Assembly (NCBI RefSeq): GCF_964213995.1
Contig: NC_135803.1
Location: 127,658,001-127,722,000 of the forward strand
Reading direction: 5' to 3'
Origin: Mustelus asterias
Taxonomy: Eukaryota
DNA: 64,000 nucleotides
Part shown: piece by piece, positions 1 through 64,000 of the stretch
How the letters are laid out: each line of letters opens with the position of its first letter
Numbering within the stretch: the stretch's first letter is position 1
Notes under the pieces: generated by a model
Database searches by the model: none
Told to the model about the DNA's origin: nothing
Seen by the model: only the letters and a program-made list of their open reading frames with translations
Position numbers and translations under genes: made by a program

Positions 1-473
1 TGTACAAGTATTCAAGGAATCTAGTGTTAAGTTGATAGTAGTAGTTTTATTTAATTCATTTACAGTAAAGTTTTTGTTGAAAATGTAATTCTTGTGGCAT
101 AATTATTTCAGTTAATAACTCTGGGTTCAAATTACTTTTTAAAAGTTACTGCTGTCTGCGGAGATTGTAACACACCCAAGAAATGTAGAGCCCTAGTGCA
201 ATCTTTTCTGTGCTGTTCTGGTATCAGAAAACAAACAAAAACCAAGTGATAATGCTGATAAAAAAAGATAGCCATTTTAGATAACACAGGTTTGAAACAG
301 GTTTTAGGTCTTCAACAACATCACAATCCATTGTGGAGCAGTAAATCAGCCTCATAATTAATCAACTGGACAATTTAAATGGGGTGATCATGCCAAACTT
401 GCTAGGTGCAAATCTAAAAAGGGGAGAGGAAAATAAAGGAAACACCAGATAATTTTATGGAACTAAAATTTAC

Positions 474-552
474 CTTTGGGGTGCCAGTAAAGATGAGTAT
501 TACCAACACACAACTTCTTTGATGGATCTTTGAGAGACTGAAGTACACAAAC
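474..552 (-). CDS. PDE12: 2',5'-phosphodiesterase 12, coding exon 2 (gene continues left of the window)
   Basis: tttag|GTTTGT...CCAAAG|gtaaat; 79 nt; translates VCVLQSLKDPSKKLCVGNTHLYWHPK(G), in phase with exon 1; NTHLYW is the EEP/CCR4-family motif. Confidence 0.93.
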
Positions 553-1065
553 CTAAAGAAAAATAGCAGTGTTTATGATCAATAATGTACAGTAAACACT
601 GAATTGCTCAAACAATACAGAAACAGGAATAGGCCATTTAGCCTCTCAAGCCTGTTATGCTATTCAATGAGATCTTGGTGATCAGTAACCTATATCCACC
701 TTTGTTCCACACCCCTCAATATCTTTGGTTAACACAAATCTATCAACCCCAGATTGAAAATTAACAATTAATTTAGCATCAATTGATGTTTGCAAAAGTG
801 TTCCAAACTGTCACCAGGTTTTGCATATGAAAATGTTCCAGAACTTGCAGAATTTTTAGCCTATGTCCCCAGTGCTGGGTAACCAACCAATGCAAACAAT
901 TCCTCAATAATTGCTCTAACAGTTCTCTATAATGTCTTGAAAATGTTGATAAGATTACCCGAAAATCTTCCAAATTCCAATTAATGCAAACCTAGCAATC
1001 TCTCCTGATGATTTAATCCTTGGAATGCAGGTATCATTCTAGTAAATCTTAGCTCTATTCTGTCT

Positions 1066-1356
1066 ATAGAATCCCCCCAGTACAGGAGAAGGCCATTTGG
1101 CCCTCGATCCTGCATCAACAACAATCCCACTCAGGCCCTATCCCCATAACCCTACGTATTTAGTCTACTCATCCCCCTGACACTAAGAATCAACCTAACC
1201 TGCACATCTTTGGAGTCTGGGAGAAAACCAGAACACCCAGAGGAAACCCACACAGACATGAGGAGAATTTACAAACTCCACACAGGCAGTCACTCAAGCC
1301 TGGAATTGAACTCGGGTCCCTGGCACTGTGAGGCAGCAGTGCTAACCACTGTGCCA
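1066..1356 (-). mobile_element. HE1-like tRNA-derived SINE (CR1-type tail)
   Basis: Reverse complement of head TGGCACAGTGGTTAGCACTGCTGCCTCACAG...GAGTTCAATTCC (A/B boxes); same body as the other copies in the window. Confidence 0.85.
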
Positions 1357-1739
1357 GCCTGCCATCCACAAAACTGTGGATGTTCAGTTGTCAAGTATAC
1401 TCATGGCTACGACAGGCAAGGTTTTGGACTCCAGGGGAATTCAGGGATATAGAGGTTGTGGAACTGAGGTTGAAGATCGGTTGTGATCTTATTGAGTCGA
1501 GGAGCAGACTCGAGAGTGTATTTGGCCTGCTCCTGTTGCTTTTGCTCATGTTTTTACTAGCCTTTTTGATATACTTGTTTATTACATTTTAATTACATGG
1601 ACCTCAGGTCTCTTTGCACCACCACTGTTTTTAGCTTTCCACCTTTCTGTAAATATTCTGTTCTAAACTTTTCAGTTCCAAAGTAGATGACTTCACATTT
1701 GCCATCGTTTTGTTCATTCTTAATCTTGAGTATCATTGA

Positions 1740-1940
1740 AAAAAGACTCATGGCGAAGCTTTCTCCATGGTAACACCTCTACCACTCAGAGTCCACTGTC
1801 AACCCAATCAACACTTTCTTCTCAAAGTATAAATTGTTGTTCCCTTTAAATTTGGTATTCTTGCAAATGTCCTGATGAGTGCAAGATGAAAAGCTTTGAC
1901 GTGTTTATTTTCAGCAATACTCAAGTTCTGTACTACCAGA
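1740..1940 (+). mobile_element. Penelope-like pseudo-LTR remnant with degenerate hammerhead core
   Basis: ATGTC-CTGATGA-GTGCAAGAT-GAAA-AGCTTT-GACGT at about 1868-1902. Confidence 0.55.
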
Positions 1941-2629
1941 CGATCATTCTTAATCTACTAAGATCAATTTGTAACTTTGTGCTTCCATTTACACTGTTCA
2001 TAATGATGTCTATCTTTGTGTAATCAGCAAACCTGGACAGGTAACTTTTCTTTCCATCATTTAGGTCATTAATAGAGGAAATAGTTGAGGCACCGATACA
2101 GACCTATGCAAAACACCACGAGTCACATACTGCCAATTAGCATTTTTGACCATTGTCCCAGTTCAAGTCACTTACTGCAGCAAACTTCCTAACCAGGTCA
2201 ACGACTTGCCTTCAATTCTATGAGCTTCAGCATTTGCAAACAGTCCCTTATGAGGGACCTCATCAAATGGCTTCTGGAGGTTGACATAAATAAGATCCAT
2301 AGACATTTCCCTGGCCACTACTTCAATCATTTTTCAAAAAGATTCACTGAGGTTTGTCAGGCACGACTACCATTTACAAATCCTCTCTGATCAAAATTTC
2401 AGGGTGCTCAGTGACTCATTTTGTACCCTCTCTCATGCAATTATAAATGCACTTGATTGTATTTATCATATAGATCCATTATATTAGCATGAACGTTCCT
2501 TCCGTAGCATTGTGATGATAAAGTGGAACTCACCACTGCAAAATCTATTTAAAATTTTCATAATACTGCACTTATTTTACAACAGCTATCTGTTCAATTT
2601 TATTAATACGAAATTTCCACTATGCTGCA

Positions 2630-3404
2630 ATATTAGCCTCCCATCCATTGACTCTGTCTACACTTCCCGATACCTCAGAAAAGCAGCCAGCATAATCAAG
2701 GACCCCACGCACCTCGGACATACTCTCTTCTGCCTTCTACTGTTAAGAAAAAGCTACATAAGTCTGAGAGCACGTACCAACTGACTCAAGAACAGCTTCT
2801 TCCCTGCTGCCATAAATCTTTTGAATGGACCTACCTTATATTAAGTTGATCTTTCTCTACACCCTGTGACTACAGCAATTATATTCTGCATCCTCTCGTT
2901 TCTTTCTCCCCTATATACACGATGAGCGGTATGCTGTATAGTGAGCCAGAAACAAGATTTCCACTGTATCCCAATACATACCACACTCCGGCCCCCATTC
3001 GGGTACACTGAGGGAGAATTTAGCATGGCCAATGCACCGAAACAGCACATCTTTCAGACTGTGGGAGGAAACCAGAGTACCCGGAGGAAATCCACGCAGA
3101 TATGGGGAGAATGTGCAGAGACAAGTGACGCAAGCTGGGAATTGAATCCGGGTCCCTAGCACTGTGACACAGCAGTGCTAACCACTGTGACACCTCTATA
3201 GGTATAGGGCCTGGGTGGAATTGTTGTCAGTGCAGAATTGATGGGTCAAATGGCCTCCTTCTGCACTGTAGAGATTCTATGAGACTGGTTTATGACTAAC
3301 ACTACATTCTGCACTCTCCTCTATGAACGGTATGCTTTGTATAGCATGCAAGAAACAATAATTTTCACTGTATGCTAATACATGTGACAATAAAATCAAT
3401 CAAA
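2630..3404 (+). mobile_element. 3' fragment(s) of a non-LTR retrotransposon (Rex1/Babar-like) with nested SINE pieces (2981-3283)
   Basis: ORF remnant LPSIDSVYTSRYLRKAASIIKDPTH; tail ends ...ATGTGACAATAAAATCAATCAAA; related copies at 7550-7735 and 40791-41288. Confidence 0.65.
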
Positions 3405-3469
3405 TATACCTCAAAAATTGAAATCTCTAAAAGCCATTGAGCCAATGGGATGAAAATTGTTTAAAATAC

Positions 3470-4690
3470 CTGGAAAGTGGTTGATCTTTGCAGCACCTTT
3501 TCTTTGACACAGGGGTTGGCAGAAACCTTCTCCAGGAGCTCCTGGTGCAAGGGGTCTGAGGCTAAAGCCTGGCTAAAGGTCACATCGTGCTGACTGATCA
3601 GCCCGAACTTGGAGGCTCTGAAGAAAGTTGCCAGACCTTCGTGTTGCTTCTCCTTCATCCGAAACATCCCGCGAAAGCCGAAAGCGTCCAGGGCGGGCCC
3701 CAGGCTGTCGGTGAACGCACTCTTATCCACCTCCTGCAGGCAGATGATGTCGGCGTTGTAGCCGCTCAGCTCCTTCTGGATCAGCTTCTGCCGGTAGTGG
3801 GCCTCGAGTGCGTAGGGCGGGCAGTAGGGGTACAGGGTGTTGCGGGAGAGCTCGGTCTGGGCGTACACATCGGCCAGGATGTTGTAGGAAACCAGCCGGA
3901 GCAGCGGCTCCTCGAGGGCCTGGCCGCTGAACCGCTGGCGGCTGTCGAAGCTGCAGGCGCCGGGCCCGGCCTCCACCGGCCCGCCGCTCTCCACCTCCAC
4001 CGCGGCCCCGAAGCGCCGCCCGTCGCCCGGCTGGCACCTCAGCTTGAGCCTCAGGCCGATGTGGCCGTTGCTCGGGGTGAAGACTCGGCCCTCGGCCACC
4101 GGCTGCCAGTCGCCGCCGCCGCCGCCCGCCTCCCTCAGCCACTCGAAGCGCGAGTGCGAGGCGTCGCCGAACTCCAGCTCCACCCGCGGGCAGAGCGGGA
4201 AGCCGGCCAGGATGGAGCCGGGCAGCCGGAGCTGGGTCAGGGTGGGCGGGTTGCGCTCCACCCGGTAGCGGGCCTCCCCCACCTGCAGGACGGCTCCGTC
4301 CTGCCAGGCCTCGGCGTTAGTGGTGTCCCCGGGCACCGGCTCGTCTCCCTGGTACAGGACGACGGGCGGGGCCGAGGCCTGGGCCTGAGCCGGGGACTCG
4401 GGCTGGGCCGCCCTCCGGCCTTTCCCGACCTTGGCCTGGGCTTTCAGCAGGTTGTGGGCGATGCGGCCCAGCGCCGTCCGCAGGCTCTCGCTCTGCTCCC
4501 GCTGCAGGTGCCGCTGGCTGGGCCCCAGCTGCAGCGAGATGGTCAGCTTGGACTCGGTGGGGACGCAGCGGACAACCGCCGTCTGCATGGCCGCCGGTCC
4601 CGGCACGGGGCCCGAGGAGAAGCGGGCGGCCAGCCGCTGGAGGCCGGCTGAGGGCAGCGGGCGAGCGGCGCTACTGACCAGGCCGCACAT
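3470..4690 (-). CDS. PDE12: 2',5'-phosphodiesterase 12 (mitochondrial deadenylase), large coding exon 1
   Basis: ORF 3461..4690: Arg/Ser/Ala-rich presequence, AVVRCVP, SYNILAD, YPYCPPYALE, GYNADIICLQEVD, HEGLATFFR; ends at donor CAG|gtattt (3469); lies in a CpG island. Confidence 0.96.
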
Positions 4691-5148
4691 AGACCCGGCT
4701 CAGCGGCACATTCCCTCAGCGCGGACCCGGATCCCGTGGGTCAGCCGGGGTTTGAGGGGCTGAATGGCCTTACTGCTGCTTCAGATGTGTGCGCGCTAAA
4801 CCCCGGGAAGGTGCTGCTGGCTGCCCCGGCCTGGAGTTTGCTCCAAAATGATTCAGCAGCTGTATTATCCGGTGTATGTATATCCAGAATGCCGCTTCAC
4901 TCAGGCTGTGTACCAAACTAACACTGTAGCATTCCACCACACACATCTGTACCAGCAGTAAGACCATTCAGCCCCTCAAACCTGCTCCACCGTTCAATAC
5001 AATCTCATCTCAGCTTCAACACTATCCTGCCCCTTCCCCATAGCCCTTCACTAATTAAAAGTCTTGTCTCTCTCCACCTTAAATTTACTCACCAACCCTT
5101 TGCTAATTAAAAATCTGTCTCTCTCCTTGTCAAATTTATTCAAGTCCC

Positions 5149-5415
5149 AGCACAGTGGTTAGCACTGCTGCCTCACAGCGTCAGGGACCTGGGTTCGATT
5201 CCCGGCTTGAGTCACTGTGCGGAGTTTGCACATTCTCCCCGTGTCTGCATGGGTTTCCTCCCATAGTCCGAAAGACATGTTGGTTAGGTGCATTGATCAT
5301 GCTAAATTCTCCCTCAGTGTACCTGAACAGGCACTGGAGCATGGCTTCTAGAGGATTTTCACAGTAACTTTATTGCAGTGTTAATGTAAGCCTACTTGTG
5401 ACATTAATAAACTTT
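5149..5415 (+). mobile_element. HE1-like SINE (alternative tail ...GTAAGCCTACTTGTGAC..AATAAA)
   Basis: tRNA-like head CACAGTGGTTAGCACTGCTGCCTCACAGCG...GGGTTCGATTCCCGG. Confidence 0.85.
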
Positions 5416-5419
5416 GAAA

Positions 5420-6185
5420 ACTTCAAACATTCACCACATCCACAGATTCACCACCCTTTGACAGAAATAATTTCTCCTCGAGTCTGTTTTAAATCTGCAG
5501 CCCTTAACCTAAAACTACCACTTCTTGTTCTGGATTGCCACACAAGAGGAAGCATCCGCTCTACATCTACTTTGTCAATACCTTTATTATCTTATATACC
5601 TCAATTAGATTTCCTCATTCTTCTAAACTCTGGAGTGTATAGGTCTAAACTGCTCAATCTTTCTTCAGAAGACAAACCCCTCATCTCTGGAATCAATCGG
5701 GTGAACTTCCTCTGAACTGCCTCTAATGCCACTTCATCCTTCCTCAAATAAGGGGACCAAAACCGTAGACAGTACTCCAAATGCAATGCCTTATATAGTT
5801 GCAGCAACACTTCCTTACTTATATACTGTATTCCTTTAGCTAATAATGCCAAAAATCCATTTATTACCTGGATACCTGCATACCAGTTTTCTATGACTCA
5901 TGCACAAGGACACCCAAATCCCTTTGCATCAAAGCACCCCAACGTGTCTCTCTGTTTGGATAATAAGTTGCCTTTCCATTTTTCTGACCAAAATGGATAA
6001 CCTCTCACTTATCCACGTTAAACTCTATCTGCCATGTTTTGGCCTCCTCACCTAACCTATCCATTTGTAAGTTTCTTACTTCCTCATTGCAACTTACTAT
6101 CCCACCTATTTTAGTGTCATCTGCAAATTTAGCTATAGTACCTTCCATCTCTGATTCTAAGTAATTAATATAGATTGTATATATT
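5420..6185 (-). mobile_element. CR1 LINE 3' fragment
   Basis: ORF 5601..5852 LYKALHLEYCLRFWSPYLRKDEVALEAVQRKFTRLIP, typical CR1 ORF2 C-terminus. Confidence 0.85.
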
Positions 6186-6442
6186 TTTAAATGTCACAAT
6201 TTATTGGGTTATATCACTTCCACATTTTGCCCATCATTTTATCCTGACTACTAACTTGTCCTTTCAAATTTTTTTATGATGGTCAATACATGATGGGATC
6301 CATTGGGTGATGTACAACAGATCTGTGCATGTTTGAAAGATTGCTTATTACATGGGGTGGCTGGTGGAAGGGAGTTGTTCTTTCCTCTCCAGTGACCTCA
6401 GCCGAAGAAGTCTGATGAGTGCCTTCAACCTCCTCAACCACT

Positions 6443-6706
6443 GGCAGCATGGTGACACAGTGGTTAGCACTGCTGCCTCACAGCACCAGGGACCCAGGTT
6501 CGATTCCCAGCTTGGGTCACTGTCTGTGTGAGTTTCCTCAGAGTGCTCCGGTTCCCTCCCACAGTCCAAAGATGTGCGGGTTAGGTTGATTGGCTATGCT
6601 AAATTGACCCTAGTGTCAGGTGGTTAGAAGGGTAAATAAGTAGGGTTATGGGGATTGTGGTTGGTGCAGACTTGATGGGCCAAATGGCCTCCTTAGGATT
6701 CTACAA
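6443..6706 (+). mobile_element. HE1-like SINE
   Basis: tRNA-like head plus tail GGGCCAAATGGCCTCCTT...GATTCTA. Confidence 0.85.
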
Positions 6707-6984
6707 TTCTTATCTATGATAATATACACTGCTAAGCAATGTTGTAATGAACACATTATTCCAGAGATCCTCGCTGGTGAGTGTCCAAGGAAACCTTTAG
6801 ACATAACTGGATAGCCAAAACCCATCCTCAACACACCCATAGCTTGTTCTAGGACACGTCTTGTTGTTCATGTTGCTTTCATAGTGAACTTGCATTTCAC
6901 TGGTGGGATTCCTCACAGGTGTCATGAGCCAAGCTATTCCATGCCCCTTATGAGCTAACTCGTGTCTAATTTGGCAACAAAAGC

Positions 6985-7184
6985 NNNNNNNNNNNNNNNN
7001 NNNNNNNNNNNNNNNNNNNNNNNNNNNNNNNNNNNNNNNNNNNNNNNNNNNNNNNNNNNNNNNNNNNNNNNNNNNNNNNNNNNNNNNNNNNNNNNNNNNN
7101 NNNNNNNNNNNNNNNNNNNNNNNNNNNNNNNNNNNNNNNNNNNNNNNNNNNNNNNNNNNNNNNNNNNNNNNNNNNNNNNNNNNN
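6985..7184. other. Assembly gap (200 N)
   Basis: Run of exactly 200 N; the round size suggests a scaffolding join of unknown true length. Confidence 0.99.
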
Positions 7185-10100
7185 GGACAAAGCAATTAAA
7201 CTGTGGTTTTAGTGCCAGTTACAGACAAAATAAACCCAACTGATAGATCATTAACCTAAAAAGTATAAAACCAAACACTTTTTATGAAAGTCTGTTTTAA
7301 ATCTCCCACTTCTTTGTGAACATAATCTTAAATTTAAATACTGTAATTTTGACAACATTCAAACACTCATAACATCAGGTACCATAATCACAAACATTCC
7401 AGCCTTATTTACATAGCTAGTTTTTGCAATGTGGCCTCTATTAGAAAAGCAGCATTCATAATTTGATTGTTAGCACAAATAGGAGTACTCTATTGCAAAA
7501 ACAACGGAGAAAACAATGAATAAATGCAAATCAACATAGCTGTTCACATAGACTTTTGAATGGACTTGCCTCGCATTAAGTTGATCTTTCTCTGCACCCT
7601 AGCTATGACTGTGACACTACATTCTGCATTCTCTCGTTTCCTTCTCTATGAATGGTATGTTTTGTCTGTATAGCGTGCAAGAAACAAGACTGTTCACTGT
7701 ATGCTAATACATGTGACGATAATAAATCAAATCAAAAAGGTAGAAAAGATACTGATCAAGATGCTTGCATTTTTGTTCATAGCAACAAAAGGGACTACAA
7801 AGGGTTAAACTGTTTTTGGTTCTGTTAAAAAAAATACAGTGTGAAACAGAAAGAAGGAAACATATTTAGGGAGATGGTACAAGAAAGTTTGATAGTCTGT
7901 TCATTCAGCCATGTCTTCCTGCAACCATTTCAATCTCCGATATTTTCTGTGGGCTTTCGATTTATTTATTTTCTGCAAAGCAGTGAACACACTCTCACAT
8001 AGGCAACGCAGCAGCTATGCAGTAATGTTGCAGTGGTTACTTTCCCATAAGTTATCACAAACGAGGAAACTGCGAACGGCAAACATACTTTATAATGGGT
8101 GTGAATTAGATAGTTTCCAGCCATCGCAAAATTACTTGGCTGTTGTACATCCGAGCTTTGCTCTTCAAGATATGAAAATCTCTCCAACTCTTTTCCTATC
8201 TCTCCTGAGCAGTGACAACCCTCAAAATCACACCCCAAACAGAAAAGAAGTTCTTGAATGCAGTCATCATAAACAAAAACTCCCATTACCACAGCAGGCA
8301 ATCAGAGTCTTAACTTTACCCAGCATATAATTGTTCTGCAAGTGCCAGCATGATGCTTAACAGCTTGGCTTTGAGCTTATTCACTCTTCACAAAGAAGCT
8401 TGATGCACCTTTAACCTTGCACCCAAACATATATATATTTCTGTTTCAACAAATTAAAACCTGCAAAGCATTAATCTATGAAGAAGCTCACCAGTTGACT
8501 GGCAACCCACCTCCCCCAATCTATACTGTGTTTTCAAATTCAATCGGAAGTCAAACATTCACTCTCGTGCTCTTACCTTCATTTGTAATCCCTTGAAGAT
8601 TATAAGCACATACTTTAAAATGAAACTCAATAGAAATCTTTCCTATTTCGGGACCAATACCTTGAATGGATGAAGATTTGGGCCACGGTGGGCGATTGGG
8701 TGTACAAACACTTTTGTATGGGGAAACCAATTTGCGGTTGTCATAGAGGTTTACAGCATGGAAACAGGCTCTTTGGCCCAACTTGTCCATGCTGCCCTTT
8801 TTTTTGTAAAACCCCTAAGCTAATCCCAATTGCCCGCATTTGGCCCATATCCCTCTATACCCATCGTACCCATGTAACTATCTAAATGCTTTTTAAAAAA
8901 TAAAATTGTACCCACCTCTACTACTACCTCTGGCAGCTTGTCCCAGACACTCACCACCTTCTGTGAAAAAATTGCCCCTCTGGACACTTTTGTATCTCTC
9001 GCCTCTCACCTTAAACCTATGCCCTCAAGTTTTAGACTCCCCCACCTTTGTAAATGCTGGAAATTTACGATATCATATTTAAAAGCTCTAGCCTGTCAGT
9101 TTAACTGATTAATGATTCCCCAACAAGGGTAACCTTGTCGACCCAGGCAAATTCTTGACAGCTCAAGAAGTATTGGCTTTTAAAGTCATAATTCTGGGTT
9201 AAGGGTTCAATTAATTGGTTAATTAATTACTTAAATTCCTGACCCAACATCTTTAGAGTGATTTCCTGTTTGCCTTGGAGCATGCCCTGGTACAAAAAGG
9301 CCTTGGGAGTTTAAGGTAAAACAAAATATTCTTCCCATCAAAATAATTCTGTTAGATCTGCATTTGCTGTTTTAATTTATTGAAGTTTGTGTGATAAGAT
9401 GAGGTTCCAACATTTTATTTTTATTATTTCCATTCTGCATTTACTTATGATGTGACCACATTCAAACATTTCTAGAGATGAAGTAGCAAATAGGAACAAC
9501 ATAAAACTGGAAAATTTGGTTTTTAATACTTCCAATATCAAAATGAATGATGTAAAACCACAAACATTGCAAAATTCTTTCTGGACCCTTTAGAGATTTA
9601 CAATTTGAAGTAGTTCAACAAAGCACACTCCAGAAATGTTACTTTTCTTCTCTAACTTTCTTTTTTTTTATTGAAAAGAGCTATAGGTAATTTTACAAAA
9701 CAGTTACAGAACAAATCAAGTAACCGTAAAGGTGTATTGCATTTTATTTTTACACAAACTTATTTTTAAGAAAATACATAGTTAAGAAGTTAAGCTTTCT
9801 ATTAAAAATGTTCCTCATTTGAACAATCATCATGGTTGCAAGGATTCAGACATGGAGTTCTGGGAAAGATGGGTACAAATGTGGAAGGCAACAACACATT
9901 CAGTGACTTTGGAAGGGAAAGGGAGGCTGGAGATGGTGTGATAATTTGCAGGATCCGAGAGGGATGGTGGTAACAGATTTGATGGAGGGATGGAACCTGT
10001 GGAGAGTCAACTGTTTAAAAAGTCCCAGCTAACATGGGAGCCAGGAAGGGGGTTGTGTGTGTGATTTTGTTCTTGGGTTCTAATTGTACAGTTGGCAGGA

Positions 10101-10971
10101 CCACTAAAGATGATGAGTGATTATTAATAGTACTTGGACTAGGTTTCCTGAAAGTTGATGCCTACTGTGAGAACTGAATATTTCTTTGCAGATGGTGATT
10201 GAAAATGTTTTATCAAGCAGGCTCACTTGAAGCTTCTATATTTTGTTTTTTAAAAATGGCTCGTTTCTATGAGTAGTGCAAAGCAATGGGGCTCAATGCA
10301 GAGTTTATTCCTCATTTGTGCTAAGTTAGCTTTCTTTGTCTTAGTGCTTGGGTTACAGAGGAAGGAAATACTCAGGTTTTCTGCCTCTGACTACTAAGGA
10401 GTGAATTGGTAGAAAAAACATACACAGCCTGTTCTGCTCAGATCCCTCTAGAACTACATCTTCCTCCAGACATAAACAAGGTATTTCCAATTGGGAGACC
10501 TTTTGGTGCCTGTGGTGGTGCTCGAGTAAGATGCCACAACTGCTGACACAAGGCTCATCATGAACGTCTTAACAGGAAAAATAATTTAAAATGGCTAAAA
10601 TATACTGATCTCAACATATGCTGCCTTTCTCATGAGCTTTTGAATACTACCAGCAATCTAGCACCCACTTCAAAAGGATATTCTTTACATTAGGTACCCT
10701 ACATGCCAGAACTATAGGAAGTGATGTACTGGACCAACCTGCTGCCAGCGTAATATTAAATAAAGTTCCTGCTTGTTTAAGATGGATGCTCCTATTAGCA
10801 ATGGATTAACCCACTAGAAAATGTGTCATGGCTCAAACCTGGCACATTTTGATGAGCTGGAAAGTGCAGTTATTCTCATCCAGCTGCTGAAACATTGCCC
10901 GATTTTTCATGTAATATGGTGGGGAAAATGCAGGCTAAAGAACTTGCGATTTTGGGCAGTCTTGGTGGTAA

Positions 10972-11196
10972 TTACTCTGCATAATGATGCTCTTCCATCT
11001 TAGGACTGTAAACAATGCCTTTGGATTCATTGTACTCTTCCATCCTTTTTAAGTGGATCAGCATATGCCCTGCATAAGCAAGAACTAGCACAAGTATGAG
11101 AGAAGTTACAAGGCCCATCAAGACAGCTGGTGTGAAGAATGAGACACAGTCTCTGGCAGAGGCAAACTGTCCGGCTTTAATATTAAAGCCTTGAAT
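10972..11196 (-). CDS. ATP6AP1L: V-ATPase accessory subunit S1 (Ac45)-like protein, exon 10 (TM helix and cytosolic tail, stop)
   Basis: ctgcag|ATTCAA; IQGFNIKAGQFASARDCVSFFTPAVLMGLVTSLILVLVLAYAGHMLIHLK...AE*. Full model (minus): 27373-27273, 24735-24600, 23753-23691, 22754-22561, 21070-21030, 18719-18637, 17806-17565, 16140-16090, 14727-14484, 11196-10972 = 1380 nt, 459 aa, all GT-AG and phase-consistent. Family is certain, paralogue name less so. Confidence 0.9.
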   Translation of the reverse strand: MQGFNIKAGQFASARDCVSFFTPAVLMGLVTSLILVLVLAYAGHMLIHLKRMEEYNESKGIVYSPKMEEHHYAE

Positions 11197-11680
11197 CTGC
11201 AGAGATACCAAAAAGCAAAAATTATCTTTCTGCCACTATATTCACTATAAAACCTTGAATCTATTTTAAGCTATTATTTTATTAATCAAATGTAATTAGT
11301 ACTAAGAATAAAATAAGCTATTTATATCAAATGTAATTAATACTAGTAGTAAGAATAAAATATAAAACTGTATACAAAGCTTTCTCCTCAATGTAATGTA
11401 TAGCATAATACTACAGTCCTAGTGTATTGAAGGCCCCAATTCATCTATGTGTCCAGACACACCAAATACATCTATATACAAACATATCCCAGAGCAGTAA
11501 GACAAAGTTCTGAAAAAGACCTAGATTTGAAAGCAAATTGTTTATTGGCATTTGTACACAGGCTTGTACACTGCAACGCATGTGCCTTCATGTCATTCAT
11601 GCATATCTCACTAGGTGGAGTAAAATGGCTGCATTGACAGAACTATAAAGATGTGCATCATTGAATCAACTTTAAGATAA

Positions 11681-11842
11681 AGGCAAAGTACTGTGGATGC
11701 TGGAATCTGAAACAAAAACAGAAAATGCTGGAAAATCTCAGCAGGTCTGACCCTTCATCAGGACTCGAAACATTAGCTCTACTCTCTCTCCACAGATGCT
11801 GTCAGACCTGCTGAGACTTTCCAGCATTTTCTGTATTTGTTA
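11681..11842. mobile_element. Short inverted (fold-back) Penelope pseudo-LTR remnant
   Basis: ACAGAAAATGCTGGAAAATCTCAGCAGGTCTGAC and its reverse complement GTCAGACCTGCTGAGACTTTCCAGCATTTTCTGT flank a broken hammerhead (GGACTCGAAAC). Confidence 0.7.
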
Positions 11843-11904
11843 CTGAACTAACTCTGCTGACTGAGCAGAATACAACTTGAATGGATGGGGAAAATATATT
11901 TGTT

Positions 11905-13030
11905 ACCTTTTAGCTATGTTCTTTTGGACCTGGACAGCTCAATCAGTAGCAGTGCTGCCGAGCCACTCTTGATGGGCATTGAAGTCCCCCCCTCACCCAG
12001 ATCACATTGTGTACCTAGTCACTCTCATTGCTTCTTCCTATTGGTGTTCAACATGTAAGAGTAATGATTCATCAGGTGATGATGGGGGGGGAGGTGGTGG
12101 GGGGGGGGGGGGGGGGAGATGGTACATGGTAATCAACAGGAGCTTTCCTTGTCCATGTTTTGACTTGATGCTATGAGACTTCATGGGGTCCAGAGTTGAT
12201 AACGAAGACTCCCAAGGCAACTCCCTCTCAATTGTATATCACTGTGCTGCTGCTGCTGCCTCTGATGGTTCTGTCCTGCTGGTGGGACAGGACAGAACCC
12301 ATGGATGATGATGCTGATGTCTGGGACAGTGTGTTAGGCTATTGCTTGACTAGTCGGTTGGTTAGCTCTCCCGAATTTGACACAAGCCACCAGATGTTAG
12401 TAAGGACATCCTGGGGATTACCATTGACCAGATACTGAACTGGACTAGCCATATAAATACTGTGGCTACAACAGCAGGTCAGAGGCTAGAAATCTTGTGG
12501 TGAGCGACTCGCCACCTAACTCCCCAAAACCTGTCCACCATCTACAAGGCGCAAGTTAGGAGTGTGATGGAAAACTCTCCCCTTGTCTGGGTGAGTGCAG
12601 CTCCAACAACACTCAAGAAGTTCAACACCATCCAAGACAAACAAGTCCACTTGATTGGCATCCTCTCCACTATCACTTCCTCCATCACTGATGCAGTGGC
12701 AACAGTGTACACCATCTACAAGATGCAATACAGGAACTCACCAAGGCTCCTCAAGCACCTTCCAAACCCACGAGCACTACCATTTAGAACACTGCCACCT
12801 GGAAGTTCCCCTCTAAGCCACACGTCATCCTGACTTGGAAATATATCGCCGTTCCTTCACAGTTGCTGAGTCAAAACCCTGGAACTCCCTCCCTAACGGC
12901 ACTGAGTGTACCCACACTACACGGACTGCTGCAATTCTAGAATGTAGCTCACACCACCTTCAAGTACAATTAAGAATGACAATGAACGCTGATCTAGGCA
13001 GCAATGTCCACATCCCATGAATGAATTTTT
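11905..13030. mobile_element. CR1/L2-group LINE remnant, 5' part inverted relative to 3' part
   Basis: Plus-strand YKAQVRSVMENSPLVWVSAAPTTLKKFNTIQDK (RT C-terminal region) from about 12410; upstream segment reads on minus; related copies at about 30230-31090 and 39270-40080. Confidence 0.6.
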
Positions 13031-14483
13031 AAAAATGGACTCCACAAGATCTACCATTTGCTGTGCCAAGATCAATGCTAGGTGGTCAATCCAGTTTCAT
13101 TACTTTTCGACTTCATGGTGGTTTTATACATCTGAGTGGCTTCCTAGGCCATTCAGAGGACATTTAAGGGTCAACACTTTTTGTTGCGAATCTGCAGTCA
13201 CATGTAGGCCAGACCTTAGTGAACCAGATGGGTTTTTAATGACAACAATGGTTTTATAGTCACCATTACTGAGACTACCATTAATTCCACATTTATTAAT
13301 TGAATTTGAATTCCACTAGCTACCATGAGGGGATTTGAAACTGCATTCCCAGAGTAATAGCCCAAGGCTCTGGATTACTACTCCAGTGACTTACCACTAC
13401 ACTATCCGCAAAGGCATTCTAAGGCCATTCACGAGTCTTTCTGCCTTGGGCTTAATTGGGTGGAAGCAGTAAGGTGATGGGTTCCTCACCCTACCACCCA
13501 AATAAATTCTTCCCCACCTAAAAAATGGTGCCAGAGGATGAGGTGGGGGGGCATTAAAGTCCAACTGTTACAGGCATTGAATTGGACTTAAGCAGTGGAC
13601 TGACTGATAGTGTTTTGGAACAAATATAACGATGCATTTCCATGGAATAGCCCAAGTTTGAACTTCTCTTTTATAGCCATATGCCCCACAGCTAAGGCCC
13701 TAATTCAGAGTATGATGGGAATAATGGTCAAAATGATATGCTCGCTTCAAGACATGCCTCACAGGAATATAGAAGTAAGCAGTTCTGACCACAGTTGTCA
13801 GCCGGAATTCTACCGCCCTGCCCGCCACGGAATCGGAACAGGCAAGGGGCAGACAATGGAAATATCTGTTGACCTTGGGCAGAGATTTCCGGTCTCGCTG
13901 AAGCGAGGCCATAAAATTCCACCGTGAAGTCAGGCCAATGATAGAATAAGCAACTAACAAAAGAGATCATCGCAAGATGAGGTCACGTTTTAACAAATGG
14001 CGGATAGTGATTGCCACATCTACGACCAACAGTCAGCAGCTTGCGGTGGACTCGAGCTATTTTTCAGGCCTAAGAAGTGTATAAAAGGACTGGTGCTTCA
14101 ATGGATCATCAGCAATAGTGGCAGATTAACCTTCGCAAAGACCACCCCCAAGCTACAAGCAAGAGGACAAGCCTTACATCAAAGTGGCCTTGCCAGCTAC
14201 CTCAGAAAGGGTAATACCCGTTTCTCTGGGGTGATTGAGTTATATATTAGCGTGAGCACATACAGAGTATGATTATATTAGTTGTCCATGTTTTTGAGAT
14301 TCTGTTTAAACTGTATCCACAAATCAAATAATAAAGTTGAAATTGGGACAGAATTTCACGTGTGTCTCTGGCTCTTTGTCCAGTTACCTTTACTGGCCAT
14401 GAAAAAGGGTTTCAATGGTCAACAGTTGGTGGAATGATCATCAATATTTCAAGCTAGTTTTGCTTAATTGACATGAACTATAC

Positions 14484-14727
14484 CTGAAACTCCACAAAGG
14501 TGATATGCCAGAATCTTGTAGTGTCCTCTTTGGATCTGGGCACCAGTAACGCTTCGTGTTTCTGCAGGCTGCTGATGTACTGACAGTGGTACGAATTTGT
14601 AACTGGAGCATAGATTTTGGATGCATTGAACGTGGCTTGTAAAGAATCGTTGTGGAAGACCTGCACAAAATCCAGGCTAAACCAGTTCTGAGTAGAGGTT
14701 CTGTGGTAATTATTTGACATTTCAAGC
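14484..14727 (-). CDS. ATP6AP1L: Ac45-like protein, exon 9
   Basis: ttgtag|G CTT GAA...TTTCAG|gtatag; LEMSNNYHRTSTQNWFSLDFVQV...QATFNASKIYAP..SYHCQYISSLQ...WHITFVEFQ. Confidence 0.9.
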
Positions 14728-15393
14728 CTACAATTAGGCAACAAAAGAATTAACATTTAAGGCAGGCCTGCAAAACATTTCAAATATTAAAATTTTTATA
14801 TACAATTCAAAATCATCATTAATAGCATTAAGTAGCCATAGTGGGACAAATAAGAGCTATGTTGATTTATACCAATGTTGCTTTGATGCAAGTTGTCAAT
14901 CATGATTAGATAATCAATACTTTGGAATAATAAAAAAGAACACCTATATAAGGCAGTAAACTGATCAAGGAATTCAGTTGAGGTCAAAAATGATACAAAC
15001 CCTAATAACAACTGAAGGGTAAGTGCTGTTAACTTAATTAGGTGTTTTATTTAGTGTTTCTTTTTGACAGTGTACATTGTGCTGATGCATGATATGAATG
15101 GATATCTATATGGCAATATTAAAATTATACTGTGGTTCTGAGGGCTCAGAAGCCAGGCTCACTGGCGTGTTTAGACACATAAATGCACCACTGAAATATG
15201 GGAGGTGCTCTCTCACTTGCATTCTGACAAAAATGCACATAGATCCAAGATTCAAATGCATCCCCACCTCACATTCAAGCTAAAAGGCTGACTAGCATTA
15301 TTAGTAAACATAGATATAGATCATGAAATGTCCAGGATGATGTATTGCATTGAAACACTAAGAGTTACCTTCCCAAAAATTAATAATCTGAAG

Positions 15394-15680
15394 TGGCACA
15401 TTGGTTAGCACTGCTACCTCACAGCGCCAGGGACTCGGGTTCGATTCCCGGCTTGGGTCACTGTCTGTGTGGAGTCTGCACGTTCTCCCAGTGTCTGCGT
15501 GGGCTTCCTTCGGGTGCTCCGGTTTCCTCCCACAGTCCAAAAAATGTGCTAGTCAGGTGAATTGCTAAATTCTCCCTCAGTGTACCCAAACAGACGGCGG
15601 AGTGTGACGATGAGGGGATTTTCACAGTAACTTCATTGCAGTGTTAATGTAAGCCTACTAGTGACTAACAAATAAACTTT
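15394..15680 (+). mobile_element. HE1-like SINE (alternative tail)
   Basis: tRNA-like head and tail GTGTTAATGTAAGCCTACTAGTGAC...AATAAAC. Confidence 0.85.
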
Positions 15681-16089
15681 ACTTAAAGTTTAAAATTAAA
15701 AACATTTCTTCCATCTCACTTAGCATATTCTAACCAGTTAATCAGCCTGTCATCCTAGTCTCTTTGCTTTAATTAAGACATTGTTGAGATGTAATCTGGA
15801 TTAAAGGTTGTTCAAGAGCATGATTAGATGTTCTTCGAAACTGATTGTTTATACCTTTGATCTCACACAAATGCATCTTTCCTTTATTCCCTCTAAATTT
15901 GTGTGTGTCTGCAATGGATCTTTACGATATATGTCAAAAAAATCTATCGTTTAATATGTTATTTGAAACAGATGGAATGCAAGAGAAGAGCAATATACTA
16001 GATTATGGAACAGATTGCAAATCAGCAGAAGCTTGTTTGGACTCAGGAGGAATGTTAAGAATACTAAGCTCCTAAGTAATAATCCTTAC

Positions 16090-16140
16090 CTAATGACAAG
16101 TTGCTTTAGATTTCCAACATCACCATAGTTCAAGGAAAGC
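16090..16140 (-). CDS. ATP6AP1L: Ac45-like protein, exon 8
   Basis: attcag|G CTT TCC...ATT AG|gtaagg; 51 nt, LSLNYGDVGNLKQLVI(R), phase 2/2. Confidence 0.87.
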
Positions 16141-17564
16141 CTGAATGTGATAAAATAGAAGTATAATTTTAAAAAGTCCTGTATTCCATATTGTATGGAT
16201 GGAAACAAGGCTTACATTTTAAAAGGGCAAATTCAGACAATATTCATTACTGTACAGTTTGTATATTCTTAAAATGCATTTAAATGCATATCAGAGTAGG
16301 GAATGATACTGGTAGACAAAGCAACATTTTCCATGATTTGTATTTGTTATCAAGATCAATCAATCTTCAGGTAAAGGCAAATTACTGTGGATGCTGGAAT
16401 CTGAAACAAAACAGAAAATGCTGGAAAATCTCAGCGGGTCTGACAGCATCTGTAGAGAGAGAATAGAGCCAACTTCAGGTATGCCTTTTGTTTTCTGTCT
16501 CCCCACTCTCGGCCCTTTTCCACATCCCATGTATTCCATACATTCCAATCTCTACAGGTGTGCAATGGATCAGTTCCTGATGTTGCATCTTCCTATACCA
16601 TCACATCATCTTGTCTGACTGCCTCAAACTGTTCATCAACCTTTCAAGACAACGGCTTTCTAATTTTGTTCAATCTCCCACATAAAGCACTCAAAATACA
16701 CCCTCATCAGCTTCATCATATTTCTGTGTTCAAAGAACTTGCCCTTTTTGTAACTTTTTCCGCAATCACTAGCTTTTGTAGCAAAAGTTATTTGCTGCTC
16801 CAAAGCTACAGCACCAAGTATCAAAGCCAACATTTAGCTCGCATTCATTAGTTATTTTCCCATTTCAAAATCAAATGTCTTGCTGAACTTTATTTTTGAT
16901 TTGCTGTTGTGATATCTTGCATTATTCTGTGATAAATACAATCAGATATATACAAATGTTATGATATTAAAAAACAGAATTCCATCTGCTAAAATGTAAA
17001 AAGACTATTTGCACAGGAATCAATCTTTTACTGCAGAACATAGATGCCATTGGAAACCCAGGCTTCTTAAATGTGAGGCCACCTCAAATTTAAATACAAA
17101 TACCAATCTATGATCAAATGACACTGTTTGAACCTTAAAGTCAAAGAAACAAATAATACAGACTTGTTTAAAATTACTTTTCCATTCTCCCCATTCACAT
17201 TCTCCAAATCACATCTTAGTGGTCTCACTGACTAATTAAAATTTAACGCTGAACTATAACCCATTTTGTGCTGTGGATTTGTAACCCACTGAGAACAGAA
17301 TTAAAACTAGCAAAACTAATTTCAAAGTCAATGAAAAGGAAATCATTTTATTTCCTTTGCCTTATTATCACTTGTATGATTCTCAGATATCATAGGTAGA
17401 TAGTGTTCATCACACTACTTACTCCCTTCATAAAAATGAACTAATCAAATGTCTTTACGGCCAATTATTCCTAATCTATTTCCAACAAATTTCATTTTTA
17501 AAAACATTCTAATGATGATGTAAAGTGTCCAAAGGTAAAGGGTCGTGAGTTTATTATGACTTAC

Positions 17565-17806
17565 GTTGCTTTATCCGCTGTACATGTTGAATCCCTGGTA
17601 TTAACTTTGGCAGTGCTCCCAAAAGTTCTGTTTGTCAAATCTATCTCAAACTGGTCTCCAAATCGGAGTGTCACCCTCTTGGCAATGAAGAGAATGCAGG
17701 GTACTTCACCATCTGTAACATTTATGGGAGGATACTGGTTCCAGCTTGGTACTTGCAGAAGCTGTCTACCTGTATTCATGACTTCATGGATAGTATGTCT
17801 AACCAC
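17565..17806 (-). CDS. ATP6AP1L: Ac45-like protein, exon 7
   Basis: ttacag|GTG GTT...GCA AC|gtaagt; VVRHTIHEVMNTGRQLLQ...YPPINVTDGEVPCILFIAKR...DLTNRTFG...DSTC. Confidence 0.9.
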
Positions 17807-18636
17807 CTGTAAAATCAAAGGTATCAGAATTGAATTGCTAGTAATAAATGTTAAGACAATTATTCAGTGAACCTTATTCATTGTTTCAACAGAAGAACTC
17901 AGACTAAAGGGTCTGCTGATATTGCAGTGAAAACAGAATACTGATACAAATATATGTACTACATTGAAAGATGAAAAATTGCTTGAATTATATTATTTTA
18001 GCTTTACTTTGGTCTCTCACTCTAGCAAAGCAAATGCTATTCAAGATCTGACAATACGGATATTAAATTCTTCATGTTTTTCAAGAGGTAATTGGTCCAT
18101 CAGTAACATGACAGACATTGCTTGTTGCATAAAATTACAAAACAGACACCAATTGTTCAGCTGATAGACTATCCTCCACTTGAGCATGTACCACCCCTAC
18201 CCCTTCCCAGATCTTTTTACTCCCTTTCTTTGAACCACTTATCTCACCTGATCATAAACGTTGATGTGGTTCTTGATCAAATCACGAACTCTGCTTATGA
18301 AATGCACTGCCTCACAAAACGTGCCGCGTTAAGACATCTGCCCTGCTGTCTGTCACATTTAATCTTGTGGTTATGTCCCTGCATTCTAGATGCCCTCAAC
18401 CATTGGAGACTGTCTAGGGTGGCACTGGACTTCAGGAATTCCCATGGGTTCCCATGCTCTCATCTTAGTACTTTCCCAAAACTGTATGGCTAAATTAGTA
18501 AGTTTAGTACCTGGAGCATAATGGGCATGAACAAACACTATAACTATCCATGGCACAGCACAATGTTTAACACCACACGATTCTAAATAACTAGGATAAT
18601 GCAAAAAAATGTTGCAGTGGCTTTAATATCTAGTAC

Positions 18637-18719
18637 CTGTGAACTCCCGCTGGCTGTGTAAATAGCTGTGTAAGGAATGTTGTTTGCTTTTAAGGCATTG
18701 ACAACCAGCTTAATGACAT
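18637..18719 (-). CDS. ATP6AP1L: Ac45-like protein, exon 6
   Basis: caacag|AT GTC...TCA CAG|gtacta; (D)VIKLVVNALKANNIPYTAIYTASGSSQ, homologous to ATP6AP1 [24 protein letters not shown]. Confidence 0.88.
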
Positions 18720-19734
18720 CTGTTGAAAAATAAAGTACTCTTTAGTAAATTCCAAATTCTGTGGCTCAACAGCAAGATACACGTGCTCTTTTTAATACAA
18801 CATTTCATTCATAATTAGGTAAGCAAATGCTCTTACAATATACACCTCTCTCTACTTTAACGGAGCAACTTGTGATACAAAATGTACGAAAAAGATAAGC
18901 TGGTCTCCATCGCACCTGTCCTATACAGCCACAGTATAATTTCTGCATCAACACCTCCCTCGCTGCAGAGAGATCCAAATATCTATTTGCATTATTGTTT
19001 AGTTAGCTCAACTAACATTGACTGCAATAGAAACTGGTATTAGGAATCAAATGATTATCATTTTTGTTTGGACAATGATATAATTCCAGATATCATCTAA
19101 GGTTATTTATGAAGTTTGTTGCTGCACTTGGACATGTAAATGGGATCTCTTCCCCGATTAATCAACAACTTTATCCAACGAGGAACTCAGTTTTACAAAC
19201 TGGGAAGGTCAATACTGATGCTCATTTAGGTACCGGTGCCTCAGCCTGTACCTCAGGCACAGTCGGGCGCTACTATTGGACTCTGCTCTTTGGCACAAAA
19301 AAAGAGAGGAAAATCAGCATCCTCACCACACCTTAGCTGAAAGTGGGGATGCTGAATAAGGTCAGGTTGAATTCCTCCCATGCCCTGCCACCTCAGTGGA
19401 ATAGTCCAGCCACACTTACTTCCATGCCACCAAAGCAAACCCATCAATAATGAAACTGAACCCATTAAGGAGTTAATTGGGCCTGAACTTCCTCGGAGTG
19501 ACAATCAGTGTTAGATTGCTACTCAGTGTCCAATTTCTTACCTGAATTCTCTTGCCTGACGTTTCAATTCAGGCCTGGCGAAATCCAAGCTGGGGCCTAG
19601 TGTCAAAGTGCAGATGAGTCGAAGGGAAGGAGGCTGTGCCTTTTTTTTAAAAAAACAGCACTAGCTGCCGTAAACCAAGTAAGTTTAAAGGTCCATTGGG
19701 AATTTCTGAATAGGATCCCCAGCTCATGGAATTA

Positions 19735-20058
19735 TACAATCCCTACAATGCAGAAGAGGCCATTCAGCGCATCAGGTCTGCACCATCTCTCTGACAGAAT
19801 ATCTTATTCAGGCCCTATCCCTGTAACTCCACACATTTACCCTGCTAATTCATCTAATGCGAAACTAAGGGGCAATTTAACGTGGCCAATCCACCTAACC
19901 TGCACATTTTTTGGACTGTGGGAGAAAACCGGAGCACCCGGAGGAAACCCACGCAGACATGGGGAGAACGTGCAAACTCCACACAGACAGTCACCCAAGG
20001 CTGGAATTGAACCCGGGTCCGTGGTGCTGTGAGGCAGCAGCGCTAACCACTGTGCCAC
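19735..20058 (-). mobile_element. HE1-like SINE
   Basis: Full head, body and CR1-type tail on the minus strand. Confidence 0.85.
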
Positions 20059-20504
20059 CTTTGGGGTATCGCCCCAATATGACACTGGGGAGTTCAGAAG
20101 TTACGGCCCAAATACGTTTGGAAAGAAGTGGGGACTAGATTATCGGTGGAAAAACTTAAGCAAAGAAATTAAACCAAGGCTTTTTGAGTAAGCTGTCTAT
20201 TATTCGATGGTTTAAATATTTTTGAAATATCAGTTCTAAACTTTGGTTTTTGATGTTTGCTGTTGCCTAGGAACACATTGTAGTGTTCACTGTTTCCCCC
20301 CCCACAGAATTAAACTGATTCTATTTAAAATAGAAGCATATACTGCCAGTGTAGCAATAATTATATCTTAGTTTTAAACACTTTTTAGATCACTTCAAAC
20401 CAAGACAGAATTCTGCAATTAGGCTACCTAGGTGCAGTATTCCTCATTAATATAGATACATTTCATTTAAACTTTTGAAAGTCTACAATTGTAATAGCAT
20501 TAAC

Positions 20505-21005
20505 ATAGAGTCATAGAGGTTTACAGCATGGAAACAGGCCCTTCGGCCCAATTTGTCTATGCTGCCCTTTTTTTTAAACCATTAAGCTAGTTCCAATTGC
20601 CCGCGTTTGGCCCATATCCCTCTATATCTATCTTACCCATGTAACTGTCTACGCTTTTTAAAGACAAAATTGTACCTGCCACTACTACCACCTCTGGCAG
20701 CTTGTTCCAGACACTCATCACCCTCTGTGAAAAAATTGCCCCTCTGGACCCTTTTAGGGGGTATCTCTCCCCTCAAACCTATGCCCTATAGTTTTAGACT
20801 CCCTTATCTTTGGGAAAAGATGTTGACTATCTAGCTGATCTTTGCCCCTCATTATTTTATAGACCTCTATAAGGTCACCCCTAAGTCTCCTACGCTCCAG
20901 GGAAAAGTCCCAGTCCATCCAGCCTCTCCTTATAACTCAAACCATCAAGTCCCGGTAGCAGCCTAGTAAATATTTTCTTCACTCTTTCTAGTTTAATAAT
21001 ATCCT
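20505..21005 (-). mobile_element. CR1 LINE 3' end
   Basis: Begins CATAGAGTCATAGAGGTTTACAGCATGGAAACAGGCCCTTCGGCCC; near-identical 3' ends at 8740-9050 and 37575-38935. Confidence 0.8.
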
Positions 21006-21029
21006 GTGTAAAACATCCTGAAAGCTTAC

Positions 21030-21070
21030 CATCATCAGCGAGGACTTTGGTATCTAGGGTCACTGCAGGT
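21030..21070 (-). CDS. ATP6AP1L: Ac45-like protein, exon 5
   Basis: tcacag|A CCT GCA...GAT G|gtaagc; 41 nt, PAVTLDTKVLADD; the only open frame fits the flanking phases (2/1). Confidence 0.85.
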
Positions 21071-21525
21071 CTGTGAAAGGAAAATATAGATCTCAGTTGA
21101 GTATAAACCAGCTATGCCCCCTTAACCCTTACACTCTTGAATTTGTGTTCTGATTAAATACAGGCAGTCCTTGAGTTACGACGAACAGCAGTGACAACAT
21201 TTAAAAATGGACAGCCTGTTTCAAATTTACAACATTGGTTTTAATTTTACAATGCCATGCCAGCTAATTCATGTTTTTATAAATATGATTTAGAAATCTG
21301 ATGTGTTTTGAATGAGCCCGGGGAAGTTGTGAATCCTGCCTAAACATCAGACCCCTGCACCCTTAACTTGCTACAGAGGTCATTACAGAACACAGTCGCT
21401 ACGGTTTGCTGGCAGTGCATTGCCTGGCTGAGCTAGAACCAGAAACCGGAAAATTGTTTTTGTAAATGGGAAAATGAGGCCACAATTTGCCAATAAAACT
21501 CTTGCTGACTGATCTCCCATTGATT

Positions 21526-21885
21526 AAAGCAAAATACTACGGATGCTGGAGTCTGAAACAAAAACAGAAAATGCTGGAAAATCTCAGCAGGTCTGACAGC
21601 ATCTGTGGAGAGAGAATAGAGCCCACGTTTCAAGTCTGGATGACTCTTCGTCAGACCCTTTTTTTGGCATCATCAGAACAGATGTGGCGGAGGTGAAGAA
21701 AGTGAGAGAATGGGATGGAGTCCTTACAGGATGTGGGGTGTGAAGAGCTGTAGTCAAGGTAGTTGTGGGAGTTGGTGGGCTTGTAATGGATACTGGTGGA
21801 CAGTTATCACCAAAAATGGAGACCGAGGTCAAGGAAGGGAAGAGAAGTGTCAGAGATAGACCATGTGAAGGTGATAGAGGGGTGG
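21526..21885 (-). mobile_element. Penelope-like fragment: pseudo-LTR with hammerhead motif plus short internal piece
   Basis: Minus strand CTGACGA-AGAGTC-ATCCA-GACTT-GAAACG at about 21625-21654; the same pLTR also occurs at 16372-16475, 26934-27060 and 31190-31375. Confidence 0.7.
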
Positions 21886-22560
21886 ATCTTTACAATGGGA
21901 ACTTTTGTGCCTGCGGTCGGAAGCCTTTTGCTCAACTAGCTGTAAGGAACGGTCACTGCGGCCTGCTGGCAGAGGCCTCACTGCTGAGTTTGGCTGCTCC
22001 AATAATTTCCTCATGGGGGCGAGAACTTGGTTGAATTTAGATCATTACTGAGATTGTGAAGTTCTCACATTTTATTTTTCGATCTGTGTAAAATCAACCT
22101 ATCTGTACTGGGGTGGTTGAAAGTGTAGACAATTTTCTCTTCATAACCTAGGAATGTGGAGGTCAAATCGGCTTGATCTTGCAACCGCTGCAAAAAAAAT
22201 ACATATATATAAAAACATCAGTATGACCTGTGGCAAGCTTGACTGTGGTTCTCTTGTGGTCAAAGATCTTGTTAAGTCTATATTTATTGTCTCGATTAAT
22301 CCCTTGATCAAGGTATAAGAGGGCTTCACTCTCCTGCAACTACGCCCCAGCTTTAGTCCTTCATCTTCAAGAACAATGAGAAGAAAACTGCTGGTCGACA
22401 AGAATTCAGATTTACTTGGAAACTATACACTCATTATAATTCCACAACATGCTCATGTGACTTCAGTGAAAAGAAATTTGGGCACTAGTTTCCTTTTAGT
22501 CCAACTGAAGATGGGCAGTATGTTAACAACTGTTATAGTACATGTGCAAGTTAATTTTAC

Positions 22561-22754
22561 CTTTGTGTTGATGGTAATTTCACTATTAGTAGAGATGATT
22601 TTGTACTACTCAGTTCTGAATTCCAAAAAGATAAGTAATCCACATGTTTTGGGTTTTCCCCAAGCTTCTCTTGCAGATATCTAGGCAGCTGATTTGTCCA
22701 ACGCTGGTTTACAGCCGGTAAGACAATAGAAGATGGGGAAGAATCCAGAGCACT
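22561..22754 (-). CDS. ATP6AP1L: Ac45-like protein, exon 4
   Basis: ctgtag|AGT GCT...CAA AG|gtaaaa; 194 nt; SALDSSPSSIVLPAVNQRWTNQLPRYLQEKLGENPKHVD...SLLIVKLP, matching ATP6AP1 NALDLAPSSLVLPAVDW..YLQEKLGASPLHVD. Confidence 0.9.
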
Positions 22755-23690
22755 CTACAGGCAAAGAAAGGATAAAAATTGTTTACAAAATAATATCTCC
22801 TTTTCATTTACAATCTTTCTTAAAACACTGAGGAAGCAAGGAATTCATAGGGCTATTTTACTCTACTACTAATAATGATTCTGTCATTGTCATTGTCACA
22901 GGGTAAAACTGACAGCAACTTATACCACCTGGAAAAGTGCAGTTACAGGCAGAAATCAGTGATCCATCCTGGTACCTTGCCAGTTGTATGGCTTAGCTAT
23001 TCCAGCAATCGGAGAAGTTACTTCTTACACCCTGCTCCTCCAAAGATTACGCTGTTGCAATCTGCCGCTGGAATTTGGACAAAGATGCAATGGTCTGAAC
23101 TTAGGGTAATTATCCACTATTATTCCACTAAAGGCAGATGAAAACAAGGTCTTTTGACAAAGCAGGAAGAGTCTTTGGAAACCTATGCAAGCCATTCTTT
23201 CACTTTTCACAGCAAAATTATGCCTGTTATGTTTTTGTTTAAATTTCAATCTAACAAAAATATTATAAACGTTACAAAGAAGCCTATAGAAATCATAATC
23301 TTTGGAACTTAAACAGTATTTGACTGTGCAACAGTGTAGGTGAGGTAAGGAGGAGAAAACAAACAACTTAAAATACAGGCCTCCTCATCTATGGTGGAAC
23401 AGTATTCAGTATTGTGAATGCAAAGCCTGAATATAAAAATATGTACTTTCCTGTCTATTATTTTATCATTACTATGAATGAACTCATCATTTTTCTTGAT
23501 TTGTTTCTTTCTTTGAAGACCACTAATATTTTTATTAATTTTACAAGCTACCAGTTAAGTTCTGAATATTGTTCATAACCCAAACTATTGAAATTCAATT
23601 ATTAAGTTTTTGTATAAGATTTAATTTGCTTATAATAATTAAAATATATAATTTTGAAATGCACAGTCATGAAGTAAACTTTCATCATAC

Positions 23691-23753
23691 CTGAATATTT
23701 GAAAATGTGTGGACCAGCCTGCCATCGAGAGTGACAATATCATGGATGTTCAG
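23691..23753 (-). CDS. ATP6AP1L: Ac45-like protein, exon 3
   Basis: tttcag|CTG AAC...ATT CAG|gtatga; 63 nt, LNIHDIVTLDGRLVHTFSNIQ (cf. ATP6AP1 LSIEDF...FSNLE). Confidence 0.85.
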
Positions 23754-24599
23754 CTGAAAGTACAATCAAAACGTTCATCAGTATTAATTTAACTCAATAT
23801 AGTTTTCCCTAAAATACAATGTGATTAAATCAGTGCTCACAACTGTTTGGTGCAGTACACACGTAAGGGTAAATTAGCTTCAAGTATGGCTAATAAGACT
23901 AACAAGAGGTGGGTCTCGTGGACAAGTTGAGCTCACAGAGGCAGGCTGAGAGAAAATAGAGAAAGATGTGAGCTCAGAGCTAGGGCAAGGAGGAACACAA
24001 AGTTTGACCAGGTTGGCTACTGGAAGGGAAGGATACAGATCAGATTGTGTCAATCTTAGTGACAAAGAACTCCATGGAGCTTCTCACACTTGATGGAGGT
24101 GTAGGTGGAGGGGATTAAGAAGAGGATTTTCAATAGAGAAAGTAAGCCAGGGATTGAATTGAGTTGGATGATCAGCCATGATCATAATGACTGGCAGAGC
24201 ATGCTTGAAGGGCCGAGTAGCCCACTCCTGCTCCTACTTTTCAATGTCTAGCTTTTGCATTCCAGGATGATCCTGGAACAGGGAGGAGATTTTAGCAGAA
24301 TCTGTTAGTGAATTTTCTCATTTCAGGTTTGTACTCTTGATAGCTGTTTTAAACCATTTACATTTTAGTAAATGTTGCAGCAATTTTGTAGGAAAATTAT
24401 GTCAGTATTACCTACAGAAAACATATATAAAGGATTATTGTGGGATACAGTCTTTCCCAGATTCTGGACTGGCCAGATAAATCACAAACTTTACCCATCT
24501 TACATATTCCAAGTGTAGCAATGTTGCCTGCCAGCTTTTTAGAAACAGATTTTAAAACCTTTAACTATAGGTTCACTGAAATAATTTTGCCTCAATTAC

Positions 24600-24735
24600 C
24601 TTGTCTTGCCAGAAAAGTACTACTTTCTTCGGACCCCTGGTGAGTACAGGACTGAGATACCTGGACAGCTCCAGCATTTCTTTGTGTGATCCAATGTGCT
24701 CTTGATGTGGAACATACACCGTCTTCCACAGTGCC
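24600..24735 (-). CDS. ATP6AP1L: Ac45-like protein, exon 2
   Basis: aaacag|G GCA CTG TGG...GAC AAG|gtaatt; ALWKTVYVPHQEHIG...LSRYLSPVLTRGPKKVVLFWQDK (cf. ATP6AP1 [23 protein letters not shown]). Confidence 0.88.
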
Positions 24736-24846
24736 CTGTTTTAAATTGATTGAAGTCATATTTGTATTAAAAATTTTAATGAAAAAATTTGAATGGGATG
24801 ACTATTCAAAATTGTGTTCAATTTAGAAACTTAGCTGTTTGTTTCA

Positions 24847-25108
24847 GGATGGCACAGTGGTTAGCATTGCTGCCTTACAGTGCTAGGGACTTGGGTTCAA
24901 TCCCTGGCCTGGGTCACTGTGTGTGGAGTTTGCACCTTCTCCCCGTATCTGCATGGGTTTCCTCCAGTTTCCTCCCACCGTCCGAAAGACGTGCTGGTTA
25001 GGTGCATCGGCTATGCTAAATTCTCCCTGGACAGGCGCTGGGGTGTGGCGACTGGGGGATTTTCACAGTGACTTCATTGCAGTGTTAATGTAAGCCTACT
25101 TGTGACGC
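24847..25108 (+). mobile_element. HE1-like SINE (alternative tail)
   Basis: tRNA-like head GGATGGCACAGTGGTTAGCATTGCTGCC...GGTTCAATCCC. Confidence 0.85.
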
Positions 25109-27272
25109 TCAAACTCAAAACTATTTGCACTGGGCGATTGAATACATTTGAGTGGGAGCAAAACTGCTAGGCAAGTAAGAGGTTAAATAGATTGTGATAT
25201 TTAACTGGAAGGTCTTTGTGACATCAAATGGAGCTTTTTAAAAACTATTTACCGGTTAGCAAAACATTCAGTGCTTAAAATATTGAGCTGCAGGCAGCAT
25301 TTTATCTGCGTGCAGAATAGAATTAAGTTGGGAAAGATAAAACATTAAAAGCTTGTTAATCATATATTCCGTCCATTGGATGTTTAATTTTTGGAGAATA
25401 GGGCAACTGCAAATTCCTTCAAACTTCAGTCAGTGTTACTTTAACTATCGCATGCAAATGGATTGGTTAGGCTAGAAATACCCGAGGAGCAGCAATCCCA
25501 GTTTGCACTCTCCTCAACTCTGGAATCGAGAGGCCAATTGTTCCCACAAACAGAAGGCTGGTTTACCTTGTTACAAAACGTATGGAACGATATGATATGA
25601 TGCGCTTGGGGGGGGCGGGGGAGAGACACTGCGTTTACTACAAGATGTGGGATGTCAAGTATTACACAGCAAAGAAAGCTACGGATTAATTATTTTTGAA
25701 TAACTATATCTTCAGGTGTAACTGCTGAAGGTGCCCAAACTTTACAAGACGTTTGCTTCTTAAAACAGCGCACTATCCGCAAGATATTTATCAGCATGTT
25801 GCCTGATGATAGTTTGAAGGAGAATGCCATCAGGTCATTGGGTCAGGAAAAAATATTTCTGAAACCAAGGAACTGATTAAGCCGCACAAATATAGCATCA
25901 CAGTTCAAGCATGTTTTTAAAACTTATTCCCAGTATATTTTGAGTTTGAACATTTGTCTTTAAACAAATTGCACTGCATCCAACTATTGTAAAGTTACAT
26001 AACTTGATTGGAGCTGGAGCATTTTACTCCGTAATTTTAAAAAAAAGAACCTGGTTTAAGACATTGTATTTATAAACTGGTGTATAATAATTAGAGACTG
26101 CAAATGCTAGTTTTGTGGGATTGTCTGAGATTAATTCTTCCTCCCAGTATTCAATTGGGTTCTCTTATCAAGCAGGACCGTTACCTGACCTTAACTGTAC
26201 TGGCAACAAATAGCAAAAACTGGGAACATCGAGCTGTCTAACATTGTCCGGCCACTGATTGATTGGAGGATCTAGATTGTCTAATACAAGATTAAAAGGA
26301 ATCACATGGCCACATTGGCCTACATGATCGGTAAAGTCCCATCTGTGCAGTGCAGCTAGGTATCCAGATTAACCTCACAGTTAGGAAACGCAGTGTACCG
26401 CCTGATTTAATATACAATCGGACACCTACTTCGCCTTTCACCAGCAAAAAAAATCAATTAAATCATACATCGAGTTAAAATCTGGCACAACCAAGAAAAA
26501 ACTGCAGATGTTAGAAATCTGAAATTAGAACATAAAACGCTGGAGGTACAAAGAGGTTCCAACATCTGAAAAAAATGCAAATCCGCATTTATGGATAGAT
26601 TAAATTACTGGGGCATTTCAATCGTTTTCGGTTTTATTTAAAAACTGCTTCAACTGGAACTGAAGAGATGCAAAAGCAAGTTAGCGACTTAAAATGAGTA
26701 TGTCACAAAACGAGGTTGATATAAAACGGAAAACAAAATAAATCATTTGAACTTCATTCTGCTAATGGAGTTGAGGTGATGTATGTAACTCATTTATAGC
26801 CGCCTTTCGGAAAGACTTCCAGTGCAACAATAACTTGATAATCTGAACAGTTAGTTCTGAAGGAACTCCGTGTTGAACAATCCAATCAACGAAAGGTCCC
26901 TGATCAAACTATTACTAGAATAGCATAAACATAAAAGCAAATGCTGCGGATGCTGGAATCTGAAACAAAAACGGAAAAAGGCTGGAAAATCTCAGCAGTC
27001 TGACAGCATCTGTGGAGAGAGAATAGAGCAACGTTTCGAGCCTGGATGACCCTGGTCAGGGCAGAATAGCTCGCCCGTTTTATGTTTATTGTCAGTTAAA
27101 TTTAGAGTAAATAAGTACCGTGTTCAATACTCTTTCCTTGTGCAGTGCAGCTCAGAGGTAAACTACTTATTCTTTATTCACAAAGTAGAGGTATAAACAT
27201 GGTGATAAAATAGTTGCAATGCATTTTATTAAAACGTTCTATTTAAGTTAAACAATTTAAACCTTCACTCAC

Positions 27273-27373
27273 TTTGCCGAGGACCACATTATAACAGGCA
27301 CGGTCTGATCAGCCGTATGGGAGAGTCTAATGAGGATGGAAATTGTTAAGCACTGTATCAGATAGGCTTCCAT
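27273..27373 (-). CDS. ATP6AP1L: Ac45-like protein, exon 1 (signal peptide)
   Basis: ATG GAA GCC...GCA AA|gtgagt; MEAYLIQCLTISILIRLSHTADQTVPVIMWSSA (signal peptide then VPxxxWSS as in ATP6AP1). Confidence 0.88.
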
Positions 27374-27804
27374 TGAATGGATGGGAGCGGCGGCTGGAAT
27401 AGAACCTTCGCACTCGCCGCGTTCCAAATCAGAACATCCACTTCCAGCCCGCGGGTGACAGCTGGAGAGGGATCAGCGTGTGATTGACAGCCGGCCTCGC
27501 CAATCGATGTCGGACTTTCTCCAAAGCAGCCAATCACAACCGGCGGAAGGCGGGCTCTGCAGGAAGGCACGTTTTAAAGGGTGAAAGAGGCCGAATTTCG
27601 GCGATTAGTATTTATTTTCCGAGTGAGGGGATTATTCTCTGTCGGGGCTGGGGGCGGGGGAGGGGTTCGATTTTTATTTTCGGTTGGTGTTTTACGGCAG
27701 GCGGTGAGGGAGTCGCCTGTTGGGGAGGGGGTCCTTTGGCACGGTAAGAGGAGCGGCGCAGGCGGGTGGGCGGTCTTTTTGCTGCCGAGGCCGAGTGTGT
27801 GACC
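27374..27804. promoter_or_regulatory. Bidirectional CpG-rich promoter shared by the Ac45-like gene and RPS23, with 5'TOP/TCT start motif
   Basis: Divergent ATGs 431 nt apart; CCAAT boxes (about 27500, 27531), ETS GGAAG cores, GC box GGGGCGGGG (about 27651), pyrimidine tract TCTTTTT at 27774-27780 just upstream of the RPS23 ATG. Confidence 0.8.
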
Positions 27805-27808
27805 ATGG
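27805..27808 (+). CDS. RPS23: 40S ribosomal protein S23 (uS12), exon 1 coding part (ATGG)
   Basis: accATGG|gtgagt. Model 27805-27808, 28905-29064, 29396-29516, 35433-35579 = 432 nt, 143 aa. Confidence 0.9.
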
Positions 27809-28873
27809 GTGAGTGAGGCCCGGGAGAGGAGAGGAGCAGCCCGGCTGTGCTCGCACCTAACACCTTCCAAACCGCCACACGCACTCTGCACAGTTCGCCC
27901 CCTCCACCCGTGCGTCGGCCGTTCAATCGCCTTTATGTTTCATTAATCCCGCAGCCAGCCGCGCGCGAGCTGCCACGCCACGGCGCCCCCAACTCGAGGC
28001 TTTAGGCCCAGGGCCTGGTTCGGGCGCTCACTTTTGCTTCCGACGTGTTCAAAGCCAGACCCATTTAAAAAAATCTCTCCAGCTGAGAATATCTCTTTTC
28101 TCAATTGTAGACCCCAAAAATAAGCCACTGAGAATTTAAAAAACCTTAACTGGGTGGGATCCTTTCTTGGAAAAAAAACATCTGAGGAGCCACTGATTTT
28201 TTTTTGCAATGTGGATGTTTCTAAATTTGAGTTTCAGTTCGGAGCTGGTGATTTTCTTTCCTCACTCTGGACGAAAGGACCCTATCGTCTTGTCCTTTTC
28301 GGCTGTGTTTCGAACTAAGACGAAGAACAGCCATTTCGTTCGGAGTCCCAACACCATTTTCCTTTTGCCGAATTATCATTTTTGTCATTAGGCAAAAATG
28401 GTTGCATATTGGGAGCTGCATAATTTCTATTGGCACGAATATTGTCAAATTTGCGCTTCAAATGAATTTCGATACTGGCACTTGTATGCGCAGTGCTAAT
28501 TTTGGCACTTTTACATAGAATACATAGAAACCCTACAGTGCAGAAGGAGGCCATTCGGCCCATCGAGTCTGCACCGACCACAATCCCACCCAGGCTCTAC
28601 CCCCACATATTTACCCGCTAATCCCTCTAACCTACGCATCTCAGGACACTAAGGGGCAATTTTAGCATAGCCAATCAACCTAACCCGCACATCTTTGGAT
28701 ATGTGGGTTATGGGAATAGGGCCCAGGTGAGACTGTTGTCAGTGTGGATTTGATGGGCTGAATGGCCTTGTGCACTGTAGGGTTTCTATTATGCTGGATG
28801 ATATCTTGGTCATCAGCAAAACCCTTGGGCTGAGTTTCCTCAGTTTTTTGTCGAGTAATTCTCCATGCTGTAA

Positions 28874-29065
<192 letters not shown>

Positions 29066-29395
29066 TAAGTAACTGAGGAGCTTGCTGACTTCAATTTTTA
29101 ACAGAGACTGTTGGAATGGCCTCAGGTGTCTGGCTGTGTTATTCACTCTCAGGCAAGTTTTTAGCCACTGTTTGGTATGTTCTTTCGATGGCATGGTTGA
29201 TAACTGGATACATGAGCAATTGTGACTGGAATTAACTGCTGTGGCATTTCTACTCCTTGGACAACATCAATGTTGTCTTTAAGTTTGTAAAAGAGATTCC
29301 AGGGTGTATCATCAGTTTGCGAGGGGAGAAATTAAGTGCACCAGTTAGAAGAGTTCAGGAATATATGTTGATCTACTCAATCTTTTTTGATACAG

Positions 29396-29516
29396 TGGTG
29401 TTGAGGCTAAGCAGCCCAATTCTGCCATCAGAAAGTGTGTTCGAGTCCAGCTTATTAAGAATGGCAAGAAAATCACAGCTTTTGTTCCAAATGATGGTTG
29501 CTTGAATTTCATTGAG
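29396..29516 (+). CDS. RPS23: 40S ribosomal protein S23, exon 3
   Basis: atacag|T GGT GTT...ATT GAG|gtaagc; [40 protein letters not shown]. Confidence 0.97.
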
Positions 29517-29633
29517 GTAAGCAATCACATTTTTAGCAGTCCTTTGCTGCATTGTTCCTGAAGATGTGAATGTAAATTATGCTGTTGTATACTACTCGTA
29601 TTGATAGTAGAATTAGATCAACCTTTTTTAATT

Positions 29634-29908
29634 CACTGTGGTTAGCACTGCTGTCGCAGCGCCAGGGACCTGAGTTCAATTCCCAGCTTGGGTCGCTGTC
29701 TGCATGTTCTCCTTGTGTCTGTTGTGGGTTTCCTCCAGGTGCTCTGGTTTCCTCCGACAGTCTGAAAGATGTGCTGGTTAGGTGCATTGGCTATGCTAAA
29801 TTCTCCCTTAGTGTGTCCGAACAGGTGTCGGAGTGCGGCAACTAGGGGATTTTCACAACTTCATGGCAGTGTTAATGTAAGTCTACTGTGATACCAACAA
29901 ATAAACAT
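29634..29908 (+). mobile_element. HE1-like SINE (alternative tail)
   Basis: Head GTGGTTAGCACTGCTGTCGCAGCGCCAGGGACC...; lies in RPS23 intron 3. Confidence 0.8.
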
Positions 29909-32080
29909 TTTAGCTGAGAATGCAATGGCATAAAATGGGCCTTTCGTTTGTTCTGTCTAATTGATCCATTTTTAAACTGATAAGGACAAGGAACTGAAAC
30001 ATCTAGGAGTACAAGCTAAATAATGGTATCTTCATTGGACGTTTGAAAGTTCGCCATGTTTTCCTTTTGTATATTTAAACATACTTTTAGGTTTTCCCTT
30101 GTATATTATTTCACAGATTTTCCCCACATTATTTATTAATTACCAAAAGGGCAACCTTTGTAGAACCTGAAACTGGGGATAAGGGAGAGATCCTGAGTGG
30201 CTAGCATTATACCCAGCATCAAGGAAGATTGTTGCCAGTGATGAATTGCTGCGATTGGGGCAGCATCTTGGGCTCCACCATCTTCAATTGCTTCAGTTTC
30301 TTTCAATCATAGGACGCAGTGGGGTTGTTTGCTGGCAATTGCAGTATTCAATTCCCCGTTTGCAATTCATAATGAAGCAATCCATGCTTGTATGCAACAT
30401 GACCTAGACAACATCCAAACTTGCACTGATTACTGGCAAGTAACATTTGCAATTCCAAATGTGCTACGCAACTATTTCCAACCAATCAACACCCTTTGAC
30501 ATTGGATGATAATATCACCTTTGAAGGGTCATCATTATCCAGAACCTGACTAAAATGGCCATAAGTGCTGTGGCTACCAGAGTGTAATAGAGGCTAGGTG
30601 TTTTGTGGCCGGTAGCTCATCTAGCCTGAGAGACTTGGGCCTTGAGAGATCTTCAACGCACAGGTGCGAAGGGATACCTTTGCACCTACATTGTGAATCT
30701 CAACACTCAGAACAAAGTAGTGCACTTAATTAACAGATCATCATGTGTGTTATATGTGCAACATGTACCATCTACAGGATTTATTGCAGCACGTGTGACA
30801 GCAGCTCCCAGACCTCTAACCTCCACTGCCTTAAAGCACAAGAGCAGCAGTTGCACGTGAACACCATCACCTCCAAGTTCCCCTGCCAAGTCATGTACCA
30901 TCCTGAATTGGACATTCCTTCTATTCTTTCAAAATGTTTGGATCAATATCCTGGAATGTCCTATTCAAAAGCATTGTGGGAGCATCTGGATTGCTTTGGC
31001 TCCAGAAGGCTTTACCACCAGCTTCTCGGTGACAAATTGACAAATAAATAGCATTAATTCCAATGATGCTGCATCCCGTAGAATGATTTTAAAAAGGGTG
31101 TATTGCCTTCTGATAGTCAAGAGAATGGTATTCTCCCCTCAGCCTCTTCCCAAAATCCAGATCAGATAAATGACCAGAGGAGTGGTGTACAGAGAAATGC
31201 TGAAATAAAAACAAGTTTGGAAAAGCTCTGCAGGACAGGCAGCATCTGTGGAGAGAGAAACTATGTCTCTGGAACTAAGGAAACTTAACTCTTTCTGCAG
31301 ATGCTGCTAGACCTGAGTTTTTCCAGAATTCTCTATTTTTATTTCAGATTTCCAGCATTCACAGTACTTTGTTTAATAAAAATGCTTTTCGTAACAACAT
31401 TTTCATTTGTAATTTGACTGGATGATGGTGCTTCAAGGGCTGGATTTCACCTTCGGTGGTGAAGCAATGGCTTTCACCACTGACTTTGCAGAAATGACTG
31501 CAAAGATGTAGCACTCTGAGATGGATTTCCTCTTTCCCATTTGTGGGTTTGAATTTGGCACCAAGTCAAGAGGCTCTCCTCCAGGAATTAAACAGGATAA
31601 GCACTCTATCACATTGAAGTATCTTCACAACAAACCAGGATGTGAAGAAGCACTGAATTCCTTTAATTAAAAAAATTTATGGGTAGCAAAATAAATGTTT
31701 GACTTATTGGAATTGGGTTGAAACTAAAAGATGAAACTTAATCATTTTAAATGTGGAATTTTGTATCATGACTTTCAGGGCCAGAGGTGGTTCAGCAATA
31801 ATTGTGAATGTAAGAGTACCAATTTCAAAATCCAGTTATATGGTACCCTGTTTCAACAAAATGTAACTTTCTCACAGCAAGACTAGTGGTGTTAAGTGGA
31901 CATTCTTGTCAGCTTGGGTTATTTCTAATGCGTGTTCTGGTGGGATCTCTAAGCACATCCCTTGGAGAAGTGTAGCCTCATTGACAGCAACTTCTGGGTT
32001 TTTACATTTAGCTGCACATGTGTAGACTCAAATTATGACAGACCCTTTTGCTGTCATTACTTTACAATCTGGCCATGGAG

Positions 32081-34202
32081 AAACATAGAAAACTACAGCA
32101 CAAAACAGGCCCTTCGGCCCCACAAGTTGTGCCGAACATATCCCTACCTTTTAGGCCTACCTATAACCCTCCATCCTATTAAGTCCCATGTACTCATCCA
32201 GGAGTCTCTTAAAAGACCCTATTGAGTTTGCCTCCTCCACCACCACTGACGGCAGCCGATTCCACTCGCCCACCACCCTCTGTGAAAAACTTCCCCCTAA
32301 CATTCCCCTTGTACCTACCTTTAAACCTGTGTCCTCTCGTAGCAGCCATTTCCACCCTGGGAAAAAGCCTCAGAGTCCACCCGATCTATGCCTCTCAACA
32401 TCTTATATACCTCTATTAGGTCTCCTCTCATCCTACGTCTCCAAGGAGAAAAGACCGAGCTCCCTCAGCCTATCCTCATAAGGCATGCCACTCAATCCAG
32501 GCAACATTCTTGTAAATCTCCTCTGCACCCTTTCAATCTTTTCCACATCCTTCCTGTAATGAGGCGACCAGAACTGAGTACAGTACTCCAAATGGGGTCT
32601 GACGAGGGTCTTATATAGCTGCATCATTATCCCGGACTCCTAAACTCAATCCCTCGATTGATAAAGGCCAGCACACCATACGCCTTCTTAACCACCTCCT
32701 CCACCTGCGGGGCCGATTTTAGAGTCCTGTGGACCTGGACCCCAAGGTCCTTCTGATCCTCTACAGTACTAAGAGTCTTTCCCTTTATATTGTACTCCTT
32801 CATCCCATTTGACCTGCCAAAATGGACCACTACGCATTTATCTGGGTTGAAGTCCATCTGCCACTTGTCCGCCCAGTCTTGCATCCTATCTATGTCCCTC
32901 TGTAACTTCTGACATCCCTCCAGACTATCCACAACCCCACCAACCTTCGTGTCGTCGGCAAACTTACCAACCCACCCCTCCACTTCCTCATCCAGGTCAT
33001 TTATGAAAATGACAAACAGCAAGGGTCCCAGAACAGATCCCTGGGGCACACCACTGGTGACTGACCTCCATTTAGAAAAAGACCCATCTATACACACTCT
33101 CTGCCTCCTTTGGGCAAGGCAGTTCTGGATCCACAGGGCAGCAGCCCCTTGGATCCCATGCCCTCTCACTTTTTCTAGAAGCCTTGCATGGGGGACCTTA
33201 TCGAACGCCTTGCCAAAATCCACATAAACCACATCTACCGCTTTCCCTTCGTCAATGTGTTTAGTCACATTTTCGAAGAACTCCACCAGGCTCGTAAGGC
33301 ACGATCTGCCTTTGACAAAGCCATGCTGAGTATTCTTGAGCATACTAAACCTCTCTAAATGCTCATAAATCTTGTCCTTCAGGATCTTCTCCATCAGCTT
33401 ACCAACCACTGAGGTTAGACTCACCGGTCAGTAATTTCCTGGGCTATCCCTGTTCCCCTTCTTGAAAATAGGAACCACATCCGCAATCCTCCGGCACTTC
33501 TCCCGCCTCCATCGACGACGCAAAGATCATCACCAGAGGCTCTGCAATCTCTTCCCTCGCCTCCCACAGTAACCTGGGGTACATCCCATCCGGACCCGGT
33601 GACTTATCTATCTTGATGCCATTCAAAGATTCCAGCACAACCTCTTTGTTAAAGTCCACATACTCAATCTTTTCAGTCCACCGCAAGCCCACAGTACATC
33701 CACCCAGGTCCTTCTCCTCTGAAAACCGAGGCAAAATACTCATTAAGCACCTCTGCCATTTCTACTGGTTCCGTACTGATTTTCCCGCCTTCACCTTTTA
33801 TAGGCCCTATTCCTTCATGTCTCATCCTTTTACTCTTCACATATTTATAGAACGCCTTAGGGTTTTTCTTAATTCTACTTGCCAAGGCCTTCTCGTGACC
33901 CCTTCTGGCTCTCCTAATTTCCTTCTTTAGTCCCTCCCTACAAGCCGTATACTCATCTAGATCCCTATCTTCGTCAAGCTCTCTGAACCTTTTGTACGCT
34001 TTCCTTTTCTTCTCGACTAGGTCCCGCACAGCTTTCGTGCACCCCGATTCCTTTAACCTACCAACTCCTCCCTGTCTGCTCGGAACATTGTCCTGTAGAA
34101 CCCTAGACCGACATTCCTTGAAAAATTGCCACCTCTCTTCAGTAGATTTCCTCGAGAATACCTCCTTCCAATTTACTCTAATTTGCTGCCTTATGTCTTC
34201 AT
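32081..34202 (-). mobile_element. CR1 LINE, 5'-truncated, frameshifted ORF2 (RT), antisense in RPS23 intron 3
   Basis: ORFs 33673..34209, 33444..33743, 32627..33424 ([41 protein letters not shown]) and 32433..32627. Confidence 0.95.
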
Positions 34203-35432
34203 GTGTCATGTGTCTGAATACCTGATCATTACGCTGCCTTTAAATTAGTGGAACAGGGTAAACTAGGAATGCCATATGTAAATCAGATCAGTAAAGATTT
34301 ATTTTCTAAGTTACTTTATGCCCACTTCTGTATCCCTTAACAGCACTGTTGTGAGCAGAAGTGCAAATAATAAATTTCGATTGGTAGTGGCATCTTATGA
34401 CCTGGGCCAGTGCAACACATTTTAAGTAAAGTGCGGCAGCCAATTTGCACACAGAAAATTAATGAATCTGTTTTCATTGGTGTTGGTTCTAAGCAGAATG
34501 GGGAACTTGGAACTACTGATGTAGAAACACAAATTTTAGTTGGCAAGCCTGTAATAATGGCAAGGAGGTAACTCATCCCTGTATAATTCCACCATCCTTT
34601 TTATCAGTTTCAGTTCAATTGGGGGAGGAGGGGGGGGTAAAGTAACTAATTGTGGAGGGGAGTGTACAGAGCTGTCTGATAACTCTGAACATTTGAGTAC
34701 ACTTGAGGTGTGTGCACAATTTGTCTCATAACCCTGACATACCTATAAAATTTCTGCTTGCTGCCTAATTGGATTTGTGCTCTTGAATGTTACTGATTTT
34801 AAAATTTTCTTTTTGGTTTGTCAAGTTGTCTGTCTATGCATTCTTCTATTTCCCATTTCCTTTCTTGCCTCTACTTCCACCTATTCTCTCAATCAATGGC
34901 AAAAGATTGGTGCAGTGGAGTAATTCAAAATGTTTAATTGAACTGTGATACTGTCCGTACCCACCCACTTGTTGTCCACCTTGCACATCTGCCAAGTTTG
35001 ACCAGTCGATTGCTAATGTAATGTCAAGATAGGCATTACATGAAAACTACTTAGAATGAGATTCAATTCCAAAGCCAGGCGTAAATTGTTAGATTTCTTT
35101 AAATCTATAGTCCAGTGTTATAAAATTGGGACTGATGGTACTCTTATTCCACATTTGCTTGCATATGTACTTCAAAAACTGTTTTGAATGCCTCTGCAGT
35201 CACAAAAAACTCTTCATTACTCTGCACTTCACTGAGCACAATATAAAATTCTTCCCCAATCCATTTGTGAATGACACCTATATGCCAAAGTTAATGCAAT
35301 AATTAGCACTAATGTCAAGAACTGTAATGTTTGGTAATTCTTCCTCTTGCTAACTGTTATAGATCAGATGATTCCTGGTTCATAAATGCTCTGAGCTATT
35401 TCACTAATGATCAAAATTTTCTCTCTTTTTAG

Positions 35433-35579
<147 letters not shown>

Positions 35580-35606
35580 CTTTAAAATATATTGACCAAG
35601 ATGGAA

Positions 35607-35612
35607 AATAAA
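35607..35612 (+). terminator. RPS23 polyadenylation signal
   Basis: AATAAA 28 nt after the stop, followed by a GT/T-rich downstream element. Confidence 0.8.
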
Positions 35613-36134
35613 ACATTTTAAAATTGATATTTGACAAATCTAAAGTGTCCCTGTGTTACGAATTCTTTCTATTTGCAACAGTTTCATCATTAAGACTGAA
35701 TGAAAAGAATCTTGAGAATGTATGTGTACTCCAGGTTTTGGTATTTGAGGGTTCTGTTATTTTCCTCTGGGCAAACAAATGAGAGATAGGTTTGAAATAG
35801 TCCATTAATCATTGCTTCCAGTGGGGGTGCACCTGACCTGCATTGATCCTTGTATTTCTGGTACTGCATGTTGCTGCTGCTTTCAGTTATGGTGATGGGA
35901 CGAAAATGTATTTTAACAGAATAGAATTGAGTCAGTGGAATTTGGGAAACTACTGGATGGAGTCATGCCAAGCACAAAGGAAGATGAGCAAAATCTGCAG
36001 ATGCTGAAACCAGAACAGAATACTGGAAAAACTCAGCAAGTCTGGCAGCAGAGGAAACCGAGTTAATGCTTTGGCACCAGAGAGGGAAAATGTGTTAGAT
36101 GTTATGTAGCTGGAAGCAATTGCAAGAAAATGTT

Positions 36135-36376
36135 GGGGCGGCACGGTAGCACAGTGGTTGGCACTGCTGCTTCACAGCACCAGGGAACCGAGTTCGATTC
36201 CTGGCTTGAGTCATTGTGGAGTTTGCATGTTCTCCCCATGTCTGTGGGTTTCTTCCCACATTCTGAAAGACGTGGTTAAGTGCATTGACCGCAACAGGTG
36301 CTGGATTGTGGCGACTAGGGGAATTTCACAGTAACTTCATTGCAGTGTTAATGTAAGCCTTGACTAAAATAAACTT
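36135..36376 (+). mobile_element. HE1-like SINE (alternative tail)
   Basis: GGGCGGCACGGTAGCACAGTGGTTGGCACTGC...GAGTTCGATTCC head. Confidence 0.85.
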
Positions 36377-36999
36377 GTGTAGCAGCCTGAAGAACAAGAG
36401 ACAGGTGGCCTTTGTGTTAGGAGAAGTTAATGGAGTCTCCAATCTGTAGATTCCTGCATGTAGCCAAATCCAGCTAACCACAAAGACTTGAGACACTGTT
36501 TAAAGGTGTTTGATCAGTGTGAAAGGGAGTCATTCCATACCTTTTATTACCACAGCCCATATAGAGAGGCCAAAAGTAAGGAAGAATTCATTCTAATTAG
36601 CAATTAAATCCTATTTCTGCCACTATCTTAGTGCCTTCCAAAGCCTCTCACTGATAAGGTTCTATGCATCTGGTTCTGCTTTTCCCATTATGCTTTTAGG
36701 GCAGGTGCCCTGGGCCAGAAGCTTACAAGACATTCAAAACTACATTTTAAAATTACAATATTTGTTAATTCACTACTATGATATTGTGTTTTAACAGATA
36801 ATACCTTCATAATATATGTGGGAGGCACATTGTAATACCTTTGGTATAAGGCACATCATGGTTCCTATTTTAAACTAACCTACTTTGGTAAGGCCCCTTA
36901 ATAAGCAGAGGTTTCAATATCCCCTGCTACTGTGTGTGTTGCATTGAGAAATTAAATATGGGATTTTTTTCAAAGGGTTTAAGGTGAAAGGTCAGTCTT

Positions 37000-37574
37000 G
37001 AGTCCTGAAGGCTGTGACATGCTTAATCAGAAGATGAAATACTGCTCCAACTTGCGTTGGGCTTCACTAGAGCATTGCAGCAGGCCAAGGACAGATGCGA
37101 CAAAAGAGCAAGCTGCTGAGTCAAAATGGTAGGTAACCGGAAGTTGGAGTCATGCTTACAGACTGAACAAAGTGTTCTGCAAAGTTCTCGCAAAGTCTGT
37201 TTAGTCTCACCCCTGTGTAGGAGACTGCATTGGGAACAGTGAATATAGTATACCAAATTAAAGGAGGTGCAGGTGAAATGCTGCTCGATCTGTAAGGTGT
37301 ATTTGTGGCAAATGCTTGAGGTAAAAGGACAGATGGTACAAATTTTGCAATTGCGAGGGAAGATGGCGTTGCGTGTGATGGAGGAAGGGATCAGGGTGTC
37401 AAGATGGGAGTGGTCCCTGCAGAATGCTGGGACTTCGGTTAAGGATAAAGCCGAACGTGTCAAGCACATTTTTGAAGGTGGCATCATCAGAACGGATGCG
37501 GCGGAGACAGAGACTGGGAAGATAGGATGGAATCCTTAACTGGAGGTAGGATGTGAAGCTGTAGTTAAGGTAGT
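37000..37574 (-). mobile_element. Degenerate Penelope-like element (GIY-YIG region)
   Basis: ORF 37023..37487: CKICTICP...HFTCTSFNLVYYIHCSQCSLLHRGETKQTLRE. Confidence 0.8.
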
Positions 37575-38935
37575 CAGAGGTTTACAGCATGGAGCCAGGC
37601 CCTTTTGCCCAACTTGTCCATGCTGCCTTTTTACCACTAAGCTAGTCTCAATTGCCTGAGTTTGGCCCATTTCCCTCTATACCCATCTTACCCATGTAAC
37701 TGTCTACATGCTTTTTAAAAGACTAAATTGTACCTGCCTCTACTACTACCTCTGGCAGCTCATTCCAGACACCACCCTTTGCGTGGAAAAAATGCCCCTC
37801 TGGACCCTTTTGTATCTCTCCCCTCTCACCTTAAAACTCATCCTCTAGTTTTAGACCCGCCTACCTTTGAGAAAAGATGTTGGCTATTTTACCTATGCCC
37901 CACATTATTTTATAGACTTCTATAAGATCACCCCTAAGCCCCCTACACTCCAGGGAAAAAAGACTCAAGTTTATCCAGCTTCTCCTTATAACTCAAATCA
38001 AGTCCCAGTAGCATCCTAGTAAATCTTTTCTAGTTTAATAATATCCTTTCTATAATAGGGTGACCAGAACTGTAAACAGTATTCTAAGTGTGGCCTTGCC
38101 AATGTCTTGTACAACTTCAACAAGAGGTTCCTACTCCTGTATTTGATGTTCTGACCAATGAAACCAAGCATGCCAAATGCCACCTTCACCCTGTCCACTT
38201 TCAAGGAGCTTTGAACCTGTACCCCATGATCTTTGTTCTGTAACTCTCCCCAACACCCTACCATTAACTGTGTGAGTCCTGCCCTGTTTCGATTGATCTA
38301 AATTAACCTCCCATCTGCCATTCATCAGCCTGCTAGCCCAATTGATCAAGATCCCGTTGCAATCTTAGATAACCTTCAATGTCCATTATGCCACCAATCT
38401 TGGTGTCATCTGCAAACTTCCTAACCATGCCTCCTAAATTTTCATCCAAATCATTAATATAAATGACAAATAACAGTGGACCCAGCACGGTGTCCCGGAG
38501 GACACTGCTAGTCACAGGCCTCCACTTTCAAACACAACCCTCTACAACCACACTCTGTCTTCTGTCATCAAGCCAATTTTGTATCCAATTGGCTACCTCA
38601 CCCCGGATCCTATGAGATTTAACCTTATGCAACAACTTGCCATGCGTACCTTGTCAAAGGCCTTGCTAATGTCCATGTAGACAACATCGACTGCACTACC
38701 CTCATCTACTTTCTTGGTTACCCCTTCAAAAACTCAATCAAATTTGTGAGACATGATTTTCCACTCTCAAAGCTATGCTGACTGTCCCTAATTAGCCCTT
38801 GCCTGTCTAAATGCCTGTAGATCTTGTCTCTCAGAATACCTTCTCTACAGATGTTAGGCCCACTGGCCTGTAGTTCCCAGACTTTTCCTTGCCGCCCTTT
38901 TTAAACTAAGGCACAACAATTGCCACCCTCCAATT
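37575..38935 (-). mobile_element. CR1 LINE, 5'-truncated, decayed RT
   Basis: ORFs 38333..38515 (VLGPLLFVIYINDLD..KFADDTK) and 38016..38264 (LYKTLARPHLEYCLQFWSP). Confidence 0.9.
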
Positions 38936-40648
38936 TATGGGAGTTGTTGGGCACTGGAAATGGAGATAGAAGTCAAGGAAAATGGTTGTTGGAGGCCAAA
39001 CCTCTCCGCCCCATTTTCTTTATTAGTGTCACAAGTAGGCCTACTGCAATGAAGTTATTATGAAAATCCCCGAGTTGCCACACTCTGGTGCCTGTTTGGG
39101 TACACTGAGGGAGAATTTAGCATAGCAAATGCACCTAAGTAACACATCTTTCAGACTGTAGGAGGAAACTCATGGACAGAAATTGCAGATTCTGCACCGA
39201 CAGTGACCCAAGCTGGGAATCAAATCTGGGTTCCTGGTGTTGTGAGGCAGTAGTACTAACCGCTGCCACCCTTTCACTGCAGGAGTTCCTAATGTGATCT
39301 TGTGCCAAATCATACTCATCTGCTTCATCAATGACCTTTCCTCCATCATCATAAGGGTATGTTCACTGATGATGACAGTTTTCAGCTTCACTCAATTCGC
39401 CAAATAATGAAGCCATCTATGCCCACATGCAGCATGATCTGGCTTTGGTTGAGAAGGGCAAGTAACATCTGCACCACAAAAATGTCAGACAATGACCATA
39501 TCCACCAAGAGTTTACTTTCTCCTGATTACATTCAATATTGTTACCCTCACTGAATCCTCCACTATCAGTATCCTGGCAGTTACCAACAGTTGGAACTTA
39601 CTGTGGCTACAAGAACAGGTCAGAGGTTGTGCCCAGTGACCTGTCAAAGCCTTTTCATCATCTGGAAGGCTTAAGTCAGGAGTCTGAGAATGGTTCCACT
39701 CACCTGGATGAGTGCAGCTTCAGAAACATTCAAGCTGAACACCATCCCAGACAAATCTGCCCACTTGATCGGTATCACCTTACACATTTGCTCCTTTCAT
39801 CATCCATTTATTTTGGCTGTAGTGTGTACCATCTACAAGATGCAATGCAGTAAGTACCAAGGCTTCTTTGACAATAGCTACCAATGACATGATCTATACT
39901 GTGTAGAAGGGTAGCAAGTGAATGGGAGCACCTGAATACTCATCACAAGCTATCTGACTTGGGAATGTATTGCTATTTCTTCACCACTGCTGGATCAAAC
40001 TCCTGGAACTCTCAATCCAACTGCACTGGGTGGACAATAAATGCTGGCCTTGCCCATGGCAACAAAATCCATCAATGAGTTTTCTTCTTAAATTGCAGTA
40101 AACTAAGATTGTATAATCTGGTGACAAAATATGCACGTGAATTGGTGAGGAAGGAAGAGGTCATTAAAGATGTTGGGAAAGAACTTAGAAATACAAGATA
40201 ACATCAAGTCTGCCCTTGTCCTTCGGGAGGAGCCGAACTGACGTCAAAATAAGCTTGTTAATAATGGGGGTTGATATTGAGTTCAATAAAGGTGTTGGAT
40301 CAAGAAATGGTTTGATTGTATTTTCCTGTATGTGTGCATAGAGTTGTGAGTTATTAATAAACAATCATTGTTCAACTCATACAAGCCTGTAAGACCTCTT
40401 CATAAGACAACATCTAACCTTACAACAATCATCTTAGCTGTGCCAGCAAGTTGTTGTTTCGCTGACTTATTTCAATTGGATGCGGAAAGACCTGCCAAAA
40501 GTTTTCCAAAGCAGGAAATGATGTACAGCTGAGCACAAAAATTGACTATTTGTAAACCACAATGTATGCAATGTGACTGGTATATAACTGTATGGAGGGA
40601 TCCCAGTCACAGGTTTAGCGGAGCAGTTGGCCAGAATTCACTGACAAA

Positions 40649-41375
40649 TGCACCGCCTTTTTATTTCCTTTCGGTACTTTAATTCTAATCCAAAAAGCTA
40701 GTACAAATTAAGTCCAATCATGGTCCCCACATGAGGGACAAACCAGATCCAAGCTGACAAGACATTGCATCCATCTTGGGTTTGATCTTATGGATGCACC
40801 ATGAAAAGCATCCTTTACAGATGTATCACAGCTTGGTATGGCTCCTGCTCTGACCAAGACCACGAGAAACTACAGAGTTGTGAAAGTAGTGCAGTCCATC
40901 ACGCAAATCAGCCTCCCATCCATTGATTCCGTCTACACTTCCCGCTGCCTCTGAAAAGCAGCCAGCGTAATCAAGGACCCCATGCATCCTGAACATTCTC
41001 TCTTCCACCTTCCTCCATTGGGAAAAAGATACAAAATTCAAAGGTCATGTGCCAACCGACTCAAGAACAGCTTCTTCCCTGCTGCCATCAGACCTTTGAA
41101 TGGACCTCTCTTATATTATGTTGATCTTTCTCTGTACCCTAGCTCTGACTGCAACACTATATTCTGCACCTTCTCCTTTCCTTCTCCCCTATATACTCTA
41201 TGAATGGTATGCTTTATCTGTGGAGGGCACAAGAAACAATACTTTTCACTGTATCCCAATACATGTAACAATAATAAATCAAATCAAACAAGATCCAAGC
41301 TGACAGGACGAGGCATTGCACCCCCTCCCAGGCTTGATCTAACGCTTCATCTTAGCCAAAAGGCCGAGATGGCTT
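40649..41375 (-). pseudogene. U2 snRNA-derived element with internal duplication, split by a LINE fragment (40791-41288)
   Basis: Minus strand TCTCGGCCTTTTGGCTAAGATGAAG (41369-41345) matches the U2 5' end; distal part has stem IIa/IIb-like hairpins, TTTTTGGA and GTACC..AGGAA..CGGTGCA resembling the U2 3' end. Confidence 0.75.
40791..41288 (+). mobile_element. Rex1/Babar-like non-LTR retrotransposon 3' fragment
   Basis: Remnant ..ITAWYG..., HPEHSLFHLPPLGKRYK..NRLKNSFFPAAIRPLN; tail ACAATAATAAATCAAATCAAA. Confidence 0.75.
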
Positions 41376-41449
41376 TGAAAAATTGCATCAGGTAAAGCCT
41401 CGGTTTAACCTGAGGTTTAACCTCAGTGACTACCCTGTTCCTTTACTTT

Positions 41450-41577
41450 ACCCTATCGTGGGAAAACCACCATCGCAGGTATCAGCACACCCCTAGTGCA
41501 ATGGGCCAGTCTGGTGCCTTGCTTGATCATTGACTCTCCCCCCCCCGCCGCCGCCGCCGCCGCCGCCGCCGCCAGCC
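41450..41577 (-). pseudogene. U1 snRNA-derived sequence with (GGC)n expansion near its 5' end
   Basis: Minus strand CTGGC(GGC)n..GGGGAGAgtcaATGATCAaGcAAGG...CCATTGCACTaggGgTGTGCTGAtaCCTGCGAT..GGTGGTTTTCCCA versus U1 CTGGCAGGGGAGATACCATGATCACGAAGGTGGTTTTCCCA...CCATTGCACTCCGGATGTGCTGACCCCTGCGAT. Confidence 0.7.
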
Positions 41578-41594
41578 TGGTCCCCTACCTGACC

Positions 41595-41796
41595 GCGGAC
41601 TCTCCCCGCCCCGACCTTCCCACTGCCTGACTGCAGACTCTCCTCCACCCCGCGCCCCCCGGTGAGCATTCACCGCCGGAAGTAGCTAGGCCGGGCCGGA
41701 AGCGCCGTCTCCATGGTAACCAGGTTGTTTGGGCCGGCGGAGAGAGCGGGACAGGTCCAGGATCCAGGATCACACACCCAGTCCCTCAGTGTGAGT
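41595..41796 (+). promoter_or_regulatory. DNAH12 CpG-island promoter and non-coding exon 1 with RFX X-box
   Basis: X-box GTCTCCATGGTAAC (41707-41720), ETS CCGGAAGT (41676) and CCGGAAGC (41696), GC box CCCCGCCCC, donor gtgagt at 41791. Confidence 0.75.
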
Positions 41797-42121
41797 CTCT
41801 GGGCAGCCATCCCGGTGGCGGTGGCGGTGGCGGGGGCGGGCGGGCGGGGGTCTTCAAACCTTTCGGGCAGTTAGCTCAATCCACCATAAATCTCGGTTAA
41901 AGAAGAGGCCGATTGTGGAGGAGCATGAATCGGTGCAGAGACCAAGTCAAAGTGTCTCTCTGTCTTCTCCCTCTCTCCAAAAGACAATATCCTGGTGATT
42001 TATACAGCCAAGCATTACTGTCGGACATATCTGTAATTCTGATTGCAGGATGGTGAGATAAGTCATTTCTCTGGGGCGTGCATTTGTTTAAAGTTTATGT
42101 TACTTTTATCTGCAATATGCA

Positions 42122-42760
42122 TAAACTTTATTTATTAGTGTCACAGTAGGCTTACATTAACATTGCAGTGAAGTTACTGTGAAAATCCCCTAGTCACCAC
42201 ACTCCGGCGCCTGTTCGGGTATCATAGAAATCATAGAAACCCTACAGTGCAGAAGGAGGCCATTCGGCCCATCGAGTCTGCACCGACCACAATCCCACCC
42301 AGGCCCTACCCCCACATATTTACCCGCTAATCCCTCTAACCGACGCATCTCAGGGGCAATTTTTAACCTGGCCAATCAACCTAACCCGCACATCTTTGGA
42401 CTGTGGGAGGAAACCGGAGCACCTGGAGGAAACCCACGCAGACACGAGGAGAATGTGCAAACTCCACACAGACAGTGACCCAAGCCAGGAATTGAGCCCG
42501 GGACCCTGGAGCTGTGAAGCAGCAGTGCTAACCACTGTGCTACCGTGCCGCCCTAGTACGCAGAGGGAGAATTTTTTTAGCACGGCCAATGCACCTAACC
42601 AGCACGTCTTTTGGACTGCGGGAGGAAACTGGAGCACCCGGAGGAAACCCACGCAGAGAACGTGCAGACTCCACACAAATAGTGACCCATGCCAGGAATC
42701 GAACCCGGGTCTCTGGCACTGTGAGGCAGCAGTGCTAACCACTGTGCCACCATGTCACCC
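42122..42760 (-). mobile_element. Nested SINEs: CR1-tailed HE1-like copy (about 42221-42553) inside an alternative-tail copy
   Basis: Two tRNA-like heads (ending 42553 and 42760); the outer body is interrupted at ...CTGTTCGGGTA | GTACGCAGAGGGAGAA. Confidence 0.85.
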
Positions 42761-43156
42761 ATAGCGAAAGTAGGGAGGTGATAAATATTTACAGTGGATT
42801 GAGCTACTAACTGACAGGGGAGGGAGGGGGACTTTCAATGGTTATTTCTGAAATTGATAACAACTTGGATAATAGTACGTCAAAATCCTGTTTTGCATCA
42901 CTCTGAGATTGTAGTTTCTTAATTTATTTTGATGCTCAAGATTCTCAAGCCTCTGGACATCAACAAGGCATGTCATCAGAATTGAGTCTTTAGGACTTAG
43001 ACTGATGCTTAAATACTGGTTTAAATTCAAAAGAGAGTGCAAGAAGTGTAGGATACTTAGTTTTGTAGTACCAAACCTTAAAAGTGACCCTCTTCCCCCC
43101 CACCCCCAACCATCTCCCACACATAGCATCCAATCAGCTCTAAAATGGTGCACCGG

Positions 43157-43476
43157 GTGGCACAGCGGGGGTGGCACAGTGGTTAGCACTGCTACCTCAC
43201 AGCACTAGAGAGCTGGGTTCAATTCCAGCTGTGGGTTACTGTCTGTGTGGAGTTTGCACTTGCTCCCCATGTCTGCGTGGGTTTCCTCCTGGTGCTCCAG
43301 TTTCCTCCCACAGTCCAAAGATGTGCAGGTTAGGTTGATTGGCCATGCTAAATTGACCCTAGTGTCAAAGGGATTAGCAGGGTAAATGAGGGTTACGGGA
43401 ATAGGACCTGGATGGGATTGTGGTCAGTACAGACTCGATGGGCCCATTGACCTACTTCTGTACTGTAGGGATTCTA
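43157..43476 (+). mobile_element. HE1-like SINE
   Basis: Full head, body and CR1-type tail. Confidence 0.85.
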
Positions 43477-44206
43477 AAATGACTCCAGGGGGTTCACTTA
43501 AACCATTTTTTAAGCAGCATTTCCACCAAGAGCATTCTCAAGGCAGTAAGGCAGTTACTGTGAATAGGAACTGCTGCTGCTGACTTTCAGGTAGCTTCAT
43601 GGTTTTCGGGTGGGGTTTAAAAAAAAATCAGAACTGCAAAGCTGCCTGTAGGTCGGACGCAGCAACTGCCAGTGAAACTGACCTGAAAGATCAACTTTAT
43701 AAAAAAAATCACAACTGTCAGCCTGACATGTTCAATTTTGTTTTTAAAGTTGTTCCTTTGGTCTGAAGCTCTGATCTCGCAGTCTAAGCAATGACAAGAT
43801 CCATTTACATCACCAAGCCCAGTTTCCTCCTTGCCCCTGGGCCCCGTGATTGGCATTGGGTGCACCCACCTCTCCCTGGCCCTGGTCCAAGATGCTGTCT
43901 TTGATGTCAAATTGAGGTCCCTTCTGTTCTCTCAGTTAGATGTAAAAGATCTTATGGCACTCTTTCAATGAAGGACAGGTCAATCAACATCACTGAAAAC
44001 AGATTATCTGATCATCATGTTGCTATTTATAGGAGCTTGCTGTATACAAATTGGCTGCCACATTTCCTACATTATACACTTTATTGAACTTTGGGAGGTC
44101 CTGAAGCCATGGAAGATGTTAAATGAAGGTCTTTCACACTGTTCATTTTTAAATGCTCTTTGGGGATAATCACATTATTTAGAATTACACTTTCCTATCA
44201 ATTTAG

Positions 44207-44376
44207 ATGAAAGCCTCGAAGAAAAGTGCCTGTGCACCAGAGTCTGAGAAAATTCGAACTCGATTGCCTCCTATATTTCCAACACCTGACTCAGTGCTGA
44301 ATAATGAATATTCTACAAGCAAACTCATGCATCACAGCTGGCACAAGTATCAGGAGCAGCTCCTTAGCAAGATTAT
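44207..44376 (+). CDS. DNAH12: Axonemal dynein heavy chain 12, first coding exon
   Basis: tttag|ATG AAA GCC...ATT AT|gtaagt; MKASKKSACAPESEKIRTRLPPIFPTPD...SKLMHHSWHKYQEQLLSKI, aligns with the recalled human start (LKLPPIVHLPE..SKLL). Model continues 45254-45344, 46838-46864, 51695-51884, 59770-59845, 63011-63169 and beyond the window. Confidence 0.82.
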
Positions 44377-45253
44377 GTAAGTTGAATGTTCTAATGTTGG
44401 ATGAGCAATGAATAGCTTCCTCAATTTCAGCATCCACATATTAACCCTATCATGTGATGCAGTTTGGATACATTGAGGGTGAATGTTCATAGGGGAAGCA
44501 AACCTTTCTGTGAGGTCGTGACTCCATTAATATACCCCACCTGATTTTCCTTTCCAATGATCTATTACGGTTTTAAGCTCCTACCAAAGTGGAATTTCAT
44601 CTTCACTGAGTTTAAACTCACAGCATTATTTAAGAAAGGATATATTTGCATTGAAGGCTTGAATGAAATTTCATTAGATTAGTCCCTGTTATGAAAGGGA
44701 TGTTCTATAATGAGAGGCTGAGTAAATTGGGTCTATATTTTTTATAGTTTAGAAGAATGAAAGGTTGAATGAAATTGAAATATACAAGATTCTGAAGGGA
44801 TTTGACAGAGTAGACGCTAAGAGTTTGTTTGCTCTGGGCTGGGAAATTTAGAACATGGGCCACAGACTCAGGAGAAGGAAACAATCATGTAGACTAAGAT
44901 ATGGAAAAATTCCTTCACTCAAAGGGTTGTGAATTTTGAAATTCTCTACTGGAGCTGGTTGTGGATGATCCATCATTGAATATATTTAAGGCTGAGATTG
45001 ACATATTTTTGATCTCTTGGGAAACCAAGGGATGTAGGGGCAGGGCAGAAAAGTGAAGTTGAAGCCTAAAATCAGCCAGGATCATATTAAATGCTGGAGT
45101 CATATTGTTTTCTGCCGCTCCTGGTCTTATTTTCTTATGATTCACCAAAAGACCATTTCATCGTGATTACGGGGTTAAACTGATGGATGCACCTACAAGG
45201 TGCAAAGAAGATTCATTGTAGGCTTGATATTTAATTGTTTTTATTATTCTCAG

Positions 45254-45344
45254 GATTGATGATGCACGCCGGGTTTATGAAGAAACAATGCATGAACTTG
45301 AGATGCAGGATCCGCTTCCTCCTGAGCCTCAGTGGCCTTCTACA
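45254..45344 (+). CDS. DNAH12: DNAH12 coding exon 2
   Basis: tctcag|G ATT GAT...TCT ACA|gtgagt; IDDARRVYEETMHELEMQDPLPPEPQWPST. Confidence 0.82.
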
Positions 45345-46064
45345 GTGAGTGTTTGTCTTTTGATAAAAGTCTTCAAAAATTGATTTTATGCTGCTGGACT
45401 TGCTTTTGAATTGACTTCAGTCGATCAGGTCAATTTCTTAATTAATTTAAACTGAATTAGGTGATGGAGTAATGTGAACAGGGGCGCCAATGGATGCAAA
45501 TGGCTGGGCACAATGTGATGACCACCCCCAAGGGGTACTATTGATGAAGTCTAACCTCAGAAGCACAGCCAGCTTTGTGGTGGAGAAGGAAATTTTGAAA
45601 GAATGTAAACAATTGTAAAAACCCCAGCGTATAGTGTTTCTGGGCACTCAAAGTCATTATGCACACAGACCATTTAGGCTTAAAGTTCCACAATCTTTTG
45701 CACTATTTTAATTCTTTTTGCCCAGATTCCATGGTGCTCTGGGGAGAAAATATGCAGAAATTTCATGCCTAAATGTTCCTTTGTATAGCTGACTGAACAG
45801 TAGTTTTGCAACCTGAAAAACTGTTCTGCTTATTTTTGATTTAAATGCACAAGTGATTTCTTCACTTGCAAGGCTTGTTTGAAATCTTTTTGTTCAGTTG
45901 CACAGGCGCAGTAGTTTAAAGGGGTTTGCAGGCCACACAGTTTATGGGGAACATTGCATCACATTTGTTCAGACTGCACAATGCAAATTCAGTTCAAAGC
46001 ATCATGACTCTAGGCAAAAATATCACGTCAAAACCTAAGCTTTTGCTTGCAGTTGATGATTTCT

Positions 46065-46505
46065 TGATAGCACTTTCATCTCTGAGTCAGAAGGTTGCGT
46101 GTTTAAATTCCAGTCCAGGCCTTGAATACAAACACTTATCATAGAATCATAGAACTTAGGCTGACATTCCAGTGTAGTACTGAGGGAGTGCTACAGTGTC
46201 ACTCTCTTTTGGAAAGAGCATGAAACCAAAGCTCTGTCAAATCCCTAAGGTACATGTAAAAGATTTTGTGGCACTATCTCAAAGACGAGCAGGGATGTTT
46301 TCACCAGTGACATGGGCAATAATTATGCCTTATTCAATTTCACCAAAAAAGATCATTTGATCATTATCAGATTGCTATTTGTGGGAGCTTGATATGTGTG
46401 TAAATTGCTGCATTTCCTACATTACCACAGTGACTCCATATGAAAGTATTAAATTGGTTGTTATGTATTTTGTGGTCACGAAAGGTGCCATATAAATGCA
46501 AGACA
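46065..46505 (+). mobile_element. Ancient Deu-domain SINE (SacSINE1/AmnSINE-like)
   Basis: TCTGAGTCAGAAGGTTG head; ATGTAAAAGATTTTGTGGCACTAT; TTGCTATTTGTGGGAGCTTG..AAATTG..TTTCCTACATTAC; ends ATATAAATGCAAG. Partial copy at 43915-44130. Confidence 0.65.
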
Positions 46506-46837
46506 CAAAAATAATTGAATGATTACATTTGATTATGTTATTCTGAAATATGCATTTTTGAATTTAAAATTATGCGCATTAAAGTCTTATTTTGGTTATT
46601 AGCAATTTCAGCTACTAATGGGAAATAGGTCATATAAAAAGCATACAAAAACATTTTGAGAGAATTGCAGGGACAAGGTGACCAGGGAACAAAAATACAG
46701 CAGACATAAATAAATATAGATGTCTGTTATGTTGTGAAATTGTCAACAATATATATTGTTAATTCTAATTGAAAATTTCTGTTGGTACGGTAAATATTAA
46801 AGAATTATTATAGATCCCAAATTTCTCTAACTTGCAG

Positions 46838-46864
46838 ATGAACAGCGAGGCAAAGCAGAAAAGG
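46838..46864 (+). CDS. DNAH12: DNAH12 coding exon 3 (27-nt microexon)
   Basis: ttgcag|ATG AAC AGC GAG GCA AAG CAG AAA AGG|gtaagt; MNSEAKQKR (recalled human MTSEMKKKG). Confidence 0.82.
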
Positions 46865-47299
46865 GTAAGTCCTGACTCTCATTGGAAAATATTGCTTCCA
46901 AAATAAAACATGGTGAAAATTAAACTAAATATTTTTCTTCCAAAGCTTATAACACAAATGTCTTGCTTAGCGTTGTTCTGTAGAAATCGCTGATGAGTAA
47001 CAGGACAGCTACAAGACGCCATTCTAGCCACATAATGCTTAATGTGTGATGTTAGATACCTGTGTTCACGCGCGTATTTACTTAACACGCATTTACCATC
47101 TTTCAGTCTGAAACATTGCAGTCTTTTTCTTTCATCAACCATTGGAAATAACATATCATGAATTTATCCATCACAATACACCTCAATGCAACTTCTAAGT
47201 TTCTATTCAGCAATTGAGGTTGATACCTGCTGCCTCCAGTGTGTTGGTTCCGGCGAGAAAAATGGAGTGAATCCTGCTGACGGTCCCAATGTAAATCCT

Positions 47300-49965
47300 G
47301 ACAGGATTTTGAGCTTCATTGACAAAAGTTCTTACAGCCATGAAAATCATGCTGCCCCCCCCGATGGCCTCCCCCGATTCAACCGCCATGGCTGAACCTA
47401 ATCGCACCAATCACTGGGGAGCTCCATATAAACGACTCGCCAGCACTTGTTCCACAGCAACTGCAGACGATGGCGGCCAGGAAACCCGCACCGTGATTTT
47501 TGGAGGGAGACCTGACCAGGCATCTTGATGCAGTGCAGCAGAAGCAGATATACTCTACCCCCACATCAGGAGAATGTCACCCACCAAGATCACCACCCCC
47601 ACCTGGGATGCAGTGGCAACCTGCTGTGTGCAAGTTCGCTGCAAAAGAAGATGGGACAACAGTGCCACAAAAAGATGAACAATCTTCTGCGCTCAGCAAG
47701 GGTAAGGGAGCCTCAAACAGTATTTTTCTAGAATCCCTCACACATCCCTCGCAGCTCCACCTTCATTTCTCACCCAGTCACTTTGGGCTTTGCCAACACC
47801 TGTAAGGAAGCCTTCCTCCTCTTTCCCCCAATCACCATGTTTCCCCCTACTCACTGTCATGCTCCACACTCCAACTCCCTCGCCTGCCACACCTTATCAC
47901 CATCGCAAAGCCAACAGGTCATTTACACTCTCCTTATCTGTGTCATTGCACAAAATAAACTACGACAAGCGTGAGCAAGCACGCCCGGCTGGAGTAATGC
48001 CGGAGATCAGAACCCTCATTCAGTTTGGGTAGAGAGAGCCCTTGACCTGGCTGGGGAGGAGGAAGAGCGTGCCTGCACTGATGATGAAATGGGGCAACAG
48101 ACAAACGTGAGAATCCTCAGATGCTGTCATTCCTCAAGTGTCAAGTGAGTAATCAATGTTCCCTCCTTTATCCCCTGTAATGCTCTAATGCCATCTCCCT
48201 TCTTTTGCAGACAGAGCACCTTGGACCATCCTTGTGCCCCCTGGACTACTGGACTCAAGCAGCTTCGAGGGAAACCTCTCGGACCCCATTGTTGAAGAGG
48301 CGACGCAGCTGTTGCCTGCACCCAGCACCAGCGCAGATACTCAGACCTTGGTGGGTTCACTAAGAGGGCAGACTTCTGGGTCACTCACTGGTGAGCACCT
48401 CACAGCTGAAGATCCACAACAAGTGGAGGCAGGGATGTCCCAGGGAACCGGCACTCGGAGGGATGTCGGAGATCCTGTTGGACTCCTGGCTGATGGCATG
48501 CCCTTGGCCCCAGTTGGCCCAGAGTTGATGGAACTGCAAAGGCATTTGCGAGCATCAGGAAGGGATGGCAGCATTCCTCTTCGACTACAAGGCCAATTGG
48601 AGGAGTCCCATCACTTTCTGTCTGAGGAGATGGTGCCGTCACTCCAGCGCACGGAGGCCAACACTATGAGGGTGGCATCCACAGGGGAGACCTTGGCACA
48701 GGACATGCACTCCATGGCAGGAGATGTCTGCACCATGGTTCATCTCATGACCTCCATGTCTGAGTGCATGAGCTCCATGGTGCAAGGCTTCAACTGCATA
48801 GTGCAGGCACTGGTGGGAATCCATGAGTGTTTGCGCCAGAGGATGGTGGGGCTTCTGGACCTCACTCAAGCTTCCCCGCTATTCCATGCCCATCGGCCAC
48901 CTGACGATATCAGGATCATCTGGTGCACAACGCTGGGCCCTCCACCCAGGAGACCCTGGAGGTGTCCAGGCTATCTGAGTCCCCACTTCCTGGGGCTGAC
49001 ATTCCTCCAGCCCCACACACCGATGAGGGTAACACTGCAACACCTGTGCTACATGAAAGCAGACCAGAGCCCTCAAAGTCCAGGGCCCCCAGGGGACACC
49101 CACCAAGTTCATCTCAGGCAACAGGACATGGAACAGCAGACCTCCTCCACATCAGCTGCGGATCCTGGGAAGCACCAAGACATAGTGGGAGGATGAGAAA
49201 GATTAAGAAGTGATAGTCACCTGGTTGACTCAGGTGAAAGTAGGCATAAGTGTAGAGAGGTCACCACTGTATATGGTAATAAATATTAAATCACTCCGTT
49301 CACTCAAAGAGCCTCCACTCTATCATTTCATGCCCCCCTTCACCCATTCATCAGGACTAGAGCAGTTCCATTTTGCATCTCTTCATCTGAGCAGTTGAGA
49401 CCAAGGGGCGCCAAAGTGCTGATTGCCTGCTCAGGCATTGCAGGCCCCGCTATCATTCCAGCTTTGATGAACTCCATGCTGCACCCGTTTATTGGCAGGG
49501 CACATGGAGCTCTCTGTTAGGCGGGAGTCAGATATATTGCTGATGATGAGAGAAGCATTGCTTTGTCCTCACTGCAAGTCACCATCATTCTCTTGCAGAG
49601 TCAGGCCAATGGCTCCAGCCCCATGCCATTGCTAGCAGTTAGCTAATGGTGGAACAACATCATTAGTTTGACCTTACACCCATTGTGAGAGACCTCACCA
49701 CCTGCTACTCTCGCTAGTCCCCTAAACGAGAGATGATCAGGGCATCCCTTGTTTGTCCCCCAATTCTGGCCCTGTCCACTGCCCAGTGTTCTTCTTCCTC
49801 CTTGTCAGGCCCACCACCCTCCTCAACATCCTTTTCATCTGAAGAGATCTGGCACTTGCCTAGCTTAGCCAGGTCTATGTTGACTCTCCTCTTGTGGAGA
49901 GCGCAGCAGACCACAACAATGCAGGAGGCCCTTTGTGGCCTGTATTGTAGGGCACCCCCCCCTAC
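47300..49965. mobile_element. PIF/Harbinger DNA transposon remnant: Myb/SANT-like gene (+) converging on transposase 3' end (-)
   Basis: Plus: ..EGDLTRHLDAVQQKQ, QCHKKMNNLLRSAR|gtaag, long last-exon ORF 48234..49196. Minus 49714-49962: GGALQYRPQRASCIVVVCCALH..acidic tract..RDALI, HARBI1-like C-terminus. Confidence 0.75.
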
Positions 49966-50164
49966 AATACCCGTGTGCCCGAAAGCAGTACAGGGTCCTC
50001 AAAACTTCTTACCCTAAAGGTGCCCCTAGTTGCTAAGCAACCACTTATTCCTTCTCCAAGCTTTTGTTTACTTTTCGTGCCATAAACTCTCTCAGCACAA
50101 TAGAAACACAATTCTAATTGAAACCAAAAACCCCAAATGCAAACAGAGTTAGACAGGGTAGATT

Positions 50165-50505
50165 CATAAAGAATGTTCCCAATGATAGGGTGTTCAGAAC
50201 CAGAGCGAGGAGTCATAGTTTGAGGATAAGGGGTAAACCTTTCAGAACTGAGGTGAGGAGAAATTTCTTCACCCAGAGGGTGGTGAATGTGTGGTATTTA
50301 CTACCACAGAATGTAGTTGAGGCCAAAACGTTGTCTGGTTTCAAGAAGAAATTAGATATAGCTCTTGGGGCTAAAGTGATCAAAGGATATGAGGGAAGGG
50401 GAGAGCAGGATATTGAATTCGATGATCAGCCATGATCAAAATAAATGGCAGGGCAGGCTTGAAGGGCTGAATGGCCTACTCCTGCTTCTAGTTTCTATGT
50501 TTTTA
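50165..50505 (+). mobile_element. CR1 LINE 3' end
   Basis: RTRARSHSLRIRGKPFRTEVRRNFFTQRVVNVW; tail GGCCTACTCCTGCTTCTAGTTTCTATG. Confidence 0.85.
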
Positions 50506-51694
50506 TGTAATTGGATAACACTGGTCCAACTGACTTTTAAAAATATATATATTATGAGGTATTTTGTGGAATTCTGATGTGACCAGCATCCTGCAAAGAC
50601 ATATGCTGGGGTCTCAACTGTTCACTGTATTCATTATTGGCTTAAAAGGAAAATGAAAGGTAGAATGAGGGGTGCAAGCATAGTTAAAAAGATGTTTTGA
50701 AGGCTTTTATAGGAAGGGAAGCAATGGAAAATTGGAGATGTTGAAGCAAGAGTTACAGAAGATGAGAACAGAGTGATTTAAAAGATCCTAAGTGACATTG
50801 GAGTGAAGAAAATAGTAGGACAGTGTCAGCAGAGAGGTGGAATCTAGGTGTGGGAGGACCAATAAGCAGAGAGTTGGGGAAGCCTATCCTCCAGTTGGTA
50901 AAGACATGAATTAGGGATTCAGCAGTGGTGGTGAGGTAATGGCAGAGAGCAGCAACATTTTGAAGACCAAAGAAAGTGGCCTTGGCAACTTACTAGATGT
51001 GAGGAAGAAAGTTGAGCTCCAGATAAACCAAGAAACTTTGGTTAAACAACTTTGGATTTAGACTATGGTGGCAATTCAGGAGGTTAAAGCAGCCCAAGCT
51101 GAACTCACATAAATATCTACGGGAGCTCAAGAGTTGGTATTTGATTTTGCTGGTATTTATCAAGAGGAATCTTTAGCTTGCTCAAATGTTCATGTAAGGT
51201 GGCAAGATGGCAATACTTCTAGGGGTCTGTGGAGAGGTGGAATTGAATATCATTGTGAGTGTAAAAGCTGACATTCATATTCTGTATAAATGATGAAGCA
51301 AATGCAACACAGGAAAGCTATGGTTCACCAAACGTACTGCCTGGGCACAGGAGAGTGACAATATAGTGCTTCCATTGAGACAGATAGACTAGAATCATGA
51401 AGCAATGCATATATGATTCCTCATCCAGGCTTGTTAATACTTGTGACCTTGTCAATAATTTACTGATTTGATCTTGCTTTATTCGCTCTCCTGCCTTCTA
51501 TTAATATGAATTTTGTATATCAAGCAGAAATACAAAATTTAAAAAAATGAAATTACAGCTTTGGGATTACTGTAATGAAATATGAGGGGGAATTATTTTG
51601 TAGTGTGTGACAGAAGTGTGATGAAATACTAACTACTTCAAATGATTGGTGTTTATCTGAAGTATATCTCCTAATGAGTTCTATGTAATTTCAG

Positions 51695-51884
51695 TTAAAT
51701 TACCTGTTCATGAAGCGATGTGTGGAGAGTAGCCCTGTGGTACCAATCCAGAAGGAGTGGCTGGACTCTATTCTGACTCTGGTACCACGCTCACTGAGAG
51801 AAGGAAAGGTGAGAGAGATCATTGTTAACGAACTATTTGCTGAAGTCGTCGAGGACTTTGAAAAGAGCATGAAGAGATTTCTAG
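51695..51884 (+). CDS. DNAH12: DNAH12 coding exon 4
   Basis: tttcag|TTA AAT TAC...CTA G|gtacgt; LNYLFMKRCVESSPVVPIQKEWLDSILTLVPRSLREGK...DFEKSMKRFL. Confidence 0.92.
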
Positions 51885-54099
51885 GTACGTCATTGTTAAC
51901 ATAAACTGAACATGAATATTCTGGAGACTATTTAATTATTAAATGGACTAGATAATAGAAAATACAACCAACTGATCACTTAAACTGTGCTGAATATCTG
52001 ATCATGTGAAGAATGCCACTTGAAGGAGGAGGATCATTAGTCCTTATATAACACAACTAATATTAGTCACCATCTTCTGAAAAAAAGTATGGGGAGAAAA
52101 TCTGATGATATTATTTGTTGCTGTAACCAAATTTACTGCCTTGGAAAGAGTTATCAGATAGGTGTGTTTCTTAACAAAACAATTAAGTTGAAATGGGTAC
52201 ACCAATTTACAAATGTTTAACTGGTTAATTTTCAATTTTAACAACTACTGAGAAAGGTTTTATTAAACAATAATGTCATATTATCTAAGTATAGAGGGAG
52301 TGGAAAACACTTGCAAAGATGAAACGATAACTGCCAGGTTATACTTATCAGGGAAGGATGTATCTTTATTCTCTTGAAAAAAGATTAAGAGGTGACCTAA
52401 TCGAAGGCTTTAAAGATACATGAATGTTTTTGACAGAGTAGTCACAGAAAAAATTGTTTTCTCTTGAGGGGAGGAGAAAAATTAGAGACTGTTAGCATAA
52501 GCTGGTTGCCAAGCAATCAAATCGAGAACTCAGAAGAAGTCTTTTTATCCAAGTGCTGAGAATGTTAAATTCCCCACCAGGTGGAGTAATTGAGGCAAAT
52601 GGTACAGGTTCATTTAAAGGGAAACAGGATAAGTATATTTAAGTAAGTCTTCTGAACAATGTATGCCATTATTACTGTGCAAGTCGGTCACAACTTGTAG
52701 CCAGGAAGATGTACCCTGTTTTTTGCAAATTACCAAATCACCGATTTGCATTTCTCCACCACTGGCTTTGTGAAAATAGTATCTCTGTAGAATCTTCACA
52801 AAGTTCCCACATTTACTCATGAATTGCCCAATAAACTCTCTACGGACAGTTAATTCTCGTGCTTATCAGCATATGTATCCTTTTGATTACATGTTTTTTA
52901 ATGACTGCCAAAAATCCTCCCTTCTTCTCTTGCCCAGAAGGTGATCAATAATAAGTGTTGAACATTATACCTTCATGTGGTGAGTTGATTTAGGAGATTA
53001 AATAAATGTAAAATTTTAAGAAGTTTATATTTTCTTTACATTTGTCTCTTTTTCTCTTTCACTCAATTCAACCTTTCTTTCTGTGCCTGATTTGATATTG
53101 AATTCGCCTGCTCCAATTTATCCTCCTCCTCAATGATTCATCTGTTCATTTCCCAATCCTAAAATCTTTTTGGTTAATGCGATGCACTATTTGTGCTATT
53201 GTTCACCAGTGTCCCAGGTGCCCTGTTGTCTCACAGCTCTTGTATCAACTCGCACTTCTAGAAATTTTGCAACCAACAGTACACAAACAATTTTAATAAT
53301 GCATGCTGCAAAATACCCTATTTTAGTAAAATCTACCTCATGGGTCCAAACTTTGCAATCAGCAATGAACAAAAGGTAACCAGCTATCCATTACACTTAC
53401 ACCTGCGCACAGATTTGCTATGGGATTTTGCATCAGAACTTGCAGCTAAAATGAGTCTAAAGTAACAGGGCACCCTCTACAAGGCACCTGAGACTTTTGT
53501 GAACAAGAAGAACAACTGTACATCATTAACTGCTCAGATTGGGGAATCCATACTGAGCTCCGCAGGATCTATATCAGGAAGTATAAGCTGGAATAGTTAA
53601 TTCAATACCAAATCAATTGCAAAAAACAAAATAAAATCAAGGAATGGATTTGAGATTAGGCGATAAAATCTTTTATTTAACTTTTTTCAAACTTCCAACA
53701 ATAATTAAAATCTGAAGGAATGAGACTTTACAATTGTAAAGCAAATTTTCAATGTCAAAGAGCTGTTTGTTAGTAATTAAGACTAACCATGTTATTAAAT
53801 AATATTTAGACTTCAATCAACAAGCCTTAACTTTTTCTGGCATGTTTAGTAGGTATCTGTCTGGTAGTTACAACAATATTACTGTCGAATCACTCAGCAA
53901 GAAACTATTCTAGTGAAACTTTTGTCGGAGCAAGGCAACCTGGACAACAGTTTCCTAATTTCTACATTTAACTGTGTATGCGAGTTTGCCAAATGTTGCT
54001 GCTTGATTTACTCCTTAATAACTTTGAACACTGATAGCCCACGGAGATGCGACATAGTTTTTGTGGCCCCTTTCTCAGGCTTTTACTGACCTACTTCAT

Positions 54100-54720
54100 T
54101 CCCAAAGTGCATACACATTTCCATATCAAGTGCTCCATTTGCCACATTTGTTAAGGAATGTTGCCATCACTCTGGACCGAGAGAAGGCAGTCAAGGTTTT
54201 CCTTTTTGACAGGCGTCTCAAGAATGCAAGGTTCCATAGACTATACACCCGCTTGGCCTTGAATGCTGTATATAAATAGCTGGTATCTTTATCAAGTGAA
54301 AAAGACGATATTCCCTGAACAACCTGCTGGCCTGCAATCATAGGCAGTATGTTTGCAATCCTGATTTTTTTCTCCAATGCCAGTCTTCTGTTCAACCTTT
54401 ACTTCACTTGACCAGCAAATCACAGTCTGCTATTCGACAATAAGGGCTGTCCCTGATAATTCTCTTCAGGAACCATGCGTACCTGCAAAGCACACCTGCA
54501 ATGAATGTCATGCTGTCTCAAAGAACATCATCAAGCAAACAATCAGCAAAGTAAGACAATGCTTCTGCTGTGTGGACCATCCTGGGGGAGCTTTGCAGTA
54601 TACCCTTGAGCGATATTGAAATTTGTCGTTGTATTCTGCATACTCCACTATTATGCTATTAGGAGAGCCTTTACCACCACATGGGCAGCAACACGTGCAG
54701 GAGCAGAAAGAGGAGTCTGA
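54100..54720 (+). mobile_element. Decayed Harbinger transposase fragment
   Basis: ORF 54377..54619 NECHAVSKNIIKQTISKVRQCFCCVDHPGGALQY, matching the HARBI1-type YN..H..TR..IE..IG.LK.RFRCLD..GGALQY motif. Confidence 0.65.
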
Positions 54721-54774
54721 ATAATAAAAGATATGTTAAAATGATAAATTTATCCCCACAACCATAAATCTTTT

Positions 54775-57586
54775 AACTTGTAACTTTGATGGTATGAGAC
54801 ATGCAATGGCTAGGATAAGCTGGCAAAGGATACTTAAGGGATTGACAGTGCATAGGCAATGGCAAACATTTAAAGAACACATGTATGAACTTCGGCAACT
54901 GTACATCCCTGTCTGGTGTAAGAGTAAAACAGGGAAGGTGGCTCAACCCTGGCTAACAAGGGAAATCAGGGATAGTGTTAAAGTCAACGAGGACGTGTTG
55001 TGGGAAATGTACCACTGAGTCAGGCTTGAAGGTTTCAAGAATACAGTTTTATTTTAACGAAGCTTCGTGGAGACAAGGCACTAACAAGCAGCAAACCTTC
55101 TCTCAATGAGACAATAGGAGAGGTCCATCTTTATACCCTTTACACAATAGATGGACCGGACATCTAGCCATTATCACATCATTGTAATCAAGTAGGTGAT
55201 CGATCGTTAACACATCGTTATAGACAGATACAGACATAAGCATGTTAACATCACATTGTTTCATAGGATGGGTACATTTTCCCTATCAATGACTTTAGTT
55301 TCGGTCTATTCATACAGTAATTTACAGTAATTGGTTTTCCTGCATTTATGTATTCCCGATCCCATCTGTAGCTAATCTCTTTACCCAACCCTATTGTCCT
55401 TATCCTAAAGAGTGCCTCAAGCCCTGGCTGGCTTCCTGCAGGATCTGATTCCTGCATATTTAACTTTAAATAGCTGTCTGTCCTTTATGTTTTCATCTCA
55501 AGTGGCTGTCTGTACTAAAAGTCAGTGCCTGTTTAATGTCTCTTTCCCAGGCGACTGTTTATGTGCCAGGCAGTCATTTTTTAAAGTGTACTCATCTGTA
55601 TATTTTTCCCCACTTCAGGAGGCATATAAATTGGCCAGAAAAAGCACCAAACCTGAGGACTGGGAGAAATTTAAAATTCAGCAGAAGGGACAACGGGGTT
55701 TAATTTGGAAGGGGCAAATAGAATACAAAAATAAGCTTGCAGAAAACATAAAAACTGACTATAAAAGCTTCTATAGGTATGTGAAGAGAAAAAGACTGGT
55801 GAAGACAAATGTAGGTCCCTTACAGTTAGAATCAGGTGAATTCATAATGGGCAACAAAGAGATGGCAGACCAGCTGAACAAATACTCTGGATCTGTCTTA
55901 ACTAAGGAGGACACAAATAATCTTCCAGAAATAATAGGGGACAGAGGGTCTAGCATGAAGGAGGAACTGAAGAAAATCCTTAAGAGTCAGGAAATTGTAT
56001 TGGGGAAATTGCTGGGATTAAAACCCGGTAAGTCCCCAGGGCTTGATGCTCTGTATCCCAGAGTACTTAAGGAAGCGGTCCTAGAAATAGTGGACGCATT
56101 GGTGATCAGTTTCCAGCATTCTCTAGACTCTGGAAGAGTTCCAGTGGGTTGGAGGGTAGCTAATGTAACCCCACTTTTCAAAAAAGGACGGAGAGAGAAA
56201 ACGGGGAATTATAGACCAGTTAGCCTGACATCAATGGTGGGGAAAATGCTGAAGTCAATTATTAAGAATGTAATGACTGAGCATTTGGAAAGCAGCGACA
56301 GAATCGGTCCAAGTCAGCTTGGATTCACTAAAGGGAAATTGTGCTTGACGAATCTTCTGCAATTTTTTGAGGATGTGACCAGTAGAGTGCAAGGCTGAAC
56401 CAGTCTGGACTTTCAAAAGACCTTTGACAAGGTCCCACACAGGAGATTAATGAGCAAAATTAAAACTCATGGTATTGGGGGTAATGTATTGATGTGGATA
56501 GAGAACTGGTTGGCAGACAGGAAGCAGAGAGTGGGAATCAATGGATCCTTTTCAGAGTGGCAGGCAGTGACTAGTGGGGTACCGCAGGGTTCAGTGCTGG
56601 GACTCCAGCTGTTCACAATATACGTTAATGACTTGGACGAAAGAATTTAATGCAATATCTCCAAATTTGCAGATGACACTAAGCTGGGTGGCAGTGTGTG
56701 CTGTGAGGAGGATGCTAAAAGGCTGCAGGGTGACTTGGACAGGCTGACTGAGTGGGCAAATGCTTGGCAAATGCAATATAATGTGGATAAATGTGAGGTT
56801 ATCCACTTTGGTGGCAAAAACATGAAGGAAGATTATTATCTGAATGGTGGTAGTTTAGGAAAAGGGGAAGTGCAACATGACCTGGGTGTCATGGTGGAAT
56901 AGTGGCTGAAGGTTGGAATGAAGCAGGCACTGAGGAAAGCTAATGGCATGCTGGCCTTCATAGCATGAGGATTTGAGTATAGGAGTAAGAATGTCTTGGT
57001 GCAGTTATACAGGGCCTTGGGTGAGGCCACATCTTGAGTATTGTGTGTACTTTTGGTCTCCTAGTCTGAGGAAGGACATTCTTGCTATTGAGGGAGTCCA
57101 GCGAAGATTCACCAGCCTGATTCCTGGAATAGCAGGACTGACATGAAGAGAGACTGGATCGACTGGATCACTGGAAGATAGAAGAATGAGAGGGGATCTC
57201 ATAGAAACATGTAAAATCCTGGTGAGACTGGATAGGCTAGATGTGGGAAGAATGTTCCTGATGTTGGTAGGTCCTGAACTAGGGATCACAGTCTAAGAAT
57301 AAGGGATAAGCCATTCAGGACTGAGGTGAGGAAGAACTTCTCCATTCAGAGAGTTGCGAACCTGTGGAATTTTCTACCACAGAAAGCTGTTGGGGCCAGT
57401 TCGTTAGATGTGTTCAAGAAAGAGCTTGATGTGGCTCTTGCGACTAAAGGGATCAAGGGGTATGGAAAGAAAGCAGGAGAGGGATACTGAAAGTGCATGA
57501 TCAGCCATGATCATATTGAATGGTGGTGCAGGCTCAAAGGGCCAAATGGCCTACTCCTGCACCTATTTTCTATGTTTCTATGTTTT
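54775..57586 (+). mobile_element. CR1 LINE, 5'-truncated, interrupted by a solo LTR
   Basis: ORF2 pieces 54794.., 55618-56398 (KSPGLDALYPRVLKE, GNYRPVSLTS), 56450..56650 ([10 protein letters not shown]), 56696..56902; tail TTTCTATGTTTCTATG. Confidence 0.95.
54996..55617 (-). mobile_element. Solo LTR (endogenous retrovirus-like), 622 bp
   Basis: TG...CA termini with inverted ends TGTTGTGGGAAA / TTTCCCCACTTCA; flanks GGACG / GGAGG (5-bp TSD, 1 mismatch); TATAAA then AATAAA on minus; CR1 sequence resumes after it. Confidence 0.8.
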
Positions 57587-59769
57587 ACCCATGCCAAAAA
57601 CTCATCATCGTCACTGACCATTTTATTGGTCTGAACCAGACTGTTCGCTAGCTCAGCAATCTATTTGATCCGAAACTGGGTTTCTGATCCCATAGCCTCT
57701 CTATCACCAAACTGCCCTGAATTCTCAGTCTTCTTATTCATCCTTCAACCCGTTTAGCAGCTGCGCCTTTAGCCTTGTGATGCAAACAAGTTTATGAATT
57801 AAGAGCAGGAGTAGGCCATTCGACCCATCAAGCCAGCTCAGCCACTTGATAAGATCATGGCTGATCTGATGTTGGCCTCAACTCCAGTTCCTGTCTACCT
57901 CCTATACCCTTTGACTACCTTGTCATCAAGAATTTATGCAAAATTTGGACTATCTATAGATGATCTGCACTTTTCTCAGGAAACCCGTCCACCTTTAAGA
58001 TCTTCCTAAAAAGCCACCTCATTGACTGACCCAAGTCAAAGATTCAAATATCTCTCCCTTTGCCTTAGTGCTCCTTTCTTCAAAAACAAAATACAGGTTC
58101 TGGCTCTTGTTCTCTGGCTATCTCCAAGTGAGCGACAGAATTGAACTGACAACACTCATTATTTTGAGTGGCATGTTTGAACCCTTGAGTGAAACTACAG
58201 CCTTAAAACCACTTCTGACTAGGCAGCGTGGCTCCAGATGTCATGGTGTCAGTGGTTTCGGATTACAGATATTGTTCCGAAGTTGCCTATAGGTTAAAAA
58301 TGTGGTGTTTGACAAATGTAAATATTGAAAAGAAATGCTGAAACCAAAAGAAGAGTTCATATAGCATTGTCTCTTTAAAAAGCATGTGTTTTTTGCTTGG
58401 ATTTTTAAATTGAAGAAAATAGGCTGCAGAAGCCAATTTTGCAACCTTGTGTCAAAAGCCTAGCAGCCAGAGTTCCAGCATAGCAAAACAGGCTTTTGAA
58501 TTGGACCAACGAGTTTGAAGCAAGCACCCAGAGATACAGAAACAATTGAATTCAAATTTGAGCGTTGTTGACAGCCTCAAGCCACTCAAATTGCAGGGAT
58601 ACTGAGAGGTAATTCTAGGTATTTAAACTTGGACAAGGGGAAATAACGGTTAGAGTAATCTTGCCACCTGTTTAGTCAGAAGGATGAAGAGGCGAGCCTC
58701 TCATATAGAATCCTGCAATTTAATGTATGTCTTCATAAAACTTACCATCTACAGTCGGAAAATAGATCAGCTCAAAAGATGTGTCAGACCTGAAAAACAA
58801 AGACCTTCAGACTTCTAACAAGTGCCTGGTTGTTTCTTTATCCTTTTGAGAATGACTGGAATTTATAAGCCTCTATTTCATTCATGAATCTTGAATTAGA
58901 CAGCATTCTATTGGGGAGTTTATTCAGTTTGTTAATTGTTTTTGTAAGGTTGTCACCAGTTTAAAATCAATACCTGTTAATTGTTCATGATAGAGAGTGT
59001 CCGATTCTTCTTTAATTTATCTAAACTAATAACTTCCTACCCCCTCACACACACTTACTTACGATTACGAGGCGAGGTATATCCCTTTGGGTGGTTCCAA
59101 AATCACGCAGATGGAAACATTACCTCCGTGTTGTAACAAAATCCACACTATACAATTTTTAAAATTACTAAACGTTTGTTGAGTGACAAGCCTACTTGAT
59201 TCCCAGGCAAGATCTTCGGACCATGTCCCAATCATGACCTAAATTTTTAACTTTCTTTCTCCACAGATGCTGCCAGACCTACTGAGTATTGTCAGCATTT
59301 TCTGTTTTTATTTCATTAGACTTTGTATTCACTTTGTTTTTTTAAACTAATTAGAGAATGAAGGAAACTATATTCCATAGCTAGTATACTTTAGGTAATT
59401 TTAAATAGACTATTAATGGTTGAATTGTACTATTAAAAATATAACATATGTAGCCTACCTTTCTTTTATTTCATGGTTAGTATAATTCTATGCTTTGAAA
59501 TTTTAGCATTTGCAGTATTTTGCCTTATTTTAGATTTGCGTGAAGTGCTGCATGATTACCATACTCAGGCATTCAATACATATTCATATAACCTTTAGAT
59601 AACTAAATGCTTAGCCTAATAAGATAATAACATCTATCTGTTTGAATCCAGCTCTGCACAGATCAATTGATCATCAATAATTCTGATCAGGCTCATTTTA
59701 AAGTTAGTAAATTAGCTTGGAATATACAGCCAAGCTTATCAACTTGTTGTCAACATTTTTATGTTTTAG

Positions 59770-59845
59770 TGAAAAGTGTTCTTGTAAAGCCAGATGTGAC
59801 AGGGCTTGAGTATGAAGACTCTGAACCTCTTCCACAGGATCCAGT
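59770..59845 (+). CDS. DNAH12: DNAH12 coding exon 5
   Basis: ttttag|TG AAA AGT...CCA GT|gtgagt; VKSVLVKPDVTGLEYEDSEPLPQDPV. Confidence 0.9.
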
Positions 59846-60181
59846 GTGAGTATAATGCCAGTATAGTCTGATACTAAAGCAGATGAGTACTCTTGGATTT
59901 TCAATGTTCTTCAGTTATTTGCCTCCATTTATGATAATGTGAATATTTTCTTCAGTCATACATCCAGAGTTTGACAATCCAAAGACTGGAAGCTTTGGCT
60001 TGGCATGGGCATATACATGCATGGCTTCTTTTTAGTGTTAGGTTCAAGAATTTATCGACACTGCGTGGTCTGGTACAAGCATACAGGTTTACTAGGAGTT
60101 CCTTCTCTGTCTTACATGATGTTCAGTAAGAAGTCTCACAACACCAGGTTAAAGTCCAACAGGTTTATTTGGTAGCAAATA

Positions 60182-60218
60182 CCATAAGCTTTCGGAGCAA
60201 TGCTCCTTCGTCAGATGG
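60182..60218 (-). ncRNA. Minimal type I hammerhead ribozyme motif (left pLTR)
   Basis: Reverse complement of the 62461-62497 motif. Confidence 0.75.
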
Positions 60219-62460
60219 AGTGGTCTCTGTTCTCAAACAGGGCACAGACACAGAAATCAAATTACAGAATACTGATTAGAATGCAAATCTCTACAGCCAG
60301 CCAGGTCTTAAATGTACAGACAATGTGGGGGGAGGGAGCATTCAACACAGGTTAAAGAGATGTGTATTGTCTCCAGACAGTACAGCTTGTGAAATTGTGC
60401 AAGTCCAGGAGGCAAGCTGTGGGGGTTACTGATAATGTGACATAAATCCAACATCCCGGTTTAGACCGTCCTCACGTGTGCGGAACTTGGCTATCAGTTT
60501 CTGCTCAGTGACTCTGCGCTGTCGTGTGTCGTGAAGGCCGCCTTGGAGAACGCTTACCTGAAGATCCAAGGCTGAATGCCCGTGACTGCTGAAGTGCTCC
60601 CCCACAGGAAGAGAACAGTCTTGCCTGGTGATTGTCGAGCGGTGTTCATTCATCCGTTGTCGTAGCGTCTGCATGGTTTCCCCAATGTACCATGCCTCGG
60701 GACATCCTTTCTTGCAGCGTATCAGGGAGACAACGTTGGCCGAGTTGCAAGAGTAGGTACCGTGTACCTGGTAGATGGTGTTCTCACGTGAGATGATGGC
60801 ATCCGTGTTGATGATCCGGCACGTCTTGCAGAGGTTGCTGTGGCAGGGTTGTGTGATGTCGTGGTCACTGTTCTCCTGAAGGCTGGGTAGTTTGCTGCGG
60901 ACAATGGTCTGTTTGAGGTTCCGTGGTTGTTTGAAGGCAAGAAGTGGGGGTGTGGGGATGGCCTTGGCGAGATGTTCGTCTTCATCAATGACATGTTGAA
61001 GGCTCCGGAGGAGATGCCGTAGCTTCTCCGCTCCGGGGAAGTACTGGACGACGAAGGGTACTCTGTCCACCGTGTCCCGTGTTTGTCTTCTGAGGAGGTC
61101 GGTGCGGTTTTTCACTGTGGCGCGTCGGAACTGTTGATCGATGAGTCGAGCGCCATATCCTGTTCTTATGAGGGCATCTTTCAGCGTCTGGAGGTGTCTG
61201 TTGCGATCCTCCTCATCCGAGCAGATCCTGTGTATTCGGAGGGCTTGTCCGTAGGGGATGGCTTCTTTTACGTGTTTAGGGTGGAAGCTGGAGAAGTGGA
61301 GCATCATGAGGTTATCCGTGGGCTTGCGGTACAGTGAGGTGCTGAGGTGACCGTCCTTAATGGAGATGCGTGTGTCCAAGAATGCAACCGATTCCGGAGA
61401 GTAGTCCATGGTGAGTCTGATGGTTCCAAGAATGCAACCGATTCCGGAGAGTAGTCCATGGTGAGCCTGATGGTTCCAAGAATGCAACCGATTCCGGAGA
61501 GTAGTCCTCATAAGAACAGGATATGGCGCTCGACTCATCGATCAACAGTTCCGATGCGCCACAGCGAAAAACCGCACCGACCTCCTCAGAAGACAAACAC
61601 GGGGCACGGTGGACAGAGTACCCTTCGTCGTCCAGTACTTCCCCGGAGCGGAGAAGCTACGGCATCTCCTCCGGAGCCTTCAACATGTCATTGATGAAGA
61701 CGAACATCTCGCCAAGGCCATCCCCACACCCCCACTTCTTGCCTTCAAACAACCACGGAACCTCAAACAGACCATTGTCCGCAGCAAACTACCCAGCCTT
61801 CAGGAGAACAGTGACCACGACACCACACAACCCTGCCACAGCAACCTCTGCAAGACGTGCCGGATCATCAACACGGATGCCATCATCTCACGTGAGAACA
61901 CCATCTACCAGGTACACGGTACCTACTCTTGCAACTCGGCCAACGTTGTCTACCTGATACGCTGCAAGAAAGGATGTCCCGAGGCATGGTACATTGGGGA
62001 AACCATGCAGACGCTACGACAACGGATGAATGAACACCGCTCGACAATCACCAGGCAAGACTGTTCTCTTCCTGTGGGGGAGCACTTCAGCAGTCACGGG
62101 CATTCAGCCTTGGATCTTCAGGTAAGCATTCTCCAAGGCGGCCTTCACGACACACGACAGCGCAGAGTCACTGAGCAGAAACTGATAGCCAAGTTCCGCA
62201 CATGTGAGGACGGTCTAAACCAGGATGTTGGATTTATGTCACATTATCAGTAACCCCCACAGCTTGCCTCCTGGACTTGCACAATTTCACAAGCTGTACT
62301 GTCTGGAGACAATACACATCTCTTTAACCTGTGTTGAATGCTCCCTCCCCCCACATTGTCTGTACATTTAAGACCTGGCTGGCTGTAGAGATTTGCATTC
62401 TAATCAGTATTCTGTAATTTGATTTCTGTGTCTGTGCCCTGTTTGAGAACAGAGACCACT

Positions 62461-62497
62461 CCATCTGACGAAGGAGCATTGCTCCGAAAGCTTATGG
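62461..62497 (+). ncRNA. Minimal type I hammerhead ribozyme motif (right pLTR)
   Basis: CCAT-CTGACGA-A-GGAGC-ATT-GCTCC-GAAA-GCTT-ATGG: stem I, CUGANGA core, stem II, GAAA, palindromic AAGCTT stem III. Confidence 0.8.
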
Positions 62498-63010
62498 TAT
62501 TTGCTACCAAATAAACCTGTTGGACTTTAACCTGGTGTTGTGAGACTTCTTACTGTGCTTACCCCAGTCCAACGCCGGCATCTCCACATCATTACATGAT
62601 GTTACCAGTCTCCTATTTTCTCTTACACAGTCATTATTATATATTACTCCAGAGAACACCCATTTATATTTACATTCATTGGTTAATTAAACACATTTAC
62701 AGAGGTGGCCGACACTAATTGGTTCTGACCTCTGATCATGCACTGTCCATGAGTCTCTGCCAAGGTTAGCTGATCACAGCGCTGTGAATATAAGCAGCAC
62801 ATCCCAGCATGTTGTAACATTGTAACATGCCCCAGGACAAGTAAAACCTGAAACGTCAGCATGATTTATCTCATGAGAAAATGTTAGTATAAATACATTG
62901 TGGAAATTGTTATAATTGTTTTGTATCTATGTTTTTTTCCATTAGGTGTATTTTACTTTTAGCACGCTGAATCTTTGATTTATGTGGATGTTAACATTTT
63001 TTATTTTTAG

Positions 63011-63169
63011 TGGTTTGGACTACTCTCAACCTTGGCATGAGAGCTTTGTGAAAGCTCGAGAGGAGATTAAAAAGAATCTCTACATCCTTCATCCAGTCAT
63101 GCAGGCAGTTCTCGATTTGGGTTATGTTACTTTTTCCAACTTGATTCTTGTGAATGTGTCTGATTGCAG
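63011..63169 (+). CDS. DNAH12: DNAH12 coding exon 6 (gene continues beyond the window)
   Basis: ttttag|T GGT TTG...TGC AG|gtatga; GLDYSQPWHESFVKAREEIKKNLYILHPVMQAVLDLGYVTFSNLILVNVSDCR. Confidence 0.92.
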
Positions 63170-63303
63170 GTATGAAGAACTATTTTTTAATGTCAAGAAT
63201 CAATCTATTTTGTAACAGGACATTTTCAAATCTAATTTCGCGGACATTTAAAACGCTGACATTATAAAAATTTACAAACAGCAGTGATTTTTAAACATTC
63301 ATT

Positions 63304-63438
63304 GGCCGGAATCTTACCACTGTTCACGCTGGTAGGATTTTCCCATCCTGCCGCAGTGAACAGAGATTGGCTGACTGCCAAATTCTCCGACCTTGCTATA
63401 GCGGGAGCGTGGCGTGAACGGCAGGTAAGATCGCGCCC
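63304..63438. mobile_element. Harbinger/Tourist-like MITE
   Basis: TIRs GGCCGGAATCTTACC / GGTAAGATCGCGCCC; 3-bp TSD ATT on both sides; similar element at about 13800-13924. Confidence 0.7.
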
Positions 63439-63514
63439 ATTATGTTTTGCAAAAAATAATGTTGTTGTCTTGTTACTTTGCATTTGTATACTATGAATTG
63501 AATTACTAATTAGA

Positions 63515-63851
63515 CGGTGGTTGGCACTGCTGCCTCACAGCGCCAGGGACCCAGGCTCGATTCTGACCTTGGGTGTCAATCTGTGTGGAGTATGCATGTT
63601 CTCCCCATGTCTGTGTGGGTTTTCTCCAGGTGCTCAGGTTCCCTCCCACTGTCCAAAGTTAAGTGGATTGGCCATGCTAAACCTCCCCTTAGTGTCCAAA
63701 GATGTGTAGGTTAGGGGGATTAGTGGGGTAAATGTGGGATTACATGGATAGTCATGATGTGGAGATGCCGGCGTTGGACTGGGGTAAACACAGTAAGAAG
63801 TTTAACAACACCAGGTTAAAGTCCAACAGGTTTATTTGGTAGCAAAAGCCA
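63515..63851. mobile_element. HE1-like SINE (+, 63515-63750) abutting a Penelope pLTR tail fragment (-, 63755-63851)
   Basis: SINE head and body, then TGATGTGGAGATGCCGGCGTTGGACTGGGGTAA..., closely matching the reverse complement of 62495-62591. Confidence 0.8.
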
Positions 63852-64000
63852 CAACAATACTCACAATATTGAGATGAATGGCAAGTTACTTTTTTAAAGG
63901 AAGCATTGTGGTGCAGCATGTGAAAATAATTCATCTCCTCTCTTCAATTATTACCTGACACCAACAGGCAAACCCATTCTGATGTTTTTAATAATATAAT

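Follow-up and report, generated by a model that had tools for sequence, protein, structure and literature searches.

Retroposons headed by snRNA sequence are known as SINEU-1, -2 and -3 of crocodilians, which have Tx1-Mar as their partner; in the portion of the report drawn on here, none was found outside crocodilians and their transcription was left open (Kojima 2015, PMC4494074). Insertion specific to U1 genes has been described for Dada-U1, whose members differ from the elements reported here in being DNA transposons with TSDs of 6-7 bp, no A-tail and, within the sections cited, no snRNA-headed SINE offspring (PMC8869645). A 2015 list of snRNA-targeting elements holds, in the excerpt available, no U1-targeting retrotransposon (PMC4640811). 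Chimeric retrocopies of the U6-L1 type likewise consist of a 5' snRNA piece joined to another RNA by a LINE enzyme (cited in PMC4494074). According to the cited part of the same source, these chimeras arise singly, whereas the internal junctions of the family described below are common to hundreds of copies, and therefore master copies were amplified.

Here, we analyzed a 64,000-nt stretch of shark DNA (the window, to which all positions without a contig refer) containing a copy of a retroposon family built from U1, U4 and U2 pieces, termed family A. Like SINEU-2 as presented in the passages cited, family A is shorter than 500 nt, carries 5' U1 and 3' U2 pieces and a polyA tail, and shows snRNA heads added repeatedly, duplications within the element, runs of oligo-T and TSDs that are present only sometimes; as in SINEU, there is a likely Tx1 partner whose 5' end carries snRNA sequence (PMC4494074). 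Several of the characteristics by which SINEU is recognized, namely a U1-derived head, multiple copies with shared internal junctions, a length below 500 nt with polyA and some TSDs, and recurrent snRNA-head addition, were found, the last of them as stacked heads and as a U2-headed sister family on the same body. Unlike SINEU, family A belongs to another vertebrate lineage and contains a U4 piece and two added hairpins. Moreover, SINEU prefers Mariner-N4, whereas no common transposon flank was noticed for family A, and U1 and U2 genes are joined directly to elements here, while no such junction is reported for SINEU in the text consulted (PMC4494074). Family A is likely independent of crocodilian SINEU, the likeness considered here being one of features. 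No snRNA-headed SINE of sharks was found in the literature, which was covered mostly as titles and the openings of abstracts, Repbase and Dfam entries lying outside that scope.

The composite copy upstream of DNAH12

The window copy extends over 40658-41541 on the minus strand as a mosaic of U1, U4 and U2 sequence with an A-tail, is split by a later insert, and has lost any recognizable trace of U1 nt 1-14. Its two halves are 86.9% and 89.8% identical to a consensus of 29 copies. A BLASTN comparison of the whole window with the genome's own snRNA genes (U1 and U2 in arrays on C8 and C24, respectively, U4 and U5 in other places) confirmed the initial annotation, in which U1-like and then U2-like pieces of the minus strand are interrupted by an insert and point away from DNAH12. 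That annotation had the U1 segment begin at 41577. U1 sequence is present, but the main head starts at 41541, the interval of about 41576-41542 upstream of it is a GGC/G run, and upstream of this run lies an extra decayed U1 head, forming a 5' extension at 41577-41610 (minus strand; score 39, reached by 0 of 1000 shuffles).

The individual parts, all on the minus strand, could be assigned as follows. The main head (41517-41541) corresponds to U1 nt ~15-38 and is of a variant U1 type, as in the full U1 retrocopies L213 and L217. Next to it are U1 nt 52-96, comprising stem-loop II with the U1A loop (41471-41515; BLASTN with the genome's own U1 gene, E 8.5e-9), a second short U1 piece of nt ~38-52 placed by consensus alignment (41457-41470), and a likely decayed older U1 head of variant nt ~11-33 (41434-41456), recognized by eye from the less decayed copies L226, L216, L208 and L233. 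U4 nt 23-47, from the 5' stem-loop region, follow at 41397-41433 (own U4 gene; p 0.004 and 0.022 for the window copy). This U4 piece lies in what had been described as a spacer with a palindrome; the palindrome does exist at 41410-41426, but it arose when 12 nt were duplicated in this copy alone, is missing from all 29 further copies in the alignment and has no meaning at the family level. Further downstream, U2 nt 7-34 (stem-loop I) lie at 41342-41369 with 26/28 identity (BLASTN E 1.5e-6), followed by the first of two duplicated internal hairpins at 41283-41340 (consensus self-alignment; fold and covariation), the second hairpin together with U2 nt 44-87 (stem-loops IIa/IIb) at 40720-40787 (U2 match at 40762-40720, E 2.2e-4), and a U2 Sm-site-like stretch with a short family tail and A-rich end at 40658-40719. 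In an Rfam scan of the unjoined window, nothing reached a gathering score: U1 gave no match, and U2 scored 27 bits (E 0.018) against a gathering score of 46. The window copy carries no trailing U1 remnant.

The insert had been placed at 40791-41288; it is indeed there, with an extent of 40788-41282 on the plus strand and an upper edge that is ambiguous up to 41288. This later addition of ~500 nt is a very high-copy repeat, its summed contig depth in run X11 reaching 1e5-1e6, and probably represents the 3' end of a LINE; none of the three ORFs tested had a Pfam match. Contigs that join across the insert, skipping it, were present in 4/4 runs, which come from four other organisms. One contig of run X11 represents the orthologous locus with the 3' part of the element and covers 40300-40760 with 32 differences in 459, while the orthologous contig of organism E ceases to align at 41672.

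Directly behind the A-tail, a candidate 3' TSD (40648-40657, minus strand) is 9/10 identical to a candidate 5' TSD at 41668-41677 (minus strand). The pair 41677-41668/40657-40648 has a chance probability of 0.012 (2000 shuffles of 259 nt) and is suggestive only. Should it be real, the insertion would reach 41667, up to an ETS-like motif, and might thus have supplied part of the CpG island.

This island lies upstream of DNAH12, the neighboring gene on the plus strand, which was identified by an exon at 51689-51901 matching DNAH12 in the PDB (E 5.6e-23); its probable first coding exon is located at 44207-44377 on the plus strand (weak PDB match to DNAH12 residues 4-55, E 0.16). Over 41500-41900, the GC content is 0.63-0.72 and the CpG o/e is 0.65-0.84. 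Two motifs that we take to be ETS-like (41676-41683) and X-box-like (41707-41720) are found in the island, outside the element. In three runs presumed to be RNA, no contig covers 41506-41900; the family-like contigs that are present are uninformative on strand, start and level. Just downstream of the island, two nested tRNA-headed SINE copies, presumably of the HE1 type, are located at 42100-42760. DNAH12 introns further contain a 260-aa ORF (61471-62250, plus strand), to which we ascribe GIY-YIG-like motifs and probably an origin from a Penelope-type element, and broken CR1/L2-like reverse-transcriptase ORFs, recognized by eye (55409-56899, plus strand).

Copy number, age and structure of family A

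A genome search with 41289-41545 returned 2719 first-look candidates, of which 40 were scored. All 39 non-self scored matches (81-87% identity) span query positions from <=41 to >=255 and hence include both the U1 and the U2 parts, so that the recurrent U1-U2 linkage looked for in the initial annotation was borne out. The alignment of 29 copies resulted in a 389-nt consensus with U1 +1 as its first nucleotide and an A-rich tail at its 3' end. It opens with U1 1-38, U1 49-96 and U1 38-52, continues with the older U1 head and U4 23-47, and passes through an Sm-like stretch into U2 7-34; one or two hairpins then precede U2 ~44-102, and a short tail with an A-run closes the element. Consensus positions 1-85 match the genome's own U1 1-96 at 81/96 positions (score 134 vs. 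a shuffle maximum of 28), positions 86-108 match U1 38-61 at 20/24 (29 vs. 28), positions 123-147 match the own U4 gene at 23/25 (E 6.7e-6; 43 vs. 35), and positions 269-352 match U2 23-102 (51 vs. 38). The spacer matches U1 and U2 at chance level. An origin of any part from U5 or from antisense snRNA was rejected, the matches being at chance level. Rfam gave no match over the element to the tRNA, 7SL or 5S head of a classical Pol III SINE, the head being U1, and T runs occur inside the element.

A 22-nt internal motif had 277 matches in the genome (71 of them exact) as compared to 0 for the reversed control, corresponding to roughly 1,000-1,100 motif-bearing copies under the assumption of uniform divergence. 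Among 30 loci picked by this motif, which is a decayed U1 head and so not snRNA-free but did not select the pieces scored, the threshold was reached by the U1 head in 25, by the U2 5' piece in 16 and by the U2 stem-loop II piece in 15; the U1 head and the U2 5' piece were found together in 13/30. The same three pieces were detected at 0, 2 and 1 of 300 random places, respectively.

The copies are truncated to a variable degree at their 5' starts, which are concentrated between U1 +1 and +20, and A-tails are present. Junction-anchored TSDs were observed in 7/53 copies (null 0.000) and in 2/11 copies of another set (null 1/110), 46/53 being without a clear TSD. The dispersed copies with their common A-tail and TSDs bear out the proposal of an snRNA-headed retroposon family. 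The sequence 3' of the A-tails showed no preference (45 tails). Since the copies share a median of 91% identity with the consensus (n=58) and at most 92.5% with each other (median 83.8%, 2331 pairs), family A is an old family without young copies.

No U1 promoter was found upstream of family-A copies: the best score reached 38 in a set of 85 copies and 44 in 29 full-head loci (the correctly oriented ones, L207 being mis-oriented and left out), as compared to 470 for the real gene L232; copy L259 likewise has none upstream. Neither did 20 stretches of U1 clusters (186.5 kb) contain a family-A copy. The properties of a functional U1 or U2 variant gene were not found, the window scoring below the Rfam gathering score and sister copies having no upstream promoter.

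Two U1 variants occur as family-A heads, and stacked and variant heads were seen in L010, L185, L221, L226 and the window copy. Retrocopies and at least one promoter-bearing gene, which is now disrupted, represent a second variant of U1, in which stem-loop I has undergone compensatory changes (L213, L217, L257, L260). In the older forms L208, L216, L226 and L233, the heads consist of U1 1-51/52; the U1/U2 junction of SINEU-2 is near nt 53-58 according to the cited section of PMC4494074. Directly behind the family-A copies L222 and L185, a U2 5' head was noted; in L222, 18 nt of this head recur as a TSD-like repeat.

Tx1 elements, a U2-headed sister family and junctions with snRNA genes

In the U2 array L055 (G000:C24:44838000-44847500) and its neighbors, an 8035-bp unit with a broken Tx1-type LINE is repeated in at least 15 units. 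The domains of this LINE are a ZCCHC3-like ORF1, zf-CCHC, EN, RT and zf-RVT. Behind the LINE, U2 resumes at nt 38, and Tx1 lies within U2 genes at nt 38 in L055, L117 and L127. As an APE-type Tx1 element within U2 at nt 37/38, the L055 LINE resembles Keno in the parts of the sources used here (PMC4494074, PMC4640811); the name would denote a likeness by domains and target rather than a placement in an RT tree. Unlike Keno as described in the accessible part of PMC4640811, most of the sampled Tx1 copies are dispersed and related ones join U1 at ~36-40. The Tx1 family is young and dispersed (5303 candidates), and the three full-length 5' ends found outside U2 arrays all begin with U2 5' sequence.

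A second family, family B, is a U2-headed SINE that has the spacer and body in common with family A. At 7/27 distinct Tx1 loci, a copy of it lies immediately behind the tail, the TSDs being repeated, and U2 from nt 38 onward comes after it in L127 and L108. Family B is young, its top matches being 97-98% identical, and TSDs were found in 22/30 copies vs. a null of 1.6%. Comparison of the tails with the Tx1 3' UTR yielded p 0.08 for family B, while the family-A tail did not match the Tx1 3' UTR of L055 (p 0.38) and 0/103 family-A copies lie behind a Tx1 3' end. The case for mobilization by Tx1 at a shared target is strong for family B; for family A it is confined to the shared U1 junction, with the tail match and the adjacency negative. 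Taken alone, the family-B spacer gave no significant match to U4 (p 0.41).

Across 19 family-A and family-B cores, two-sided changes were present at 8/44 pairs and 97.2% of cells were paired, as compared to 27-49% in slid controls, figures that reflect few independent events, counts inflated by related rows and a structure that had itself been predicted from this alignment. The fold z values of the consensus sequences are -3.7 (A) and -9.2 (B).

Trains of Tx1 and two to three U2-headed SINEs at one site were noticed in L122, L116, L102 and L161, with an identical TSD between successive members in L122 and L116. A third variant with a U2 head and a clearer U4-like piece (L192, L194; G000:C1418) resides in a U4 gene cluster beside Tx1 ends.

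Junctions were also found at U1. In L080, U1 ~37-70 and then another A-tail lie behind a family-A copy, and in L234, within a U1 array, a Tx1 3' end is joined to U1 ~37-163, which continues into the normal unit. Two search patterns, consisting of an A-run and then U1 from nt 36-43 of either the common or the variant U1, matched two (common) and four (variant) places, and controls gave 0. All six places are retroelement tails, namely family A in L254, L258 and L259, older Tx1 ends in L256 and L257, and L260. The latter is a variant U1 gene in which U1 1-46 is followed by Tx1, a U2-headed SINE and then U1 ~37 to the end with a 3'-box-like flank; its promoter is of the U1 type, the match to three U1 promoters being reached by 0/200 shuffles. 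The patterns fix the junction window by design and cannot show avoidance of other U1 positions; L080, L234 and L198 were found without this positional bias. In L198 (G000:C15:78082675-78085789), a complete U5 gene is followed by a B-like U2-headed SINE and then by U5 38-115 and ~75 nt of repeated flank, a long duplication whose junction at nt 38 is the position of the U2 site. U1 3' sequence trails four family-A copies (L080, L254, L258 and L259), and these pieces stop inside U1; among the 74 family-A copies with an intact 3' end, only two have U1 behind them. One locus with a family-A tail and then head-like U1 sequence (L204) is ambiguous and was left out of the counts. At L243-L245 (G000:C8:13.03-13.07 Mb), a 3' fragment of Tx1 and a piece of U1 (111-147) were seen in the spacer of a ~2.3 kb U1 array unit. 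Taken together, the entry point of Tx1 and of these SINEs lies near +37 in U2 as well as in U1 genes.

Origin of the U1 heads

In our preferred interpretation, to which we assign a probability of about 0.6, the window feature is an old, interrupted copy of a dispersed, U1-headed and U4/U2-bodied family that was likely copied by Tx1 (Keno-type) from sources likely inside U1 genes, using the U1 promoter. The Tx1 endonuclease would nick U1 genes near +37, as it would U2 at 37/38, and the inserted element would then be preceded by the U1 promoter with U1 1 to ~50 and followed by U1 from 37 to its end. Read-through RNA could give rise to new dispersed copies that begin with a U1 head and, in some cases, carry a U1 remnant behind them, and repeated rounds would stack U1, U4 and U2 pieces. 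The U1 1-51/52 heads of the older family-A forms fit this scheme, because a nick at 37 together with a TSD of ~15 nt predicts that length. That family A used U1 promoters is likely, and no source copy was found. Speaking against the scheme are the lack of a U1 promoter upstream of the family-A copies and of family-A copies in the U1 clusters, the tail that does not match the sampled Tx1, the absence of family-A copies behind Tx1 3' ends, the many copies with no clear TSD, the rarity of U1 behind intact 3' ends and the window copy's want of a trailing U1 piece.

The main rival, which we regard as possible though rather unlikely, leaves the family and its Tx1 partner unchanged and ascribes the U1 heads and trailing pieces to template switching from the element RNA to the abundant U1 snRNA during reverse transcription, with transcription from assorted host Pol II promoters, as in the model that Kojima proposed for SINEU. 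The use of two U1 variants as heads, the common occurrence of stacked heads (L010, L185, L221 and the window copy), the lack of any family-A copy behind a U1 promoter and the ends of the trailing pieces within U1 in L080, L254, L258 and L259 are all in line with it, as is its similarity to the 5' addition described for SINEU-2 (cited passage of PMC4494074). However, L234, L257 and L260 run past the U1 3' end into the gene flank and, because the sequence continues in this way, represent insertions in U1 DNA; moreover, the junctions recur at nt 36-40, as at the U2 site, which also argues against switching.

Two readings concern the window itself. The initial annotation had the copy positioned to be read by divergent transcription from the DNAH12 promoter; in the reading considered here, it would be transcribed in this way and would have been a source copy or have been co-opted into the promoter. 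With a real TSD at 41677-41668 (p 0.012), the copy would abut the ETS-like motif; its 5' extension is GC-rich, and the 3' part of the insertion is present in another organism (X11 contig). This reading is nevertheless improbable: the identity of 87-90% to the consensus is that of ordinary decay, neither DNAH12-promoter sequence nor the 12-nt duplication is present in the 29 aligned copies, and flanking CpG islands were found for 0/85 family-A copies and 1/30 family-B copies. Reading from a host CpG-island promoter hence finds no support as a trait of the family and, because of the same 0/85, the place beside the DNAH12 promoter looks incidental, a matter of chance. We consider the window copy an ordinary decayed family-A member that is probably dead. 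The other origin put forward earlier, from variant U1 and U2 genes that once lay side by side and left a relic, or a chance neighborhood of snRNA pseudogenes would agree with the finding of retrocopies and at least one gene of the variant U1 that has this head (L213, L217, L260). Such an origin is refuted by the recurrence of the composite and retains hardly any probability: order and junctions are fixed in dozens of dispersed copies with A-tails and TSDs, the snRNA pieces are partial and rearranged, no snRNA promoter lies upstream of any copy tested, and the real genes are in arrays on other contigs.

Insertion of a family-A ancestor into U1 genes, the reading we prefer, may be one case of a more general behavior, which we put forward tentatively and with more doubt than conviction: a single Tx1 lineage may nick Pol II snRNA genes ~37 nt past the start whatever the sequence (U2 at 37/38, U1 at ~36-40 and one case of U5 at 37/38), directed there by the snRNA promoter or the machinery of that promoter, so that promoterless SINEs would be bred in U1, U2 and U4 genes, in sharks and, convergently, in crocodilians. 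If such fixed-position targeting is true, each insertion would hand the passenger SINE a promoter and a new head. The shark families reported here, built from U1, U4 and U2, represent a second lineage beside crocodilians and come together with junctions inside promoter-bearing U1 and U2 genes. For SINEU, a class of SINEs without an internal promoter, insertion into snRNA genes offers a testable answer to the question of where the promoter and the head come from.
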